Shown here: piece by piece, positions 1 to 64,000 of the stretch
How the letters are laid out: each line of letters opens with the position of its first letter
Position numbering within the stretch: position 1 is the stretch's first letter
Source of the DNA: a virus
Lineage: Duplodnaviria > Caudoviricetes
IMG/VR virus record: IMGVR_UViG_2877705454_000002
Coordinates: 3,933-67,932 of that record
Reading direction: 5' to 3' (one strand)
Length of the DNA stretch: 64,000 bases
Made by a program: the position numbers and the translations under genes
Notes under the pieces: model-generated
Database searches by the model: none
What the model was told of the DNA's origin: nothing
Seen by the model: the letters and a program-made list of their open reading frames with translations, nothing else

Positions 1-231
1 GACGTCTACCGGGCCGCGCACGCCGCGGGCCACCTCACGGACGACCTGATCGCGGCGCTTAAGCAACGCGCGGACGAGGTCAAGGCAGAGGAAAAGAAGC
101 GCGCCGAGGGTGCCGCCTCCGGCAACGACGAGGGCCCGGACGACGAGGGCGTGTACACGGCCGAGGTCGTCGACGACGGCCCGCGCGAGCCGGCCACGTG
201 GCCGACGGCCGCGCAGCCCGGCAGCAGGTAG
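1..231 (+). CDS. 3' end of a phage protein (partial; acidic tail, possibly a recombination protein)
   Basis: Open frame 1 DVYRAAHAAGHL...AAQPGSR* ending in TAG at 229-231. Confidence 0.55.
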   Translation, partial: DVYRAAHAAGHLTDDLIAALKQRADEVKAEEKKRAEGAASGNDEGPDDEGVYTAEVVDDGPREPATWPTAAQPGSR

Positions 232-295
232 TCCACCCAGCACCCGGCGGCCGCACCCGTAATGCGGCCGCCGGGCTCACCTAGGAGACCACACC

Positions 296-1027
296 ATGAA
301 CCAGCCCACCCCGTGGCACCTCGGCCGACTGGCCGGATTCGATACCGAGACCACCGGCGTCGACGTCGAGACGGACCGTATCGTCACCGCGTGCATCGTC
401 GAGGTCGGCGGCAAGCAGCAGCCGATCACCGCGAACTGGCTCCTCAACCCGGGCGTCGACATCCCCGAGGAGGCCACCGCCGTCCACGGCGTAACCACAG
501 CGAAGGCGAAGGCCGACGGCGAGGACGCAGCCGAGGCAATCGAGGAGCTGATCGCCGGACTCACGCAGGTGATCCTCGCGGGGACCCCGCTCGTCATCAT
601 GAACGCCCCGTTCGACCTGACCCTGTTGGACAGGGAGGCCCGACGGTACGGCGTGCAGCCCCTCACCGAGGTGGTGGGCGACGAACTGCAGGTGATCGAC
701 CCCCGCGTCCTCGACAAGGGCGTCGACCCGTACCGGCGCGGCAAGCGGACACTGACCGACCTGTGCGCCCACTATCACGTCGCTCTGGATGGGGCGCACT
801 CCGCAGACGCGGACGCGATTGCCGCGTGCCGGGTCGCATGGCGGATCGCCTCCAGGTTCAGGGAGATCGGCAACGCGCTCCTCCACGAACTCCACGACCA
901 GCAGCAGGACTGGGCGGCCGCGCAGGCGGCGTCGTTCCAGGAGTACCTGCGGCAGAAAGATCCAGCCGCGGTCGTCAACGGGCAGTGGCCACTGATCCCG
1001 GCGCAGCAGGACGGAGGCGCCCGATGA
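296..1027 (+). CDS. DnaQ-like DEDDh 3'-5' exonuclease
   Basis: FDTETTG (ExoI), NAPFD (ExoII), HSADAD (ExoIII); AGGAG RBS. Confidence 0.92.
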   Translation: MNQPTPWHLGRLAGFDTETTGVDVETDRIVTACIVEVGGKQQPITANWLLNPGVDIPEEATAVHGVTTAKAKADGEDAAEAIEELIAGLTQVILAGTPLVIMNAPFDLTLLDREARRYGVQPLTEVVGDELQVIDPRVLDKGVDPYRRGKRTLTDLCAHYHVALDGAHSADADAIAACRVAWRIASRFREIGNALLHELHDQQQDWAAAQAASFQEYLRQKDPAAVVNGQWPLIPAQQDGGAR

Positions 1028-1653
1028 GCCTCCTACCGTTCGTTTCCCGCCGTCGGCACGACGCCCTGATCAAATCCCTGCGCGCCGACAACGCCCGCCT
1101 CCGTGACCAGCGCGACCGCGCCCGCCAGGACAAGGAGACCGCCGAGTTCACCCGCGGGCGCATCCTGCGCCAGCTCGCGGACGCAGACTCCGCGAACAAG
1201 CGGCTGCACGACCGAACCCTCGAACTCGGCCGCCGCATCAGCCGGCTGACGGAGTCGGACCCGGACCACCTCGCTGGGCTGGAGGACCGCGTCGCCCGTC
1301 TCCAGAAGGGTGTGGCCCGCTACCTGCCCGCGCTGTGGCAGGCGCGCGCCGAGGTCCGCGAGCTGACTGACCTTGCGGTGAAGGCGGCCAGGCAGCTCGA
1401 CCGCATGGAGGAGCGCGTCCGGGCCGCTCGTGAGGAAGGCCGCCGAGCCGCGCTCACGGTGTCCGCGGACGAGCGAGAGAAAGCGCCGTTGGACGGTGCG
1501 CCGCTGGTGCGCCGCGAGGGGCCGTCGGCGCGGCTGAGGCGGGCGGAGGAACGCTGCCGTCTGCTGGACGAGCGGGTCAGCGAGTTGCAGACGTCGCATG
1601 TTGCGGACACCCGGGAGCTGCACGACCTCCGCCAGAACGGGGCCACATCATGA
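1024..1653 (+). CDS. Coiled-coil phage protein
   Basis: ATGA overlap with the upstream gene; MSLLPFVSRRR..., heptad-rich. Confidence 0.7.
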   Translation: MSLLPFVSRRRHDALIKSLRADNARLRDQRDRARQDKETAEFTRGRILRQLADADSANKRLHDRTLELGRRISRLTESDPDHLAGLEDRVARLQKGVARYLPALWQARAEVRELTDLAVKAARQLDRMEERVRAAREEGRRAALTVSADEREKAPLDGAPLVRREGPSARLRRAEERCRLLDERVSELQTSHVADTRELHDLRQNGATS

Positions 1654-1964
1654 CCGGCACCGCGCAGGTGGGGCTTGCTGTTCTCGCGCTGGCCTTCGTC
1701 ATGGTCGTCCTCGTCATCCGCTGGGCACTCACCCCCCTTCCGGCAGCAGGCCGACACCGCGGCAGTCGCCGGCCGGTCGAGGAGTTTGTGCCCGGCCACC
1801 ATCTGATCCCGGCGCTCGCGGTCCACGGGCCGGGCTGGCCGGTCGCCGCGTTCGGGTACTGCGCCGGCTGCCGTGCGGAAGTACCGGTCGCCGTCCACGC
1901 GGGCGCCCACCGCTGCGACGCCCACGGACACGTCACCATCCATACGGCAGGGGGCGCCCGGTGA
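1650..1964 (+). CDS. Small membrane protein with CxxC
   Basis: N-terminal hydrophobic helix, coupled start/stop. Confidence 0.65.
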   Translation: MTGTAQVGLAVLALAFVMVVLVIRWALTPLPAAGRHRGSRRPVEEFVPGHHLIPALAVHGPGWPVAAFGYCAGCRAEVPVAVHAGAHRCDAHGHVTIHTAGGAR

Positions 1965-2629
1965 AGCGCACTGTTCTCGACCTGTACTGCTGCCAGGGCG
2001 GAGCCACCGCCGGCTACCAGGCCGCCGGATACACCGTGGTCGGTGTCGACCTCGACGACCAGCCCCGCTACATCGGCGACGAATTCTGGCAGTCCGACGC
2101 GATCAGCTTCCTCACCGTCCACGCCGACTGGATCCGCCGTGAGGTCGCGTTCGTCCACGCATCCCCGCCGTGCCAGTTCGACTCCGACTGCCAGCGGATC
2201 CAGGACAACGAGCACCCGGACCTGATCGAGCCCACCCGTGTGGCGCTCGAAGACCTCGGCCTGCCGTATGTGATCGAGAACGTGGGCGGGGCGGTTCCGA
2301 AGCTGCGGGAGCCGGTGATGCTGTGCGGTGCCATGTTCGGCCTGGCCCGCACGTACCGGCACCGCTACTTCTCTACCGGCGGCTGGGCCCTCCCGCAGCC
2401 CGGACACCCGGAGCACGCAGTCCGCCAGGTGAAGCTCGGCCGTTCCGCCCTCAACGGCGAGGCCATCCAGGCGATCGGGAACTTCGCCGGCGTCGGCATC
2501 ATCCGCAGCGAGTGGGGTGTGCCGTGGATGAACCGGGACGGCATCCGCGAAGCGATCCCGCCCGCCTACGCGGAGTGGATCGGCCGCCAGTTCGCCGGGC
2601 ACCTGGCCGCCAAGGAGGTAGCCGCGTGA
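1961..2629 (+). CDS. Short C5 cytosine DNA methyltransferase (copy 1)
   Basis: LDLYCCQGG (motif I), SPPCQ (IV), VIENV (VI), RHRYF (VIII), AIPP (X). Confidence 0.88.
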   Translation: MKRTVLDLYCCQGGATAGYQAAGYTVVGVDLDDQPRYIGDEFWQSDAISFLTVHADWIRREVAFVHASPPCQFDSDCQRIQDNEHPDLIEPTRVALEDLGLPYVIENVGGAVPKLREPVMLCGAMFGLARTYRHRYFSTGGWALPQPGHPEHAVRQVKLGRSALNGEAIQAIGNFAGVGIIRSEWGVPWMNRDGIREAIPPAYAEWIGRQFAGHLAAKEVAA

Positions 2630-3012
2630 GCCGCTACGACTGGATGGCTGACGCCCGCTGCGCCCAGACGGATCCCGGCCTGTGGCACTCCGACGACGGC
2701 GCCAACTACACCGAGGCCAAACGGATCTGTGCCCGCTGCCCGGTCCGCGCCCAGTGCGCCGCACACACCGCACGTCTCGACCTCGAGGTCACCGCCCACG
2801 ACAAGCACGGGCTGTGGGCCGGGCAGACCAAGAGCCAGCGTGAGGCTGGCCGGGCGAACGCGGAGCGTGAGGAACGGACAGCCGCGATCCTGCGGCTCTT
2901 GAAGCGGGGCGGCATGGAACCGGAAGAGATCGCCGCGCTGGTGGGGTGCAGCCCCCGCACCGTGTGGCGGGTCCAGAAGGCCCACCGTGAGCAGATGGGG
3001 AGGGCCGCGTGA
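2626..3012 (+). CDS. WhiB-family regulator with C-terminal HTH
   Basis: C-x19-C-x2-C-x5-C, GLWAG, then EIAALVGCSPRTVWR. Confidence 0.88.
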   Translation: MSRYDWMADARCAQTDPGLWHSDDGANYTEAKRICARCPVRAQCAAHTARLDLEVTAHDKHGLWAGQTKSQREAGRANAEREERTAAILRLLKRGGMEPEEIAALVGCSPRTVWRVQKAHREQMGRAA

Positions 3013-3284
3013 TGGCGGCGGGTACGGACCTGCCGCGTTTCGACGCGCTCGCCCTCGCCGGGAACACCGCGACGGAAGTGCAGCGGGCCGCCCTCCACGC
3101 CGTACTCGCCGGCACCAGCGTCGGCGAGCGGCAGGAGTTCCTCGACGCCCTCGGCCTGCTCCCCACCACCCGCCACACCACCCACGGCCTGGCCGGCTTC
3201 CAGGCGGGCTGTGTGTGCCGGGACTGCCGCAAAGCCGGACGCGACCACAACCGCAAGCACACCACCCGGGAGGTGACCCCCTGA
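3009..3284 (+). CDS. Hypothetical protein with GCxCxxC motif
   Basis: Translationally coupled ORF. Confidence 0.65.
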   Translation: MMAAGTDLPRFDALALAGNTATEVQRAALHAVLAGTSVGERQEFLDALGLLPTTRHTTHGLAGFQAGCVCRDCRKAGRDHNRKHTTREVTP

Positions 3285-4165
3285 TGCCGTTCACCCAACA
3301 GATCGACCGCGAACCCGTCCTGCGGCTTCTCCGCCTCGGCACCATGACCGAAACCGCCATCGCCAAACAGCTCGGCATCAGCCGGCCCACCGTCCACAAA
3401 ATCCGCACCCAACACGGACTCCCCGCACCACTGCGCGGATCCACACCCAAGCACCCCAGCCTCGAAGCCGCTTACCACGCCCACGCTCAGCCCAGCACAG
3501 ACGGGCACATCCTGTGGACCGGCGGCCGCCGCGGCGACACCCCCGTCATCCAACGCAGGCACACCTCCCACTCCGTCTACCGCATCGCGTTCCGCATCCG
3601 CCACGGCCGCAACCCCGAAGGCCGCGCCACCCTCGCCTGCAACACGCCGGGCTGTGTCGCCGGAGCGCACCTCGAAGACCAGGCGATGCGCAACGCCCGC
3701 CGCCAATACGAGCAGGCGCAGCGCCGCCGCCTCCCGAAGGGGCCGGCCGCCAACGGCACCCGCACAGACGTCCTCGCCCTGATCGGGCAGGGCATGTCGA
3801 ACCGGCAGATCGGCATCTTGCTGCGCACCAACCCGCTGCGCGTGGCCCGGATCCGGGCTGAGGAGGGCATGCCGAACGTGACGCGGGTGGTGGCGCCGCT
3901 GGACGACTGCTGGCGCACCCACACCCGACTGGTTGAGGGCGGGCATGTGGAATGGACGGGGCAGCGCCGTGAAGGGGCGCCCGTTCTCACCTGGCAGAAC
4001 CGCAGTCATCAGGCCCGACGGATCGCGTTCCGGATGGGGCATGGGCGGGAGCCGGAGGGGCGGGTGAAAGCAGGCTGCAACTTCCCGGACTGTGTCGCGC
4101 CCGACCACATGGAAGACGCCCGCCTCCGCGCCCTGTACGCCGCCGTTCTCGGGGCCGTGGCGTGA
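3284..4165 (+). CDS. Tandem (HTH + degenerate HNH-like) x2 DNA-binding protein
   Basis: Two internal repeats: HTH, then GHxxWTG...RIAF..HGR.PEG...C...CV...H.ED. Confidence 0.75.
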   Translation: MPFTQQIDREPVLRLLRLGTMTETAIAKQLGISRPTVHKIRTQHGLPAPLRGSTPKHPSLEAAYHAHAQPSTDGHILWTGGRRGDTPVIQRRHTSHSVYRIAFRIRHGRNPEGRATLACNTPGCVAGAHLEDQAMRNARRQYEQAQRRRLPKGPAANGTRTDVLALIGQGMSNRQIGILLRTNPLRVARIRAEEGMPNVTRVVAPLDDCWRTHTRLVEGGHVEWTGQRREGAPVLTWQNRSHQARRIAFRMGHGREPEGRVKAGCNFPDCVAPDHMEDARLRALYAAVLGAVA

Positions 4166-4455
4166 GCGCCTACACCGGGCAGGTGCCCGACTCGGATCCG
4201 GGTGGGGACTGGCGGTTGCAAGGACTGTGCCGCAGCGAGGACCCCGACAGTTGGTTCCCGGTGGGTGCCACGCCTGCGGCAAAAGCGGCGGAGCGGCATG
4301 CGAAAGCGGTGTGCTGGCGGTGCCCGGTGCGGGTGGTGTGCGGGCGGTGGGCGCTCGACCATCGTGAGCCGGTCGGGGTGTGGGGCGGGTTGTCGGAGGG
4401 CGAGCGTCGGGCGATCCTGCGCCGCCGCGGGGTCCGCCTCCCGGAGATCGCGTGA
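4162..4455 (+). CDS. WhiB-family transcription regulator
   Basis: Four Cys and GVWGGLSE. Confidence 0.93.
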   Translation: MSAYTGQVPDSDPGGDWRLQGLCRSEDPDSWFPVGATPAAKAAERHAKAVCWRCPVRVVCGRWALDHREPVGVWGGLSEGERRAILRRRGVRLPEIA

Positions 4456-4745
4456 GCGCCCGGTGCGCGCACTGGATCGGCGCCGAGCAGCGGTACTGCG
4501 AGGCGACCGAGGGAGTGCGTCTGTACCTTCCCGGGCTTGCCTGCCCGCTCCACACCCCGTCCGCGCTGGCCGGGAAGCCGGAGCCGCAGCCGGGCAAGGG
4601 GCGGCTGCCGGGGGCGTGGACGACGCCGTCGCCGATCAGCGACTCGCGGGTCCATGACGCGCGTGCGATCGCGTCCGGGAAGCGCCGGTCCTCGCCTCAC
4701 ACCTACCGGGCGGCGCAGGCCGCCGTCGACCACAAGACCAACTGA
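4452..4745 (+). CDS. Hypothetical phage protein
   Basis: GTGA-coupled ORF followed by a GC hairpin at 4749-4784. Confidence 0.65.
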   Translation: MSARCAHWIGAEQRYCEATEGVRLYLPGLACPLHTPSALAGKPEPQPGKGRLPGAWTTPSPISDSRVHDARAIASGKRRSSPHTYRAAQAAVDHKTN

Positions 4746-4809
4746 ATCGGGGCCGCCCCGACTTCCCCCAACCGGGGCGGCCCCACCCCTCGACTGAACG
4801 GAGGACCCC

Positions 4810-5133
4810 ATGCCCGCACAACAACCCACCCTCGACGGCACCCTCCCCACCCCTGCCCCCGACTACCACACCTGGTGCGACCAAGTCCGGCCCGCGTTCG
4901 TCGAAGCCGCGCGCACTGGCCAGCGCTTCACCACCTACGAGATCGCCCGCGAGAACGACCTCCCCGAACCGCCCTGCGCCCGCGCCGACTGGGGCAATTT
5001 CACGCAGTCCCTGGTGCGTGACGGGCTCCTCGAACACTGCGGCTTCGACCGCTCGCTACGTCCCACCGGAGAGCACTCAGCCGTGTCGGTTTGGCGCGGC
5101 ACCCGCGCCGCGCAAGCGGGGAGAGCCGCATGA
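4810..5133 (+). CDS. Hypothetical phage protein
   Basis: GGAGG RBS, 107 aa. Confidence 0.7.
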   Translation: MPAQQPTLDGTLPTPAPDYHTWCDQVRPAFVEAARTGQRFTTYEIARENDLPEPPCARADWGNFTQSLVRDGLLEHCGFDRSLRPTGEHSAVSVWRGTRAAQAGRAA

Positions 5134-5210
5134 ACTGCCCCCGCTGCCACGCCCCGGTCCCGCCCGCCGCCGGCTTCTGCAAGCACTGCACGGCACCCGT
5201 CGGCCAGTAG
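5130..5210 (+). CDS. 26-aa zinc-ribbon microprotein
   Basis: MNCPRCHAPVPPAAGFCKHCTAPVGQ*, ATGA-coupled. Confidence 0.5.
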   Translation: MNCPRCHAPVPPAAGFCKHCTAPVGQ

Positions 5211-5265
5211 CCGCACACGACAACGGGCCCCGTCTGGGGCCCGCGAGGAGAGGAGGGGGACGGTG

Positions 5266-5703
5266 TCAGGACTCGGAGCGCTGCCGCTGCTGGTACGCGC
5301 GGATCTCGCTCTTGATGTACATGCGCACGTCGGCCGCGCGCGCGAGGCCCTTCTCCGCGCACAGCTTGCCGTAGTCCTCCCACGTGTCGTCGTCGATGCG
5401 GACGATGCGCGACGGCTTGGTGCCCTCCTTTGTCGTCACGCCCTCGAAGGGCTGCGGGCTGTCCTGCTTGTTGTAGAGCGGCAGTTCGGCGGCGATCACG
5501 GCGACTTCGGCCGCAGCGGCGTCGGTCCGCGACTCGTGCCACTCGATGCGCTTCTCGGTGACGTCAGGCCACCAGCTCTTGGAAGTGGCGTGCTCCGCCC
5601 AGCGGTTGTCGGGATTGAAGGTGATCCCGACGTAGAGCAACCGCCCCTCGGTGTCGAAGAGGCGGTACAGGGCGGTCCGGCGGGTCATGTCGATACGCGG
5701 CAC
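5266..5703 (-). CDS. GIY-YIG nuclease domain with C-terminal RHH-like domain
   Basis: ALYRLF...LLYVGIT...R..EH...E..VI....PLYN; C-terminal RIVRIDDDTWEDY...DVRMYI. Confidence 0.82.
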   Translation of the reverse strand: MPRIDMTRRTALYRLFDTEGRLLYVGITFNPDNRWAEHATSKSWWPDVTEKRIEWHESRTDAAAAEVAVIAAELPLYNKQDSPQPFEGVTTKEGTKPSRIVRIDDDTWEDYGKLCAEKGLARAADVRMYIKSEIRAYQQRQRSES

Positions 5704-5718
5704 GGGCAGTCTCCTCGG

Positions 5719-5919
5719 TCAGGCCGGGGGACTGTCTCCCCCTGGCTTCTTCTTCTCCTCGATGGCTTCCGCGTCCGGTACGGGCACGATCGCGGCCACG
5801 CGCCGACCCCGGCTGGTCACGTAGGTGATCTGGCCGTAGACGGCGGTGTCGTTCACGACGTCGGACAGCTTGGCCCTCAGGTCGCGGATTCCGATCTCAG
5901 CGCTTGTGTTCGCAGGCAT
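5719..5919 (-). CDS. Phd/YefM-family antitoxin-like protein
   Basis: EIGIRDLRAKLSDVV...TYVTSRGRRVAAIVP. Confidence 0.85.
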   Translation of the reverse strand: MPANTSAEIGIRDLRAKLSDVVNDTAVYGQITYVTSRGRRVAAIVPVPDAEAIEEKKKPGGDSPPA

Positions 5920-6052
5920 ACGCACAGGGTAGCTGAGGTACATCTGCGTACCCAAGTGTACACTAGGGACTACGTCGGGAAGGCGAGGCCCCCCTGAAGG
6001 GGGCGCAGTTCGTCATGCCCTGACCAGTAACACCGGCGAGAAGAGAGACCAC

Positions 6053-6958
6053 GTGAAGATCCGGCGCAGCAGGCTGACGGGGGACTTCCTCCAAGTCCCC
6101 AACGCCACCGTGCGGGACGACCGACTCAGCCACATGGCGCGCGGCATCCTCGTCGAACTCCTCAGCCGACCCGACGGATGGGAGGCGACCGCCGACGACA
6201 TGTGGCGCGCCTCCGTCGCCAAGCACGGCAAGAACAGCCCCGGCCGCCGCGCCTTCCGCGCCGCCTTCGCCGAGCTGAAGGAACACGGCTATCTCTCCGC
6301 CGGCAAGGACGTCCTGTCCGGAGGCCGGTACGGCACCGTGCTCACCCTCACCGACGTACCGCACGCTGGTACGTCGGCGCCACCTGCGGAAACGCGAGAA
6401 ACCGCAGGTCACTCCGACGTGCCGCACGCTGGTACGTCGGAGACCACCACCGACGTACCACCTGCCGGTACGTCGGTCCCACCAGGGCAAATGACCATTC
6501 CCGCAGGTCGCACCGACGTACCGCTTTCCGACGTGCCACACGCTGGTACGTCTAAAGAAGAAAACGGTGAGACGAACACGGGGAAGAACACGACTTCTTC
6601 TTCCGCCGCCGCCAAGCGAGACGACGAAGATCTCTCCGCCTTCGGAGCCTTCTGGATCGTCTACCCCAAGAGCCGCAACCGCCCGGCCACCCTCACCGCC
6701 TGGCGCGAAGCCCTGGCGAAGGGCGCGGACCCGGAGAAGATCGCGGCCGCTGCGCAGGCCTACGCCCGAGAGCGGGCCGGCGAAGACCAGCGCTACACGA
6801 AGTACTCCGCCAACTGGCTGCGTGAAGAGCGCTACGAGGACGACTACGCCTCCGCCCAAGCGCCCGGCGAACGTCCCGCGCTCCGCGCCGTGTCCGGCGG
6901 CTGGCAGCCCTGGCGCAACCCCACCGACCAGTCCGTCTACGACGAACCCCTCATCTAA
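6053..6958 (+). CDS. Phage replication initiator (lambda O-like architecture)
   Basis: N-terminal VPNA..RD.RLS..ARG wHTH, central iteron repeats, C-terminal FW.VYPK...ANWL.E.RYED; upstream of a DnaC-like gene. Confidence 0.85.
   Translation: MKIRRSRLTGDFLQVPNATVRDDRLSHMARGILVELLSRPDGWEATADDMWRASVAKHGKNSPGRRAFRAAFAELKEHGYLSAGKDVLSGGRYGTVLTLTDVPHAGTSAPPAETRETAGHSDVPHAGTSETTTDVPPAGTSVPPGQMTIPAGRTDVPLSDVPHAGTSKEENGETNTGKNTTSSSAAAKRDDEDLSAFGAFWIVYPKSRNRPATLTAWREALAKGADPEKIAAAAQAYARERAGEDQRYTKYSANWLREERYEDDYASAQAPGERPALRAVSGGWQPWRNPTDQSVYDEPLI
6351..6552. repeat. Palindromic iterons CCGACGTRCC-N7-GGTACGTC(GG), putative phage origin
   Basis: Copies at ~6351, 6414, 6450 and 6528 plus a half-site at 6513; followed by an A-rich tract. 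Confidence 0.8.
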
Positions 6959-6969
6959 GGACCCCCAGC

Positions 6970-7755
6970 ATGACCAACCACTGGACCCCACCCAGCCACC
7001 GCCGCCCCAAGCTCGACCTCGCCGCCCTCGGCATCCCCGCCGGCCGCTACATCCTCCCCGACCCCACCGACTTCCTCCTCACCCCCGAAGGCACCAACGA
7101 AGGCGCCGCCCGCATCCACGACTACCTCAACCGCAAGACCGGACACGACACCCTCCAGCCCGCCGAACTCGACTTCGTCCGCCAACACTTCCTCAACGCC
7201 GCCGAAGAACAGCGCCAGAGGGCCATCACCCACTTCGAGTCCAAAGTCCCCCGCCGCTACATCAGCGCCCGCCCCACCGACCTCGCCACCGCCTGGGCCC
7301 ACACCGTCACCACCACCCCCGAGACCACCCGAAGCCTCCTCATCATCGGCCCCACCGGAACCGGCAAAACCCACTACGCCTACTCCGTCCTCCGCGCCCT
7401 CGCCGAAACCGGCGCCGCCCTCAAGTGGGCTGCCTACACCGCCGCCGACCTCTACGCCCAACTCCGCCCCCGCACCGGCCGCGACAGCGAAGCCACCTTC
7501 GAGCAGATCGTCGGCGCCGACGTCCTCTTCGTCGACGACCTCGCCGCCGCCAAACTCACCGAGTGGACCGAAGAGGTCACCTACCGGCTCATCAACCACC
7601 GCTACGAGCAATGCAAGCCCGGCATCTTCACCAGCAACGTCCCGCCCGCCCAACTCCGTGACGCCCTCGGCGAACGCATCGCCTCCCGCCTCACCGAGAT
7701 GTGCGAACGCGTCGCACTCAAGGGCGACGACCGACGCAAGGGGATGGCCGCATGA
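6970..7755 (+). CDS. DnaC/IstB-like AAA+ helicase loader
   Basis: GPTGTGKT Walker A, LFVDDL Walker B, RIASRL. Confidence 0.93.
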   Translation: MTNHWTPPSHRRPKLDLAALGIPAGRYILPDPTDFLLTPEGTNEGAARIHDYLNRKTGHDTLQPAELDFVRQHFLNAAEEQRQRAITHFESKVPRRYISARPTDLATAWAHTVTTTPETTRSLLIIGPTGTGKTHYAYSVLRALAETGAALKWAAYTAADLYAQLRPRTGRDSEATFEQIVGADVLFVDDLAAAKLTEWTEEVTYRLINHRYEQCKPGIFTSNVPPAQLRDALGERIASRLTEMCERVALKGDDRRKGMAA

Positions 7756-8075
7756 GCGAGCCCATCACCCTCTCCGACGCCCGCGCCCTCATGGCCGAGA
7801 ACGACGCCGGCCGATTCATCAAGACCCAGATGGCCGACGCCCAACGCGCCGCCGCCCATCGGCGCGCCCTCGTCCTCCGCCACCCCGACCTCGCCGAACA
7901 GCTCACCAAGCCACCCATCAACCACGCCCGGCCCGACGTCTGGACCGGCTACATCCCACCGGCCACCGACTGCACCGGCGCCATCAACACCGCCGCATGC
8001 CGGCCCGCTCTCCTCGCACTCATCGCCGAAGCCAAACGCCGCACCGCCCCTGTCCAGAAGGGACAAGCCGCATGA
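7752..8075 (+). CDS. Hypothetical phage protein
   Basis: Coupled ORF. Confidence 0.65.
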   Translation: MSEPITLSDARALMAENDAGRFIKTQMADAQRAAAHRRALVLRHPDLAEQLTKPPINHARPDVWTGYIPPATDCTGAINTAACRPALLALIAEAKRRTAPVQKGQAA

Positions 8076-8341
8076 CCGTCGCCCCGCCCGCCGAAGGCAA
8101 GTGCCGCCGCTGCCGACAGACCCGCCCTCTCTTCCCCCGCAAGCCCGACCACGACTGCATCGACACCCTCGGCCGCGTCGACCTCATCGAAGCCGCCCGA
8201 CTGATCGCGGAGATCGAGGACCAGGGCGACCACTGGTGCACCCGCCGTATCGAGGGCCTGCCGAACTACCGGCTCTGCGTCCGCTGCTTCGACGCTGACG
8301 CCGCCGAGGAAGAGGAATTCATCAAGGAGCACGAGCTGTGA
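8072..8341 (+). CDS. Cys-rich hypothetical protein
   Basis: Coupled ORF, two CxxC. Confidence 0.65.
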   Translation: MTVAPPAEGKCRRCRQTRPLFPRKPDHDCIDTLGRVDLIEAARLIAEIEDQGDHWCTRRIEGLPNYRLCVRCFDADAAEEEEFIKEHEL

Positions 8342-8637
8342 CCGTCATCCCGCCCGCGGCGATCGCCGTCATCGCGGCGGCCCTGGACGACTACCGCCTC
8401 ACCACCCCCAGCCACCAGCAAACCCCCCACGGAGCAGCAGAACGCGCCGCCGAATACCTCACAACATCCGGCTGGGGCCTCCACGTCCCCCGCGGCGGCG
8501 AACCCCAACCGCCCTCCCGTGACCGGGCCGCATGCCCGGCCTGCTGCGTCCGCCACCTGATCACCCTGGCCGGCCGCATCCGCCGACACGGACCCCACGG
8601 CCACCCCTGCCCCGGCAGCGGCACCCCCGCCCCCTGA
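8338..8637 (+). CDS. Hypothetical protein (CxxC...H...C)
   Basis: Coupled ORF; stop lies inside repeat copy 1. Confidence 0.65.
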   Translation: MTVIPPAAIAVIAAALDDYRLTTPSHQQTPHGAAERAAEYLTTSGWGLHVPRGGEPQPPSRDRAACPACCVRHLITLAGRIRRHGPHGHPCPGSGTPAP

Positions 8638-8758
8638 CCAGCGGAAACCAACAAGACCACCACACACCACACCCACCCCCAACCAACGACACCACCGCCC
8701 CCCTTTTCCGTGCATGCCATCCATCACCACAGAACGGACACCATGAACACGACAGACG
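8627..8758 (+). repeat. 132-bp direct repeat, copy 1
   Basis: Identical by eye to 12454-12585; includes the start codon and first codons (MNTTD) of the next gene. Confidence 0.92.
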
Positions 8759-9147
8759 CCCACCTGTGGGAAGTCGATCACCCGTACTACTGCTCAGAAG
8801 GGAACTTCTTCAAGACCGGCCAGCACGAGCACTTCGCCTCCTGGCAGGACTTCACCGCCGAGACAGGGTTCGTCGACGGCGACCGCGACATGAACTTCCT
8901 CATCCGCTGGGACTGGCGCAAGCCCGGCCACCACGGCTGGGACGGCGACGAGTACCTGCTGCTGTTTTTCGTCCTCCAACGCAAGGCGTGGCTGCTGTCG
9001 AAGCAGATCCCTGTCACGGAGGCCGACGAACCCGCAGTGCGCGCGTTCCTCGCCGACTGTGCGGCCACGATGCGCGCCGTCTGGGAGCCGCTCCTGGAGC
9101 CCGCCCCTGCCGCTGCTGCCGCCGGCACCACCCAGGACCCGGAATGA
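8743..9147 (+). CDS. Hypothetical phage protein
   Basis: MNTTDAHLWEVDHPYYC... Confidence 0.75.
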   Translation: MNTTDAHLWEVDHPYYCSEGNFFKTGQHEHFASWQDFTAETGFVDGDRDMNFLIRWDWRKPGHHGWDGDEYLLLFFVLQRKAWLLSKQIPVTEADEPAVRAFLADCAATMRAVWEPLLEPAPAAAAAGTTQDPE

Positions 9148-9815
9148 CCGCCCGCGCATCCGCCCGCGTCCCGAACGGGCTCACCGTTCTCGACCTCTGC
9201 TGCGGCGCCGGCGGCCTCTCCTGGGGCTACTGGCTTGCCGGGTTCGACGTCGTCGGGGTCGACAAGTTCCCCATGCCGAACTACCCGTTCGAGTTCCACC
9301 AGGCCGACGCCCTGGAATACCTGGCCGCCATAACCGAGTCGGGCGAGGTCGAGCGGTACGCGATCGTCCACGCCTCCTGGCCGTGCCAGACCAAGGCGCG
9401 GGTCACCGCGTGGCGCGGCAGCCGGGAGAACCACCCCGACCTGATCACCCCCGGCAAGAAGCTTCAGCGGGCGTCCGGCCGGCCGTGGGTCATCGAGAAC
9501 GTTCCCGAAGCCGCGTGGGACGGGACGCTGCGCCCGGATTACATCCTGTGCGGCTCCCAGTTCGGCCTGAACGTCCGTCGGCACCGCGTCTTCGAGACGT
9601 CGTGGGGCGGCGGCGGGGAGCTGCTCCCGCCCTGCTGGCACCCGAAGGGCGCCCGGAAGCTCATGGCGTTCGAGCACAAGGACGAACGCGCCTATGCGGA
9701 CGCGATGGGCTGCACGTGGATGAACAAGACCGAGGGCCGCCAAGCCGTGCCGCCCGCCTACTCCGAGTGGATCGGCCACCAGTTCCTGGCGCTGCACGTC
9801 GACCAAGCCGCGTGA
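9144..9815 (+). CDS. Short C5 cytosine DNA methyltransferase (copy 2)
   Basis: LDLCCGAGG, SWPCQ, VIENV, RHRVFE, QAVPP. Confidence 0.88.
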   Translation: MTARASARVPNGLTVLDLCCGAGGLSWGYWLAGFDVVGVDKFPMPNYPFEFHQADALEYLAAITESGEVERYAIVHASWPCQTKARVTAWRGSRENHPDLITPGKKLQRASGRPWVIENVPEAAWDGTLRPDYILCGSQFGLNVRRHRVFETSWGGGGELLPPCWHPKGARKLMAFEHKDERAYADAMGCTWMNKTEGRQAVPPAYSEWIGHQFLALHVDQAA

Positions 9816-9890
9816 CCACCCACGCATGCCGGCCGCCCGGAGGCGTATTCCGGGCGGCCGTGCCCCCACCCCATCACGGAAGGACCCCCG

Positions 9891-10157
9891 ATGACCAGCA
9901 CCACCGAAACCGCCCGCGACCCGTTCGGGCCGCCCCTGCCGACCGCCGAGGAAGCCGCCGCCGCTGGGCGGATGGGCTGGAACCTGCGCTGCAACTCGTG
10001 CGGAGGCTACGGCGCGGCCTGGGTCCCGAAGATGCGGCCCGGCTGGGGTGCGCTCGCCCTGTGCCACCCGCACGAGCGGGAGCTGTACGCGATGCAGCGC
10101 CGTCACGCCGACGAACTCGCGTCGCTGGCGACCGTCAACTTCGAGCAGGACCGGTGA
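9891..10157 (+). CDS. Hypothetical protein (CxxC/CxxH)
   Basis: RBS AAGGA, 88 aa. Confidence 0.65.
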   Translation: MTSTTETARDPFGPPLPTAEEAAAAGRMGWNLRCNSCGGYGAAWVPKMRPGWGALALCHPHERELYAMQRRHADELASLATVNFEQDR

Positions 10158-10162
10158 CCGCC

Positions 10163-10924
10163 ATGAACCCCGAGACCGCCCGCCTGACCGTCCGTGCCCG
10201 ACTCGTCGCGTACCTCCAGCAGTCGGGGCTGAGCACGGCCCGCGCGGAGGCGAACATCGATGCGCTGCTGGCCGAGGAGCGCGCCGCCCCGCCCGTCGTC
10301 TCGTCTTCCGGTCGGGCCGCGCTGCTCCACGAAACCGCACTGTCCGCCACCGAGCGGCAGTTCCTGACCTTCGCCCTGGACCTGGCCGCCGACGAGATGG
10401 CCTCGCGCGGTGACGAGTTCGGTGCGGAGGACGAGGCGGCGCTGGACCTGCTGCGTCGGATGGCTGCCGAGGAACAACCCGCCGAGACGCAGGACGGCAG
10501 CCGGGACGCGATCATCGCCGACCTGCTCCCCGCCTGGGAAGCCGTCTACGAGCCCGGCAACGTCTCCGACTACCTGATCGGCTACGCCAACGACCAAGAC
10601 GCAGCGACGGGCGCCGCCGAGGCATGGATGCGGTCGAAGGCCGAGGTGACCGGCCGCCTGGAGTGGGAGCCCTGGGGCACCGCCACCCCACTGCCGGACG
10701 GCTACGACGCCTGGTTCGAGTTGGTGGAGCGCCACGACGACGGGATCGACACCGGGCCCGGCATCATCGTCCGCCACCGCATCGAGCCCGTTGTCGGGGA
10801 GCAGCCCGACACCCAGGAGACGCGGCACGTTGGCGGGAACGCGGAGGACTGCCCGGCCTGCCAAGAGCGGGGCTTCGACATGCTCAGCCACCCGTGGACC
10901 TGCCCAGGCCCGGCCGCCCCGTGA
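10163..10924 (+). CDS. Mosaic hypothetical phage protein
   Basis: Coupled ORF with typical codon usage. Confidence 0.65.
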   Translation: MNPETARLTVRARLVAYLQQSGLSTARAEANIDALLAEERAAPPVVSSSGRAALLHETALSATERQFLTFALDLAADEMASRGDEFGAEDEAALDLLRRMAAEEQPAETQDGSRDAIIADLLPAWEAVYEPGNVSDYLIGYANDQDAATGAAEAWMRSKAEVTGRLEWEPWGTATPLPDGYDAWFELVERHDDGIDTGPGIIVRHRIEPVVGEQPDTQETRHVGGNAEDCPACQERGFDMLSHPWTCPGPAAP

Positions 10925-11309
10925 CGACCCTGCCGGCCTGTCTCCCGGCCGTGATCGCCGCCTGCATGGTCGCGGCCGGGGCGTTCGCGGTCCTCGTGCC
11001 GGTGGGGGCGTGGATCGACTGGCGGGAACGACGGCGGGTGGGGGCGAGGAAAGCCCTCAGCGCCCCTCTCGCGGCCGAAGTCCCCGCGAACGCACCGGCG
11101 GAGGTTCAGCCCGCCACGGGCGCGCCAGGCGGGCGCCTGCGGCTTCGCTCAACTCCCGTGCCGCCCACCGCTCCGCCCGCAACAGGCCCGTCTCGCCCTC
11201 GGGGTTGTTGCCAGGCGGCCTCACGGGGCGTTGGTGGGGGTTTTCCCGCACCGCCCCCGGAACGGCCCTCACAGAGCCACTCAGAGGCTTTCGACCAGCA
11301 GGAGACACC

Positions 11310-11726
11310 GTGATCCGTGAGACCCGCTTCCTCATCAGCCGCAAGCCCTACGCCATTGACCTGTCCACCGTCACCGGCAAGCAGCACCCGCGCGGCGACC
11401 TCCACGCCTTCAGCGGCTCCGCCAACGCCGTCTGGTACCGGCGCAAGGACGGCGTCACCCGGGCCTGCATCGGAACGATGATGCTGTTCAGCCACTACCT
11501 GCCCGAGCCGCTGAACCTCGAGGACCCGCGGGCGGTCCTTGCCGCGGGTCTGGACGGACGGTACGGCGGCGACTGCCACGGACGGTGGGACGGAGTCGGC
11601 TACTGGGGAGCCGAAGACCTCGACGTCCAGGCGCAGCACCTTGCGACCCTCCGGCCGATGCTTGCCGACTACCCGTCCACCCCGCCCGGCTACGACGGCT
11701 GGTGGACATTCCAGACCCCTGCCTGA
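11310..11726 (+). CDS. Hypothetical phage protein
   Basis: AGGAG RBS and GTG start; followed by a GC hairpin. Confidence 0.7.
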   Translation: MIRETRFLISRKPYAIDLSTVTGKQHPRGDLHAFSGSANAVWYRRKDGVTRACIGTMMLFSHYLPEPLNLEDPRAVLAAGLDGRYGGDCHGRWDGVGYWGAEDLDVQAQHLATLRPMLADYPSTPPGYDGWWTFQTPA

Positions 11727-11780
11727 CCCCGCCCGTCGGCCGCCCCCACCCGGGGCGGCCCCACCACCAGGAGACCTGCC

Positions 11781-12269
11781 ATGGCCCACCTCGACCACGA
11801 CTTCGTGGCCCGCGCGAGCACCGACGCCATCCGCGCCCAATACGAACGCGCCCAGGCCACGGCCGACATGTGGGCCGACCGGGCCCGCGACCTGTTCCTC
11901 CTGCTCTGCGCCCGCGAAGACGCCAGGGGCGCCACTGCACCCGCTGCTCGCCCGACCCGAAAGGCCAACACGTGCCCCGCCAGCTACGTCCCCGAGACCT
12001 GCCCCCACTGCGACGAACCCCAAGACCCGAGCCAGACCGACAAGCACGTTGCCGAGGCTCACGCCAACATCCCACCCTGCACCGCCACCCTCGACAGCGA
12101 GTACCACGACGGTGTCCTGCACTGTGTCCTCCGCGCCTGGCACCGCTCCGGGCACGGCGAGTACGGCGAGTACCACGTCAGCGCCCGCGGCCCGGTCGGG
12201 CGCACCGTGTGGAACGACACCGCCATCGGCGCGACCCCGCACAGCGTCGGCCCGGAGTCCCGACCGTGA
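11781..12269 (+). CDS. Hypothetical His/Cys-rich protein
   Basis: AGGAG RBS, 162 aa. Confidence 0.7.
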   Translation: MAHLDHDFVARASTDAIRAQYERAQATADMWADRARDLFLLLCAREDARGATAPAARPTRKANTCPASYVPETCPHCDEPQDPSQTDKHVAEAHANIPPCTATLDSEYHDGVLHCVLRAWHRSGHGEYGEYHVSARGPVGRTVWNDTAIGATPHSVGPESRP

Positions 12270-12456
12270 CCGCCCGCGCCAAAGCCCGAACCTGCTGGAC
12301 CGCCGCCACCGCCAGCCTCACCCTCGCCCTCACCGCCATCCCCTGGGGCACACCCGCCGCCATACCCGGCATCACCGGCGCGGTCGTCTTCACCTGGCTC
12401 GCCGCCGGCTACCGCGACCAGCACCGAGCCCATGTCCGCCACTGCGAGCAGGTCCG
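12266..12456 (+). pseudogene. Two-TM membrane protein gene apparently truncated at repeat copy 2
   Basis: VTARAKARTCW... hydrophobic helices; the frame runs without a stop into the non-coding-looking repeat. Confidence 0.45.
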
Positions 12457-12585
12457 CCCCCTGACCAGCGGAAACCAACAAGACCACCACACACCACACC
12501 CACCCCCAACCAACGACACCACCGCCCCCCTTTTCCGTGCATGCCATCCATCACCACAGAACGGACACCATGAACACGACAGACG
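12454..12585 (+). repeat. 132-bp direct repeat, copy 2
   Basis: Identical by eye to 8627-8758. Confidence 0.92.
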
Positions 12586-13103
12586 GCCACCGGCCCGAGC
12601 CCTGGTTCTGGGAATGCGAGCCCAGCGAATGCCCCAACGGGCCCGAGCCCGACGACACCACCGACGAGTGGGACGCCTGGAGCAACCGCCACGTCTGGAG
12701 CCCCCAGGACGCCCGCGTCTGCCTCGACACCCCCGCCGGTGACGCCTGCGCCGAATGCTCCGAGGACCACGGGGAGTTCGTCCCCTGGTCCGCCTGTCGC
12801 ATCCGCCCCCGCCGAAAGGACAAGCCCATGCCCGAAAGGCCTGCCCATCAGCCCGAGACCGTCCAGGTCGGCGGCCTCGCATGCGTCGAACGCGAATGCG
12901 ACGACTACGTCACCGACGACGGCAACGAGGTCCCCAACCTCGACACCTGCACCCACCTCCGCGAGATGGAGATCTGCCCGGCCTGCACCGCCGCCAACGG
13001 CCGCCCTGAAGACCTGCCCTCGGTCGTCGCCTGGACCGACTGCCCGCACAACACGACCGCCCCTGCCGCTGTTGCCGCCGGCGCCACCCAGGACCCGGCA
13101 TGA
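12570..13103 (+). CDS. Cys-rich hypothetical protein with an internal duplication
   Basis: Shares only the first 5 and last ~14 codons with 8743-9147. Confidence 0.7.
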   Translation: MNTTDGHRPEPWFWECEPSECPNGPEPDDTTDEWDAWSNRHVWSPQDARVCLDTPAGDACAECSEDHGEFVPWSACRIRPRRKDKPMPERPAHQPETVQVGGLACVERECDDYVTDDGNEVPNLDTCTHLREMEICPACTAANGRPEDLPSVVAWTDCPHNTTAPAAVAAGATQDPA

Positions 13104-13816
13104 CCCCGCCCGCCCGCGTCCCGAACGGGCTCACCGTCCTCGACACCTACTGCTGCGCCGGCGGCATGGCCATGGGCTACTGGCTCGCCGGCTTCGACGT
13201 CGTCGGCGTCGATATCCAACCCCAGCCCAACTACCCGTTCACGTTCGTCCAGGCCGACGCCGTCGAGTACATCCGCGCCCACGGCCACGAGTACGACCTA
13301 GGCCACGGCTCCCCGCCCTGCCAGGCGTACACGCCGCTCAACGCCTACAACCACAAGACCTATCCCGACCTGATCGCCCCGACCCGGGCCGCGTTCGAGG
13401 CGGCCGGCCTGCCCTACGTGATCGAGAACGTGGAAGCCGCGGCACCCGAACTCCGGGATCCGGCGCTGCTGTGCGGGCCGATGTTCGGTCTGCGCGTGTA
13501 CCGGCACCGGCTGTTCGAGACGAACTGGGACCTGCCCGCGCCCGCCCACCCCAAGCACGTCGAGCGGTGCGCGAGGAACGGCTACCTGCCCACACCGGAG
13601 AAGCCGTTCATGTCCATCCACGGCGGCCGGCACTCCCGGGCGTGGCAGAACGCGGCCTGCGACGCCATGGGCATGCCGTGGATCAAGGTCCCGGCCGGCG
13701 GCGACATCAAGCTCGGCATCCGCGAAGTCTGCGAGGCCATCCCTCCCGCCTACTCGCGGTGGATCGGGGAGCGCGCGGCCGAGCACATCCTCGGCCAGCA
13801 GGCCGCCGCCGCGTGA
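13100..13816 (+). CDS. Short C5 cytosine DNA methyltransferase (copy 3)
   Basis: LDTYCCAGG, GSPPCQ, VIENV, RHRLFE, EAIPP. Confidence 0.9.
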   Translation: MTPPARVPNGLTVLDTYCCAGGMAMGYWLAGFDVVGVDIQPQPNYPFTFVQADAVEYIRAHGHEYDLGHGSPPCQAYTPLNAYNHKTYPDLIAPTRAAFEAAGLPYVIENVEAAAPELRDPALLCGPMFGLRVYRHRLFETNWDLPAPAHPKHVERCARNGYLPTPEKPFMSIHGGRHSRAWQNAACDAMGMPWIKVPAGGDIKLGIREVCEAIPPAYSRWIGERAAEHILGQQAAAA

Positions 13817-13888
13817 CCGCACGCAGCCGGCTGCTCCGGGGTGTGTCCGGAGCGGCCGTGCCCACCACCGTACCGAGAGGAACCGATC

Positions 13889-14374
13889 ATGCCCCAGCAG
13901 CCCATCCCCGACACCCCGCACAACCGCATGTCCGGCCCGATCCACGGCTGGTTCAGCCTCAGCTACAGCAACTACCAGGTGCTGAACCGCACGTTGATGC
14001 AGTGCATGCCGATCGCCTGGCAGGACCGCATGGTCGCCTGCCTGGAGGAGCTGCGCGACGCGTTCGAGCACGTGCCGCAGGCCGAGTGCTTCCGCGTGGA
14101 GGCCGCGACCGAGCACGAGGTGTCCGACCTCGACGAGGAGCAGCGCAAGCAACTCGGCATCACGGAGGACTGGTACCGCGACCAGACCCCTCCCGACGGC
14201 CTGTCCGTGGAGGGCTTGGCCGAGTGGGAGGCCGAGCACGAGGACCCCGACGGCCCGTCCTACCACCGCGACGGTGAGGAGATCAACGGAGGCGACCGTG
14301 TGCTGCTCCCGGCGGTGGATCCGGTGCCGCACTACCGGCATGCCGCGTACATCGCGCCGAAGACCGACGCGTGA
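13889..14374 (+). CDS. Hypothetical phage protein
   Basis: GAGG RBS; IHGWFSLSYSNY. Confidence 0.72.
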   Translation: MPQQPIPDTPHNRMSGPIHGWFSLSYSNYQVLNRTLMQCMPIAWQDRMVACLEELRDAFEHVPQAECFRVEAATEHEVSDLDEEQRKQLGITEDWYRDQTPPDGLSVEGLAEWEAEHEDPDGPSYHRDGEEINGGDRVLLPAVDPVPHYRHAAYIAPKTDA

Positions 14375-14694
14375 CCCCACCGACTGATCTTGGAGTGATC
14401 GTGAACCAGCCCACCCAGCCCCCGGCCGACGAGACCCGACCGACCGTCACCCCCGACCCTGACCGGAGCGGCGTGATCCTGCACCTGCCGGACGTCAGCT
14501 ACGTGGACACGCAGGTGTGGGCGGTGGATGTCGGCCTGTCGCCCGAGGCGCTGGAAGCGTTGCGCACGACGCTCGCTGTCCTGCCGACGCCCACCCAGTC
14601 CAACGAGCGCCGCGACCGGTACGCGGCAGCCATCCGCGACAACGACGGATGGGTCCTCGACGGCGGCCAGCACATGCTCGACGCGCCACCGTGA
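14371..14694 (+). CDS. Hypothetical phage protein
   Basis: Coupled ORF. Confidence 0.55.
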   Translation: MTPPTDLGVIVNQPTQPPADETRPTVTPDPDRSGVILHLPDVSYVDTQVWAVDVGLSPEALEALRTTLAVLPTPTQSNERRDRYAAAIRDNDGWVLDGGQHMLDAPP

Positions 14695-14776
14695 CGGGCT
14701 TCAACGATCCGCAGCCGCCCCGCCCCAACCGCGCCACCCGACGCGCACTGAAGCGCGCAGCACGGAGGAAGAACCG

Positions 14777-15307
14777 ATGACCGACCAGCACAACGAGTGG
14801 ACACAGATCGAGGCCCGCGCCTTCAACGCCGTCCTACCGGCCCTGCGCGCGGCCGGCGAGTGGCTGCCGCTGACCGCCCGACGCGCCGTCGCAAACGCCG
14901 TTCTGACGGAACTGAAGCGCGAGCTGGACGCCCTCGCCGACTACGAGAACCGCCTCACCTGGCACACCACATGCGAGGCCTGTGCCCGGATCCTCGACTC
15001 CAGCATCCGCGAAACCGAACGTCGGGAACGCGCCGAGAACGCCCTCGCCCGCGTGCGTAAGGCCTGCGACTCCGTGAGGGCAGCCGACCAAGGCCACAAC
15101 CCCGCAGTCGACTGGGTGGTCATGCGCGTCCTCGAAGCCATCGACGCCCGCCTCGTCAACCAGTCCGCCCCCGTCCACTGCCCCTGCAACGGCGTGCACT
15201 TCCCCAGCCCGGACAGCTGCCGCTGGTGCAAGTGCCACCGGACCGGCAGGACCGCGCCTGTCCCGGCAGCGACCGAAGCGACCGACACCACGAAGGAGCA
15301 GCAGTAA
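14777..15307 (+). CDS. Hypothetical phage protein
   Basis: GGAGG RBS, ATG at 14777. Confidence 0.7.
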   Translation: MTDQHNEWTQIEARAFNAVLPALRAAGEWLPLTARRAVANAVLTELKRELDALADYENRLTWHTTCEACARILDSSIRETERRERAENALARVRKACDSVRAADQGHNPAVDWVVMRVLEAIDARLVNQSAPVHCPCNGVHFPSPDSCRWCKCHRTGRTAPVPAATEATDTTKEQQ

Positions 15308-15375
15308 CGGGCGTACCATCGGCTCACCGGCTGCTGCTCCCGCTGCTCGTAGCCGCCGGGCTGCTACAGCACAAA

Positions 15376-15408
15376 GCGCCCCTCGCCATCTCCCGTGGCG
15401 AGGGGCGC
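15376..15408. terminator. Hairpin between convergent genes
   Basis: GCGCCCCTCGCCA...TGGCGAGGGGCGC inverted repeat. Confidence 0.7.
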
Positions 15409-15422
15409 AGCTGTGTTCGGGG

Positions 15423-15680
15423 CTACTCCCCGGGCCCCTCCAGATCCGTGCGCTTCCCCTGCCGGATGCCTGCCTGCCGCTGCGCCCAGTACTGATCGAA
15501 CCAGGCGACGTCGTACTCCGGCCGGGATGAGCCCGGCCTGAACACGGGAGGCGGCCAGCCCTCGGCGGGATTTGTGGCGAGCCGATGGATCAGGGTGCGG
15601 CTCCTGCCCACTCTCTCGGCGAGTTTCGGGATGGTCATCGTCTCCCTCTCCGGCTGCTGCCGCTCGGGGGCGTCGGGCAT
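15423..15680 (-). CDS. AlpA/excisionase-like HTH protein
   Basis: MTIPKLAERVGRSRTLIHRL...GWPPP...EYD; GGAGG RBS. Confidence 0.75.
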   Translation of the reverse strand: MPDAPERQQPERETMTIPKLAERVGRSRTLIHRLATNPAEGWPPPVFRPGSSRPEYDVAWFDQYWAQRQAGIRQGKRTDLEGPGE

Positions 15681-16110
15681 GGGGTAATCCTCCCGGAGAG
15701 GTGTGGACATTGTCCATACTTCTCGATACGGTCGTACTCGGTAAAGGGAAAACCCCTCAGCCCATGTGGAGTTGGCGCTCCGGGCCGAGGGGTGGACCCC
15801 TCTCACAGCGACGAAAGAGCAGGTCCACTGTGGATCGTAGCCAGCCGCAACCCCAGCAGCCCACCCCGGCGCAGCCCGAACCCTCGCGCGCCCCGCTGCC
15901 CCCGCAAACCCACCAACTCATCGCACGCCTCGAACGAGCCCTCACACAATGAGCCGGCCCCGCCCCCGCACCGCACTCCTCCTCGCACTCGCCAGCCTCA
16001 CCACCACCATCACCGCGCTCTACACCACCCTCCACTAAGCCGCCGGGCTGGCGGACAGACAGGCTCCCCTCCCGTCCCGCCAGCCCGGCACCCACGAAAG
16101 GAAACAACCC

Positions 16111-16284
16111 ATGAGCACCAACTTCGACAAGGCGATGCAACGCGAACTCAAGGCCACCGAAGCCGAACTCGACCACAAGCTGAACAGCCCTGACAGCCCC
16201 TCCTACACGCCCGCCGAACTCGGCCGCATCGTCAGCAGCGCCATCCTCGACGCCCAACTCCGAGCCAGCACGGACAGCCAGTGA
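16111..16284 (+). CDS. Small protein of the transfer/spread cluster
   Basis: AAAGGA RBS; MSTNFDKAMQRELK... Confidence 0.6.
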   Translation: MSTNFDKAMQRELKATEAELDHKLNSPDSPSYTPAELGRIVSSAILDAQLRASTDSQ

Positions 16285-16379
16285 CCTGCCCCAAGTGCCG
16301 CGCCCCGATGCGCCAAAAGCCCGGCATCCCCTGGTGGACCTGCACCAACCGCCGCTGCGGATGGCGCCAGCCCGCATAG
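16281..16379 (+). CDS. 32-aa zinc-ribbon microprotein
   Basis: MTCPKCRAPM...WTCTNRRCGW. Confidence 0.5.
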   Translation: MTCPKCRAPMRQKPGIPWWTCTNRRCGWRQPA

Positions 16380-16434
16380 ACCACCAGCCCCGCTGACCGG
16401 CACCCACCCAGCCACCACCGAAAGGAGGCCCACC

Positions 16435-16608
16435 ATGGGCCTGTTCAGCAAGAACGAGACCGGCAAGCCCTGCCAAGCCTGCGGCCACGAGACCACCCCC
16501 GAAGACCCCGCCGTCCGCACCAAGAACGGCAACGCCCGCATCCACAAAAGCCACACCACCACCCCGGGCAACGGCTTCTACGGCGAGAAGACCAAGCGCT
16601 TCACCTGA
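16435..16608 (+). CDS. Small CxxC protein of the transfer cluster
   Basis: AAAGGAGG RBS; MGLFSKNETGKPCQACG. Confidence 0.65.
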   Translation: MGLFSKNETGKPCQACGHETTPEDPAVRTKNGNARIHKSHTTTPGNGFYGEKTKRFT

Positions 16609-16689
16609 CCGGCTGGCCGGTAGCCCACGTCCCACGCCCCGCCCCGGAGCGTGGGACGGAGAGATCCGACCAACCACCGGGAGCCCGCC

Positions 16690-16869
16690 ATGTGCCGCGA
16701 CAAGCGCACCACCAAACAAGTCCAAGGTGCCATCACTGCCGGCGCCCGACTCGCCCACCAGATCGAGAGCGACCCCATGTCTACCCCGCAGCAGCGAGAC
16801 CTCGCCAACAAGCTGCACGACCAAATCAACACCGAACTCACCGAACTCGACCACCGCCGCAACCACTGA
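16690..16869 (+). CDS. Small helical protein
   Basis: GGGAG RBS. Confidence 0.6.
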   Translation: MCRDKRTTKQVQGAITAGARLAHQIESDPMSTPQQRDLANKLHDQINTELTELDHRRNH

Positions 16870-16878
16870 GGAGCGCCG

Positions 16879-17130
16879 ATGCCACGCCGCCAGAGCACCC
16901 TGCTCCGCAACCTGTTCATCGCCAGCCTGATCATCCTTGCCGCCATGCACCCGCAGGCGGTCGGATCCATGGCGCAGCTCGGCGCCGGCCTCGTGCTGGC
17001 CATCGTCCAAGGCATCGCCACCGCGGCCGCCGACAACCCCGGCGCCGCCGCCATCGCCGGACTCGGCGTGTACGTCACCCACCAAATCCGTTCGCACCGA
17101 CCCCGCACCGCCCGCCCGCACCGCGCCTGA
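16879..17130 (+). CDS. Small membrane protein (Spd-like)
   Basis: GAGGAG RBS; hydrophobic helices, basic C-terminus. Confidence 0.7.
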   Translation: MPRRQSTLLRNLFIASLIILAAMHPQAVGSMAQLGAGLVLAIVQGIATAAADNPGAAAIAGLGVYVTHQIRSHRPRTARPHRA

Positions 17131-17153
17131 TCGCCCGCACCCGGAGGCTCCCC

Positions 17154-18032
17154 TTGAACAGCCCGACCGTCCGCCCGGTCACCCGCAACGGACGCACCCA
17201 CTACGTCGAAGAGCCGGCGAAGCTCCCGCCGCTCACCCCCGACGAGCTGATCATGCGCGGAGTCGGGGCAGCCACAGCCGTGGTCGTCATTGGCGCGCTC
17301 ATCTGGTCCACCGTCAGCGTCGGCGGCATGCTCGACATGGTCGCCCCCGCATGGGCTTCCTACATGATCGCCGGGGTCTTCGACCTCGCCTGGATCGTTG
17401 CCATGGCCATCGAGTACGTCCTGCGCTTCGAGCCCCGACGGCAGAAGGTCCCCAAGGCGATCGGCTGGCTCGCGCTCGTCACCTCCATGGCCGCGATCTT
17501 CGCCCACGGTGCGCTCCTCGACAAGCCGTGGATCGGCGCGTTCGGTGCGCTCGTGTCAGCGCTCGCGAAGGGCCTGTGGTGGCTCCTGATGTTCGCCACC
17601 AGCCGCCGCCTCGACAACGACACCCAGGCGTGGCTCACCCTGGAACTCGGCGAGATCCACGCCCGCCGCGCCGAGCAAAACGCCCTCGCCAAGGTCCAGC
17701 GCGAGCGCGAGAAGTACGCCCTGGAGCAGCCTGCGGACACTGTCCACACGGTCGTCCAGGACAGTCCGGACGTGGTGTCCGGACGTCCGTCCGCCACTCC
17801 GGACGTCGCCCTCGACGCGTCCACCCCCAAGCCGGTAACCAGCGAGGACAGCCGTCCGGACCCCCTCCGGACGATCGCGGACCAGGCGTCCGGACCGTCC
17901 GACCTCGTCCGGACCCTGGCCGGACACATCCACCCGGACACCCTCGTCGACACCGCGGTACGCCTCCGCCCCGACCTCAAGGCCGACAGCATCCGCCGCA
18001 CCGCCAAGCGCCTCGGCAACACCTACCTCTAA
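17154..18032 (+). CDS. SpdB-like four-TM membrane protein (plasmid spread family)
   Basis: TTG start after GGAGG; WSTVSVGGML..VAP.W..Y..AGVFDLAWI; 4 TM, coiled coil, low-complexity linker; directly upstream of traB-like gene. Confidence 0.72.
   Translation: MNSPTVRPVTRNGRTHYVEEPAKLPPLTPDELIMRGVGAATAVVVIGALIWSTVSVGGMLDMVAPAWASYMIAGVFDLAWIVAMAIEYVLRFEPRRQKVPKAIGWLALVTSMAAIFAHGALLDKPWIGAFGALVSALAKGLWWLLMFATSRRLDNDTQAWLTLELGEIHARRAEQNALAKVQREREKYALEQPADTVHTVVQDSPDVVSGRPSATPDVALDASTPKPVTSEDSRPDPLRTIADQASGPSDLVRTLAGHIHPDTLVDTAVRLRPDLKADSIRRTAKRLGNTYL
17764..17939. repeat. Cluster of GTCCGGAC/NNCCGGAC octamers (clt/TRS-like)
   Basis: Exact copies at 17764, 17777, 17854, 17888, 17907 plus 4 variants; more at 18501-18549 and 18988. 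Confidence 0.7.
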
Positions 18033-18092
18033 CCCCGCCCGACCCCCGGCCCCGCCCCGTGCGGGGTCGTCTCGTCACCGGAGCACGCCACC

Positions 18093-19850
18093 GTGAAGCT
18101 CACCCGAGCCGACCTCGCCGCCACCTTCACCGCCCCCAGCCTCGTCTCCGCTGCCGCCCTCGCTGCCGACCTGCAATACGGCACCAGCGCAGCCGCCGTC
18201 GAACTCATCGCCGCAGCCGGCACCGGGAGCCTCGCCTGGACGTCGTTCTCCAAGGGATGGCCCGCCCACCTCTCCTGGTCCTCCGTTGCCGCGGCCGGCG
18301 TCTTCACCCAGGCATGGGCCACCACCGCCGTCGGCGGCTGGACCACCCTCTACGCGTGGCTCGTCGCAGCCGGCGCCACCGCAGCCGCGCGCGGCGTGTA
18401 CCGGCACACCACCCGGCACGACGGTCTCAAGGCCGAGGCGGAGACCACAAAGAACCGCATCCTCCTCCTGCGCGAGCAGACGGCCGCGCACCAGCTCGCC
18501 GTCCGGACGGCACCGGACATTGTCCCGGACGGCCCGGACCTGTCCGGACGCACCGTCGAGGAGCGGGAGCTGCGCACCGCCGTGTGGGAGGCACTCAAGG
18601 CCGAGCTGCCCGGCTGCCTGGTCGAGGCCACGGACGTCGGCTGGCGCGCTGTCCTGGACTGCCCGGCCACCCTCGACCGCGCCACCCTCAAGGCACGCTG
18701 GCCCAAGGTGGCCGGCGCCATGCGCGTCGACGGGGCGTTCCACCTCGACGACGGCCCGCTCACCAGCCAGCTCGTCGTCAACTACGTCGACGGCGACCCC
18801 CTCGACACCGCGGTGCCCTACGAGAGCGAGCGCGGTGCGACGTTCCTCGATCCGGTCGTCGTGTCCCGGGACGAGTTCGGACAGCCCGTCGCCATCGAGA
18901 TGGCCTACTCCCACACCCTGATCGCCGGGTCCTCCAAGTTCGGGAAGTCCACGCTCGTCAGGCTGATAGCGATCCGTCTCGCCGGGCGTCCGGACACTGT
19001 CCTGTACGGCGTCGACATGAAGCCCGGCAGCCCGGAGCTATCCCCGATGCTGCCGATCCTCCAGGACCTCGCATCCACCCCCGAGGAAGCACACGCCCTC
19101 ATGGACTGGATGCGGCAGGAGCTCGACGAGCGCGGCGCCATCCTCGCCGACCACGGCGACCAGGAATGGATCCCCGCCAAGCACGGCCGGCCTGCGGTGT
19201 ACGTCATCGTCGACGAGCACGCCGAGCTGGTCCGGCAGGGCGACAAGGGACGGAAGAAGGGGGAGCGGATCTCGGACAAGGTGGAGTCGTTCCTGGCCCT
19301 GAACAGGGCATACGGCATTCACATGATCTCGGCGACGCAGCAGCCGTCGTCCGGCGTGTTCGGCGGGAAGACCGACGCCCGCGGCAACTACGCGATCCGG
19401 ATCAGCACCCGCATGAACGACCAGGGCCACGCCCAGTTCGTGTTCGGCCGCTCCTCCGGCTACAACCCCGGCAGCCTCACCAAGCCCGGCGAGATCCTCG
19501 TCAACACCCCCGACCACGGGCGGCCGTTCCGCTCCCGGGTGCAGTGGCTGCGCGGCGAGGACTTCCGGCGTGAGATCGCCCGCCTGGCCCGCGAGACGGC
19601 GAAAGCCCCGGTGGGGAAACGCCTGATCCTGCCCGTCCCCGGGGCCACGAACCAGGAGAAGGTGCGGGCCGCGCTGGTGAAATACGGCAACTGCACGCGG
19701 CGCGAGTTGCAGGCCGCGGCCGGCCTGGACGAACGGCAGGTGCTGAAGGCGATCGAGGGGTTGAAGCCGGACGTGGAGCGCACGGACGCGGGGACGTGGA
19801 GGCTGGTCCCGGCGGACGCGTGGGAGGCGCAGGCAGTGTCCGTGTTGTAG
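18093..19850 (+). CDS. traB: TraB-like FtsK/SpoIIIE conjugative DNA translocase
   Basis: N-terminal TM region, GSSKFGKS Walker A, VDMK, VIVDE Walker B, RAYGIHMISATQQP, C-terminal wHTH. Confidence 0.85.
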   Translation: MKLTRADLAATFTAPSLVSAAALAADLQYGTSAAAVELIAAAGTGSLAWTSFSKGWPAHLSWSSVAAAGVFTQAWATTAVGGWTTLYAWLVAAGATAAARGVYRHTTRHDGLKAEAETTKNRILLLREQTAAHQLAVRTAPDIVPDGPDLSGRTVEERELRTAVWEALKAELPGCLVEATDVGWRAVLDCPATLDRATLKARWPKVAGAMRVDGAFHLDDGPLTSQLVVNYVDGDPLDTAVPYESERGATFLDPVVVSRDEFGQPVAIEMAYSHTLIAGSSKFGKSTLVRLIAIRLAGRPDTVLYGVDMKPGSPELSPMLPILQDLASTPEEAHALMDWMRQELDERGAILADHGDQEWIPAKHGRPAVYVIVDEHAELVRQGDKGRKKGERISDKVESFLALNRAYGIHMISATQQPSSGVFGGKTDARGNYAIRISTRMNDQGHAQFVFGRSSGYNPGSLTKPGEILVNTPDHGRPFRSRVQWLRGEDFRREIARLARETAKAPVGKRLILPVPGATNQEKVRAALVKYGNCTRRELQAAAGLDERQVLKAIEGLKPDVERTDAGTWRLVPADAWEAQAVSVL

Positions 19851-20112
19851 CTGGTCAGAGCCGGTTTCAGTGGGGTTCCCTGCCCCCTTCCCTGCGGGCT
19901 CGGTGCGGGTTCCTGCGGGGGAGGGCCTTCTTCGTCTACGGGACCCGGTAGGGGACTCGCTCTGCCACACTGGTGGTTCGCGTCGGGTAGCGCCCGGCAC
20001 CACGAAGACCCCGCCGGTTCCGTCCCCCGTCCGGCGGGGTCTTCGCCATTCCCGGGCCGGCATGTCGGCGCCCGGCGCTACGATCCGCCCACGAACCGTC
20101 CTTGGGGGGACC

Positions 20113-20397
20113 ATGCGCCGCACCACCACCATCCTGCTCGCCACGCTGCTGCTCGCCGGGGCCGCGGTCGGCTGCTCGTCGGAGAAGTCGTATGACGAGG
20201 TCGTCGCCGACTGCACGCAGGCCCTGAAGGATCGGGCCGACGGCGACAAGGCCAAGCCGGACGCGTGCGAGGATGTGAAGAAGGACGACTACACGGCGCT
20301 GCTGATGTCGCAGGTCCTGGATGACAACGGGTGGACGGACGAGAACGGGGACGTCGACATGGGGAAGATCCTGGAGGACTCCACGTCCACGCCCTGA
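20113..20397 (+). CDS. Lipoprotein
   Basis: Signal peptide with lipobox AVGC. Confidence 0.8.
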   Translation: MRRTTTILLATLLLAGAAVGCSSEKSYDEVVADCTQALKDRADGDKAKPDACEDVKKDDYTALLMSQVLDDNGWTDENGDVDMGKILEDSTSTP

Positions 20398-20443
20398 ACC
20401 CGCACGCGAGAGAGGCCCCGCACCGGGATGGGCGGGGCCTCCG

Positions 20444-20731
20444 TCATGCTCGCTCGTGGTCGTCCGCGAGTTGCAGGCCAGCGCAGGCGCAGAACTCGTC
20501 GAGGTCGATGACTCCTGCCCACTTGTCGTCTGTGTCGAAGCTGGCGATGGTCTCGCCCTGATCGTTGTCCACGGTGCCGCTGCCCCACCGGAAGCGCAGA
20601 TACAGGTACTTGCCGTCGCTGGTCCACGCGTCCCATTGGGATGGGCAGCCGAAGCATGTTTGTACGCTTCGCGCGAGGACGATCGGCTTGCTCGGGGCCT
20701 CCTCGTCAAGCCAGCTTTCCAGGTCTTCCAT
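20444..20731 (-). CDS. Hypothetical protein
   Basis: QTCFGCPSQWDAWT...YLYLRFRWG. Confidence 0.7.
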   Translation of the reverse strand: MEDLESWLDEEAPSKPIVLARSVQTCFGCPSQWDAWTSDGKYLYLRFRWGSGTVDNDQGETIASFDTDDKWAGVIDLDEFCACAGLQLADDHERA

Positions 20732-20733
20732 GC

Positions 20734-21054
20734 TCACGGTGTCTCCTTGGTCTGCCGCACGCCCACCACAGGACGCTCCCGCAGCTCGGCGATCTCCCGG
20801 CGCAGGCCCTGGATCGTCCGCACGAACTCCTCCGTCGTGTGCGTGGCCAGGTGGGTACGCAGCGCCCACTCCGTCCGCTCGACCTGCCGTAGGCGAGCCT
20901 GGCTCGTAACCGAGCTCATGGCCTCGTTCAGGCCCCTGGCGGACGGGTCGGCGACGATGCCGTCAAGGTCGGAGAACTTGGGCGGCGGCTGGTCGTAGTG
21001 CCAGCCGCATTCCAACGGGCACAGGTAACGGGTCGTGCCCGGGAGCGGGGTCAT
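20734..21054 (-). CDS. Hypothetical protein (C2H2-like ligands)
   Basis: CPLEC...HLATH, coupled. Confidence 0.65.
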   Translation of the reverse strand: MTPLPGTTRYLCPLECGWHYDQPPPKFSDLDGIVADPSARGLNEAMSSVTSQARLRQVERTEWALRTHLATHTTEEFVRTIQGLRREIAELRERPVVGVRQTKETP

Positions 21055-21374
21055 TCGCTGCTCTCCTCACTGCTGGGTGTAGGCGGAAGCGCTTCTCGCA
21101 GCCTCTGAAGAGCTTCAGTCGCGGAGACGAGACGGGGCTCGCCGAGTGGGGCTTTCGGGCCTTCGGACTCGTCGCGGGTCCGGGAGTCGCCGTTGATACG
21201 GATGGCGATGGTGCGGGCGCGCTCGTGGTTCACGCCGGCCCACCCGCCAATCTCGCGGAACGAGTGCCCGTCGAGGCGGGCGGCGGCGATGTCTGTGTCG
21301 AGTGCTTCTTTGGCGCGTTCGACGCTGGTGGCGCGGCAGCCGAGTTGCTTCTCCCAGTCGGTCATGTCGGCCAT
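21051..21374 (-). CDS. Small HTH regulator
   Basis: ARLDGHSFREIGGWAGVNHERAR. Confidence 0.7.
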   Translation of the reverse strand: MADMTDWEKQLGCRATSVERAKEALDTDIAAARLDGHSFREIGGWAGVNHERARTIAIRINGDSRTRDESEGPKAPLGEPRLVSATEALQRLREALPPTPSSEESSE

Positions 21375-21389
21375 GGTCTCACGGGCGCC

Positions 21390-21471
21390 GTCTGATTCCT
21401 AGACAGGATGCGTCTAGGAAGTAGACAAGCGGCCCCGGCTCTGCCATGCTCTAAGTGTCTAGAAAATAGAC
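21390..21471. promoter_or_regulatory. Three palindromic operators GTCTR-N5-TAGAC in a divergent promoter region
   Basis: 21390-21404, 21412-21426, 21457-21471. Confidence 0.75.
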
Positions 21472-21493
21472 AGCATCGACCAAGGGGGCCGAG

Positions 21494-21892
21494 ATGATCG
21501 CCAGCAACCGCACCGCCCGCAACACGCGCCGCCAGCGCACCCTCCGCGCCGCAGCCACCACCACCAAGGCCCTCGGCTACCGCACCCTCTCCGGCACCAT
21601 CGCCACCCACGTCGAAGCCGGCCGCCTCATCCGCACCGGCGACTTCCTCGACCGCGTCGGCGGCAGCGACCTCCCCGACGGACAGCAGTCCTGGTTCGGC
21701 CGCCACGTCGCCAAGGCCTACCGCAAGGCGCACGGCGGCGACGCGGTCCGCGTCTGGGCTCAGCACCGCACCACCGGCAAGTGGATCCACGTCCTCGTCT
21801 ACGGCCCCATCGACCCCGCCCTGTACGCCGGCCTCCGCACCTACAAGGCCACCCGCCACCTCCTCCCCGCCCTCTTCACGGAGGCCGCCTAG
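21494..21892 (+). CDS. Basic hypothetical protein
   Basis: 132 aa, typical codon usage. Confidence 0.72.
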   Translation: MIASNRTARNTRRQRTLRAAATTTKALGYRTLSGTIATHVEAGRLIRTGDFLDRVGGSDLPDGQQSWFGRHVAKAYRKAHGGDAVRVWAQHRTTGKWIHVLVYGPIDPALYAGLRTYKATRHLLPALFTEAA

Positions 21893-21994
21893 ACCAACTT
21901 CACGGCGCACCAGACGAACCAGACCGCCAGCCAGACCCGCAAGGAGCCGTCCACGCACGCTGAAGTCGAAGCGGTCCTGCGGGGCTGGACCCCT

Positions 21995-22456
21995 GTGGCG
22001 GTAGCCCTTCCGGATGGAACCAGTCTCACTGCGAACGTTCGTGACTTGCGCCGCCTGTTGGACAAGGTCGCGATCGACGAGAAGGGTTGTTGGCGCTGGA
22101 CCGGCTTCATCAGCCATAAGGGCTATGGCCGATTCCGCTTCGCCAGCAAGGTCGGCCACGCCCACCGCTTTGCCTACATGGCGCTCGTCGGCCCGATCGG
22201 CGACGGACTGGAGATCGACCACCGGTGCCGCGTGCGTGACTGTGTCAACCCGCAGCACCTCGAAGCGGTATCCCACGTCGAGAACCTCAAGCGCAGGCAC
22301 CCGAACGGCGAGCAGACCCACTGCAAGAACGGCCACGAGTTCACCCCGGAAAACACCTACCGACGCCCGAACGGCACGCGGCTCTGCCGCACCTGCAAGA
22401 ACGCGGAGAAGGCGCGTTATCGCGCCCGTGCTGCGTCACGGGAAGCCGACCGATGA
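21995..22456 (+). CDS. HNH endonuclease with C-terminal zinc finger
   Basis: CWRWTG...GYG...AHR...IDHRCRVRDCVNPQHLE...EN; THCKNGH. Confidence 0.9.
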   Translation: MAVALPDGTSLTANVRDLRRLLDKVAIDEKGCWRWTGFISHKGYGRFRFASKVGHAHRFAYMALVGPIGDGLEIDHRCRVRDCVNPQHLEAVSHVENLKRRHPNGEQTHCKNGHEFTPENTYRRPNGTRLCRTCKNAEKARYRARAASREADR

Positions 22457-22562
22457 CCGCCGCCCACGGCCTCGCCACTGTGACGGTGCTGTACCCCGTC
22501 GACTGCCCCGCCACCACCCGCGTCGCCCTCCTCGCCGACGCCCTCACCGCCTAGGAGCCGCC

Positions 22563-22778
22563 ATGCCCGCCGCGTTCACCCCCGCCCCCTCCGGCTTCGT
22601 CGTCACCCGTCTCCTGGACGACGGCCGCATCCTCACCGAAGGCTTCGTGTTCTCCCCGGAGCCGTTCGACGGGGGCGGACCCAGCCACGAGATCGCCTAT
22701 TCCTGGATCGACGACACCGAGACGGAGGCCGCCGCCACCGTCGCCGAGTTCGTCAACAACCTCACCCCGGCCGCCTAG
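22563..22778 (+). CDS. Small hypothetical protein
   Basis: AGGAG RBS. Confidence 0.6.
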   Translation: MPAAFTPAPSGFVVTRLLDDGRILTEGFVFSPEPFDGGGPSHEIAYSWIDDTETEAAATVAEFVNNLTPAA

Positions 22779-22787
22779 GAGCCCGCC

Positions 22788-23012
22788 ATGACCACTGTCC
22801 TCCAGATCCCCACCCCCCACGGCCACACCGTCAACATCACCGCCGCCGACACCTACCTGCCCTACACGTGGACATGCACCGGCGGCCACACCAGCCGGCA
22901 CGGGTACGCGTCCCTGCCCTTCGCCCGCCGCGACGCCCAAACCCACGCCGACACCTGCCAGCCCACCCCAAGCGACCCCGCCTCCCGTGTCGGCAACCCG
23001 CCGACCGCCTGA
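22788..23012 (+). CDS. Small hypothetical protein
   Basis: AGGAG RBS. Confidence 0.6.
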   Translation: MTTVLQIPTPHGHTVNITAADTYLPYTWTCTGGHTSRHGYASLPFARRDAQTHADTCQPTPSDPASRVGNPPTA

Positions 23013-23179
23013 CCTGCCGCACGCCAGAGGGCCCCGCCCCGGACGCCGCCATCCGGAACGGGGCCCTCACGCATGGGCTGCTCGCTCAATCCGGTCACGA
23101 CACCGTCACAACCGGCACGCGCCGACCTGCACCGCGTCTACGCTCCCCGCCACCACAACCCGCACCAACAGGGGAACGC

Positions 23180-23515
23180 ATGACACCATCCACCAGACGC
23201 CCCATGTACCCACACCCCTGGCAACGCTGGGCCTGGGCCAGCATCCCAGCCATCAGCCTCACCGCGTTCACCTTCGTCCCGTTCATCATCGCCTGGCGTC
23301 GAGGCGTCGTCGGATGGCGAACCCTCGCGATCTACACAATCCTCAGCGGCCTCACCATCGCAGGCGCGGCCACCGAACTTGATATCCGGCAATGGGGCAC
23401 CTTCTGGCGGGAAGTCATCCGCTACACAGGCTGGGCCTACCTGATTGCCGGGGTCGTTCACCTTGCTCTGCTGGACTGGCCGAGCAGGGGCCGGCACGAG
23501 ACGGCGAAGGGGTAG
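23180..23515 (+). CDS. Three-TM membrane protein
   Basis: Hydrophobic helices; lower GC. Confidence 0.65.
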   Translation: MTPSTRRPMYPHPWQRWAWASIPAISLTAFTFVPFIIAWRRGVVGWRTLAIYTILSGLTIAGAATELDIRQWGTFWREVIRYTGWAYLIAGVVHLALLDWPSRGRHETAKG

Positions 23516-23587
23516 GCGTCTCTGGAAACGTCAGGGCCCCGGAATGCGCCGCCACAGCCACCCCGGGGCCCCACCCCACCCGCCACC

Positions 23588-23785
23588 TCAGCGGCGCCTA
23601 CGAGCCTGTACTTGCCGTGTGCGGGCTGCCTTGCGGGCCATGGTGCTGCGGCCGGCTCGGGTGATCCCGGCGTTCGCGATGCGGGCCGCCTTCGACTTCG
23701 AGGCGCCTTGTCGGCGCAGGGCGCGGTACGCGGATTGGCGCGCCTTGTAGACGAAGCCTGCGCGGCCTCCTCGGTCGGACGCCAT
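23588..23785 (-). CDS. Small highly basic protein
   Basis: YRALRRQGASKSKAARIANAG. Confidence 0.7.
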   Translation of the reverse strand: MASDRGGRAGFVYKARQSAYRALRRQGASKSKAARIANAGITRAGRSTMARKAARTRQVQARRRR

Positions 23786-23826
23786 CCCCATCACCCCACT
23801 CGGGTAACGAATCAAAGTCTCAAGCC

Positions 23827-23850
23827 TGCCGTAACCTACGATTCAAAGGT
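23827..23850 (+). promoter_or_regulatory. Putative late promoter/activator box TGCCGTAACCTWCGATTCRAAGGT (copy upstream of terS)
   Basis: 22/24 identical to 26098-26121. Confidence 0.7.
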
Positions 23851-23874
23851 ACAGGCTGGCGGGAGGCATCTACC

Positions 23875-24489
23875 ATGGGCAGACCAGGCAACCCCAACAA
23901 CGACGACCGATCCGGCAACGGACGCTTCGTCCCCAGCCTTCGAACCGCAGAACGCCGTGCCGCAGCCGCCCGCCTCCGCCTCGAAGGCCACACCACCGCC
24001 CAAATCGCCGCCATGCCCGAACTCGGCTTCACGAGCGCCCAAGCCGTCAACGAAGCCCTCCGCGCCGTCCGCGAAGCCGCCATCCGCGAACCCGGCGAAG
24101 AACTCATCCGGATCGAGCTGGAGCGCCTCGACGCCCAACTCCTCCGCCTCAACGGCCTCGAAGCGAAAGCCCGCGAGGTTCTCGACGCCCGCCACATCGT
24201 CGTCAACAACGGCAAGGTCATCTACAACCCCGCCACCGATGCGCCGATGGAGGACGACACCCCCGTCCTCCAAGCCATCGACCGACTGGTGAAGATCGAG
24301 GACGCGAGGAACAGGAACGCCGAGAGGCGCGCCAAGCTCACCGGCATCGAAGCCGCCGTGAAGGTCGACGCCACTGTCCACGAAGTCACCCAGCAGGACA
24401 TCGCCCTGCAGGAGATGGTTGCTGAGATGCGCGCCAGGAACGCCAGCGTCGTTGACCATCTGCGCGCCGAGCGGGAACGGGGCGAGTGA
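23875..24489 (+). CDS. Terminase small subunit
   Basis: N-terminal HTH, directly upstream of and coupled to terL. Confidence 0.8.
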   Translation: MGRPGNPNNDDRSGNGRFVPSLRTAERRAAAARLRLEGHTTAQIAAMPELGFTSAQAVNEALRAVREAAIREPGEELIRIELERLDAQLLRLNGLEAKAREVLDARHIVVNNGKVIYNPATDAPMEDDTPVLQAIDRLVKIEDARNRNAERRAKLTGIEAAVKVDATVHEVTQQDIALQEMVAEMRARNASVVDHLRAERERGE

Positions 24490-26066
24490 CCACCGCTGTC
24501 GGCCGGACGCGCATCACCGACCCCTACGATCCGGCCGCGAACGCCGAGACGTTCGACTTCCCTGCTTGGGTTGGTGGCATCGACGCGCGCCTCCTCGACG
24601 GCACCCCCGAATACCGCGACGCCCGTATTGAGGCCACCAAATACGACCCGTTGCTCTTCGCTGTCCTGTACTGCCTGCACCACCTACGCAGCCCCGAAGG
24701 TGACATCACCTTCGCCGACGCCCACCTCAAATGGGTCCGTCTCGCCCGCCACTGGGCAATCCCACCGCGCGCGCCCATGGAGCAGCGCGACGCGTTCCTC
24801 GCCCCCCGGGACACCGGCAAGTCGACATGGATGCTGTTCATCCTCCCGCTGTGGGCGGCCGCGCACGGGCACGTCAAGTTCGCCGCGGTCTTCGCCGACT
24901 CCGGGCCGCAGGCCGAACTCCACCTCGCCACCTTCCGCAAAGAGGTCGACGGCAACACCGCGCTGCGCCGCGACTTCCCGGAACTGTGCACCGCGGGGCG
25001 TCGGCCGTCCGGGTCGGCCGAGTCCGATGCGAAGCACATGGTCATCCGGGCGAACGGCTTCATCTTCGCCGCCAAGGGAATCGACGCTTCCAGCCTCGGC
25101 ATGAAGGTCGGCCAACTGCGCCCCGACCTGCTACTGCTCGACGATGTGGAGCCGGACGAGTCGTCGTACTCCGCCTATCTGGCAGGGAAACGGCTGAAGA
25201 CGGTCACGGACGCGATCCTGCCGCTCAACATCTACGCCCGCGTCGTCTTGTCGGGCACGGTCACGCTCCCCGGAAGCGTCACGCACCAACTGGTGAAGTG
25301 GGGCAAGGGCGAGCGGGGCGAGATGAACGCGTGGGTGGGCGAGCAGCAGTTCCGCGTCCACCACCACCTGCCGATCATCCGCGACGACCACGGCAGCGAA
25401 CGATCGATGTGGCCGGCGAAGTGGCCCCTCGCCTATCTGAAGAAGATCGAACACACCCGCAGCTACCGGAAGAACTACCTCAACGACCCCATGGCCGCAG
25501 ACGGCGCCTACTGGTCGGAGAGCGACTTCACTTACGGCACCTTTCCAACCGCCCGCACCTACCTGTCCGTCGACGGCGCCGTCACCACAAAGAAGACCAG
25601 CGACTTCACTGGCCTGTCCGTCGTGAGCTGGGCGCCGGCCAGCGACGCGCAGCCAGCGCGCTGTCTGGTGAAGTTCGCGCAGGCCGTCAAGCTCAAGGGC
25701 AAGCCGTTGCGCGCCCGGATCCTGCAGATCCTGGAGAGCTTCCCCGAAATTGGCGCAATCCTCGTCGAGTCGAACCAGGGGGGCGACCTGTGGCTTGAGG
25801 TGCTCCATGACCTGCCCGTCAAAGTCGTCACCTTCTCCAACAGCGAGAAGAAGGAGACGCGCGCGGAGCGCCTCCTCAATCTGTATCAGCTGATCCCGAC
25901 GCGGGTGATGCACGCGGAGCCGCTGCCTGCGCTTGAGGAGCAGATGGTGGCATTCCCGAAGGCGCCGAACGATGACCTCGTCGATACGGTCGGCAACGCT
26001 GTCCTGCGGTTCCTGAAGCCGCCGATGCGGAAGAAGCTTTCGACGCGGTCCGTGAGCCCCAGATGA
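24486..26066 (+). CDS. terL: Terminase large subunit
   Basis: APRDTGKST, LLLLDD, SVDGA, VESNQGG, FPKAPNDDLVD. Confidence 0.93.
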   Translation: MTTAVGRTRITDPYDPAANAETFDFPAWVGGIDARLLDGTPEYRDARIEATKYDPLLFAVLYCLHHLRSPEGDITFADAHLKWVRLARHWAIPPRAPMEQRDAFLAPRDTGKSTWMLFILPLWAAAHGHVKFAAVFADSGPQAELHLATFRKEVDGNTALRRDFPELCTAGRRPSGSAESDAKHMVIRANGFIFAAKGIDASSLGMKVGQLRPDLLLLDDVEPDESSYSAYLAGKRLKTVTDAILPLNIYARVVLSGTVTLPGSVTHQLVKWGKGERGEMNAWVGEQQFRVHHHLPIIRDDHGSERSMWPAKWPLAYLKKIEHTRSYRKNYLNDPMAADGAYWSESDFTYGTFPTARTYLSVDGAVTTKKTSDFTGLSVVSWAPASDAQPARCLVKFAQAVKLKGKPLRARILQILESFPEIGAILVESNQGGDLWLEVLHDLPVKVVTFSNSEKKETRAERLLNLYQLIPTRVMHAEPLPALEEQMVAFPKAPNDDLVDTVGNAVLRFLKPPMRKKLSTRSVSPR

Positions 26067-26097
26067 CCTGACACCTTCACACCTGTCGGCCATTTCA

Positions 26098-26121
26098 TGC
26101 CGTAACCTTCGATTCGAAGGT
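26098..26121 (+). promoter_or_regulatory. Putative late promoter box (copy upstream of portal)
   Basis: TGCCGTAACCTTCGATTCGAAGGT. Confidence 0.7.
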
Positions 26122-26145
26122 GTGTCGTGGAGTGGAGGGGTAGGT

Positions 26146-27687
26146 ATGGCCGGTACGCCAGATCTCGTCAGTGCCTTCGCCGACCTGTGCGCCGCCCGCC
26201 CCGGCTACGCGAAAGCCGAGGCGTACTTCGACGGCGACGTCGACGAGATCTACGCCTCCGACAAGGTCGCCCGCCTCCTCGCCAAGTCGAACCTCGACGA
26301 ACTCGACGAAATCAACTTTGCGCGGATTCCCGTCACCGCCATCACCGACCGCCTCCACATCACTTCGATCACCACAGGCGACGACGACGCCGACGAGGAC
26401 ATCAAGGCACTCGTCAAACGGAACCAGCTCGACGAGGAACTCCCCGGCCTCCACACCCGCGCCTGCTCGCAGGGCGACGCCTACCTCATGGTCTGGCCCA
26501 CCCTCGACCCGGACGGGAACGTCGCCAACGTCGACATGCTCGTCAACAGCGCCGCCACCGTCCGCGTGATCTACGACGAGGAGAACCCCCTCCGCAAGAA
26601 ACTCGCCATCAAGTCCTGGACCAACGGCAGCGGCAAGGACCAGCAGATCCGCGCCGACCTCTACTACCCCCACCGCAGCGACGAGGATCCCGCACGGATC
26701 GAACGCTGGGTGTGGCAGGGCCGGCACCGCGGCAAGCAGGACAAGTGGCAGCCCTACACCGAGGACGGACAGGACGCGGTCCTGCCCAACCCGTGGGGCG
26801 AGATCCCCTTTTTCCACTACCGCACCGGCCGCCCTTACGGCCGGCCCGAGCACTATGCCGCTTACGGCGCCCAGTCGATCATCAACAAGCTGGTCGTGTC
26901 GCATGCGGCGACGATCGATTTTCAGAGTCTGCCGCAGCGGTATGGGCTGATCGATCCGACGGTGGATCAGTCGGGGATGCAGGGCGCGGACTTCGACGCC
27001 GACTCGCCCTACGACGAGGGCGCCGATCCGGAGAGCCCGGGGAACCCGTCGCAGTTGCGGAACGACCCGGGCGAGCTGTGGCTGCTGCAAGGCTTGAAGG
27101 GTGTCGGGCAGTTTGAGGCGGCGAACTCGGACACCTACCTGAAGCCGTTCGACCGCTATGTAAAGGCGATGGCGCAGGTCACGTCCACTCCGTTCTCAGA
27201 GTTCGACTCCACCGGCGACGCGATCTCCGGGAAAGCTCGGGTCGAGGCGCGCGCCTCACAGACCGCCCGGGTGCAGGCCCGGCAGCGCAGCTTGGGCGCC
27301 ACCCACGAGGACGCCTTCGAGTTCGCGCTGCGCCTCCTCGGATACGACGACCCCGACGTCACCGTGCGCTGGCAGCCCGCCGACTACCGCGACGACACCG
27401 AAGGCTGGGCCACCACCAGCGCAAAGATCGACGCCGGTGTGCCCCGCGAACGCGCCCTCATCGAAGCGGGCTGCCCGCCCGAGCTGGTCGAGGCATGGAT
27501 GCGCGACCTCGACGACGACGCCGAACTCGCCCGCCGCGCCGACCTCCTCCTGAAGATCGGCAACGCCGTACAGGCCCTCGGCACCGGCGTCCAACTCGGC
27601 GCCATCGAAGCCACCGACGTCACCAAGATCCTCGACAGCATGCTCGGCGCAGCCACCACTCTGGGCAGCACCGAGGCCAACCGCTGA
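26146..27687 (+). CDS. Portal protein (SPP1 gp6-like)
   Basis: YFDG, NFARIPV, NPWGEIP, YGRPEH; position after terL. Confidence 0.9.
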   Translation: MAGTPDLVSAFADLCAARPGYAKAEAYFDGDVDEIYASDKVARLLAKSNLDELDEINFARIPVTAITDRLHITSITTGDDDADEDIKALVKRNQLDEELPGLHTRACSQGDAYLMVWPTLDPDGNVANVDMLVNSAATVRVIYDEENPLRKKLAIKSWTNGSGKDQQIRADLYYPHRSDEDPARIERWVWQGRHRGKQDKWQPYTEDGQDAVLPNPWGEIPFFHYRTGRPYGRPEHYAAYGAQSIINKLVVSHAATIDFQSLPQRYGLIDPTVDQSGMQGADFDADSPYDEGADPESPGNPSQLRNDPGELWLLQGLKGVGQFEAANSDTYLKPFDRYVKAMAQVTSTPFSEFDSTGDAISGKARVEARASQTARVQARQRSLGATHEDAFEFALRLLGYDDPDVTVRWQPADYRDDTEGWATTSAKIDAGVPRERALIEAGCPPELVEAWMRDLDDDAELARRADLLLKIGNAVQALGTGVQLGAIEATDVTKILDSMLGAATTLGSTEANR

Positions 27688-28691
27688 TGGCCGCCCCGCA
27701 CACACCGCAACAGCTCGCCGACCTGGTCCAGACACGGCAGACAGACGAAGCCAGAACGCTGGAGGATCGCGTCGCGCACACCGCGGACGCGGGCGCCGCC
27801 GCGAAACTGGCCGCCCTGGTGAGGGACGTCCTCGCCTGGTGGATCAACGCGTTCGGCTCACTCACCGCAGCGGGCACGGGGGCGAGGCTGGCGAGTCTCC
27901 TCGCGGACGTGCGGGCCCGAGTCGAGCAGGCCACCCGGGGCATGCCCGGACGGACGCAGCGCACCCTGGACGGGGCGCTGGAGGAAGCCACCGAGCTGGG
28001 CGCCTGGCACGCAGCAAACTTCCTGACCCGCGCAACCGGCCGGCAGCACGACACCCCTGATGTTGCGGTGCCGGACGACGCGGCGCGGGCAGCGATGGCG
28101 CTGGCCGGCCGGATCGGGGAGCAGTTGCGGTCGGCGAGCCGGCTCCTGACGCCGCGCATGGTGGCGGGGAGTGGCTGGCGGGGTGTTCTGGCGGGGGTGG
28201 GTGCTGCGCGGCGGGCTGCGGGCATGGTGCGGCATGGTGCGGCGTGGGGGGTTCAGCGGGCCGTCAATGACGGCGCGGCGCAGGTCGCCGACCACTTCGG
28301 GGCGGCGCTGTTGTGGGTGGCGGAGCCGACGGCGTGTGTGCGCTGCGCCGCCTACTCGGGGCACGTCACGGCTCCTGGCGGGAAGTTCCCCGGCGGTCTG
28401 TCGATGGACCCGGCCAGCCGCTCTGCTGCGGCGGCACCGATCGAGGGCCCGCCCCTGCACGTGAACTGCCGCTGCCGGGCAGTCCCGTGGATGCCTGACT
28501 GGGACACCGGGCCGGGCACTTTGCCTGCTCTGTTGCGCGACCAGGCTCTGACGTCGGTCGCTGCCGGGGAGCAGCGTCCGTCCGAATCGCGTGCCGCCCG
28601 GCGGAGGGCGGCCCAAGACCTGCTGGCGCGCCGCGGTCTGCCCGCGCGTGTCCGGCGTCAGGCTGCCGCGACTGCGGCAGCCCGCACGTGA
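27687..28691 (+). CDS. MuF-like minor head protein
   Basis: ACVRC...PPLHVNCRC. Confidence 0.85.
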   Translation: MAAPHTPQQLADLVQTRQTDEARTLEDRVAHTADAGAAAKLAALVRDVLAWWINAFGSLTAAGTGARLASLLADVRARVEQATRGMPGRTQRTLDGALEEATELGAWHAANFLTRATGRQHDTPDVAVPDDAARAAMALAGRIGEQLRSASRLLTPRMVAGSGWRGVLAGVGAARRAAGMVRHGAAWGVQRAVNDGAAQVADHFGAALLWVAEPTACVRCAAYSGHVTAPGGKFPGGLSMDPASRSAAAAPIEGPPLHVNCRCRAVPWMPDWDTGPGTLPALLRDQALTSVAAGEQRPSESRAARRRAAQDLLARRGLPARVRRQAAATAAART

Positions 28692-28701
28692 GGAGAATCT
28701 G

Positions 28702-29430
28702 ATGGCACCCGACATGCCCGGCTGGGCTCACCCCTACCGCAGTCCGTTCGTCGTGTACGCGGACGGCGGCGACGAACCGGCACCCGAACCGACCGTATCC
28801 GTCGACCCGGAGCCGGACGACGAGCCTGCCGACGACTGGCAGCCGCCGTCTCGCGAGGAGTACGAGAGGCTGGTCGAAGGGAAGCGGAAGGCCGACGCGG
28901 AGGCCGCGGCCCGCCGCAAGTACCTGCGCCAGCACGGCATCGACCCCAAGACCGGCAACAAGGTCCAGGCCGACGACCCCGAACCCGAGCCGGAGCCGCA
29001 GGGCGGCACCCCGGCCGGGCCGACCGCGGCGGAGATCCGCCGCCAGGTCGAGAAGGCCGCGGCCGAGGCGGAGCTGCGGGGGCTGCGCAAGACGAAGGCG
29101 CTCGTCACCGGCGTCAACTCGGCCCTGGCCGGGGCGGGGTGGAACGGGCAGCGCCTCAACTCGCTGATGAAGCTGATCGATCTGGACGACGTCGAGGTCG
29201 ACGACGACGGCGAGATCACGGGCCTGTCGGAGCAGATCGACGCGATCAGGTCGGAGTGGCCGGAGTTCTTCAAGCGCACCCGCCAGTTGTCCACCACGTC
29301 CAATGCGACTGGCGGTTCTGGCCAGAATGGTGTACCGGCGGCTAAGGTGGACACGGCTGACAAGCCTGCACCCAAGCCGGAGCCCAAGGGATGGGCCGAG
29401 ACTCTCGCGGAGCGGGCCCTGCGCAGCTAG
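28702..29430 (+). CDS. Capsid scaffolding protein
   Basis: Acidic/Pro-rich, EAAARR, position before the major capsid gene. Confidence 0.82.
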   Translation: MAPDMPGWAHPYRSPFVVYADGGDEPAPEPTVSVDPEPDDEPADDWQPPSREEYERLVEGKRKADAEAAARRKYLRQHGIDPKTGNKVQADDPEPEPEPQGGTPAGPTAAEIRRQVEKAAAEAELRGLRKTKALVTGVNSALAGAGWNGQRLNSLMKLIDLDDVEVDDDGEITGLSEQIDAIRSEWPEFFKRTRQLSTTSNATGGSGQNGVPAAKVDTADKPAPKPEPKGWAETLAERALRS

Positions 29431-29538
29431 ACGCGCACCCAGTGCGCAGGAACGAGCGGGACAGCTCACAGTTCGCCCAGGACGGGCACCCACCATCCGT
29501 GCGGGCTGTGAGCCCCCGTCCTTCCTGGAGTGCCCACC

Positions 29539-30480
29539 GTGGCCAGCACCGACATCATCAACGACTGGATCCCCATCGAGTGGGACTCCGACGTCATCTC
29601 CCGCGTCCTCATGGACTCCGCCGTCGAGCGCTTCGGCCGACCGCACCCCATGTCCTCCGCCACCAAGCGCGTCCTGCGCTCCGGCGGCCTCACCGTCTCT
29701 GTGGGCACCACCTACACGCCCGACGCGTCCTCGAACGACTACATCACCCTCACCGCCCGCCGCTTCCTCTCCCAGTTCGTCGTGGACGAGGACGACCTCG
29801 CCGACGCCGACAGCGTCATCGACACCCTGCGCGTCAAGGGCATGGACTGGGCGATCTCCTATGCCGACACCTTCGACAACGCGTGCCTCGGCGTGTCCGC
29901 GGCGGAGAACGGCACCACTGCCCCCTTCACCAGCGTGTACAAGGCGCTGCGCACCACCAACTCCGCCACCGGCTACGACGCGGACGACAACTACCTGTCG
30001 TGGGACGACGACAACACCTCCTTCTCCGCCTCCTCGGCCGGCGCGTCGCTGTACGAGAAGCTGTCCGCGACCTTCAAGCGGGTGGAGACCGGCAAGTACT
30101 GGAGCAAGGCGGACGAACTCGTCATCGCCGCGCCGGGCTGGCGCGACGCGTTCCGTAACTGCGTCGACTCCCAGGGCCGCCCCATCTTCATCGAGGGCAC
30201 CGGGGGCACGCCGGACCGGCTGTTCGACGCCACGGTCGCCTGGTCGCGCGGATGCAAGGTCTCCGGGGCCCTGTCCGGCTCGCCGACCGGCAACGACCTG
30301 CTCATCTACGGCAACCGCCAGTTCCTCAAGCGAGGCGACCGCTCCCAGCCCGAGTCCCTGGTCGACCAGGCGCGCGCGCAGGACTCCACCGACGACACCG
30401 CAGTCAAGTTCCGCGTCCGCCGCGGCTTCGGAGTCGGCCACGAGCGGGCGCTAGCCGTCCTGGAGCGCATCACCGACTAG
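29539..30480 (+). CDS. Major capsid protein (HK97 fold)
   Basis: WIP.E, DSQGRPIF, RVRRGFGV; position. Confidence 0.88.
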   Translation: MASTDIINDWIPIEWDSDVISRVLMDSAVERFGRPHPMSSATKRVLRSGGLTVSVGTTYTPDASSNDYITLTARRFLSQFVVDEDDLADADSVIDTLRVKGMDWAISYADTFDNACLGVSAAENGTTAPFTSVYKALRTTNSATGYDADDNYLSWDDDNTSFSASSAGASLYEKLSATFKRVETGKYWSKADELVIAAPGWRDAFRNCVDSQGRPIFIEGTGGTPDRLFDATVAWSRGCKVSGALSGSPTGNDLLIYGNRQFLKRGDRSQPESLVDQARAQDSTDDTAVKFRVRRGFGVGHERALAVLERITD

Positions 30481-30555
30481 CCGGCCTTTCGGACCGCCGC
30501 CGGGGATCGGGTGGGTGCCACCCCGGCGGCACCGGCCAACAGCGTGGGAGACGCG

Positions 30556-30921
30556 ATGGATTACGAGCAGATGAGTGTGCAGGAGCTGCGGGAGGCGTGT
30601 CAGGCCCGCGGTCTCGGCACCGCGCGCTCACGCGCCGACCTGATCCAGCGCCTCACCGGTCACGACGCCCGACGGGGGCCCGAGGACACGGTACAGGCCC
30701 CGATCAGCAGCCCTGAGTCTGTGATCCCGGCCTCCTTCACCACAACGTTCCCCGCGGAGCCCGACGGCCCGGACGAGGAGACCCACCTCGCCCACCGGCA
30801 GGCCACCATCCAAGCCGCGGCCGCAGCCGGGCTCGTTCCGCGCGGTGACGCCCGACGTGCTGCCACCCGGGACGGAGTGTGGGTGTACGAGGTGTCCGTC
30901 AGGCGGGGGGTTCCGTCATGA
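30556..30921 (+). CDS. SAP-domain protein
   Basis: MSVQELREACQARGL....RADLIQRL. Confidence 0.72.
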   Translation: MDYEQMSVQELREACQARGLGTARSRADLIQRLTGHDARRGPEDTVQAPISSPESVIPASFTTTFPAEPDGPDEETHLAHRQATIQAAAAAGLVPRGDARRAATRDGVWVYEVSVRRGVPS

Positions 30922-31373
30922 CGTGGGCCACGACGAGCGACGTGATCACCTACACCGGCATCAACGCCACCGCCGCCCAGGTCGAACAGGCGCAGGGCGT
31001 CATCGAACTCTTCGCGGATGTCACCGAGCAGGCATCCGACGACGGCCTGATCTCGGAGAAGAACCTGCGCCTGCTCAAGCAGGCTGTCGCCTACCAGGCC
31101 GCATGGATCACCCAGCACCCGGACGCGTTCACCAACGTCGACCTCACCAGCTTCAACCAGGACCAGGTCTCTGGACAGCTCCGGCACGACAACGCCCTGA
31201 TCCTCGCCCCGCTCGCTAAGCGCTGCATCGACCGCCTGTCGTGGCGCCGCAACCGCGGCCTGCGGATCCAGCGGCGGGGCGGCTCCGGCAGCATCCCGGC
31301 CCGCATGAACCTCACCTCTGCGGTGGCAGACGACAACGATCCGCGCTGGCGGCCGATCGGGGAGGTCTGCTGA
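30918..31373 (+). CDS. Head-to-tail adaptor
   Basis: WAT..DV...TG; position. Confidence 0.72.
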   Translation: MTWATTSDVITYTGINATAAQVEQAQGVIELFADVTEQASDDGLISEKNLRLLKQAVAYQAAWITQHPDAFTNVDLTSFNQDQVSGQLRHDNALILAPLAKRCIDRLSWRRNRGLRIQRRGGSGSIPARMNLTSAVADDNDPRWRPIGEVC

Positions 31374-31702
31374 TGCTCGCAGTGGGGACGACCACGATCA
31401 CCGTCTACCGCGGCACGACCACCGATGCGTGGGGCGACGAAGCCGACACCGACACCCCGGTCCACACCGGCATCGTCGCGTCGATCACCGAACAGTCCCG
31501 CCGGGTCACCACCAGGGACGATCCGACGCCGCGGATCGTCCGCTACGCCGTCAGCCGCGTCACCGCAGGCACCGACATCACCGACCAGGACCGCATCCGC
31601 GACGAGCGCACCGGCGCCGTCTACATCGTCGAAGCCGTGTCCTCCATGAACTCGCCGGTCGTGGCCGCTGATCTGCGGCTCGACCTGCGCCGCACCACCT
31701 GA
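31373..31702 (+). CDS. Head-to-tail stopper
   Basis: D.WGDE...DRIRDE..Y.VE; position. Confidence 0.72.
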   Translation: MLAVGTTTITVYRGTTTDAWGDEADTDTPVHTGIVASITEQSRRVTTRDDPTPRIVRYAVSRVTAGTDITDQDRIRDERTGAVYIVEAVSSMNSPVVAADLRLDLRRTT

Positions 31703-31759
31703 CCGACAACCGAACAGGCCACACAGTCCGGGGAGACCGGGCGGCCAAGTAAGACACCA

Positions 31760-31900
31760 CCTTCGGAGAGGAGGCGGCCGTGACTCCACCTACCGCGAAC
31801 GCGGCAGGCTTCCTGCACCGCTGGCTATACAGCGTTACAGAGGACCAGCCCGGTCCTGAGAACGTTCAGTGCGCCAACCACGTCGGCATTGGCGCCGTGT
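31760..31900 (-). ncRNA. Predicted TnpB reRNA/omegaRNA; scaffold ends at TCAC (31780), guide GGCCGCCUCCUCUCCGAAGG; 5' boundary approximate
   Basis: Typical right-end motif following and overlapping the tnpB 3' end. Confidence 0.6.
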
Positions 31901-33036
31901 CTGCACGCAACGCACTTGAACTCTGCTTGGCTGACGCGGTTCTCCTTCGCAACGTGCCCGCATTCAGGGCAGGTGCGGGAGGTGTTGCGGGGGTCCACTG
32001 CGACAACGGTCCGACCGGCACTTTCAGCCTTGTTGGCGAGGATCGCAAGGAATACCCCCCAACCCACGTCGAGGATGTTGCGGTTGGTACTGGCCTTGGC
32101 GGAGGCTCCGTTCGGCAGGAAGTCGCCAAGCGCTGCGGGGTTAGGCTTCGGCGCAGGCGCCTTGGTCAGCCCCACCGTGTTCAGCCGCTCGTGGACGATC
32201 ACGTCGTGGTCCCGGACGAGGGCCAGCGCGGTCTTGTGGGCGTGGTCCAGCCTCTGTCTGCGCACCTTGGCGTGCAGAGTCGCCACCTTGCGAAGTGCTG
32301 CCTGGTGAGCCTTCGAGCGATCACGGGCGCGCTTCCGCGTCGGAAACGTCGACAGATGCCGTTGCGCGCTCGCCAGGTCTTCGGCTGCCGCAGTCAGGAA
32401 CCGAGGGTTGGCGACATGCTGGCCGTCGCTGGTGGTGAGGAAATGGGCCACCCCCATATCGACCCCAACAACGGCACCAGTTGCAGGGAGAGGCTCGGCG
32501 TCCATTTCGTCACAGGCGAGTACGACGAACCAGCGTCCACCCTCACGCTTCACGCTGATCGTTTTGACACGGCCGCGCACCGGGCGGTGCTGGTGCACGC
32601 GGACATGGCCAACCCCCTGGAGGCGGACGCGAGTCTGCGGGTCGTGCGGGGTGGAGTCCCAGCGGCAACCGTCACCGTCCTTCGGGAAGACGACGGTATC
32701 GAAGTGACCGACGCCCTTGAAGCGCGGGTAGCCGGGCGTCTGCCCGGCCTTGACGCGGCGGAAGAAGGCTTGGAACGCCTTGTCGAGGCGGCGCAGGGTG
32801 GCTTGCTGGGAGGAGAACGACCAGCGACCTTGACGTTCGGGGTCGAAGGCGCGGATGCCACTCAACTGGGCGGACTGCATGCCGTACCGGACGTTGGTCT
32901 TCGAGTCGTGCTGGTAGGCGCCCCGGCGTTCCTGGAGCGCGCCGTTGTACAGCGAGCAGTGGTCCCGCATCATCTCGCCCAGCGCGACCGCCTGACGGGC
33001 CGTGGGGCGCAGGAGGAACTTGTACGCGCGGATCAC
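31825..33036 (-). CDS. tnpB: TnpB RNA-guided endonuclease
   Basis: RAYKFLLRPT, GVDMG (RuvC-I D), VHERL (RuvC-II E), TSRTCPECG/CVAC zinc finger, NADVVGALN (RuvC-III D). Confidence 0.95.
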   Translation of the reverse strand: MIRAYKFLLRPTARQAVALGEMMRDHCSLYNGALQERRGAYQHDSKTNVRYGMQSAQLSGIRAFDPERQGRWSFSSQQATLRRLDKAFQAFFRRVKAGQTPGYPRFKGVGHFDTVVFPKDGDGCRWDSTPHDPQTRVRLQGVGHVRVHQHRPVRGRVKTISVKREGGRWFVVLACDEMDAEPLPATGAVVGVDMGVAHFLTTSDGQHVANPRFLTAAAEDLASAQRHLSTFPTRKRARDRSKAHQAALRKVATLHAKVRRQRLDHAHKTALALVRDHDVIVHERLNTVGLTKAPAPKPNPAALGDFLPNGASAKASTNRNILDVGWGVFLAILANKAESAGRTVVAVDPRNTSRTCPECGHVAKENRVSQAEFKCVACRHGANADVVGALNVLRTGLVLCNAV

Positions 33037-33194
33037 GCCTGGCGCCTCCGTTCAACGCGGAGGGCGTCGGCGAGGAGAACGCAGGCAGCGGCGTTGATCG
33101 AGATGCCCGCCCGATGGGCGTACTCCTCGATCTGCCGCTTCAGTTCCGGGGGGACGCGAAGGTTCAGCGACTCCCGGCGATCTCCTCTAGCCAC
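33033..33194 (-). CDS. Arc/RHH (HicB-like) DNA-binding protein
   Basis: LNLRVPPELKRQIEEYAHRAGISIN; coupled to tnpB. Confidence 0.78.
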   Translation of the reverse strand: MARGDRRESLNLRVPPELKRQIEEYAHRAGISINAAACVLLADALRVERRRQA

Positions 33195-33234
33195 AACCAA
33201 AATGCTACCACTTTGCAGCCACTGGAGGGCGGCC

Positions 33235-33606
33235 ATGGCGCGATCCGGCGTGCGGATCGACCCCAGCGCACGCGCGCACGTCGACGCGGCGATCAACGAC
33301 TGGCTCAGCGATGTCATCGGCGACGCCATCCTCTCCGACGCCCGCGACTTCGTCCCCAAGCGCACCAGCCGCCTCCACGACTCCCTCCGCGCCGAGGTCC
33401 AAGGCAAAGTCCTGCGGGTCGGGTCGCTGGACGTGAACTACTGCACAGCCATCGAGATGGGCCTCCCCGCGATGACCATCACGCCCCGGTTCAAGCAGGC
33501 CCTGTACTGGGAGGGCGCCGACCACCCGGTGAAGAAGGTCAACCTGCCGGCCCGCCCGCCTCAGCCGTTTTTGCGTCCCGCTCTTTTCCAGCGGAGGACG
33601 GCATGA
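33235..33606 (+). CDS. HK97 gp10-like neck/tail completion protein
   Basis: VPKRTSRL..SL...Y...IEMG...PQPFLRPAL. Confidence 0.82.
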   Translation: MARSGVRIDPSARAHVDAAINDWLSDVIGDAILSDARDFVPKRTSRLHDSLRAEVQGKVLRVGSLDVNYCTAIEMGLPAMTITPRFKQALYWEGADHPVKKVNLPARPPQPFLRPALFQRRTA

Positions 33607-34052
33607 GCCTCCAACTGCGGGCCACCCCCGAACTCGTCGCCGCGGCTTGGCTCAAGACTGTCGTCGGCGACCGCGTGGCCACGACCCTGCCGAAGGACAA
33701 CAGCAGTTGGGCGGCGTCCGGGTTCTGCACCCTCGTCGTCGCCGGAGGAACCCCCAACCTGTACGTCCCGCTCCGCGATCCGGCGATCGGCGTGGACTGC
33801 TGGGCCGTCAACCCGCAGTCTCAGAAGCCGCCGTGGAACAAGGCTGCCGCGCTTGTGTCCGCGATCGAGGCGGCCTGCTGGGAACATGCGGCGGTCCCGC
33901 AGAGGGTCACGCTCCCGGCTGGCTATTCGCAGGCGCAGGTGCTGTCGGCGTACACGGTCGGCGAGGCGCGGCGGATCCACGACGACGCTTCGTCTTACGC
34001 CCGCTACAGCATTCCTGGGCTGGTCATCGCGTGGACGGAGGTTCCGTCGTGA
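33603..34052 (+). CDS. Tail terminator-like protein
   Basis: Position and size. Confidence 0.7.
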   Translation: MSLQLRATPELVAAAWLKTVVGDRVATTLPKDNSSWAASGFCTLVVAGGTPNLYVPLRDPAIGVDCWAVNPQSQKPPWNKAAALVSAIEAACWEHAAVPQRVTLPAGYSQAQVLSAYTVGEARRIHDDASSYARYSIPGLVIAWTEVPS

Positions 34053-34279
34053 GCCGGATGTGGGCGGTGCAGGAGGACACGCCGCACGGTCAGCTCCTGT
34101 CCTGGAACGGCCGGGTGATCGTCCACAACAGCCGGGGCGAGTTGGAGTTCCTGCTGGCCGGGCCGATCCGGATCGTGCCGTGTCCGCCGAGCCTGCGCGC
34201 CGAGGACTGCATCGAGCTGCGCTTCCACCCGCACTACGCCCACCACACCTTCCCCCTCGTGAGGAGCGCCTACCGATGA
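34049..34279 (+). CDS. Hypothetical protein
   Basis: Coupled ORF. Confidence 0.6.
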   Translation: MSRMWAVQEDTPHGQLLSWNGRVIVHNSRGELEFLLAGPIRIVPCPPSLRAEDCIELRFHPHYAHHTFPLVRSAYR

Positions 34280-34461
34280 AGCGGACCGTCCGCACCACCA
34301 TGCGACCCGACCAGACCATCGAAGTCGACGACCAGGAATACAGCAGCCTGAAGCGGCAGGGACTCCTCGCCGACGACCCGGCCCCCACGATCCCGGCCGC
34401 TCCCATGCCGCCGGCCACCACGAAGAAGACCTCCGGCGGGACCGGAAGCAAGGAGAGCTGA
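34276..34461 (+). CDS. Hypothetical protein
   Basis: GAGGAG RBS. Confidence 0.6.
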   Translation: MKRTVRTTMRPDQTIEVDDQEYSSLKRQGLLADDPAPTIPAAPMPPATTKKTSGGTGSKES

Positions 34462-34464
34462 CCA

Positions 34465-35025
34465 GTGAGCGTCAACACCACCAACCTCATCCAGGGGCCG
34501 GCGACCCTCTACAAGGGCGATTACGGGGCGGCCGAGCCGGCCGACACCGACGTCAACACCACCCCGGCCGCGTCCTCGTGGACGGACATGGGCGGCACCC
34601 AGGACGGCGTGAAGCTCAGCGTGGACCAGACCTACTCGGAGCTGGAAGTCGACCAGATCACCCTCCGTGTCGGGTCGCGGCTGACGAAGCAGGACTTCAT
34701 GATCGAAACGTCGCTGGCGGAGGCCACGCTGGAGAACTTCTCCATCAGCCTCAACGGCGGCACCGCCGCGTCCGGGTCCGGCTACAAGAGCTTCGAACCC
34801 AACGTCACCAGCTCGGCGACGCAGCCGAACTACTTCGCGGTCATCCTCGACGGGTACGCGCCCGAGCAGCTCCGCCGCCGCATCATCGGCCGCCGCATGC
34901 TCAACACGGAGTCGTCCGAGCTGGCGTACACGAAGGACAAGCAGACGCTGATCCCGGTGAAGTTCGCCGGCCACTACGTCAGCTCGGTGATCGCCCCGTT
35001 CCACATCACCGACGAAGTGACCTGA
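34465..35025 (+). CDS. Major tail protein
   Basis: GPATLY, DMGGTQDGV, EVDQ, LAEATLEN. Confidence 0.85.
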   Translation: MSVNTTNLIQGPATLYKGDYGAAEPADTDVNTTPAASSWTDMGGTQDGVKLSVDQTYSELEVDQITLRVGSRLTKQDFMIETSLAEATLENFSISLNGGTAASGSGYKSFEPNVTSSATQPNYFAVILDGYAPEQLRRRIIGRRMLNTESSELAYTKDKQTLIPVKFAGHYVSSVIAPFHITDEVT

Positions 35026-35063
35026 CCGTCGGCACACCCTGCCCGTTCCGAGGAGTACCACCC

Positions 35064-35477
35064 ATGGCATCCACCACCCGTCAGACGGCGGCGGCCCGCA
35101 AGAGGGCCGCCGCCAAGCCCAGCGTCACCGCCGACCCGCTCGACGGCTTCGAGCCGATCCGGATCGCAGCCGACGACGACGTCGTAGAGGACCGCGTGCC
35201 GCTCTTCTACATCGGCGACACCGAGTACACGATCCCCCGCGAGATCGCCCCCGGCGTCGCACTCCAGTACCTGCGGCAGGCACGCGAGTCCGGACACGAA
35301 CTCGCCACCCCGCCGCTTCTGATCCGCGTCCTGGGCGAGGACGCCTACATGGCGCTGGAACAGTCCAAGGCCGTCACCGAACCTCAGTTGGAACGGATCG
35401 TGAAGACGATCGTGGACCTGGCACTCGGACAAGCCGACAAGAAGAAGGAGGAGGGGGGAAAAGCCCAGCGTGGCTGA
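35064..35477 (+). CDS. Tail assembly chaperone (G)
   Basis: Between the major tail and tape measure genes; ends with a slippery site. Confidence 0.82.
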   Translation: MASTTRQTAAARKRAAAKPSVTADPLDGFEPIRIAADDDVVEDRVPLFYIGDTEYTIPREIAPGVALQYLRQARESGHELATPPLLIRVLGEDAYMALEQSKAVTEPQLERIVKTIVDLALGQADKKKEEGGKAQRG

Positions 35478-35845
35478 CCACCCTCAGAGGCTGGCTGTAC
35501 GGTGCGCCGTGGGCTGACGCCATCGGCGAACGGGCGGGCCAGACCCTGTGGGTCCTCGACCACCTCGACGACCTGGACGCCGATTTCCTCGCCGTCTACG
35601 GCATCGACCTCGAACAGCAAGAGATCTCCGCCCGCCGCTACTTCGCCCTCGCGCACCGCCTCACCGCCTACACCGGCGTCATGGCCGCCCGCGCCGAAGC
35701 CGAACGAGACGACCGGCCCCCGAGCAGCACCCCAACCCGCACCAGCAGTACCCCCGCCCCTACACGGGGCGACGTGACAGAGCTGAGCCTGACCCAGTTC
35801 CGGGCCAAATTCCCCGGCCTGGTCAGCGTGGGACAGGGAGGGTAG
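35456..35845 (+). CDS. Tail assembly chaperone GT extension via -1 frameshift at GGGAAAA (35456-35462)
   Basis: -1 frame open KSPAWL...DLDADFLAVYGIDL...GQGG* up to the tape measure start. Confidence 0.8.
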   Translation, partial: GKSPAWLTTLRGWLYGAPWADAIGERAGQTLWVLDHLDDLDADFLAVYGIDLEQQEISARRYFALAHRLTAYTGVMAARAEAERDDRPPSSTPTRTSSTPAPTRGDVTELSLTQFRAKFPGLVSVGQGG

Positions 35846-38800
35846 ATGGCCGGGGCGTTTCGCATCGCCGAGGGGTTCGTCGAGGTCACAGCCGACGAGT
35901 CGGGCTACGACCGTGCGATGGCCCGGCTGAAGTCGAAGAAGAACACCGTCAAGCTTGGCGTGGACCTCGACGACAAGGCGGCCCGAACCAAGCTGGCCGC
36001 CCTGGTCAAGCCGCTCACTGTGAAGCTCACGGCCGACCTCGACGACAAAGCCGTCTCGACTTCGCTGCGCAACCTGGCCAAGGCCCGCCACGTCAAGCTC
36101 ACCGCCCAACTGGACGACAAGGCCGCCGCCAGCGGACTGGCCAAGCTGACCCGCGACCGCACGGTCAAGCTCACCGCCCAGTTCGACGACACCACAGCCA
36201 AGACCAAACTCGCCCGCCTCTCCGGCACCCAGACCGTCTCCGTCGCACCCGAAATCCAGCAGGCCGCCTACAACCGCGCAAAGAAGCTCCTCGACCGTCT
36301 CACCGCCGACCGTGTCGTCAACATTCGCGCCACCGCCGACACCCGCGTCGCAGCCGACGAGATCCGCAATCTCACACAGCGCCGCCGCGTCCGCATCGGT
36401 GTCGACGTCGACACCCGCGTTGCAGCCGACGACATCGCCAACCTGACCCGGCGCCGGCAGATGACCGTGCAAGCCCGCGCCGACACCACAGCCGCCACCA
36501 ACTCGCTGCGGTTCCTCACCCGCGACCGCACCGTCACCGTCCGCGCCCGCATGCTCGGCAGCCTCGCCGGACTTGCCGGGCTCGGCACCAACGCCAGCAA
36601 CGCGGCCGGTGGTGTCGGCATGCTCGGTGGGCGGTTCGCGCAGCTCGCGGCGGCCGCTCTGCTGGCGTTGCCCTCGGTGGCGTCGCTGGGGTCGGCGATC
36701 GTGCAGATGGGGCCTGCCGTGGCGGTGGCGGTGCCCGCGCTGGGCTCCCTGCTCACCATGGGCGCTGCCCTCGCTGTTGGGTTGCGGGGGGTTGGCGGGG
36801 CGTTCAAGGCGGCGTCGCAGGCCAGTGCGCAGGGGTCTGCTGGGGCGTCGTCCGCGGCGAACGCTTTGGCGTCCGCGCATCTGGCTGTGGCCCGGTCCGC
36901 TCGGGCGTTGCGGGAGGCGCAGCAGGACGCGGCGCGGCAGATCAGCGACGCGCAGCGCAGGGTGAAGGACGCCGCCGAGGATGTGCGGGATGCCGAGGTG
37001 CGGGCCGCCGCTGACCGACAGGCCGCACTCCGCCGGGTCGCGGACGCCGAACGTGATCTGACCGATGCGGTCAAGGACGCCAAGCGGGCGCAGGAGGATC
37101 TCACCGACGCCCGTAAGGAAGCCGCCGACCAGCTCGAAGACTTGGACTCGCGGCTCGCGAACGCGGAGCTGGACCAGAAACAGAACGTGTTCGATCTCCA
37201 GGATGCGGAGAAGGAACTCGCTGCGGTCAAGGCGAAGGGCGCGGCAGCGTCGGCGGACGATGTCGCCCGCGCGCAGCTCGCCTACGACAAGGCCGTCCAG
37301 CGGCTGAAGGACCAGCAGACCGAAACCCAGCGGCTCCGCGAAGAGGCCGCGGCCGCCAACGCGGCAGGGGTGGAGGGCTCGGAGACCGTCGTCGCCGCGC
37401 AGGAGAGGGTTGCGGGCGCTCAGCGCAAGGTCGCGGATCAGGCCAGGGATGTGGCGGACGCGCAGGCTGCTGCGGCGCAGACGGCGAAGGAGGGCGCCGA
37501 CTCGGTCCGTGACGCGCAGGACCGCCTCGCCCAGGCGCAGCAGGGTGTGGCCGACGCGCAGGTCGCGGCATCCAGGCAGGTGCGTTCGGCTCAGGAGTCC
37601 CTCGCCGACGCCCAGCGGGCGGTCACCGCAGCCCAGGAACGGGGCGCGTCCGCCACCAACACCTACGCCGACGCGATGGCCCGCCTCTCCCCGAACGCGC
37701 GCGCCTTCGTCACCGCCGTGCGCGACATGGGGCCCGCGTTCTCCGCCCTGCGCATGGACGTCCAGGACCGCCTCTTCCGGGGCTTGGGCGATTCGTTCAC
37801 CCGCATGGCCACCGCGTCGCTGCCCGCGCTGCGGTCGGGGCTGGTCGGCATGGCCGGGGTGCTGAACAACATGGGCCGCGGCCTCATGGACACGTTCACA
37901 CGGCTCGCCGACGAGGGCCTGCTGAAGCGGATGTTCGACGGCTTCACGAAGAGCATGAAGCCCCTGGAGAAGGTGCCGGGCCAGTTCGGCGAGATGTTCG
38001 TGAAGCTGGGTATCGCGGCGCAGCCGGCGTTGACGCGGATCACGACGGCGATGGGGTCGGGGGTTTCCCGGTTCACGGAGCAGCTCGGCCAGGCGTTCGA
38101 GTCGGGCGCGCTGGAAGAGAAAATCAACGGCGCGGTGGAGATCGCGAAGCAGTTCGGGAAGCTGCTCGGCGATGTTTTCGGCACCCTCAGCAACATCATG
38201 AAGGCCGCGTCGGCCGGCGGCGGGGACGCGCTGGGCGCGCTCGGAGCCGTGTTCGCTGAGCTGCGGCGGGTCACGGCGATGCCTGAGGTGCAGAAGGCGC
38301 TGACGAGCATCTTCCAGGCTGTCAACGCGATCGCCAAGCTGCTGGCCGGCACTCTGGGGGCGGTGATCGAGGCGGCGTTGCCGCTGCTGGCCGCTCTCGC
38401 CCCGGTGGTGACCGAGCTTGCGACGAAGTTCGGGCCTGTCCTGGCTGATCTGGCGGCCGAGTTGGGCAAGGCTCTGATGCCGATCATCGTTGCGCTGCTG
38501 CCCGTGGTTCAGGAGCTGGGCGGGATCCTGGTTGATCTGGTCGGTGCGGTGGTGCCGCTGTTGCAGCCGATCGGGGATCTCCTTGCTGTCGTGATCAAGG
38601 CGTTGGCGCCGGTGCTGCCGGTGATCGGCGATGTGCTGATCATGCTGGTAGGGGCGCTGGTGACGGGGTTGAAGCCGGTGATCACGGCGTTGATTCCTGC
38701 GGTTGGCGTGTTTGGTGAGCTGATCGGGCAGTTGGCGCCGATGCTGCTGCCGCTGTATGAGGCGGTGATGCCGCTGATTCCGGTGCTGGGTGAGATGGCG

Positions 38801-40663
38801 GCGACGTTGATCACGCTGGCTTTGCGGGTGATCGCTCCGTTGCTGCCGTTGATTGTCGGGCTGGCGGGGCTCATGTCCGGGCTGCTGGCGGGTGCGATCG
38901 GCGCGATCGTCCCGAAGATCATCACAGTGGTGGGCTGGTTCCAGAAGTTCGCCGACAAGGCCACCGAGGTTGTCGGGTGGATCGTGGAGAAGTTCCAGTG
39001 GCTGTACGACGTCCTCGTCGGTCATTCGATCGTCCCCGACCTGGTCAACGGGATCCTCGGCTGGTTCGGCACGCTGTGGACGAAGACGAAGGAGCTGTTC
39101 ACCAGCCTGAAGAACTGGCTGATCACCACCTGGAACGGCATCTGGACCGGCGCGCGCACGAAGTGGGACAGCTTCTGGACGGGCCTGCGGACGGCGATCA
39201 CCAACGCGTGGACGAGCGTCAAGACCAAGTTCGGTGAGCTGAAGACCAGCCTGACCAACACGTGGAACGGACTGTGGAACGGCATCAGCACAAAGATCAG
39301 CTCGATCTTCACCACCATCAACACCAAGATCGCAAACTTCAAGACCGGCATGAAGACCGCCTTCTCCAACCTCAAGACCGAACTCGGCACCATCTGGGAC
39401 GGCGTCAAGTCGAAGATCTCCAGCCCCGTCAAATGGGTCATCGACAAGGTCTACATGCAAGGCATCCGCAAAATGTGGAACGCCGTCGCAGGCAGCGTCT
39501 CCTCCAAACTCACCCTCCCCGCCATCAGCCTCGGCTTCAACAAGGGCGGCGTCGTCCCCGGCACCGGCAACCGCGACACCGTCCCCGCCATGCTCACCCC
39601 CGGCGAACGCATCCTCTCCACCCAGCAGGTCGCCCAACTCGGCGGCCACCGGAGCATTGACGCCATGCTCGGCCGCGACCGCCCCACGAAGACAGGCGGC
39701 AACCCCTCCCGGCAGGAAGAGCGGCAGCGCTACCAGGGGCCGGTGCAGCACTTCGACAAGGGCGGCATCGTCGGCTCCGTCACCTCGGCGATCGGCGGCG
39801 CCATCTCCTCCGCCACCTCCTGGGCCAAGGACCTGGTCGTCGGCGGCCTCAAAGCCGCAGCGCAGAAGGCGATCGCCTCCCTGGTCAAGCCGCTCATCGG
39901 CTCGATTCCCGCAGGGGGGATGGGGTCGCTGATGAAGGGCATGTCCAACAAGGCCCTCGATTCCATGCTGTCCTTCCTCGGTAACGAGGACAAGAAGGCC
40001 GTCGGCGGGCCCGCCGTGCAGAAGGCCCTGTCGTGGGCGCGGACCCAGAACGGGCTGCCCTACCAGTGGGGCGGCAACGGGAACCCCTCCTGGGACTGTA
40101 GTGGTCTGACCTCCGCGGTCGAGTCCGTGATCCGCGGCGAGCGCCCACACCGCCGGTGGGCAACCGGCTCGTTCGTCGGGAGCAGCGGCCCGTCCGGCTG
40201 GGTGCGGAACCTCAAGAGCCCGTACATGATCGGCATCACCAACGCCGGCGTCGGCCACACGGCGGGCACCATCGGCGGCGTCAACATCGAGTCCCGCGGC
40301 GGGGACGGCGTGGTCATCGGCTCCCGCGCCCGCGGCTACAACGACCGCCTGTTCACCTCCCAGTGGGGCTTCGCGCCAGTCGCGAAGTACGACTCGGGCG
40401 GCCTGCTTGCTGATGGGGCGACGATGGTCGTCAAGCAGACTCGGAAGCCGGAACGAGTCCTCGACCCGCGGCAGACCGAGCTGTTCGAGCAGCTCGTCAC
40501 CGGTGGCGGGACGGCCGGCAGCGTGACGGTTGAGCGCCTCGAAGTGTGCGTGAACGGGACGTTCGACTTCTCCAGCCCGGCCGAACGCAAGCGGGTCGCG
40601 GTCGCCCTCGCAGACGACGTGAAGGAAGCCCTCCGCAAGCTTGAGAACTCCAGGAAGCGGTGA
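35846..40663 (+). CDS. Tape measure protein with C-terminal NlpC/P60-like domain
   Basis: 1605 aa, Ala-rich coiled coils, Trp-periodic repeats, PYQWGG...WDCSG...GHT. Confidence 0.93.
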   Translation: MAGAFRIAEGFVEVTADESGYDRAMARLKSKKNTVKLGVDLDDKAARTKLAALVKPLTVKLTADLDDKAVSTSLRNLAKARHVKLTAQLDDKAAASGLAKLTRDRTVKLTAQFDDTTAKTKLARLSGTQTVSVAPEIQQAAYNRAKKLLDRLTADRVVNIRATADTRVAADEIRNLTQRRRVRIGVDVDTRVAADDIANLTRRRQMTVQARADTTAATNSLRFLTRDRTVTVRARMLGSLAGLAGLGTNASNAAGGVGMLGGRFAQLAAAALLALPSVASLGSAIVQMGPAVAVAVPALGSLLTMGAALAVGLRGVGGAFKAASQASAQGSAGASSAANALASAHLAVARSARALREAQQDAARQISDAQRRVKDAAEDVRDAEVRAAADRQAALRRVADAERDLTDAVKDAKRAQEDLTDARKEAADQLEDLDSRLANAELDQKQNVFDLQDAEKELAAVKAKGAAASADDVARAQLAYDKAVQRLKDQQTETQRLREEAAAANAAGVEGSETVVAAQERVAGAQRKVADQARDVADAQAAAAQTAKEGADSVRDAQDRLAQAQQGVADAQVAASRQVRSAQESLADAQRAVTAAQERGASATNTYADAMARLSPNARAFVTAVRDMGPAFSALRMDVQDRLFRGLGDSFTRMATASLPALRSGLVGMAGVLNNMGRGLMDTFTRLADEGLLKRMFDGFTKSMKPLEKVPGQFGEMFVKLGIAAQPALTRITTAMGSGVSRFTEQLGQAFESGALEEKINGAVEIAKQFGKLLGDVFGTLSNIMKAASAGGGDALGALGAVFAELRRVTAMPEVQKALTSIFQAVNAIAKLLAGTLGAVIEAALPLLAALAPVVTELATKFGPVLADLAAELGKALMPIIVALLPVVQELGGILVDLVGAVVPLLQPIGDLLAVVIKALAPVLPVIGDVLIMLVGALVTGLKPVITALIPAVGVFGELIGQLAPMLLPLYEAVMPLIPVLGEMAATLITLALRVIAPLLPLIVGLAGLMSGLLAGAIGAIVPKIITVVGWFQKFADKATEVVGWIVEKFQWLYDVLVGHSIVPDLVNGILGWFGTLWTKTKELFTSLKNWLITTWNGIWTGARTKWDSFWTGLRTAITNAWTSVKTKFGELKTSLTNTWNGLWNGISTKISSIFTTINTKIANFKTGMKTAFSNLKTELGTIWDGVKSKISSPVKWVIDKVYMQGIRKMWNAVAGSVSSKLTLPAISLGFNKGGVVPGTGNRDTVPAMLTPGERILSTQQVAQLGGHRSIDAMLGRDRPTKTGGNPSRQEERQRYQGPVQHFDKGGIVGSVTSAIGGAISSATSWAKDLVVGGLKAAAQKAIASLVKPLIGSIPAGGMGSLMKGMSNKALDSMLSFLGNEDKKAVGGPAVQKALSWARTQNGLPYQWGGNGNPSWDCSGLTSAVESVIRGERPHRRWATGSFVGSSGPSGWVRNLKSPYMIGITNAGVGHTAGTIGGVNIESRGGDGVVIGSRARGYNDRLFTSQWGFAPVAKYDSGGLLADGATMVVKQTRKPERVLDPRQTELFEQLVTGGGTAGSVTVERLEVCVNGTFDFSSPAERKRVAVALADDVKEALRKLENSRKR

Positions 40664-40665
40664 CC

Positions 40666-41883
40666 ATGGCCTACGACTGGGGCAGTATCCAGCTCTCCCG
40701 CACCCTGCTGCGAGAGGTCTTCACCGCGGCAGAGAAAGGCGCAGGCAGCCGCGGCCTGGACCTGTCCGGGCAGGAGTCCATGCCACCCCTCACCCGGCTC
40801 CAACTGGTCGGCGCCCACGACAACATCAACGCCCTCGAAACACAGTCCCCGATCCCGGTCACCTTCACCGACAAGCCCGAGCGGAACGGCTACTACCAGG
40901 TGACGTCCTGCCAGTCCACGATCACCGAGTATCGCGGCGAGGTGCTGACCGCGGACTGGCAGATCGGCCTCGACCGCCTCGGCACCGCGGGCGAAGTCGA
41001 CCTCCAGTCGAGACTGACCGGCGTGGTGCGTCTCAACGACTTCGGGCTGTCCGGGGAACGCTGGCATGCCCCACCCATCGGCCACTACGGCTACTACACC
41101 GGCAACTCCAACCCCACCACGATGACCCGCACCACCGCGGAAGGGGTCATGACCGTCTACCGCAGCGTGCCCGCCGCCGCAGTACCGCGCTGGGGATGCG
41201 CACCCACCGACTACCTCAAGGGCCGCGCCCGAATCACCGACACCACCACCCCCGCCGCGCCCATCGAACTGGAAGGCATCGAGCGCGCGGTCCCCGCCAG
41301 CGCGTGGGCGCTGTCGAACGGGCTGGTGAACGTGACACCGGGCGCGTCCGGCACGCTCGATGTGCAGGCGTACACCGGTGGGGCCTGGCACTCCAAGGAG
41401 TGGAATGTCTCCGTGGCGGGCTCCGGGGCGTCAATCACCTCGTGGGACTCGGCATCCCTGCTCCGCAACGACCCCGAGCAGGTGATCGTCCGGCTGACGA
41501 AGAGCCAGTCCCCGGGCCGCGCCACGCTGGATCTGTCGCTGCGCCGCGGATCCCGGTTCGTGGAGGGCTATCTCCAGACCGGCACCAGCGCCACCCTCGC
41601 CGCCTACCGCTCCACGCTGGAGACCAACACGTCGTTCGCAGCGTCCGGGTACGTGACCGCCACAGGCAACGACGGCGACGGCAACCGCTTCGCCTGCGGC
41701 TCCGCCCGCACCTTCACCGCCCACGCCAACGGAGGCGTCATCAAATCCAGCACGACGGCCCTCGACTTCTGGATCGGTGTGGCGGCCGGCGGCGGCTCTG
41801 CAGTCTCAGGAGACGCGGCAACAGACCTACGGAACATGTACGTCGCCTGTCTGCCAGAGGCGACGTATGCGGTGAGGCGGTGA
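40666..41883 (+). CDS. Minor tail protein (distal tail-like)
   Basis: Position after the tape measure gene. Confidence 0.75.
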   Translation: MAYDWGSIQLSRTLLREVFTAAEKGAGSRGLDLSGQESMPPLTRLQLVGAHDNINALETQSPIPVTFTDKPERNGYYQVTSCQSTITEYRGEVLTADWQIGLDRLGTAGEVDLQSRLTGVVRLNDFGLSGERWHAPPIGHYGYYTGNSNPTTMTRTTAEGVMTVYRSVPAAAVPRWGCAPTDYLKGRARITDTTTPAAPIELEGIERAVPASAWALSNGLVNVTPGASGTLDVQAYTGGAWHSKEWNVSVAGSGASITSWDSASLLRNDPEQVIVRLTKSQSPGRATLDLSLRRGSRFVEGYLQTGTSATLAAYRSTLETNTSFAASGYVTATGNDGDGNRFACGSARTFTAHANGGVIKSSTTALDFWIGVAAGGGSAVSGDAATDLRNMYVACLPEATYAVRR

Positions 41884-41887
41884 TCCG

Positions 41888-44746
41888 GTGACGGTCCAGG
41901 AGTCCCTCAACGCGCTCGGCCAGTGGGAGATCGACCTGCTGCCGACGATCCCCCGCGAAACCCTCGACGCCCTCGCCTACTTCGGACACATTGCGATCAT
42001 CCGCGGCCGCGTCGACCCGGTCCAGGCGGGGGACAACCTGCTATCCGCGGCCCGATACGTCGGCGTGCTCCGCGGGAACTCGCTGGCGGACGACGCACGC
42101 ACGAAGATCCCCAACGACAACGTCAAGATCAGCGGCGTCGGCATGGCGATGTGGCTCGGCGACGAGGACGGCAAGGGCTCCGTCTACGAGAACGCTGTGG
42201 TGGCCGCCTCCGCCACCTTCGCCGACACCATCCGCATGCTCCTCCCCGCATCCGGCGCCGTCACCGAAGGAACCCTCCACCCCGTCGCAGGCCAGTACAC
42301 CGGTACCCACCAGTGGCAGTCACCACGGGACGCCATCCAGTACGTGTGCCAGACCATGTCCACCACCTCGGTCCCGGTGTCGTGGCGGGTCAACGGCGAC
42401 GGCACCCTCGACGCCGGCCCCGAGGCAGATCTGTTCGTGACGACGCCCACGTGCACCGTCGTCGCCCGTGGTGCCGGCCACGACATGGCGATGCGCGGGG
42501 TTCCTGGCAGTCTGGATCTCACGGGGGATGTGGAGGACTACACCACCCGCGTGGTGCTGCTGGCCGAGGGCGAGGGCGCCAGCATCGCGACCGGGTCGGC
42601 GGACATTTCCCCGGCGACCTCGTACAAGGACATTCATGGCAATGCTGTGGAGCTGACGCGGCTTGTCAGTGAGTCGGACACGGTCACGGCGAACGCGTCG
42701 GTGCGGGCGCAGTTGGCGTTGTCGCAGTTCGTGGCGCCGAAGCAGGATCTGCGGCTGAACATTCAGGACTATGACGTCGAGGGGCATTTCGCGCTCGGCG
42801 ACTACGTGTACGCCTACGACCCCGACAAGGGGCTCGTTGACACGAACGTGGAGATCACGTTCCGGGGGCAGCGTCTCAACCCGATCAAGCTACAGGTCAC
42901 GGAGATCAGTTGGGGTGTGACCGACGAGTACACGGTCGCCTACCGGACCGCGGACGGCGTGTGGCTGGACCTGACGGACCATATCGAGACGTCGGATGCT
43001 GGCACGTATGTGACGGTCGGCGGGTTCGACCGGGCGCTGTCGTCCACGGGTGAGCCGGTGGGGTCCCGGCCGAATGCGGACACGAGCGTGCCGGGTGTGC
43101 CGACGCTGATCGAGCCGTTCACGGGGACCGCCTATCTCGACTCGCGGGGGTTCACGCGGGCGCGGGTGGTGGTGTCGTGGAACGCGCCGAACAACGTGGA
43201 CGGCTCGACGGTGTTGGACGGGTCGCACTACGAGATCCGGTATGCGGTCGACGCAGACATGATCTATCCGGCGACGTGGTCGCAGGTGTCGCAGGTCCGC
43301 TGGTCGGACATGCAGATCTGGGCGCAGCCGTTCGCCGCTCCGGACGGCCAGTGGCAGTCGATGGTCGTCAACTGGGACACGAACGTTGCGCAGTTGCAGG
43401 ATCTGTCGCCGGGGGTCGGGTACGACATTCAGATCCGGGCTGTCGACAAGACAGGCAATGTTGGATCGTGGTCGGGCACGACAACTTTTGTTGCGTCCGA
43501 GGACAATCTGCCGCCGTCGACACCGGCCGCTCCGTCGGTGGCGGGGTCGCGGATCGCAGTGCAGGTGACGCACGAGCTGGGCAAGTCGTCGGGCGGCACG
43601 TTCAACCTGGAATCCGACCTCGACCACCTCGAAGTCCATGTCTCCTACGAGCCGACGTTCACCCCGGACGCGACGACTCTGGTGGGGAAGACCGCGGCGA
43701 ACGCGGGCATGATCCAGGCGCAGATCCCGGTCGTGTTCACCGCGCAGGTGGAGGAGACATCGGCCCGCTATGTGCGGGTCATCGCAGTCGACAAGACGGG
43801 CAACAAGTCAGGCCCGTCGGATGCCGCGTCGGCAACGGCGCTACTGATCGACGACGCGCACATCTCCGACCTCACCGTGTCCAAGGTGACGGCAGGAACG
43901 ATCTCCGCGTCGTGGGTGATGGCAGGAGAGATCAAAACCGCAGACACGGGAGCGCGCGCCCGGATCTCCGGCAGCGGATACGAGCTGTACAACAGCGCCG
44001 GAACCCGAACCTTCTTCGCCGACGCGACCGATGGCAGCGTGAACATTGTCGGCCAGCTCGTGTCGGGAACAATCGGGAAACGAATTGAGATCAGTCCCAC
44101 CGCAGCCTATCTACCCGAAATCCGGTTCTACGCGAACGACGGAACCGAGTACGCGGCAATGAATGCCTACGACGCGGGTGGCGAAATCGGCACTGGTGTT
44201 TTTAGCAGCACCTACTCCTACTCCGGAACCGACGTCCACTCACGCATCCTGATCACAGACCGCGGGGCGATCATCCATGTCGTCCGCAGCAGCGACCAGC
44301 AGACCCGCGGCGGGTACGCGTGGGCCGCACCGGAGGCCCTTTACGGTGGTTACAGCAAGGACGCCACCGGAGGTGGCTACCTTTATGCAGACGCCACGAA
44401 CGGTAGATTCGGATGGAACCCCAGCGATTCCACTAACGGAAACTTCCTAAATTTTTCGTCCGGCAAGACATATCACATCGGCCGCTGGGAAAACTTCTCC
44501 GTTCCTGCATCCAACCAGGGAATCTGGACGGGGTCGGTCACTTTCACCAGCGTCGCTTCTGCATCTTTCACCTATGGGCCGACGATGGACACCTCCATGG
44601 TCCCCATCGTCACCCTACGCGCCTCCAACTTCGGCACCGCCACCCCAACTGTATGGGGTGTGCAATCCATCTCCACCACCGGATTCACAGTCGCCTGGAA
44701 CAACACGCAAAGCATGAACGTCAACTTCTGGATCTACCGAGTATAG
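41888..44746 (+). CDS. Tail tip/host-specificity protein with fibronectin III-like domains
   Basis: 952 aa; YDIQIRAVDKTGN and VRVIAVDKTGN FN3-like motifs; beta-rich C-terminus. Confidence 0.8.
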   Translation: MTVQESLNALGQWEIDLLPTIPRETLDALAYFGHIAIIRGRVDPVQAGDNLLSAARYVGVLRGNSLADDARTKIPNDNVKISGVGMAMWLGDEDGKGSVYENAVVAASATFADTIRMLLPASGAVTEGTLHPVAGQYTGTHQWQSPRDAIQYVCQTMSTTSVPVSWRVNGDGTLDAGPEADLFVTTPTCTVVARGAGHDMAMRGVPGSLDLTGDVEDYTTRVVLLAEGEGASIATGSADISPATSYKDIHGNAVELTRLVSESDTVTANASVRAQLALSQFVAPKQDLRLNIQDYDVEGHFALGDYVYAYDPDKGLVDTNVEITFRGQRLNPIKLQVTEISWGVTDEYTVAYRTADGVWLDLTDHIETSDAGTYVTVGGFDRALSSTGEPVGSRPNADTSVPGVPTLIEPFTGTAYLDSRGFTRARVVVSWNAPNNVDGSTVLDGSHYEIRYAVDADMIYPATWSQVSQVRWSDMQIWAQPFAAPDGQWQSMVVNWDTNVAQLQDLSPGVGYDIQIRAVDKTGNVGSWSGTTTFVASEDNLPPSTPAAPSVAGSRIAVQVTHELGKSSGGTFNLESDLDHLEVHVSYEPTFTPDATTLVGKTAANAGMIQAQIPVVFTAQVEETSARYVRVIAVDKTGNKSGPSDAASATALLIDDAHISDLTVSKVTAGTISASWVMAGEIKTADTGARARISGSGYELYNSAGTRTFFADATDGSVNIVGQLVSGTIGKRIEISPTAAYLPEIRFYANDGTEYAAMNAYDAGGEIGTGVFSSTYSYSGTDVHSRILITDRGAIIHVVRSSDQQTRGGYAWAAPEALYGGYSKDATGGGYLYADATNGRFGWNPSDSTNGNFLNFSSGKTYHIGRWENFSVPASNQGIWTGSVTFTSVASASFTYGPTMDTSMVPIVTLRASNFGTATPTVWGVQSISTTGFTVAWNNTQSMNVNFWIYRV

Positions 44747-44756
44747 GAGACACGCC

Positions 44757-45260
44757 ATGGCCGAAAAATGGACCGTGCAAAACACACGGCAAAGGCAGAT
44801 CTCCGGAACACCCGCATGGGAAATCACCCTGACGCGCGGCGACGGCAAGCCACACGTCCACACAATGCCCACCACCGCCCTCGAATGGCGTGCAGCCGAA
44901 TACGGCATCGACCCCACCGACACCGACGCCCTCATCGAAATCCTCCTCCACGAACCCTTCATGGAACTCGCCGAGGACGAGGACGGACAGCAGCCAAAGT
45001 GGGCAGACGGCAGCATCGACCTCCTCACCGCCGAAAACACGACCATCGCCCGCGAGGCACACCTCGACCGCGTCAAGAACAGCCGCGTCCGCATCGACGT
45101 CCGAGACGCCGCCGGACTCGCCCCCATCCGCGCCACACACCAACCCGACCCCGACCGCATCCGCGCCATGCGCGAAGCCGTCGACACCACCCGCTGGCTG
45201 ACCAAATACGGGGACCTCCCCGCCCGACCGCTCGACCCCCTGGAGGCCCGCCGTGCCTGA
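44757..45260 (+). CDS. Tail-associated hypothetical protein
   Basis: AGGAG RBS. Confidence 0.7.
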   Translation: MAEKWTVQNTRQRQISGTPAWEITLTRGDGKPHVHTMPTTALEWRAAEYGIDPTDTDALIEILLHEPFMELAEDEDGQQPKWADGSIDLLTAENTTIAREAHLDRVKNSRVRIDVRDAAGLAPIRATHQPDPDRIRAMREAVDTTRWLTKYGDLPARPLDPLEARRA

Positions 45261-46293
45261 CACCCCCACCACCCGCCTCAGCCTGTACAAGAGCGCCTCC
45301 GACGGCTCCGAGAACGTCGACTACAGCCAGGACATCGGCCAGAACCTCGACAAGCTCGACGCCGCCGTCGGCTTCCAAGCCTGCACCTCGTCCACCCGGC
45401 CGTCCTCGCCCTACAGCGGCAAACCGATCATGGAGACGGACACCTCCTACCGGACGTACTTCTCCAACGGCAGCTTGCCCGCCAGCGCGTCCTGGGTGCA
45501 GATCCCCAACAGCGGCTCAACGTTCAACGCCGACCTCGACCTCACCACCGGCAAACAACTCAACATCGGCAACAGCAGCAGCAACGCCAGCCTCGCCGTC
45601 CTCGCCACCGCCACCACCGACGACGTCATCTCCACCCGCATCACCGGCGACACCCAATCCCGCTACCTCGTCGAAGCCGACGGCGCCACCTACTGGGGCA
45701 CCGGAACCACAGCAGCCGACACCACCCTCACCCGAACAGGCGTCGGCCGCCTCGCCCTCACCGGAACCAACGCCGCCCTCACCATCGGATCCGCCACCCT
45801 CCGCCCCACCCTCTCCACCGCCACCACACTCGCCAACTCCACCACCCAAACCGCCATCGCCACCTACACCATCCCCGCCGGCGACGCCGTGGCCGGCGCC
45901 GTCTACCGCATCCGAGCATGGGGAACCCTAGGTGTGACGGGTACGCCGACGATGACGTTCGTATGTAAGCTCGGCGGCGCCGCCGGAACCACCATGGTCA
46001 CCTTTCCCGCGGTGACCGTCCGCTCGGGCGCAACCGACGGCTACTGGGACCTCGACTTCTACCTCGCCTGCGCCACCACAGGCGGATCCGGCACATGGGC
46101 CCCGATGGCGAAGTACACCCACAACTTCCTCACCAACGCGACCACCTACACGGCGATCGGACCGATCACGGCAGCGCCCGTCACTCGCGACACCACCACC
46201 GCCAACGACATGGTCCTCTGCGCCACATGGTCCGCCGCCTCGGCATCCAACACCATCACCTGCCGCGGTGTGGCCGGGCAGCGCATCGCCTGA
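45253..46293 (+). CDS. Minor tail/fibre protein
   Basis: TTRLSLYK...NLDKLD N-terminus, Thr/Ser/Gly-rich. Confidence 0.72.
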   Translation: MPDTPTTRLSLYKSASDGSENVDYSQDIGQNLDKLDAAVGFQACTSSTRPSSPYSGKPIMETDTSYRTYFSNGSLPASASWVQIPNSGSTFNADLDLTTGKQLNIGNSSSNASLAVLATATTDDVISTRITGDTQSRYLVEADGATYWGTGTTAADTTLTRTGVGRLALTGTNAALTIGSATLRPTLSTATTLANSTTQTAIATYTIPAGDAVAGAVYRIRAWGTLGVTGTPTMTFVCKLGGAAGTTMVTFPAVTVRSGATDGYWDLDFYLACATTGGSGTWAPMAKYTHNFLTNATTYTAIGPITAAPVTRDTTTANDMVLCATWSAASASNTITCRGVAGQRIA

Positions 46294-46311
46294 ACCGTGC
46301 GACGGGCCTTG

Positions 46312-46539
46312 CTAGCCGCGCTCCTCGTCCGGGTATGGCGGCACCGCTGCCAGGTCCGGGCCGCCAGACACGGGCTCGCTGGCGGCCTGCTGGAGGCGGG
46401 CGTTCTCCTCCTGCGCCGCAGCGAGCTGCCGTTCGAGGATGTCGACCTGCGCGCGCAGGACGAGGTTCCTCTCGAACAGTTCGCGGCACTCCTTCTGGAA
46501 CGTCGGGAACGCGTCCTCGACACTGATCTGCTGGCCCAT
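46312..46539 (-). CDS. Small coiled-coil protein
   Basis: Last gene of the minus-strand operon. Confidence 0.65.
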   Translation of the reverse strand: MGQQISVEDAFPTFQKECRELFERNLVLRAQVDILERQLAAAQEENARLQQAASEPVSGGPDLAAVPPYPDEERG

Positions 46540-47135
46540 CACGCGACCTTCCTTACAGGACCGACGTGCTTCCACACGCGGCAGTTGACGATGTTGCGGA
46601 GGTGACCCTCACTGATGCCGTACTCGGCGGCGAGCGCGCGCTGTGAGATCTGACCAGTGGCGTAGCGGAGCCGCGCTTCAACGACTCGTTCGGCCGTCAT
46701 CTTGCCCGGCCCGAGATGGATACCGGCCGCCACCGAATCACGCGCGTTATCCAGGGGCGTGCCCTTCGCCCAGTGGCGCTCGTTCTGGCACCGCTTGTTG
46801 TGGCACAGGTGCCGCACCACTTCACCGTCCGCCAGTGAGCCGACCCGGTTGCGGTAACCCCAGACGTGCGCCTTCATGTTGTGGCAGTGCCCGCGCTTAG
46901 TGAAGGTGCCGTCCCAGAAGATGCCGTATTCGTTGCCCTCGGCGCCTATCCAGGGGTGGCAGGCGTCCGGGCCTCCGCTCCGGTCCACGAGGCCCGCGTA
47001 GCGCTCCATCGCGGTCTTCTGCGGACGGTCCTCCGCGGTCCCGTCCTTCCGGGACCAGGCCCGAAGATAGTGCTTCGAGCACATCCCCTTGGCGTAGTGC
47101 TTCCGGGCGCAGTCGCCCACCTGGCAAGTCCTCAC
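46539..47135 (-). CDS. HNH endonuclease with N-terminal zinc finger and C-terminal HTH
   Basis: CHPWIG...YG...AH...VRHLCHNKRCQN.RH...DN; QRALAAEYGIS. Confidence 0.88.
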   Translation of the reverse strand: MRTCQVGDCARKHYAKGMCSKHYLRAWSRKDGTAEDRPQKTAMERYAGLVDRSGGPDACHPWIGAEGNEYGIFWDGTFTKRGHCHNMKAHVWGYRNRVGSLADGEVVRHLCHNKRCQNERHWAKGTPLDNARDSVAAGIHLGPGKMTAERVVEARLRYATGQISQRALAAEYGISEGHLRNIVNCRVWKHVGPVRKVA

Positions 47136-48010
47136 AGCTTCTCCGCCACCTCTCGGTAGCGGTCCAGGATTCCGGCCGCGTTTAGGAACGGCCCCTGCGT
47201 GAAGAAGCTGTAGTGGCTGACGATCGCGTCGCCGCGGAGGATGTTGGGGACGCCGATGGCGAGCGGCCGGTGCACGGTGGTCCAAGATTCCTCCTCATCC
47301 GGAACGAGGACCCCGGGACCGTCGGGGAGGTCGGCGTACATGCTGCCGAGGGACGCGAAGCAGGACACGGAGAACTGCATGCCGTTGCTGCCGTCGTTGG
47401 GATTCTGGACGGGGAAGTCCTGGTAGAGGTACAGCTCCTCGACGGTTCCAGTCTCGATGTGGCCGAGGAGGAGTTCGTGGAGCTTCACCGCGAACGGGCC
47501 GGACGCCCAGCCGATCGGGTCCATGCAGTACGGCTTAACCTCGCCCCACTCCAGGGGAACCTTGCGGCAGACCTGGAGGAAGTATGAGCACAGGGCGTTG
47601 TTGAAGATCACCGGGAACACCGCGGTCGGGGCGGGCATCTGAAGCCGGGCCCGCACGAGGTTCTCCACGGCCGATTCGTGCAGGTAGACCACATCATCGT
47701 CGAGTCTCAAGTAGACCGCGTTCGGGTCGGTCATCTCCCGGTACGCCAGGCCCGTATACCGCTGCTTGGGCAGGTTGCCGAGGTCGATCCCCTCGGGCCG
47801 GTGCTTGAGGTGGAACCAGGGGTACTGCTCGTTGAGCTGGTGGGCGTAGGCGATGTCGGCTTCCTGACCGATGGGGTCGGTGTTCATGTACGCCCACGCC
47901 TCGTCGATGAGGCCGCGGCGGACGTCGCGCTCCAGGTACTTGATCAGGATGCTGTAGGTCCGGACCCGTCCGTAGGGTGTCCAGGCCACGACCTTCTTGC
48001 CGTCGATCAC
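47132..48010 (-). CDS. GT-A-fold glycosyltransferase-like protein
   Basis: VVAWTPYGR, YLRLDDDVVYL (DxD), SHYSF. Confidence 0.7.
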   Translation of the reverse strand: MIDGKKVVAWTPYGRVRTYSILIKYLERDVRRGLIDEAWAYMNTDPIGQEADIAYAHQLNEQYPWFHLKHRPEGIDLGNLPKQRYTGLAYREMTDPNAVYLRLDDDVVYLHESAVENLVRARLQMPAPTAVFPVIFNNALCSYFLQVCRKVPLEWGEVKPYCMDPIGWASGPFAVKLHELLLGHIETGTVEELYLYQDFPVQNPNDGSNGMQFSVSCFASLGSMYADLPDGPGVLVPDEEESWTTVHRPLAIGVPNILRGDAIVSHYSFFTQGPFLNAAGILDRYREVAEKL

Positions 48011-48234
48011 GGGTTGTCTCCTTCGGTGCTGGCGCGCTGCGCCTTCGGGTCGATGGCGTCGGCACAGGGGCAGTAGCACCTGCCCAGGCCGCCGCACTCA
48101 CATAGCTGGCGCAGCTGCTCAGCCAGTTCGTGGGCGTGCTGATCCAGAACTTCTTGCGCGGCGTGTTCTGCCTGTTCGGGGGTGTGGCTGACGGACAGGA
48201 GCCCGACGAGGATGGCGTGCATGTTGACGCTCAC
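48007..48234 (-). CDS. Hypothetical phage protein
   Basis: HAHELAEQLR...ADAIDP, coupled. Confidence 0.6.
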   Translation of the reverse strand: MSVNMHAILVGLLSVSHTPEQAEHAAQEVLDQHAHELAEQLRQLCECGGLGRCYCPCADAIDPKAQRASTEGDNP

Positions 48235-48989
48235 GGCGCCCTCCTCGTAGTGCGGTGCTGTGGCGGCCACCGTCGGGACTCCGCCGACCACGGCAGGTCC
48301 GGATGGAGCTTGGCGAGGAGGTCGACGGTCGCCGCGTGATGCTGCCCGCGCGTGTCGGAGAGCTGGCCGGGGTGGACGCGCACGAAGTAAAGCGGCTCCT
48401 CCACCACCGCGTACCTTGTGAACCCGGCCTTCCAGACGCGGATCCACCAGTCCCAGTCCTCCGCCGTCCCGTAGGTCCCGGGCGGGGTGGCCTTCAGGCT
48501 GTAGCCGCCGAGGTTCTCCCACACCTCGCGCCGGATGAGTGCCTTGTCGATCAGCGGCGGCCAGCGCACGAAGTCGTCCAGGCCCGCGTCCGGGAGCGAC
48601 GCCTGCACGTGGTCGGCCTCCCCGAACTGCCGGGCATACGGGACGACGAAGTCCCTGCCGCCATCCCCGTCAAGGAGCGCGGCGCAGCGGGCGATGCACT
48701 CCGGATGCAGCCGGTCATCCGCCGACGCAGTGAACACCGCATCGCAGCCGTCGGCCAGCGCCAGTGCCGCGGCGGCGTTGAGACTGCCAGCCCAGCCCAG
48801 CCGGCGCCGGTTGCGCTTCAGGCCGGCGTACAGGTGGGGGTTCTCGCGGAGTCGCTCGTAGGTGCCGTCGTCGGACCGGTCCTCGGCGATATACGCCTGC
48901 GCCGGATGGGTCTGGGCCTGGACGGAGTCGAGCATCTCCCAGATCCAGGGGAGGGCGTTGCGGGCGGGGATGATGACGCCGATCTTCAC
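48231..48989 (-). CDS. Family 2 glycosyltransferase
   Basis: GVIIPARN, EDRSDDGT, SADD, GGY, EDWDWW. Confidence 0.92.
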   Translation of the reverse strand: MKIGVIIPARNALPWIWEMLDSVQAQTHPAQAYIAEDRSDDGTYERLRENPHLYAGLKRNRRRLGWAGSLNAAAALALADGCDAVFTASADDRLHPECIARCAALLDGDGGRDFVVPYARQFGEADHVQASLPDAGLDDFVRWPPLIDKALIRREVWENLGGYSLKATPPGTYGTAEDWDWWIRVWKAGFTRYAVVEEPLYFVRVHPGQLSDTRGQHHAATVDLLAKLHPDLPWSAESRRWPPQHRTTRRAP

Positions 48990-49852
48990 CACTGCTCTCC
49001 GATCCAAGCGAGGGTGGAACGAAGGCCGTCGAGCGCGCTCGTGGTGGGTGCCCAGCCGCGCACGTTGTTGATCGCCGTGTTGTCGGTGACCACACGCTGA
49101 AGGTCACCGGGGAGGCGTTCGTCGTGGACGATGTCCGGGCGTGCTCCGGTGTCGGTCTCCCAGGTGTGGAGGAGGTCGAGGAGGCTGAGTTCGTTGTCGG
49201 GTCCGCCGCCGACGTCGTAGGGCTCGGCACGCTGGTAGTCGGTGTGGTTTTCGCAGATGTCGATGAGCAGGCGGGTGAAGTCGTCGATGTAGAGGATGTC
49301 CCGGGATTGGGTGCCGTCGCCGTGGATGGTGATCTGGCGTCGGTTGAAGAGGGCGCGGAGGAACCAGGTCACCCAGCCGCTTTCGCTGGTGCCGTCTTGT
49401 CCGGGGCCGTACACGGTGGAGGGGCGGAGGATGACGTGCGGCAGGCCGTAGAGGTCGGCGTACAGGTTCAGGTAGTCCTCGCCGACGCGCTTGGACAGGC
49501 CGAGGGGTGCGATGCGGCCGTCGGCGCCGGGGTTGACCTTGACGGTGCTGGTGTAGATGACGGGGATGCCGCCCGCCTGCCGGGCCGCTTCGGCAACGTT
49601 GAAGGTGCCGACGGCGTTGTGGAGGAAGTCGTGGGCGGGGTCGGTGAGGCTGCGGCTGGTGGAGCAGTTCGCGCCGAGGTGGACGATGACGTCGGGCTCG
49701 GCAGCGTCCACGGTCTTCTGGAACGCGGGCAGGTCGGTGGTGGGGCGTCCGTGGCGCTTGTCCACGCCGGTGACCCGGTGCCCGCGGCGGCCGAGTTGTT
49801 GGACGAGGTGGGTGCCGATGAATCCGGCGGACCCGGTGACGAGGATGTTCAC
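48986..49852 (-). CDS. NAD-dependent epimerase/dehydratase (extended SDR), YxxxK replaced by LxxxK
   Basis: TGSAGFIG, HLGA, PLGLSK, VYGPGQ, GDGTQSRD. Confidence 0.88.
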   Translation of the reverse strand: MNILVTGSAGFIGTHLVQQLGRRGHRVTGVDKRHGRPTTDLPAFQKTVDAAEPDVIVHLGANCSTSRSLTDPAHDFLHNAVGTFNVAEAARQAGGIPVIYTSTVKVNPGADGRIAPLGLSKRVGEDYLNLYADLYGLPHVILRPSTVYGPGQDGTSESGWVTWFLRALFNRRQITIHGDGTQSRDILYIDDFTRLLIDICENHTDYQRAEPYDVGGGPDNELSLLDLLHTWETDTGARPDIVHDERLPGDLQRVVTDNTAINNVRGWAPTTSALDGLRSTLAWIGEQW

Positions 49853-50067
49853 GGTCCGAGTACCTCGTTCCAGGTGACGCTGTCGGGGAACCGGTCGGCG
49901 GCGAGGACCGCGACGAGGGCGGCGAGGAAGTGGTTTTGTGCCGTGAGGAGTTCCATCTGGGTGGGCGGCCACGTGCCGGGCTCGACTCCGCGTGCGAGGT
50001 CGTCGGCGTGGATGGGCTGGCCTGCGAGGAGACGCTCGCCCTCCCGGTAGTGATCGGGGCCGTTCAC
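49849..50067 (-). CDS. Hypothetical phage protein
   Basis: GPDHYREGERLL, coupled. Confidence 0.6.
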   Translation of the reverse strand: MNGPDHYREGERLLAGQPIHADDLARGVEPGTWPPTQMELLTAQNHFLAALVAVLAADRFPDSVTWNEVLGP

Positions 50068-50459
50068 GGCGTGCCTCCGTTGATCGCGCGGGCGATGGCG
50101 AGCGCCATGGGGAAGTTCTCGCAGTTGACGCCAGCACCGTCGCCCTCCACCGCCGCCACATCGTCGGCGTGCAGCTCCGCCTCCGTGCTCAGCCACTTGG
50201 CGAGCAAGGCGCCCACCCCGGGGTGCATGGTGGCGATCCAGTCGGCGTTGGCGGTGTCACACTCCGCGCGATGGGCGCTGGCCTCGGGCTCCCAAGTGGC
50301 GATGCCGTAGGTCCACTCGGCGATCGGGTCGAGGTCGGAGGGGCTTTTCACCTCATACTGCTGCGCGTTCCACGTGGTGCTCCATGGGGCCTCGCTCGTG
50401 CGCTCCACGAGGCTGAGCAGCTTCGCGGCGGCAGCACGAATCTCATCGACAGGGCTCAT
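50064..50459 (-). CDS. Hypothetical phage protein
   Basis: ADWIATMHPGVG, coupled. Confidence 0.65.
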   Translation of the reverse strand: MSPVDEIRAAAAKLLSLVERTSEAPWSTTWNAQQYEVKSPSDLDPIAEWTYGIATWEPEASAHRAECDTANADWIATMHPGVGALLAKWLSTEAELHADDVAAVEGDGAGVNCENFPMALAIARAINGGTP

Positions 50460-51472
50460 GCCGCCACCTCCGCGGGCGCAGTGAGGGCCGCCTGCCACTG
50501 CACATGCAACGCCTGCATGATCGAGGACGACGCCTCACCCCGCGCCGTCATCCCGACCCGCTGACGCAACTCCGGATCGTCCACGAGGCGTTTCAACAGG
50601 CGGCCCCACTCATGCTCGTACTTCACGAGGAAGCCGTTCTCCCCATGCCGGATCACCCGCCGGTACGGCTCGATGTCAGAGGCGATCAACGGGATACCCA
50701 GCACCGAGGATTCGAGCCACTTCGTCGGGAACTTCGCCCGGTTGAACGCCGTGTCCCGGTACGGCGCCACCCACACATCCCACTCCGCACACGCCTGCAA
50801 ATAGTGATCCACATTCGACACCCAGCCCAACGCCCCCACCCTGCGCCCACTCAGGCCGAGCCCCATCGCCTGCCGCGCATCAATCCCCACAAGCCGCACC
50901 TGCACCCCACCCGGCCGCCCGTACTGCGCGATCCGGTTCAGGGCCCGTACCGCCTCCGGGAGTTCCGCCACGGTGGACGAAGTGCCAGTCCAGCCGACCG
51001 AGAGTGGCCGGCCCTCCGCGAGGTAGTCGCGCGGCCGGCCGAGGTACTGCGCCGGCAGCCCGTTCGGGATGACCCGGACGTCGGTCGCGTAGTCCCGCAG
51101 CACTGCGGCCAGCGGTTCGGAGCAGCAGGTGACGACGTCCGCCAACGCCATATTCGCGGCCAGCCTGCCGAGCATGCCCCTGTCCCAGACTTCGGCCGCG
51201 CGCTGGTTGCTGGGGTCGATGTGGAAGTAGTCGTCGTCCAGGTCGAGGACCAGGCGGGTGCTGGTCTCGTGCTTGAAGTACCGCCACATCTGGGTCGGGT
51301 CGGGCTTCGCGACGCGGCAGCCGACGAGGGTGTCCAGGTCCCGCCAGTCGTGCGGCAACCGCATGCCGCCGCTGACGTTGTGGCCGAGCCACTGGAGACT
51401 GATCCCAGGCAGGGTCGACCGGTAGTACGACGAGCCTGCGGTGTCGGCGGCCCAGAAGTGGAAGCGCCCCAT
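50456..51472 (-). CDS. GT-B (GT4-like) glycosyltransferase
   Basis: YYR..LP, DLDD, VIPN, VGWTG, FNRAK..KWLE, IASD..PY...I.HGENG. Confidence 0.88.
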   Translation of the reverse strand: MGRFHFWAADTAGSSYYRSTLPGISLQWLGHNVSGGMRLPHDWRDLDTLVGCRVAKPDPTQMWRYFKHETSTRLVLDLDDDYFHIDPSNQRAAEVWDRGMLGRLAANMALADVVTCCSEPLAAVLRDYATDVRVIPNGLPAQYLGRPRDYLAEGRPLSVGWTGTSSTVAELPEAVRALNRIAQYGRPGGVQVRLVGIDARQAMGLGLSGRRVGALGWVSNVDHYLQACAEWDVWVAPYRDTAFNRAKFPTKWLESSVLGIPLIASDIEPYRRVIRHGENGFLVKYEHEWGRLLKRLVDDPELRQRVGMTARGEASSSIMQALHVQWQAALTAPAEVAA

Positions 51473-51473
51473 C

Positions 51474-52043
51474 TCAGCCTCCGTGCTCGGCGGTCTGCGA
51501 GCGCTCGTCCTCGATGGCGCGCTTGGCGGCGCGGATGCCCTGCGCGTACCCGTCCTGGGTGGCGTAAGGCGACTCGGGGTTCACGTTCATGACCTCAGGC
51601 TGCTCCGTCAGGTCGCGGACGCGGGTGAGGGCCTCGTTCGCCCGGTCCCGCTCGGTGCGAAGGCGGGTGCGCGCGGCCTCGGACTTCTCCAGCTCGCGGC
51701 AGGCGGCGAGCAGCCAGCCCGCGATGTCCGGCATGCCTTCGGTGATGTCGATGCCGAGGGCTTGATGCACAGCGGTGGCCATCGTGGTGAAGTCGGCCTC
51801 GCTCACCTCGTCGACCTCGGGCAGGGGCAGCGGCCCGTTGGCGGGGATCTCGACTGTGTCCGGGAGCACGATCGCGCCGCGCGCACCGATGCGCTTGGCG
51901 ACCACGTCCCAGTGATCGGGCTGCCCTTCCATCCCCTCGCCCACGACGTAGCGCTGCGGCTCCATCTGGTCGACGACGAGGACGAACGGCGGCCGGTCGT
52001 CGCCCGTGCCTTCGGGCAGGGGCAGGATCTGCAAGCGGGCCAC
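51474..52043 (-). CDS. Hypothetical phage protein
   Basis: MARLQILPLPEG...PPFVLVVDQ. Confidence 0.7.
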   Translation of the reverse strand: MARLQILPLPEGTGDDRPPFVLVVDQMEPQRYVVGEGMEGQPDHWDVVAKRIGARGAIVLPDTVEIPANGPLPLPEVDEVSEADFTTMATAVHQALGIDITEGMPDIAGWLLAACRELEKSEAARTRLRTERDRANEALTRVRDLTEQPEVMNVNPESPYATQDGYAQGIRAAKRAIEDERSQTAEHGG

Positions 52044-52053
52044 GGCGCCCTCC

Positions 52054-52263
52054 TCAGGTCTCGACGGTGAGGGCGTTGCCGTCCCACCGCAGGGTGTTGC
52101 CGACCGCCGCCATGACCGGGTGCTCGCCGGGCTTGCCGATCAGCAGGACCGGGAGGGCGCTCGTGTCTCGGTTGCTGATGACGGCGCCAAGGAAGCCGCG
52201 CGCGGCGAGCCACGCCAGCGTGTCCTCGGTCTGCCCGGCCATCGAGATGTAGTGCTCGTCCAC
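52054..52263 (-). CDS. Hypothetical protein
   Basis: Fits operon packing. Confidence 0.55.
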   Translation of the reverse strand: MDEHYISMAGQTEDTLAWLAARGFLGAVISNRDTSALPVLLIGKPGEHPVMAAVGNTLRWDGNALTVET

Positions 52264-52264
52264 G

Positions 52265-52495
52265 TCAGCGCTCCGGTCCGTCTGCGGGCGTGCACCGCAA
52301 TGCGTCGGCGACGGCCAGCAGGGCAGAGGCGATCGCGAGGTTGGAACGCACCATCAGCACACCGATCGCTGTCGGCCCGTCGAGATCGCGGGGGCGGCCA
52401 CTGGGCAGCGCCTCGATGCCGCCGAGACCCGACGACGTGGTGTTGATCTCGGCGAGCGTGTGCTCGTAAGGCAGGCGGGCAACCGGCTCAGACAC
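52265..52495 (-). CDS. Hypothetical protein
   Basis: Fits operon packing. Confidence 0.55.
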   Translation of the reverse strand: MSEPVARLPYEHTLAEINTTSSGLGGIEALPSGRPRDLDGPTAIGVLMVRSNLAIASALLAVADALRCTPADGPER

Positions 52496-53456
52496 TGACC
52501 TCAGCCCCCTCCAGCCACCCCGGCAGCCAGGACTGCGCGTAGTAGTCGACGGTGCGCCGGATGCCGTCCTCCAGCGGGACGAAGTCGGCGGCCGTCATCC
52601 CGATCTGCGCCAACGTCGACGTGTCGGAGGAGACGACCGCGTTCGGGACCTCGCCCGGCCGCATCGGCAGGTGCTTGATCCCCACCGGCTCCCGGCCCGT
52701 CACCTTGGCGGCGTACTCGGCGACCAGGCGAGCAATGTCGTTCACCGTCCGGGACTCCAGCGGACCGACCTCCACCGGCTTCTCCGTCGGCCCGTTCACG
52801 GCCGTGTGCTCCAGCGCCGTCACGAACGCCCGCGCAACGTCCTCGACGTACACGCAGTCGGAGACCTGGGTACCGTCCCCGTACACCTCGATGTCCGCCC
52901 CGGTGAGCGCACGGCAGGTCAGGGCGGGGAGGATCTTGCGGACCTTGCTCGTGCCGTAGGGCTGCGCGATGGACTGCCCCGGACCGTAGGCGTTGACCGG
53001 GCGGACGGTCGTGATCCGGCCCCCGTCCCGGTAGAGGTTGTACATGCGGGTGAGGTCCTCGGCTGCCGACTTGGTGATCGTGTAGCAGCCCGTGCCGATG
53101 GTCCGGAAGGCGTGGTTGCCGACGCCGGCGTAGACGCAGCTGAGGTTGTACTGGGCGGCGGCCTCGAAGACGTTCAGTGAGCCGAGGATGTTCGTCTCGG
53201 CGCTCGGCTTCGGGTTGTTGATGGTCTCCTGGGTGCCGAGGACGGCGGCGAGGTGGATGATGCCGTCGACGTGCGCGGCGGCCTCGGTCACCGCGGTGGC
53301 GTCGCGGACGTCGCCGAGGAAGAACTCCTCACCGTCGGCGAGCTGCTGGCGGCGGTCTTGGTGGTCCATGACGAGGACCTGGTGGCCGCGTGCGATGAGT
53401 TCGCGTCGGCACCATGAGGCGATGAATCCGGCGCCACCCGTGACGAGGACCTTCAT
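52488..53456 (-). CDS. NAD-dependent epimerase/dehydratase (extended SDR)
   Basis: TGGAGFI, HLAA, YTITK, NAYGPGQ, GDGTQ. Confidence 0.92.
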   Translation of the reverse strand: MKVLVTGGAGFIASWCRRELIARGHQVLVMDHQDRRQQLADGEEFFLGDVRDATAVTEAAAHVDGIIHLAAVLGTQETINNPKPSAETNILGSLNVFEAAAQYNLSCVYAGVGNHAFRTIGTGCYTITKSAAEDLTRMYNLYRDGGRITTVRPVNAYGPGQSIAQPYGTSKVRKILPALTCRALTGADIEVYGDGTQVSDCVYVEDVARAFVTALEHTAVNGPTEKPVEVGPLESRTVNDIARLVAEYAAKVTGREPVGIKHLPMRPGEVPNAVVSSDTSTLAQIGMTAADFVPLEDGIRRTVDYYAQSWLPGWLEGAEVSV

Positions 53457-53608
53457 GCGCTCTTCTCCTTGCTGTTGTCGCACGTGCAGCCGTTGCAGTG
53501 CTGGGTGTTGGCCTTGTGTTTGGCGAGGGCGACTTCGCGGGCGGCGTTGATGATGGACATCGAGACGAGCGCGACGACGATGCCCAGGGTGATGAAGACG
53601 GCGGTCAC
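53453..53608 (-). CDS. Small membrane protein
   Basis: Single TM, coupled. Confidence 0.55.
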   Translation of the reverse strand: MTAVFITLGIVVALVSMSIINAAREVALAKHKANTQHCNGCTCDNSKEKSA

Positions 53609-53727
53609 TTCTTCTCCTTGCCGACGGGCCGCGCGTGGGGGCAGATCTTGCAGTGGTCGCATTGCGGGAGGCGGTCGGCGCAGTCGCAGCGTGGGCAGCG
53701 GAGGCCGGTGTCCTGCTCGTTGCTCAT
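53605..53727 (-). CDS. 40-aa Cys-rich microprotein
   Basis: CPRCDC...CDHCKIC. Confidence 0.55.
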   Translation of the reverse strand: MSNEQDTGLRCPRCDCADRLPQCDHCKICPHARPVGKEKK

Positions 53728-54128
53728 TGGCTGCTCCAGTCCGGCCCGCGCAGCGCGGCGGGGACGCGGCGGGTGTCCGGGAGCGGGCCGCGCGGCTTCG
53801 GCTCCTGGCGGACGGTCAGCGGCTGGTCGAGTCCGGCGAGGATCTCTTCGGTGATGCCGTGTGCGTGGGCGAGGTCCAGCAGCTCGGGGCAGTCGTTGAG
53901 GTTGTCGGTGTTGGGAGTGTCGTCGTAGCCACTGGTTCCGCAGCCGTGGCAGGGCGCGTTGTGCTCCCAGGTCCATTCGGTGGCGAGTCGGTGCCGGTTG
54001 AGGATGCGGCGGTCGGCTTCGCAGCGGAGTCGGACGCCCTTGCTCTGGCTGGGCGGCCACTCGTTCTCGCCGATCAACTGCTCGACGCAATCGACTTGCT
54101 GGGTGATCCAGCCGTGGAGGTCGTTCAT
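53724..54128 (-). CDS. Hypothetical phage protein
   Basis: RCEADRRILNRH...C..C...CPELLDLA. Confidence 0.7.
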   Translation of the reverse strand: MNDLHGWITQQVDCVEQLIGENEWPPSQSKGVRLRCEADRRILNRHRLATEWTWEHNAPCHGCGTSGYDDTPNTDNLNDCPELLDLAHAHGITEEILAGLDQPLTVRQEPKPRGPLPDTRRVPAALRGPDWSSQ

Positions 54129-54231
54129 CGGCTGCTCCAGCACGCGGTGGCTGGTGCGGTGAGGGTGACGTCGAGGGTGGGCGCGATGACGAGGATCGCG
54201 AACCACAACGCCAGCCCGGCGCAGACGGCTC

Positions 54232-54429
54232 TCACGGGTGGCTCCTGTTGGCGCGGTCGAGTTCGGCAAGCGCATGGAGGAGGAGGGCGCGGCAGAGTGC
54301 GCGTTCGCGAGGGTCGTCAGGCGGCTGCCGGTCGATGCGGGTGACGGTCGTGGTGCCGTCTGGCTGCTCGCTGGAGACGTAGTACAGGCCGGGCCCCTGC
54401 TGCGCGGGGAGGGTGATGTCACTGGCCAC
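54232..54429 (-). CDS. Hypothetical protein, first gene of the minus-strand operon
   Basis: AGGAG RBS and GTG. Confidence 0.6.
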   Translation of the reverse strand: MASDITLPAQQGPGLYYVSSEQPDGTTTVTRIDRQPPDDPRERALCRALLLHALAELDRANRSHP

Positions 54430-54542
54430 GGAAGCTCCTGTGCGGGTTGTGCGGGTGGGGTGCGGGTGTTGGTGCGGCAGGGCTGCGACCCGCACGGACA
54501 CGGCCCTGCCGCCGGTCCCTCTGAGAGGACTACGAAGACTCT

Positions 54543-54589
54543 ACCTTCGAATCGTTGGCAAATAGCAAGTCCAGGCTACGATCTAAAGG
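54543..54589. promoter_or_regulatory. Divergent pair of late-box-like motifs
   Basis: Minus strand CGATTCGAAGGT (54543-54554) facing the glycosylation operon; plus strand CTACGATCTAAAGG (54576-54589) facing the endolysin. Confidence 0.6.
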
Positions 54590-54619
54590 AGAACCCATAC
54601 GGCAGATGGAGGACCCGCG

Positions 54620-55480
54620 ATGCCCGACCTCTGGATGCCGGGCGCCACCCGGCTCGACATAGGCGACCACCAGCCGACCGACGGCGGCCCCGCCAAGGCG
54701 CTGGCTCACATCACCTGGGACCGCAACGCCACCGCTGCCAAGCCGCTGGACCTCGTCCCCTACGAAACCCTCGTCGCCTACTTCGGCAAGAACCCCACCG
54801 GCCGCGCCGTCGCCCCCCACCTGCTCTGGGACCCGTTCACAGGCCGCGTCACACAGTTCGTGCCCGCGAACTCCCGCAGCAAGTCCCTGGCAGACGCCCC
54901 AGGCGGCACGCGCACCAACCGGGCCGGGTCCGTCGTCATCCAGATCGAAGCCCTGTTCTTCCCCCACTGCCGCGTCGGCACCGCCGTCTACCCGCGCCTC
55001 GTGGACACGCCCTGCAAGGGCTGGCCCGAGCTGCACGCCTGGGTGAAGTCGTGGGGCGTCCCGGACGCCTGGCCCAACGGCCGCCCAGAGAACTGCACCC
55101 GCAACACCACCCACTGGGCCACCAAGCCCGGCTGGTACCCCCACGCCGCGGTCCCCGAGAACAACCACAACGACCCGCTGTCCTGGCCCGCATTCCCCAC
55201 CGAGCCCGTCGTCGAGGCGCCGAAGCCGAAGTACGAGCCGTTCCCCGGCGCAGGCTTCTTCCGGGCCGGACGCCGCTCGCCGATCATCGCGGCCATGCAC
55301 AAGCGGCTCATCGCCGTCGGCTGCAACAAGTACAAGTCCCAGGCCAACGCCGACACGTGGGGCTCCGGTGACGTCGCCTCCTACGCAGCCTGGCAACGCA
55401 AGCTCCGCTACACCGGCACGGCCGCCGACGGCATCCCCGGCCCCACCTCATGGGCCGCCCTCAAAGTCCCGAACGTCTAA
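54620..55480 (+). CDS. Endolysin (amidase-like domain plus C-terminal peptidoglycan-binding domain)
   Basis: HIT, QIE, H..VPEN.H.DP; ADGIPGPTSW. Confidence 0.88.
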   Translation: MPDLWMPGATRLDIGDHQPTDGGPAKALAHITWDRNATAAKPLDLVPYETLVAYFGKNPTGRAVAPHLLWDPFTGRVTQFVPANSRSKSLADAPGGTRTNRAGSVVIQIEALFFPHCRVGTAVYPRLVDTPCKGWPELHAWVKSWGVPDAWPNGRPENCTRNTTHWATKPGWYPHAAVPENNHNDPLSWPAFPTEPVVEAPKPKYEPFPGAGFFRAGRRSPIIAAMHKRLIAVGCNKYKSQANADTWGSGDVASYAAWQRKLRYTGTAADGIPGPTSWAALKVPNV

Positions 55481-55506
55481 CCCGCCCTCCCCCCCTGGAG
55501 AACCCC

Positions 55507-55824
55507 GTGACCGTCACCCTCGACAACGCCTACTGGCTCGGCCTCCTCGTGAGCGTCGTCCTCCCCGTCCTCGTCGGCCTCGTCACCACCCGCGTCACCC
55601 ACGCCGGCGTGAAGGCCGTCCTCCTCCTCGCCCTGTCCACGGTGAACGGCTTCCTGGTCGAGTACGCGGGCCCGCACGGCGACGACTACAGCGTGCAGAC
55701 CGCCGCCATCCTCGCCCTCGTCTCCTTCGCCGTCAGCGTCCTCACCCACTTCGGACTCCTCAAGCCCACCGGCATCAGCGGAAAGGCACAGGACACACTC
55801 GTCACGGCCGGCCGTCACTCGTGA
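55507..55824 (+). CDS. Holin
   Basis: Three TM helices directly after the endolysin. Confidence 0.82.
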   Translation: MTVTLDNAYWLGLLVSVVLPVLVGLVTTRVTHAGVKAVLLLALSTVNGFLVEYAGPHGDDYSVQTAAILALVSFAVSVLTHFGLLKPTGISGKAQDTLVTAGRHS

Positions 55825-56141
55825 CGCCCCCGGAAGCATCCGCTCTCGCGGCCGAACTGGCGAATCTCCGCGGAGACTTCGCGAACTTCGGCCGCGACAT
55901 CGGCGACATCAAAACCTCGTGCGCCGTCCTGGTAGAACGCTCCAACCGTACCGAGCAGGACGTGCGTGATCTCCGCAAGGACATGGAGGACGAAGTCCGC
56001 AAGGTCCGCGAGGATGAGGTGAAGCCGTTGCAGGCGAAGGTGGACGCACTCTCGTCGCGGCAGTGGCCGTTGCAGTCAGTGGCCGCGCTGGCGTCAGCGA
56101 CGGCTATCGGCGTCACGGTATGGCAGGCGGTCGGCCGGTGA
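55821..56141 (+). CDS. Lysis-associated coiled-coil protein with C-terminal TM
   Basis: Coupled to the holin. Confidence 0.68.
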   Translation: MTPPEASALAAELANLRGDFANFGRDIGDIKTSCAVLVERSNRTEQDVRDLRKDMEDEVRKVREDEVKPLQAKVDALSSRQWPLQSVAALASATAIGVTVWQAVGR

Positions 56142-56154
56142 ACTGGAGTGTGGG

Positions 56155-57396
56155 ATGAGCTTCCCCGAGGGTGTGGAGACGGTCGAGGTCTCTGCTGGCG
56201 CGGCCGGGTACCGCGGTCTGGACGGCACTGTGTATGCGGGCCGGCTCCGTTTCACGCCGTCGGTGCCGCGGGTGGTGTCTGCGGAGTATGGGGTGATCGC
56301 GCTCGGTCCGGTCAATGTGGTGTTGGGCGCGTCGGGCGAGTTCACGCAGGAGCTGCTGGCGACGGATGCGGCTGGTTTCGAGCCGTCGGGGTGGACGTAC
56401 CGGGTTGATGAGGAGTTCTCGAACGCTCCGGGCCGCGCCTACAGCGTGCTCTTGCCGGCAGCGGTGCCGGAGGTGACGCTGGCGGAGTTGGTGGAGGTGG
56501 AGGCGTCTGAGGGGACCGTGTCGTGGCAGCCGGGTGGTGGGGCCGCCTTGCCGTCGGACACGGTGACCGCGGCCACCGCCTTCGGGCTGTCGGCTTCGGC
56601 GGGTGCGGCTGCGGTGTACTCCCGTGGGGATCACACGCACGGCACGCCGGCGGCGCCGGTGGTGGGGTCGACTGCGGGCACGTATGCGGCTGGTGACGAC
56701 CCGCGGCTTGTGGGTGCAGCGCAGAAGACCGCGAACCTGTCCGACCTCACCAGCGCCTCAACAGCCCGCTCCAACCTCGGGTTGGGCGGCGCGGCCGTCC
56801 TCGATGTGGGGACCGACGCTGGCACGGTGGCTGCTGGCGACGACTCCCGTCTGTCGGATGCGCGGACTCCGACTGCGCACGCGGCGTCGCATGCTGCGGC
56901 TGGCGGCGATCCGGTCACGGTCGAGGTGGGGCAGGTGTCGGGTCTGGGGGTGGCGCTGGATGGGAAGGCGGCGCTGTCGGGTGCGACGTTCACCGGTGGG
57001 GTGACGGTGGCTGGTGCTGATCTGGCTGTGTTGGGGACGGGGAAGGGGTATCGGTTCCGGCGGGGTGGCGGCGCCTTGGACCTGGAGGCGTCGGGCTCGG
57101 ATCTGGTGATCTCGAACTGGTCGGGTGGCGCTTTCGACGGGACCCAGCGGTCGTATCTGCGGCTGTCTGCGGACGCCCAGAACTGCCAGGTGGCGGGCAA
57201 GGTCGAGTTCGTGGACGGCTTGTACGGGGCGACGCGTCATGTGCTGGACGGCGCGGCGAACACGGTGGGGTTTTTCGGGGCGGCGGCGGTGGGCAGGCCG
57301 GTGGTGTCGGGGTCGTGGGCGGATGGGTCGGCTGGGGAGTCGTTGGCGGCGGCGTTGGCGGTGTTGGGGTTGATCACGGACTCAACGACCGCGTAG
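56155..57396 (+). CDS. Fibre-like virion protein
   Basis: Gly/Ala-rich; NLSDL..ASTAR.NLGLG, GTVAAGDDSRL, HAASH...G.DP. Confidence 0.7.
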   Translation: MSFPEGVETVEVSAGAAGYRGLDGTVYAGRLRFTPSVPRVVSAEYGVIALGPVNVVLGASGEFTQELLATDAAGFEPSGWTYRVDEEFSNAPGRAYSVLLPAAVPEVTLAELVEVEASEGTVSWQPGGGAALPSDTVTAATAFGLSASAGAAAVYSRGDHTHGTPAAPVVGSTAGTYAAGDDPRLVGAAQKTANLSDLTSASTARSNLGLGGAAVLDVGTDAGTVAAGDDSRLSDARTPTAHAASHAAAGGDPVTVEVGQVSGLGVALDGKAALSGATFTGGVTVAGADLAVLGTGKGYRFRRGGGALDLEASGSDLVISNWSGGAFDGTQRSYLRLSADAQNCQVAGKVEFVDGLYGATRHVLDGAANTVGFFGAAAVGRPVVSGSWADGSAGESLAAALAVLGLITDSTTA

Positions 57397-57473
57397 GTGG
57401 GGGCGTTGTGTTGACGGGATGGCCTGCCGGGCTGTGATGCTCTGCCATCCTGGTGGCGAGCAGAGGAGATGCC

Positions 57474-57827
57474 ATGGCCTACCGCCCGTACCCGAACGCC
57501 AACCGCGCCCTGAGCCAGGTGGCCCGCCATGACGACGAGTGGGCGCCAGGCGGCATGGCTCCCCCGCCGCTGCCGCTTCCTGCCGGATGGGGCGGGCCGG
57601 TCCTCCCTGAGACGAGGAAGCTGAGCCCGGAGACGGTCGCGTCCCTGGCGGCCATGCCAGACCGGCTGCAACAGGCTGCGGAGGTGTTCCGGCGCGGCGC
57701 GGTGGAAGCGTTCGGTGGGTTCAGCCGCGCTCTCTGCGCTATGCAGCCGACTGCCAGCCAGATCGGGTTCTCTGCCGACGTGTACCGGATGTCGACGCGT
57801 CCGCGTGTTGTGGGTGGTGGCGAGTAG
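57474..57827 (+). CDS. Hypothetical protein
   Basis: GAGGAG RBS; MAYRPYPNANRAL. Confidence 0.6.
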   Translation: MAYRPYPNANRALSQVARHDDEWAPGGMAPPPLPLPAGWGGPVLPETRKLSPETVASLAAMPDRLQQAAEVFRRGAVEAFGGFSRALCAMQPTASQIGFSADVYRMSTRPRVVGGGE

Positions 57828-57858
57828 CCTGACCCGCACGCACGCTGCGCCGCTCCCG

Positions 57859-58062
57859 CTAGCCCGCCGTTTCCGGGTGCCGGACGACCCGCTTGAGCCC
57901 CATCTCGACCTCGTACCGATCATGCCCGCCCTCCGCGGCGAACGCGGTAACGGCTTGCTGCACGGCCTGGGCGGTGGCGACGGTGAGTTGCCCGGCTTGG
58001 ATCTCTGCCCAGGCGCGGGCTTCGAGGGCGAGCAGGGCGTCGGGGAAGTCGAAGGAGGCCAC
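57859..58062 (-). CDS. Hypothetical protein
   Basis: RYEVEMGLKRVVRHP; start uncertain. Confidence 0.6.
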   Translation of the reverse strand: MASFDFPDALLALEARAWAEIQAGQLTVATAQAVQQAVTAFAAEGGHDRYEVEMGLKRVVRHPETAG

Positions 58063-58141
58063 GCGCGGATCCTACGTCACCACCTGACGTATCTTTTCTA
58101 GTTCACCTTGAATGCCAACCTAGATTGAGTACCTTGGCGGC

Positions 58142-58285
58142 ATGAAGAACTTCACCGTGACGATCCGCGTCGAGACGGACGAGGCAGACGACATCGTCGA
58201 GCAGGACATCCGCGACCTCTTCTACGAAGCGGGCGGCGACATGCCGTTCAGCTTCGACATCACCGAGATCAAGGAAGCCCAGTGA
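58142..58285 (+). CDS. Small acidic protein
   Basis: ATG after an AT-rich promoter-like region. Confidence 0.55.
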   Translation: MKNFTVTIRVETDEADDIVEQDIRDLFYEAGGDMPFSFDITEIKEAQ

Positions 58286-58584
58286 GCGACCGACTCATCC
58301 CGACCGGCTTCTGCTGGTGCGGCTGCGGCACCGAGACCGGCATCGGCAGCTTCTTCGCCAGAGGCCACGACAAGATCGCCGAAGCCGCGCTCGTCGCAGC
58401 CGAATACGGCGGCACCGTTCCCCGCCTCCTCGCCGCCCACGGCTACGGCCCCGACAAGTCCGTCACCGCCGCCGCGGTCACCGGCGGGGGCTGGGTCCGC
58501 TGCTCCGTGCCGGGCTGCACCTACACCGGAGCCGAAGCCAGCGTCCGCAACCACGAAGCCAAACCCCACAAGGAGACCGCATGA
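58282..58584 (+). CDS. Hypothetical protein (CWCGCG...F..GHD)
   Basis: Coupled ORF. Confidence 0.7.
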   Translation: MSDRLIPTGFCWCGCGTETGIGSFFARGHDKIAEAALVAAEYGGTVPRLLAAHGYGPDKSVTAAAVTGGGWVRCSVPGCTYTGAEASVRNHEAKPHKETA

Positions 58585-59006
58585 TCAGCAAGACGGGCCG
58601 CTACTGGTCCACCGGCATCACCGTCACCTAGGCACCCCTCGCCGAACGCATCAACGACGAGCCCTACGGCGGCTGGCACGCCAAGCTCGACTACACCGAC
58701 GACGGCTTCGCTGACAACGATCCCGACACCGCGCAGGTCTCGACCGAGGGGACGCTGTACACCCGCTACCCGGTCCGCAACGCCAAGATCCGCAGCGGGC
58801 TCTCCATCGCCCTCGACACCCTGATCGCCGACGCCGGACGGCTCGGCATCAAGTTCATCGCAGTCGACCCGGACTCGGAGCCCTGGCTGTTCTACCGAGG
58901 TGACGGCGAGGACGCCGAGCACCCGCCCCCGGACGGCTGGCGAGAGACGCTGGCCGCCGAAGCAGAACGGATCGGCTTCCGGTCCTACGCAACACCCTCG
59001 AAGTGA
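58581..59006 (+). pseudogene. 141-codon ORF with an in-frame TAG at 58629-58631
   Basis: AAGGAG RBS, ATG; the frame stays open with normal codon usage after the TAG. Confidence 0.7.
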
Positions 59007-59177
59007 AGCAACGCCCCGGCCAGGATCAGTGGCCGGGGCGTCGCCGTGTCACCGTACCCTGACCGTAGGGGCGTCCCGTGCGTGGCTGGCCAGCGCGCGC
59101 CCCATGTAGCAGCACCCGACGTCAGCACAGAAGCGCTCTGGGGCCGACGCGAGGACCGCTGCGGCCGTCCGACGGCG

Positions 59178-59363
59178 CTACGCCGCCACGCCCATTTGCT
59201 CCGCCCGCACCGCGTCCGCCCACTCCTCCAACAGCAGCCCGTACAAGGCCCGCTCGGCATGCGTCCACGGCCTACCCTGAGCCCGCACCACAATCGCCCG
59301 AATCGCCTCATTCACGGCTGTTGCAGGGCGCACAGGATCCCGGAGCGGGAGGGTGAGGGACAT
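59178..59363 (-). CDS. Hypothetical protein
   Basis: VNEAIRA...Y..LL.EW. Confidence 0.6.
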   Translation of the reverse strand: MSLTLPLRDPVRPATAVNEAIRAIVVRAQGRPWTHAERALYGLLLEEWADAVRAEQMGVAA

Positions 59364-59427
59364 ACCGGCAGTCTAGTGATCACGCCCCCACCGTTTCGGC
59401 GGTGGGGGCCCTTCGTCATGCCCGGGG

Positions 59428-59673
59428 TCAGTCGGCGGGCGGCTGCGGCAACTCGGTCACGAACGTCCCCACACCCACCTGCATCTGCGCCAACCCCGCA
59501 GCCCGCAACTCCGTCAGCACCCGACGCGCCGTCATCTGCGCGATACCGAACTCCTCCACGATCGCCAGGACGCCGGGCAACTGTGAACCCGGCGGGTACG
59601 TGCCGTCCGCAATCCGGCCCTCGATGACCTCGTACACCTGCTGCCATCTCGACACGTCCGGCTTCCAATCCAT
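59428..59673 (-). CDS. GntR-family HTH regulator (HTH only)
   Basis: I.DGTYPPGSQLP....EEFGIAQMTARR. Confidence 0.9.
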   Translation of the reverse strand: MDWKPDVSRWQQVYEVIEGRIADGTYPPGSQLPGVLAIVEEFGIAQMTARRVLTELRAAGLAQMQVGVGTFVTELPQPPAD

Positions 59674-59829
59674 GATCTCGAAGCTAGGCAGGCTCAGCTC
59701 ACCCAGACGACATAGCCTGGATCGCCTAGCAACCCTAGCTAGCTAGGTCTAAGCTCGGAACTCACGAGAAAGCCCCCGCGGCCGCTGTCACGGCCCGGGG
59801 CGTGGCCACCCTGACGAGAGCAGGACGAC

Positions 59830-60171
59830 ATGGCACACCATACGACCCCACCCGCAGCCGGCACAGTCTCCATCGGCCCATCCACGGCAGACGCCTACCG
59901 ACTCCTGCCACTCCCGGAGACACTGACCGGCCCGCACCTAGACGGGCACGTCTGCGTATGGGGCGGCGAGACCCTCACCCCACACACCGCGGTGGACCTC
60001 GGCTCGCGGCGCATCGGCGACCGGCGCGCCTTCCCGCGGGCCTGCCGCGGCTGCACCGCCAAGGTCGCCATGCTCGGTCTTCAGATCCACGGCCGTGACT
60101 GCGACGACTGCGACGGGGACTGCGCCGTGGGACGTGCACTCGGCCGGATCATCAGGGCGGCCACGCGATGA
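59830..60171 (+). CDS. Cys-rich hypothetical protein
   Basis: CVW...VDLG.R...FPRAC..C. Confidence 0.65.
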   Translation: MAHHTTPPAAGTVSIGPSTADAYRLLPLPETLTGPHLDGHVCVWGGETLTPHTAVDLGSRRIGDRRAFPRACRGCTAKVAMLGLQIHGRDCDDCDGDCAVGRALGRIIRAATR

Positions 60172-60311
60172 CCTGTGACCGTTGCGGGCAGCCCATCCGT
60201 CCGGACGAGCCCTACCGCGAGACGATCCCTGAATCCATGTCCGGTGCCCGGCCGACGGTGTACGCGCACCGGCCGGACTGCCTGCGGCGGACCGTGGCGC
60301 CCCGGGGTTGA
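60168..60311 (+). CDS. Zinc-ribbon microprotein
   Basis: MTCDRCGQPI...H...C. Confidence 0.55.
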   Translation: MTCDRCGQPIRPDEPYRETIPESMSGARPTVYAHRPDCLRRTVAPRG

Positions 60312-60417
60312 TAGCTCCCGGCTCGTGCGCTGCCCCGCGCCACGAGGCCGGGTGGCCGCCTGAGGGGCGGCCGGAGTGGCCCGCCGCATGGCTCACCCCG
60401 TGCCAGCAGCGGGCCAC

Positions 60418-60654
60418 TCACTCACCGAACAGGTCCCGCAGGGGGACATCGAGGGCGCGGGCGATTCGGAAGAGGTTGTCCACCAGCGCAGCCTGGTGAC
60501 CAAGCTCGATCCGGTTGACGGCCTGCCGGTCCAGCCCAGCCAGGTCAGCGAGCTTCTCCTGTGAGAGCTTCCGGTCGTTCCGCGTCTCGCGGATGCGGTC
60601 TCCTAAGGCCCGTCGTCGGGCGAGGATCCAGTCTGGTGGCGGGGCGGATGGCAC
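60418..60654 (-). CDS. XRE-family HTH regulator
   Basis: LSQEKLADLAGLDRQAVNRIELG. Confidence 0.9.
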   Translation of the reverse strand: MPSAPPPDWILARRRALGDRIRETRNDRKLSQEKLADLAGLDRQAVNRIELGHQAALVDNLFRIARALDVPLRDLFGE

Positions 60655-60867
60655 GCGCCCACGCTTCCGGGATCATGAACGGGTGTCTGTATTGCGGACC
60701 GTACATTTCTAGATCAGGGAACGGGCGCGAGCGCAACCCCGCTAGTGATAGAACACCCGTTCTGATGACGTGATCATTCACCCATTGCCAACCCGGAAAC
60801 CACTGGTCAACGATGACTGCACGATTCAACTACCTCCCGCACCCGAACACGGACAGGCGACACCCCA

Positions 60868-61091
60868 TGAGCGACGAGCAGGGCCCGACGCAGCGCCCCG
60901 CCCTCACCAACCTCCAGCGTGACCGGATCGACTTCGCACGCCGAGACCTCGAGGATGCTCAAGTCGCCGATCTCACCCAGCAGGATCATGCGAGCCTCAT
61001 CCTGCTTGTCACCCGCCTGTGCACCCGGCTCGACGACACGCTTGCTCTGATTGGCGAAGTTATCGAACGCCCACCCGAACACCACCTCTAA
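60868..61091 (+). CDS. Hypothetical protein, last prophage gene
   Basis: MSDEQGPTQ...LDDTLALI. Confidence 0.6.
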
Positions 61092-62623
61092 ATACTTTTG
61101 TGGGTCCAGATCGCCGGTGTCGTGTTCTCCTGCTGGTCGGAGAGACCGTTCATGCCGGAGATGCCGATGTGCGCGTAGGCGGTGGCGTCGTCCCAGCCGA
61201 AGGTGGACTTCAGCTTGTTCTTCAGCCCCTCCGTCGCGTTGACCGTGTTGCCGTACATGTCGGAGCCGCCGCCGAAGTCGAACGGCATGATGGTGAACAC
61301 GTCGATGTCGGCGTTCAGCGACTTCGCCTGCTCGATGAGCCGGTTGCCGAAGTAGGTCGGCCCGGTGGTCGAGGTGCCGAAGGTGACGATCGTCCTCAGG
61401 CCCGGGTTGTTGGCCTTGACGGTCTTCAGCGCGGTGAGGATCCGCGCCTGCACGGCCTCGTTCTCGAACTCGTCGCTGTTCTCGACGTCCATGTCGATCG
61501 CCTTCAGCCCGTAGGCGTCGATCACCTTCTGGAGGGCGGCCGCCAGGGCGCTCGCGGAGGAGCAGTTGGCGCCGAGCTTGCTGCCCGACCAGCCGCCGAA
61601 CGACGGCACCACGTCACCGCCCGCCGCGCGGATCTGGTTGATGACGCTCTGGTCGACGCCGCCGGTGAGCGGACGGCTGCTGTCCCACATCGGGTTGCAG
61701 CCGCCGCCGTCCAGCATGAACGCCATGGTGAACCACTTGACGCCGGTCGCGCTCATCACCGTGGAGACGCTCGGCGGGTCGCCCCAGCCCTCGTAGAGAT
61801 AGGGGGCGGCCTGCTTGAAGCCGGTTCCGCCACCGCCGCCCGCGCTGGTGGTGACCGTGACGGCGGAGGAGGCGCCGGAGACGTTCCCGGCGGCGTCCCG
61901 GGCGCGCACGGTGAAGGTGTAGGCGGTGCTCGGGGACAGTCCGCCGACCGTGGCGGAGGTGCCGGACACGGTGAGCGCCCGCGTCGAGCCGTTGTAGACG
62001 TCGTAGCCGGTGACGCCGACGTTGTCGGTGGCGGCGCTCCAGGACAGCGACACGCTGGAGGAGGTCTTGCCGGTCGAGGTCAGCCCGGTGGGCGTGCTCG
62101 GCGCCTGGGTGTCGGTGCCGCCGCCGGGACCGTCGAGGCTGATGTCGTCGGCCTGGTAGGTGCCCTGGGCGTACCAGCCGTGCACATAGATCGTGGCACT
62201 GGTCTGCGAGGCCCCGGTGGTGAAGGACACCGACAGCCTGCTGTACGCCGACGGCGACGTCGTCCAGGTCGAGGCGCCGCCGTCGACGCCGAGGTAGACG
62301 TAGCTGCCGCGGACCCAGCCGCTCAGCGTGTAGGCCGTGTTCGGCTGTACGGAGACGGTCTGGGAGCACTTGGCGATGTCACCGGAACTCACCGCCCCGG
62401 CAAGGGCCTTGGTGCCGCCGTGCACGGGGGAGGCGACGACCGAGCCGAGGTTGCCGGAACAGGACCAGGGCGAGAGGGAGCCCGACTCGAAGCCGGGGTT
62501 GGTGAGGACGTTCGCGGCCTGGGCGGTGCCGGGGAGTGCGACCGCTCCGGTGAACGCGAGGGCGGCGGTGCCGAGCAGGGCGAGGAGACGGCGTCTGGAA
62601 CGCCGGAAGAGTGTGCTGCGCAC
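61088..62623 (-). pseudogene. Host GH18 chitinase (signal peptide, CBM, FN3, catalytic domain), C-terminally truncated by the prophage
   Basis: SFGG, IDMDVE (DxDxE), MPFDFG; ends abruptly at PAIWT-HKSI* without the last barrel strand. Confidence 0.82.
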
Positions 62624-62689
62624 GCGATCTCCCTGAAGATGTGGGGTGTTCGGGAGTGCAGAGAGGTGCAAGAGGGTGCGCAACGAATG

Positions 62690-62740
62690 TGGTATGGACC
62701 AATCCCGCTGTCAAGGAGAGAGGCAGGATTGGTCCATACC
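62690..62740 (-). promoter_or_regulatory. Chitinase promoter with two TGGTCCATACC boxes (DasR/dre-like) flanking TTGACA
   Basis: Boxes at 62690-62703 and 62728-62740 (inverted); minus-strand TTGACA at 62709-62714. Confidence 0.72.
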
Positions 62741-62764
62741 GGTGAGGCGAGGGGTGGGCCGTTG

Positions 62765-64000
62765 TCAGAAGGGCAGTGCCTCCGCCGCGCCGGCGGGTGT
62801 CACCTGGGCGGACTCGACCGACGTCGCAGACGCCACCGAGGTGACCCGCTCGACGGACGTGACCCGCTCGACGGACGCGACCGGCTCCACGGGCTCGGCG
62901 GGGGAGGGGACGGCCGGGAGCAGCGGCTCGGCGGCGCCGGTGTCGGCCGCCGCCTCGGCCCGCTGGTGCGGCAAGGAGACCGGGCGGAGCTGGCGCGGCC
63001 CCGACACCACCGTGTAGTCCTGGCCCAGGAACGGCGGGTCGATCCGCCCCGGGTCCTCACCGAGCGCCAACTGCACTGCCGCCCAGGGGGCGTTGACCCC
63101 GCACAGGGAGAGCTGGTGCAGTCCGCCGGCCGGGCGCGTGTTGACGTCCATCAGGACCGGCCGGTCGCCGAACATCCGGAACTGGACGTTGGACAGATAG
63201 TGCAGCCCGAAGCCCTCGGCGATCCGCCGGGCCGGCTCCAGCCACTGCTCGTGCAGGGTGAAGCCGCGGCGCCGGCCGTTCTTGGTGCGCCCGATCGCCA
63301 TGCGCAGGTGGTTGTCGGGCCCCGTGATGCAGTCCACGGACACCTCCGGCTGCTCCAGCCGCGGCATCACCAGCCAGTCCACGCTCTCCTCGGCGCGCTC
63401 CAGCGCGTCCACGACCATGTCCAGCGGGACGTAGGGGGTGGGGAAGCCGCTGAGGTGCACGAGGGAGAAGGGGGTGCGGGTGATCACGCGGAAGCCCACC
63501 CCGCCCGCGCCGGACGCCGGCTTGAAGCACGCCCGGTGCCCCGCCTCCTCCAACTCCTCGACGGCGGCGACGAGTTCGGCGGCCGTACGGACCCGGTACC
63601 ACGGCGGTACCGGCACCCCGATCGCCTGGACCGCCTCGTAGGCGATCACCTTGTCCTCGAAGACGGCCACGGCCTGCGGCGTCGGCGCCAGCAGGGCCGT
63701 ACCGACCGACCGGAAGTCGGCGCGGTGCGCCACGATCGCCGCCTGGTGCAGCCGGGGCACGAACACGTCGATCGCGCGGCGCTGGCACTGGTCGAGCGCG
63801 TACTCGACGTAGGCGGCGGGGGACAGGCCCTCGGGCTCCAGGTCCGCGGTGTCGGCGGCGGCCAGCACGGGGGAGTCGGCATCGCCGTGCGTCGCATGGA
63901 TCTCGACGGCGCGGTCGCTCGGATTTCGCCGGAGCTGATCCATGAAGAACACGTTCTCCGCGTACGTGCGGTTGAGCCAGACGCGTACGCGAGAGACCAT
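62765..64000 (-). CDS. Host ATP-grasp domain protein
   Basis: DK, FKP..G.GG.GF, E.SVD, DVNTRPAGG. Confidence 0.85.
   Translation of the reverse strand: MVSRVRVWLNRTYAENVFFMDQLRRNPSDRAVEIHATHGDADSPVLAAADTADLEPEGLSPAAYVEYALDQCQRRAIDVFVPRLHQAAIVAHRADFRSVGTALLAPTPQAVAVFEDKVIAYEAVQAIGVPVPPWYRVRTAAELVAAVEELEEAGHRACFKPASGAGGVGFRVITRTPFSLVHLSGFPTPYVPLDMVVDALERAEESVDWLVMPRLEQPEVSVDCITGPDNHLRMAIGRTKNGRRRGFTLHEQWLEPARRIAEGFGLHYLSNVQFRMFGDRPVLMDVNTRPAGGLHQLSLCGVNAPWAAVQLALGEDPGRIDPPFLGQDYTVVSGPRQLRPVSLPHQRAEAAADTGAAEPLLPAVPSPAEPVEPVASVERVTSVERVTSVASATSVESAQVTPAGAAEALPF

Follow-up and report, generated by a model that had tools for sequence, protein, structure and literature searches.

A transposase-less arc–tnpB cassette between the ribosome-binding site and start codon of a neck gene in a Streptomyces prophage

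Laboratory demonstrations of TnpB homing used transposase-bearing elements, and IS1341-type elements, which carry tnpB only, normally retain both ends so that TnpA can act in trans. ISDra2 and Geobacillus elements of the IS200/IS605 family have been reported to encode TnpB proteins that operate as guide-RNA homing nucleases (Karvelis 2021, PMC8612924; Meers 2023, 10.1101/2023.03.14.532601). For IS605-family elements that contain Arc, this protein has been reported as a repressor of the transposon promoter, and the clade covered by that report mostly has arc and tnpA pointing away from tnpB (Moon et al., bioRxiv 10.64898/2026.09.24.754181).

Here we describe an element in a 64,000-nucleotide stretch of phage DNA (the window) that shares features with each of these systems. 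Like the ISDra2 and Geobacillus elements as reported, it combines the TnpB domain set and catalytic residues with a putative scaffold encoded at the right end and followed by a predicted flank-derived guide; its target-adjacent motif (TAM) is likewise the transposase target beside the left end, and its empty allele is a TAM plus a guide match. It departs from them in lacking tnpA and the left-end hairpin, in its TAM of CCAT and in its location in a phage structural operon between a Shine-Dalgarno (SD) sequence and an ATG. Without tnpA or a left-end hairpin, peel-and-paste transposition is impossible. Absence of the transposase gene is shared with IS1341-type elements, from which the window element differs in its left end, reduced to 20 nt, and its arc gene. 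As in the Arc-containing elements of Moon et al., a small ribbon-helix-helix (RHH) protein is encoded inside the element by tnpB, with a conserved box upstream; unlike in the clade as that report describes it, the arc gene here points the same way as tnpB, overlaps the tnpB start and stands in place of tnpA. Free-standing and intron-borne homing endonuclease genes of phages offer a further parallel in their conserved essential site, empty/occupied polymorphism and protection of the resident by site disruption. In contrast to those genes, recognition here would be guided by RNA rather than by protein, no intron or intein is involved, and an SD brought in by the element would rescue expression of the host gene.

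The cassette is a natural case of an element that is unable to transpose and has nevertheless been maintained at a single precise position in a family of phages. With an invariant predicted target in dozens of relatives and both alleles in one soil sample, two questions become directly testable in culturable Streptomyces phages: whether guide-RNA cutting alone can maintain or spread a gene, and whether guide-RNA cutting by TnpB serves competition between phages. The protein is also a candidate for a small TnpB native to Streptomyces that recognizes a short, GC-compatible TAM; a literature search returned no paper on a CCAT TAM.

Anatomy and boundaries of the insertion

Positions 31780–33234 (1,455 bp) are confirmed as an insertion in a Streptomyces prophage (Table 1). 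The insert sits exactly between the ribosome-binding site (RBS) and start codon of a neck gene, which itself has the head genes on one side and the genes for the tail tube and tape measure on the other; the insert is antisense to the phage late operon and lies directly after the family target motif CCAT. It is best read as a non-autonomous IS200/IS605-family element composed of arc, tnpB and a right end bearing the putative guide scaffold, and the occurrence of this insert together with a matching empty junction is far beyond chance. Every coordinate in an earlier note on this DNA proved correct; the arc-like gene and the truncation of the left end were absent from it.

Table 1 Features of the arc–tnpB insertion and its flanks, in window coordinates
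Feature	Position	Strand	Description
Predicted omega-RNA guide/target	31760..31779	-	20 nt beyond the right end, read on the tnpB strand; directly adjoins that conserved end
Direct repeat GGCGGCC, copy 1	31773..31779	+	7 bp, flanks the insert; read directly from the sequence
Right end	31780..31824	-	45-nt tail past the tnpB stop, ends GGAGTCAC; hairpin 31788-31809
Putative omega-RNA scaffold	31780..31999	-	Overlaps the tnpB 3' end; RNAalifold consensus, 18 copies
Antisense through-ORF	31780..33606	+	608 codons; GTG in the former ATG place, behind the original SD; in frame into the neck gene
tnpB	31825..33036	-	403 aa, GTG start, RuvC triad and zinc finger intact
Arc-like ribbon-helix-helix gene	33033..33200	-	55 aa; stop overlaps the tnpB start (GTGA)
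Conserved box AAAGTGGTAGCAT	33202..33214	-	Upstream of arc; conserved in 6 RHH-type copies
Left-end remnant	33215..33234	-	20 nt; + strand carries GGAGGG, 5 nt, ATG
Direct repeat GGCGGCC, copy 2	33228..33234	+	7 bp; read directly from the sequence
TAM CCAT	33235..33238	-	+ strand ATGG = neck start codon and next base
Interrupted head-tail joining ('neck') gene	33235..33606	+	123 aa; weak PHROG match to tail completion/Neck1, E 2.6e-4

The nuclease gene is intact. Its product carries the Pfam domains OrfB_IS605, Cas12f1-like_TNB and HTH_OrfB_IS605, the RuvC (OrfB_IS605) and C-terminal zinc-ribbon/TNB domains scoring above their cut-offs (E 7.7e-19 and 2.1e-19), and matches phrog_506 (E 4.7e-82) and the solved ISDra2 TnpB (phmmer, E 2.3e-27). 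The three RuvC acidic residues and zinc finger that had been claimed for it are found at D193 (GVDMG), E283 (VHERL) and D385 (NADVV) and at C356, C359, C375 and C378 (CPEC/CVAC), and both sets of motifs line up with those of a solved TnpB-like nuclease. Consistent with the claim that the element lacks TnpA, an ORF and Pfam check of the insert returned no Y1_Tnp domain; besides tnpB, the sole ORF bearing a family encodes the 55-aa RHH protein. In most relatives tnpA is found upstream of tnpB, in tandem or divergent, and it is this slot that the arc-like gene occupies here. Its product matches HicB above the Pfam cut-off (E 1.8e-5), FitA-like RHH (E 2e-3) and Arc (E 5e-3, below the Arc model cut-off), as well as the Arc-like repressor of PHROG (E 4e-6), and an equivalent ORF is present in L002, L034, L035, L036 and L045.

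In the full-length RHH-type copies of our set, 147 to 161 nt separate the TAM from the conserved box, and this interval includes a CCGGC...GCCGG hairpin. The window copy has only 20 nt there, and the transposase-binding hairpin is therefore gone; the truncation could be simple decay. Alignment places the left ends of full-length relatives immediately after CCAT, which supports the TAM predicted in the earlier note as the antisense of the start codon. The box AAAGTGGTAGCAT is possibly an extended -10 promoter, an Arc operator or both. A promoter scan yielded no sites and no sigma-70 consensus at the box, so the extended -10 reading can be put forward only tentatively.

At the opposite boundary, the terminus GTCAC is present in 18 of 18 sequences whose alignment reaches the right end, with divergence immediately beyond, placing the end at 31780 as predicted; a regular-expression search found the right end in 46 of 50 loci. 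The pairs of the right-end hairpin show compensatory changes in 3, 7 and 6 of the 18 sequences, and the RNAalifold consensus of the putative omega-RNA (18 copies) contains 49 pairs, and at 8 of these the copies show compensatory changes. An Rfam search of the putative scaffold region returned no omega-RNA family, and the one sub-threshold match, to Acido-Lenti-1 (18 bits; threshold 37), was dismissed as chance. The sole trace of RNA is a 280-nt contig with 8 differences from a root metatranscriptome (X5), which reveals neither its strand nor its source; as a short, unstranded sequence it was rejected as RNA evidence.

The insert is flanked by a 7-bp direct repeat, GGCGGCC, of which the empty allele has one copy only. 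The repeat would permit the boundaries to shift by up to 7 nt, a possibility we rejected because the right end is GTCAC in all relatives. Nor did we adopt the repeat as a target-site duplication made by a transposase, since full-length copies of the family, inspected by eye, show none.

Empty and occupied alleles in related phages

Read on the + strand, positions 31760–31779 are the neck gene's original Shine-Dalgarno region, and a 20-mer identical to the predicted guide precedes ATG in 36 empty-allele records. The 20 nt adjoining the right end thus match the RBS of the empty alleles, in line with the proposal that the guide maps to an orphaned RBS. The junction predicted for the empty allele, GGAGAGGAGGCGGCC followed by ATGGCG, is identical in L004 and L005 and reads ATGACG in L006, all three retrieved by a similarity search independent of the junction. 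Among records that hold the exact 20-mer, 34 from phages or prophages also contain the junction (9 of 16 matches in genome_contigs and 25 of 25 in viral_contigs). L095 and L006 are one record, giving 36 distinct related phage or prophage records with the empty junction. Guide identity is 20/20 in all of them and the TAM is CCAT in 34, with flanks that are 68–81% identical; in the remaining two (L006/L095 and L102) the sequence is ATGA and the TAM is broken. When the INPHARED phage collection was queried with the 4-kb region, it returned just one 66-nt match.

All 36 assembled relatives lack the insertion. An 18-mer spanning the occupied junction has no match in viral_contigs, and its 36 matches in metagenome_contigs were set aside as chance, having no further similarity. 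Together these results indicate that any drive is weak or recent. The host genome contains no second exact target. In the resident copy the left-end remnant matches the guide at only the 7 TAM-proximal bases, and the occupied allele would consequently be protected from cutting. The locus therefore displays the polymorphism of a homing element, with natural empty alleles in which the site is intact and an occupied allele in which it is disrupted.

The same truncated insertion was recovered in contigs of two soil metagenomes, X3 and X4. In X3 one contig (record 8) spans the right-end junction and another (record 11) the truncated left-end junction, the latter with 1 difference; in X4 a single contig (record 17) spans both. 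X4 also holds the empty junction beside the occupied allele, at a depth of 30–70 in the flank against 6.5 inside the element. The copies in X3 and X4 diverge from the window copy by 7–8%. In record 8 the element differs at 97 of 1,451 bases and the upstream flank at 22 of 141. This lower divergence and the presence of both alleles in X4 are the only observations that bear on conversion of empty alleles to occupied ones, and the divergence pattern might instead stem from constraint or from the usual mosaicism of phages. In a further data set (X2), identical tnpB pieces with diverged flanks were considered as a sign of transfer and rejected, because flank contigs that overlap differ at 0 and at 12 positions, a pattern that points to two prophages. 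The anatomy of the element, its boundaries and TAM, the two alleles and the conservation of the target are direct observations.

Proposed guide-RNA cutting and rival explanations

We consider it moderately probable that the insertion is a transposase-independent arc–tnpB cassette that is retained, and perhaps also propagated, because empty alleles are cut under the direction of its guide RNA. The steps that we infer are its expression, cleavage of the target, homing and the function of the RBS. In a lysogen, the arc–tnpB operon would be transcribed from its own Arc-repressed promoter, and TnpB would process the 3' portion of the transcript that encodes it, yielding an omega-RNA whose guide would be the 20 nt past the right end, the old RBS of the neck gene. 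The resulting complex could cut related phage genomes that carry CCAT and the 20-mer, that is, the empty allele. Repair from an occupied copy would then restore or copy the cassette, amounting to homing, and cuts left unrepaired would harm the competitor phage. With only 7 TAM-proximal bases matching the guide, the resident allele would be safe. Translation of the neck gene would be maintained by the left-end remnant, in which the replacement RBS proposed at this end of the element is present as GGAGGG 5 nt upstream of the ATG at 33235. The original SD is strong, and initiation behind it at the GTG at 31780 would yield a 608-aa fusion with the neck protein, which looks harmful and counts against this reading; the 485-aa antisense part of this ORF matches no Pfam family.

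The truncated left end, the absence of tnpA and a host genome with just one partial Y1 transposase match would all be expected of an inert relic, which arrived once through TnpA in trans or aberrant repair, then lost its left end and has since been inherited vertically, its TnpB idle or only preventing loss. The same history fits the lack of any occupied allele among the 36 assembled relatives, and long-standing vertical inheritance could account for the 7–8% by which the X3 and X4 copies diverge from the window copy. We nonetheless judge it unlikely, if the strongest of the competing accounts: tnpB has stayed full length with all its catalytic residues despite that divergence between occupied alleles, the guide still matches every empty allele at 20 of 20 positions, and both alleles coexist in one sample (X4).

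A different emphasis would make the cassette a domesticated weapon, with the TnpB of a lysogen destroying incoming empty-allele phages as a form of guide-RNA superinfection exclusion and homing a by-product. The predicted target, at an essential site of translation initiation, is invariant across 36 relatives whose flanks are only about 75–80% identical, the cassette is antisense to the late operon and could thereby be expressed during lysogeny, and the TAM-breaking ATGA of two of the 36 records could represent escape. A precedent of another kind exists in an intron homing endonuclease reported to aid phage competition (PMC11620839), and our literature search found no paper on TnpB as a weapon between phages. 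The occupied allele is rare, however, and the IS family also sits on many ordinary chromosomal start codons, a distribution that needs no phage-specific explanation; on balance we regard this role as improbable. Most doubtful of all is a guide-RNA repressor of the TldR type, binding without cutting to regulate the neck operon or a competitor. TnpB relatives have been reported as exapted repressors in phages (bioRxiv 10.1101/2023.11.30.569447), yet TldR proteins have lost the RuvC catalytic residues, whereas here the D-E-D triad is complete and the zinc finger intact, and the resident copy contains no full target.

Start codons as a niche of the IS family

The position of the cassette is not peculiar to phages. 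Including the window copy, 14 of 29 copies of the IS family lie on host start codons, and because the interval between SD and ATG is the usual niche of the family, the site alone is no pointer to phage competition. Of the homing or anti-competitor interpretation in the earlier note, the predictions at sequence level have held, which leaves that interpretation partly supported.

We offer tentatively the proposal that the closest subfamily, to which the window element belongs, may be organized so that its members can settle on start codons and leave the host gene active. In this design, insertion after CCAT, the reverse complement of ATGG, would place the element antisense to the host gene, and the right end would put a GTG exactly at the former ATG, behind the host SD. 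The antisense frame would stay open across the whole 1.1–1.85 kb element, and the left end would close it with a TGA over the displaced ATG (TGATG), such that host ribosomes would traverse the transposon and then re-initiate at the host gene. Some left ends also have an SD of their own. If confirmed, this family-wide start-codon habit, combined with either an SD supplied by the element or a frame open to read-through, would give transposons a new route for sparing their host; a literature search retrieved no paper on IS605 elements targeting start codons.

In 8 of 12 complete copies of the close subfamily, two of the eight being in-frame internal-deletion derivatives, the antisense frame has no stops and ends in TGATG, against 3–18 stops in the other two frames. 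The right-end tail measures 45 nt in 10 of 10 copies with an intact tnpB stop. Synonymous shuffles of tnpA produce a mean of 1.0–1.8 stops, compared with none in 6 of 7 real copies. For tnpB, the three offending codons are absent and within-gene synonymous shuffling is therefore uninformative, so a codon test was used instead: CTA/TCA codons number 0 of 495, versus 4 of 185 in a sister subfamily that lacks the antisense frame. These comparisons involve mutually related copies and a frame that is the GC3 'shadow' frame of tnpB. A strong SD precedes the GTG in 11 of 46 copies and is found on the other strand in 3 of 46, against a background of 15%, a modest enrichment.

An arc–tnpB cassette at a prophage neck gene

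The window is high-GC DNA from an 8.5 Mb genome and carries a phage late operon on the + strand at 24–41 kb, in which a 1,455-bp insert of the IS605 family (31780–33234) separates the Shine–Dalgarno sequence (SD) of the neck gene from its ATG. The encoded TnpB has the motifs GVDMG (D193), VHERL (E283) and NADVV (D385) plus CPEC/CVAC, and its similarity to ISDra2 TnpB, whose structure is solved, scores E 2.3e-27. A protein-family search of the insert's ORFs returned no Y1 transposase. The earlier note had described a TnpB with its catalytic motifs and no transposase, which stands, but had overlooked a 55-aa ribbon-helix-helix (RHH) ORF whose stop overlaps the tnpB start. One preprint describes Arc of IS605-family elements as binding and repressing the transposon promoter (bioRxiv 10.64898/2026.09.24.754181). 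An inverted repeat from a terminator scan, GCTGC...GTAGC (33204–33219, minus strand), overlaps the conserved box 5′ of arc and could be a candidate Arc operator. A SAP-domain protein lies among the prophage head genes at 30511–30921 (Pfam E 7.9e-9). Judged from its sequence, the insertion is real and precisely bounded, a transposase-less arc–tnpB cassette that also lacks its left end (LE).

Features of the window and of genes flanking related elements
Feature	Position	Strand	Annotation or alignment
Terminase	24486–26066	+	late operon
Portal	26122–27687	+	late operon
Head genes	between portal and neck gene	+	late operon
TnpB, 403 aa	31825–33036	−	OrfB_IS605, Cas12f1-like_TNB, HTH_OrfB_IS605
RHH ORF, 55 aa	33033–33200	−	HicB/FitA/Arc-type RHH models and PHROG Arc-like repressors
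Head-tail joining protein (neck gene), 123 aa	33235–33606	+	PHROG tail completion/Neck1, weak, E 2.6e-4
Tail tube	34465–35025	+	late operon
Tape measure	35846–40663	+	late operon
NikB/OppB permease flank ORF			1–300 against profile 1–302 of 314
FabH flank ORF			2–299 against profile 4–295 of 322
Cupin_6/AraC regulator flank ORF			2–196 against profile 1–183 of 183
Acyl-CoA dehydrogenase flank ORF			co-linear with profile N terminus
Ccr flank ORF			co-linear with profile N terminus
PdxH flank ORF			co-linear with profile N terminus
S33-like hydrolase flank ORF			co-linear with profile N terminus

Empty alleles and the predicted target

With the neck gene as query, a similarity search against 400 further genomes from the genus gave four long alignments (L004–L007), the remaining matches being short and GC-rich. 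At three of these loci (L004, L005 and L006), the homologue of the sequence ending at 31779 is joined gaplessly to that of the sequence beginning at 33235; the empty junction predicted in the earlier note is exact in L004 and L005, and L006 has ATGACG in place of ATGGCG. The exact 20-mer at 31760–31779, the predicted guide, occurs in 16 genome_contigs records (nine Streptomyces prophages and seven unrelated chance matches) and in 25 IMG/VR contigs. All 34 phage records with the 20-mer are empty alleles, with ATGG in 32 (one cut at the contig end) and ATGA in two. Since L095 is the same as L006, the distinct empty records number 36, and their TAM is CCAT in 34 and TCAT in two. The target site is an island of perfect conservation, because the 20-mer is exact while the flanks of these records are only 68–81% identical to the window. 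No second exact target was found in the host genome.

The 20–22 nt 5′ of the neck-gene ATG (window 31738–31779; relatives L089–L128) are invariant in the 36 records, and on this comparison conservation there exceeds what an SD alone would need. L006/L095 and L102 carry ATGA for ATGG at the neck start (Thr2 for Ala2), which breaks the CCAT TAM and keeps the 20-mer; the change may represent escape, or it may be neutral.

Element ends, start codons and an antisense frame

Element matches at E ≤ 1e-50 occur in 87 of the 400 other genomes, a tally that counts the unpublished G130. GTCAC terminates every sequence whose alignment reaches the right end (RE; 18/18), with divergence immediately beyond and final bases of GGAGTCAC in 16 and GGGGTCAC in two; a regex recognised the RE in 46 of 50 loci. 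Because this end is conserved in both alignment and regex, the RE boundary lies at 31780 and the predicted guide runs from 31779 downwards. The last RE hairpin covaries, with double changes at three pairs in 3, 7 and 6 of the 18 sequences.

In most relatives a Y1 tnpA lies immediately 5′ of tnpB, in tandem or divergently; an RHH gene takes its place in six copies: the window, L002 in the same genome, L034, L035, L036 and L045. Conservation of tnpA-type LEs aligned with MAFFT begins at CCA(T/C)CAG, preceded by unrelated DNA, in 10 of the 15 sequences, and four full-length RHH-type copies show CCAT followed directly by CAGAT and then a CCGGC...GCCGG hairpin. In a regex tally of the LE motif, 26 of 28 copies read CCAT and the other two CCAC, although the regex presupposes CCA[TC] and the count is not independent evidence. 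The TAM proposed earlier is that of the family, because GCCAT directly precedes the insert in the window; full-length relatives begin right after CCAT. At the sequence level, the earlier predictions of insert boundaries, empty junction, position of the putative guide and TAM are all borne out. The second RHH-type arc–tnpB copy of this genome, L002 (G000:C1:838703–840129), is 77% identical and sits at a non-phage site; its LE is degenerate, with the hairpin partly deleted and CCAT-CAG not recognisable.

CCAT reads ATGG on the opposite strand, and in 21 of the 28 relatives whose LE was called, an ORF of 60 codons or more begins in the flank at that ATG. Eleven of these ORFs have a protein-family match at E ≤ 1e-5, and seven of those align co-linearly with the profile N terminus (Table). 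The flank genes of L035 and L039 are orthologues of L034's, and start-codon copies including the window number 14 of 29, on 11 distinct gene starts. One orthologous host start codon can carry different element subtypes in different species: a hydrolase-like gene has the RHH type in L034 and L035 versus the tnpA type in L039, and an MscS-like gene has an RHH-type deletion copy in L045 versus the divergent-tnpA type in L080. RE flanks are alike between subtypes at these shared start codons, which could reflect separate insertions, replacement of the cassette in situ, or events directed by the guide.

Read on the host-gene strand, the closest subfamily starts with GTGAC and ends with CTG directly before ATGG. 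The frame from this GTG is stop-free across the element, ending in a TGA over the ATG, in 8 of 12 complete copies; the same frame contains 7–15 stops in six sister-subfamily copies. CTA/TCA codons in tnpB number 0/495 in the close versus 4/185 in the sister subfamily (about p 0.005, hand calculation). Despite internal deletions, the antisense frame is still open from GTG to TGATG in L045 (1,142 bp, tnpB cut) and L050 (1,631 bp, tnpA cut). Copies in four genomes (L037, L041, L043 and L076) share an RE flank, GAAGTTCTTCATC..., which on the other strand is ATGAAGAACTTC, directly before the element's GTG; ATGAAGAACTTC resembles the opening four codons of a host gene whose frame continues into the element. 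The window has lost the LE TGA, and its frame (31780–33606, 608 codons) continues into the neck gene.

The truncated left end and occupied alleles

The distance from CCAT to the conserved box AAAGTGGTAGCAT is 20 nt in the window versus 147 to 161 nt in the full-length RHH-type copies of this set, and on this comparison the TnpA-binding hairpin is absent from the window's LE. The remnant's first 7 nt (GGCCGCC, tnpB strand) repeat the target's first 7 nt, and therefore a 7-bp direct repeat flanks the insert. The left junction looks like a join at short microhomology, because L035 and L045 carry CCGCCC at the equivalent internal place.

We infer one of two origins for this LE, interrupted copying or later deletion. 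Under interrupted copying, a break in the empty allele would be repaired from an occupied donor, with entry from the RE side and early resolution on microhomology; the RE junction would then be exact, the TAM-proximal segment duplicated and the LE cut short. Deletion would be unnecessary for translation rescue, because full-length RHH-type LEs already carry, by eye on the opposite strand, an SD before the ATG. TnpB homing through guide-RNA cutting at vacant sites is presented as established for transposase-bearing elements (PMC8612924, 10.1101/2023.03.14.532601, 10.1101/2023.11.20.567912), and the window cassette holds, at the level of sequence, everything that predicted guide-RNA homing would require. 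Occupancy among assembled relatives is 0/36, which speaks against strong drive.

A survey for occupied alleles was ambiguous in sample X2 and uninformative for the RNA contig of root metatranscriptome X5. Contig record 8 of soil metagenome X3 (1,676 nt, depth 33.8) matches 31498–31638 with 22 differences, carries 84 unrelated letters where the window has 91, and then matches 31730–33180 with 97 differences, so that the RE junction is spanned; record 11 (33154–33264, 1 difference) spans the truncated-LE junction. Record 17 of soil metagenome X4 (1,624 nt, depth 6.5) covers 31728–33303, both junctions included, with 129 differences, and in a further X4 contig the part from 33228 onward follows the final bases of the original RBS, the empty junction. 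X4 depth is 30–70 in the flanks versus 6.5 inside the element. These junction contigs place the truncated cassette in at least two further samples, with both alleles together in X4. Divergence of X3 from the window is 6.7% in the element versus 15.6% in the flank, and the lower element value is compatible with lateral spread, though no proof of it.
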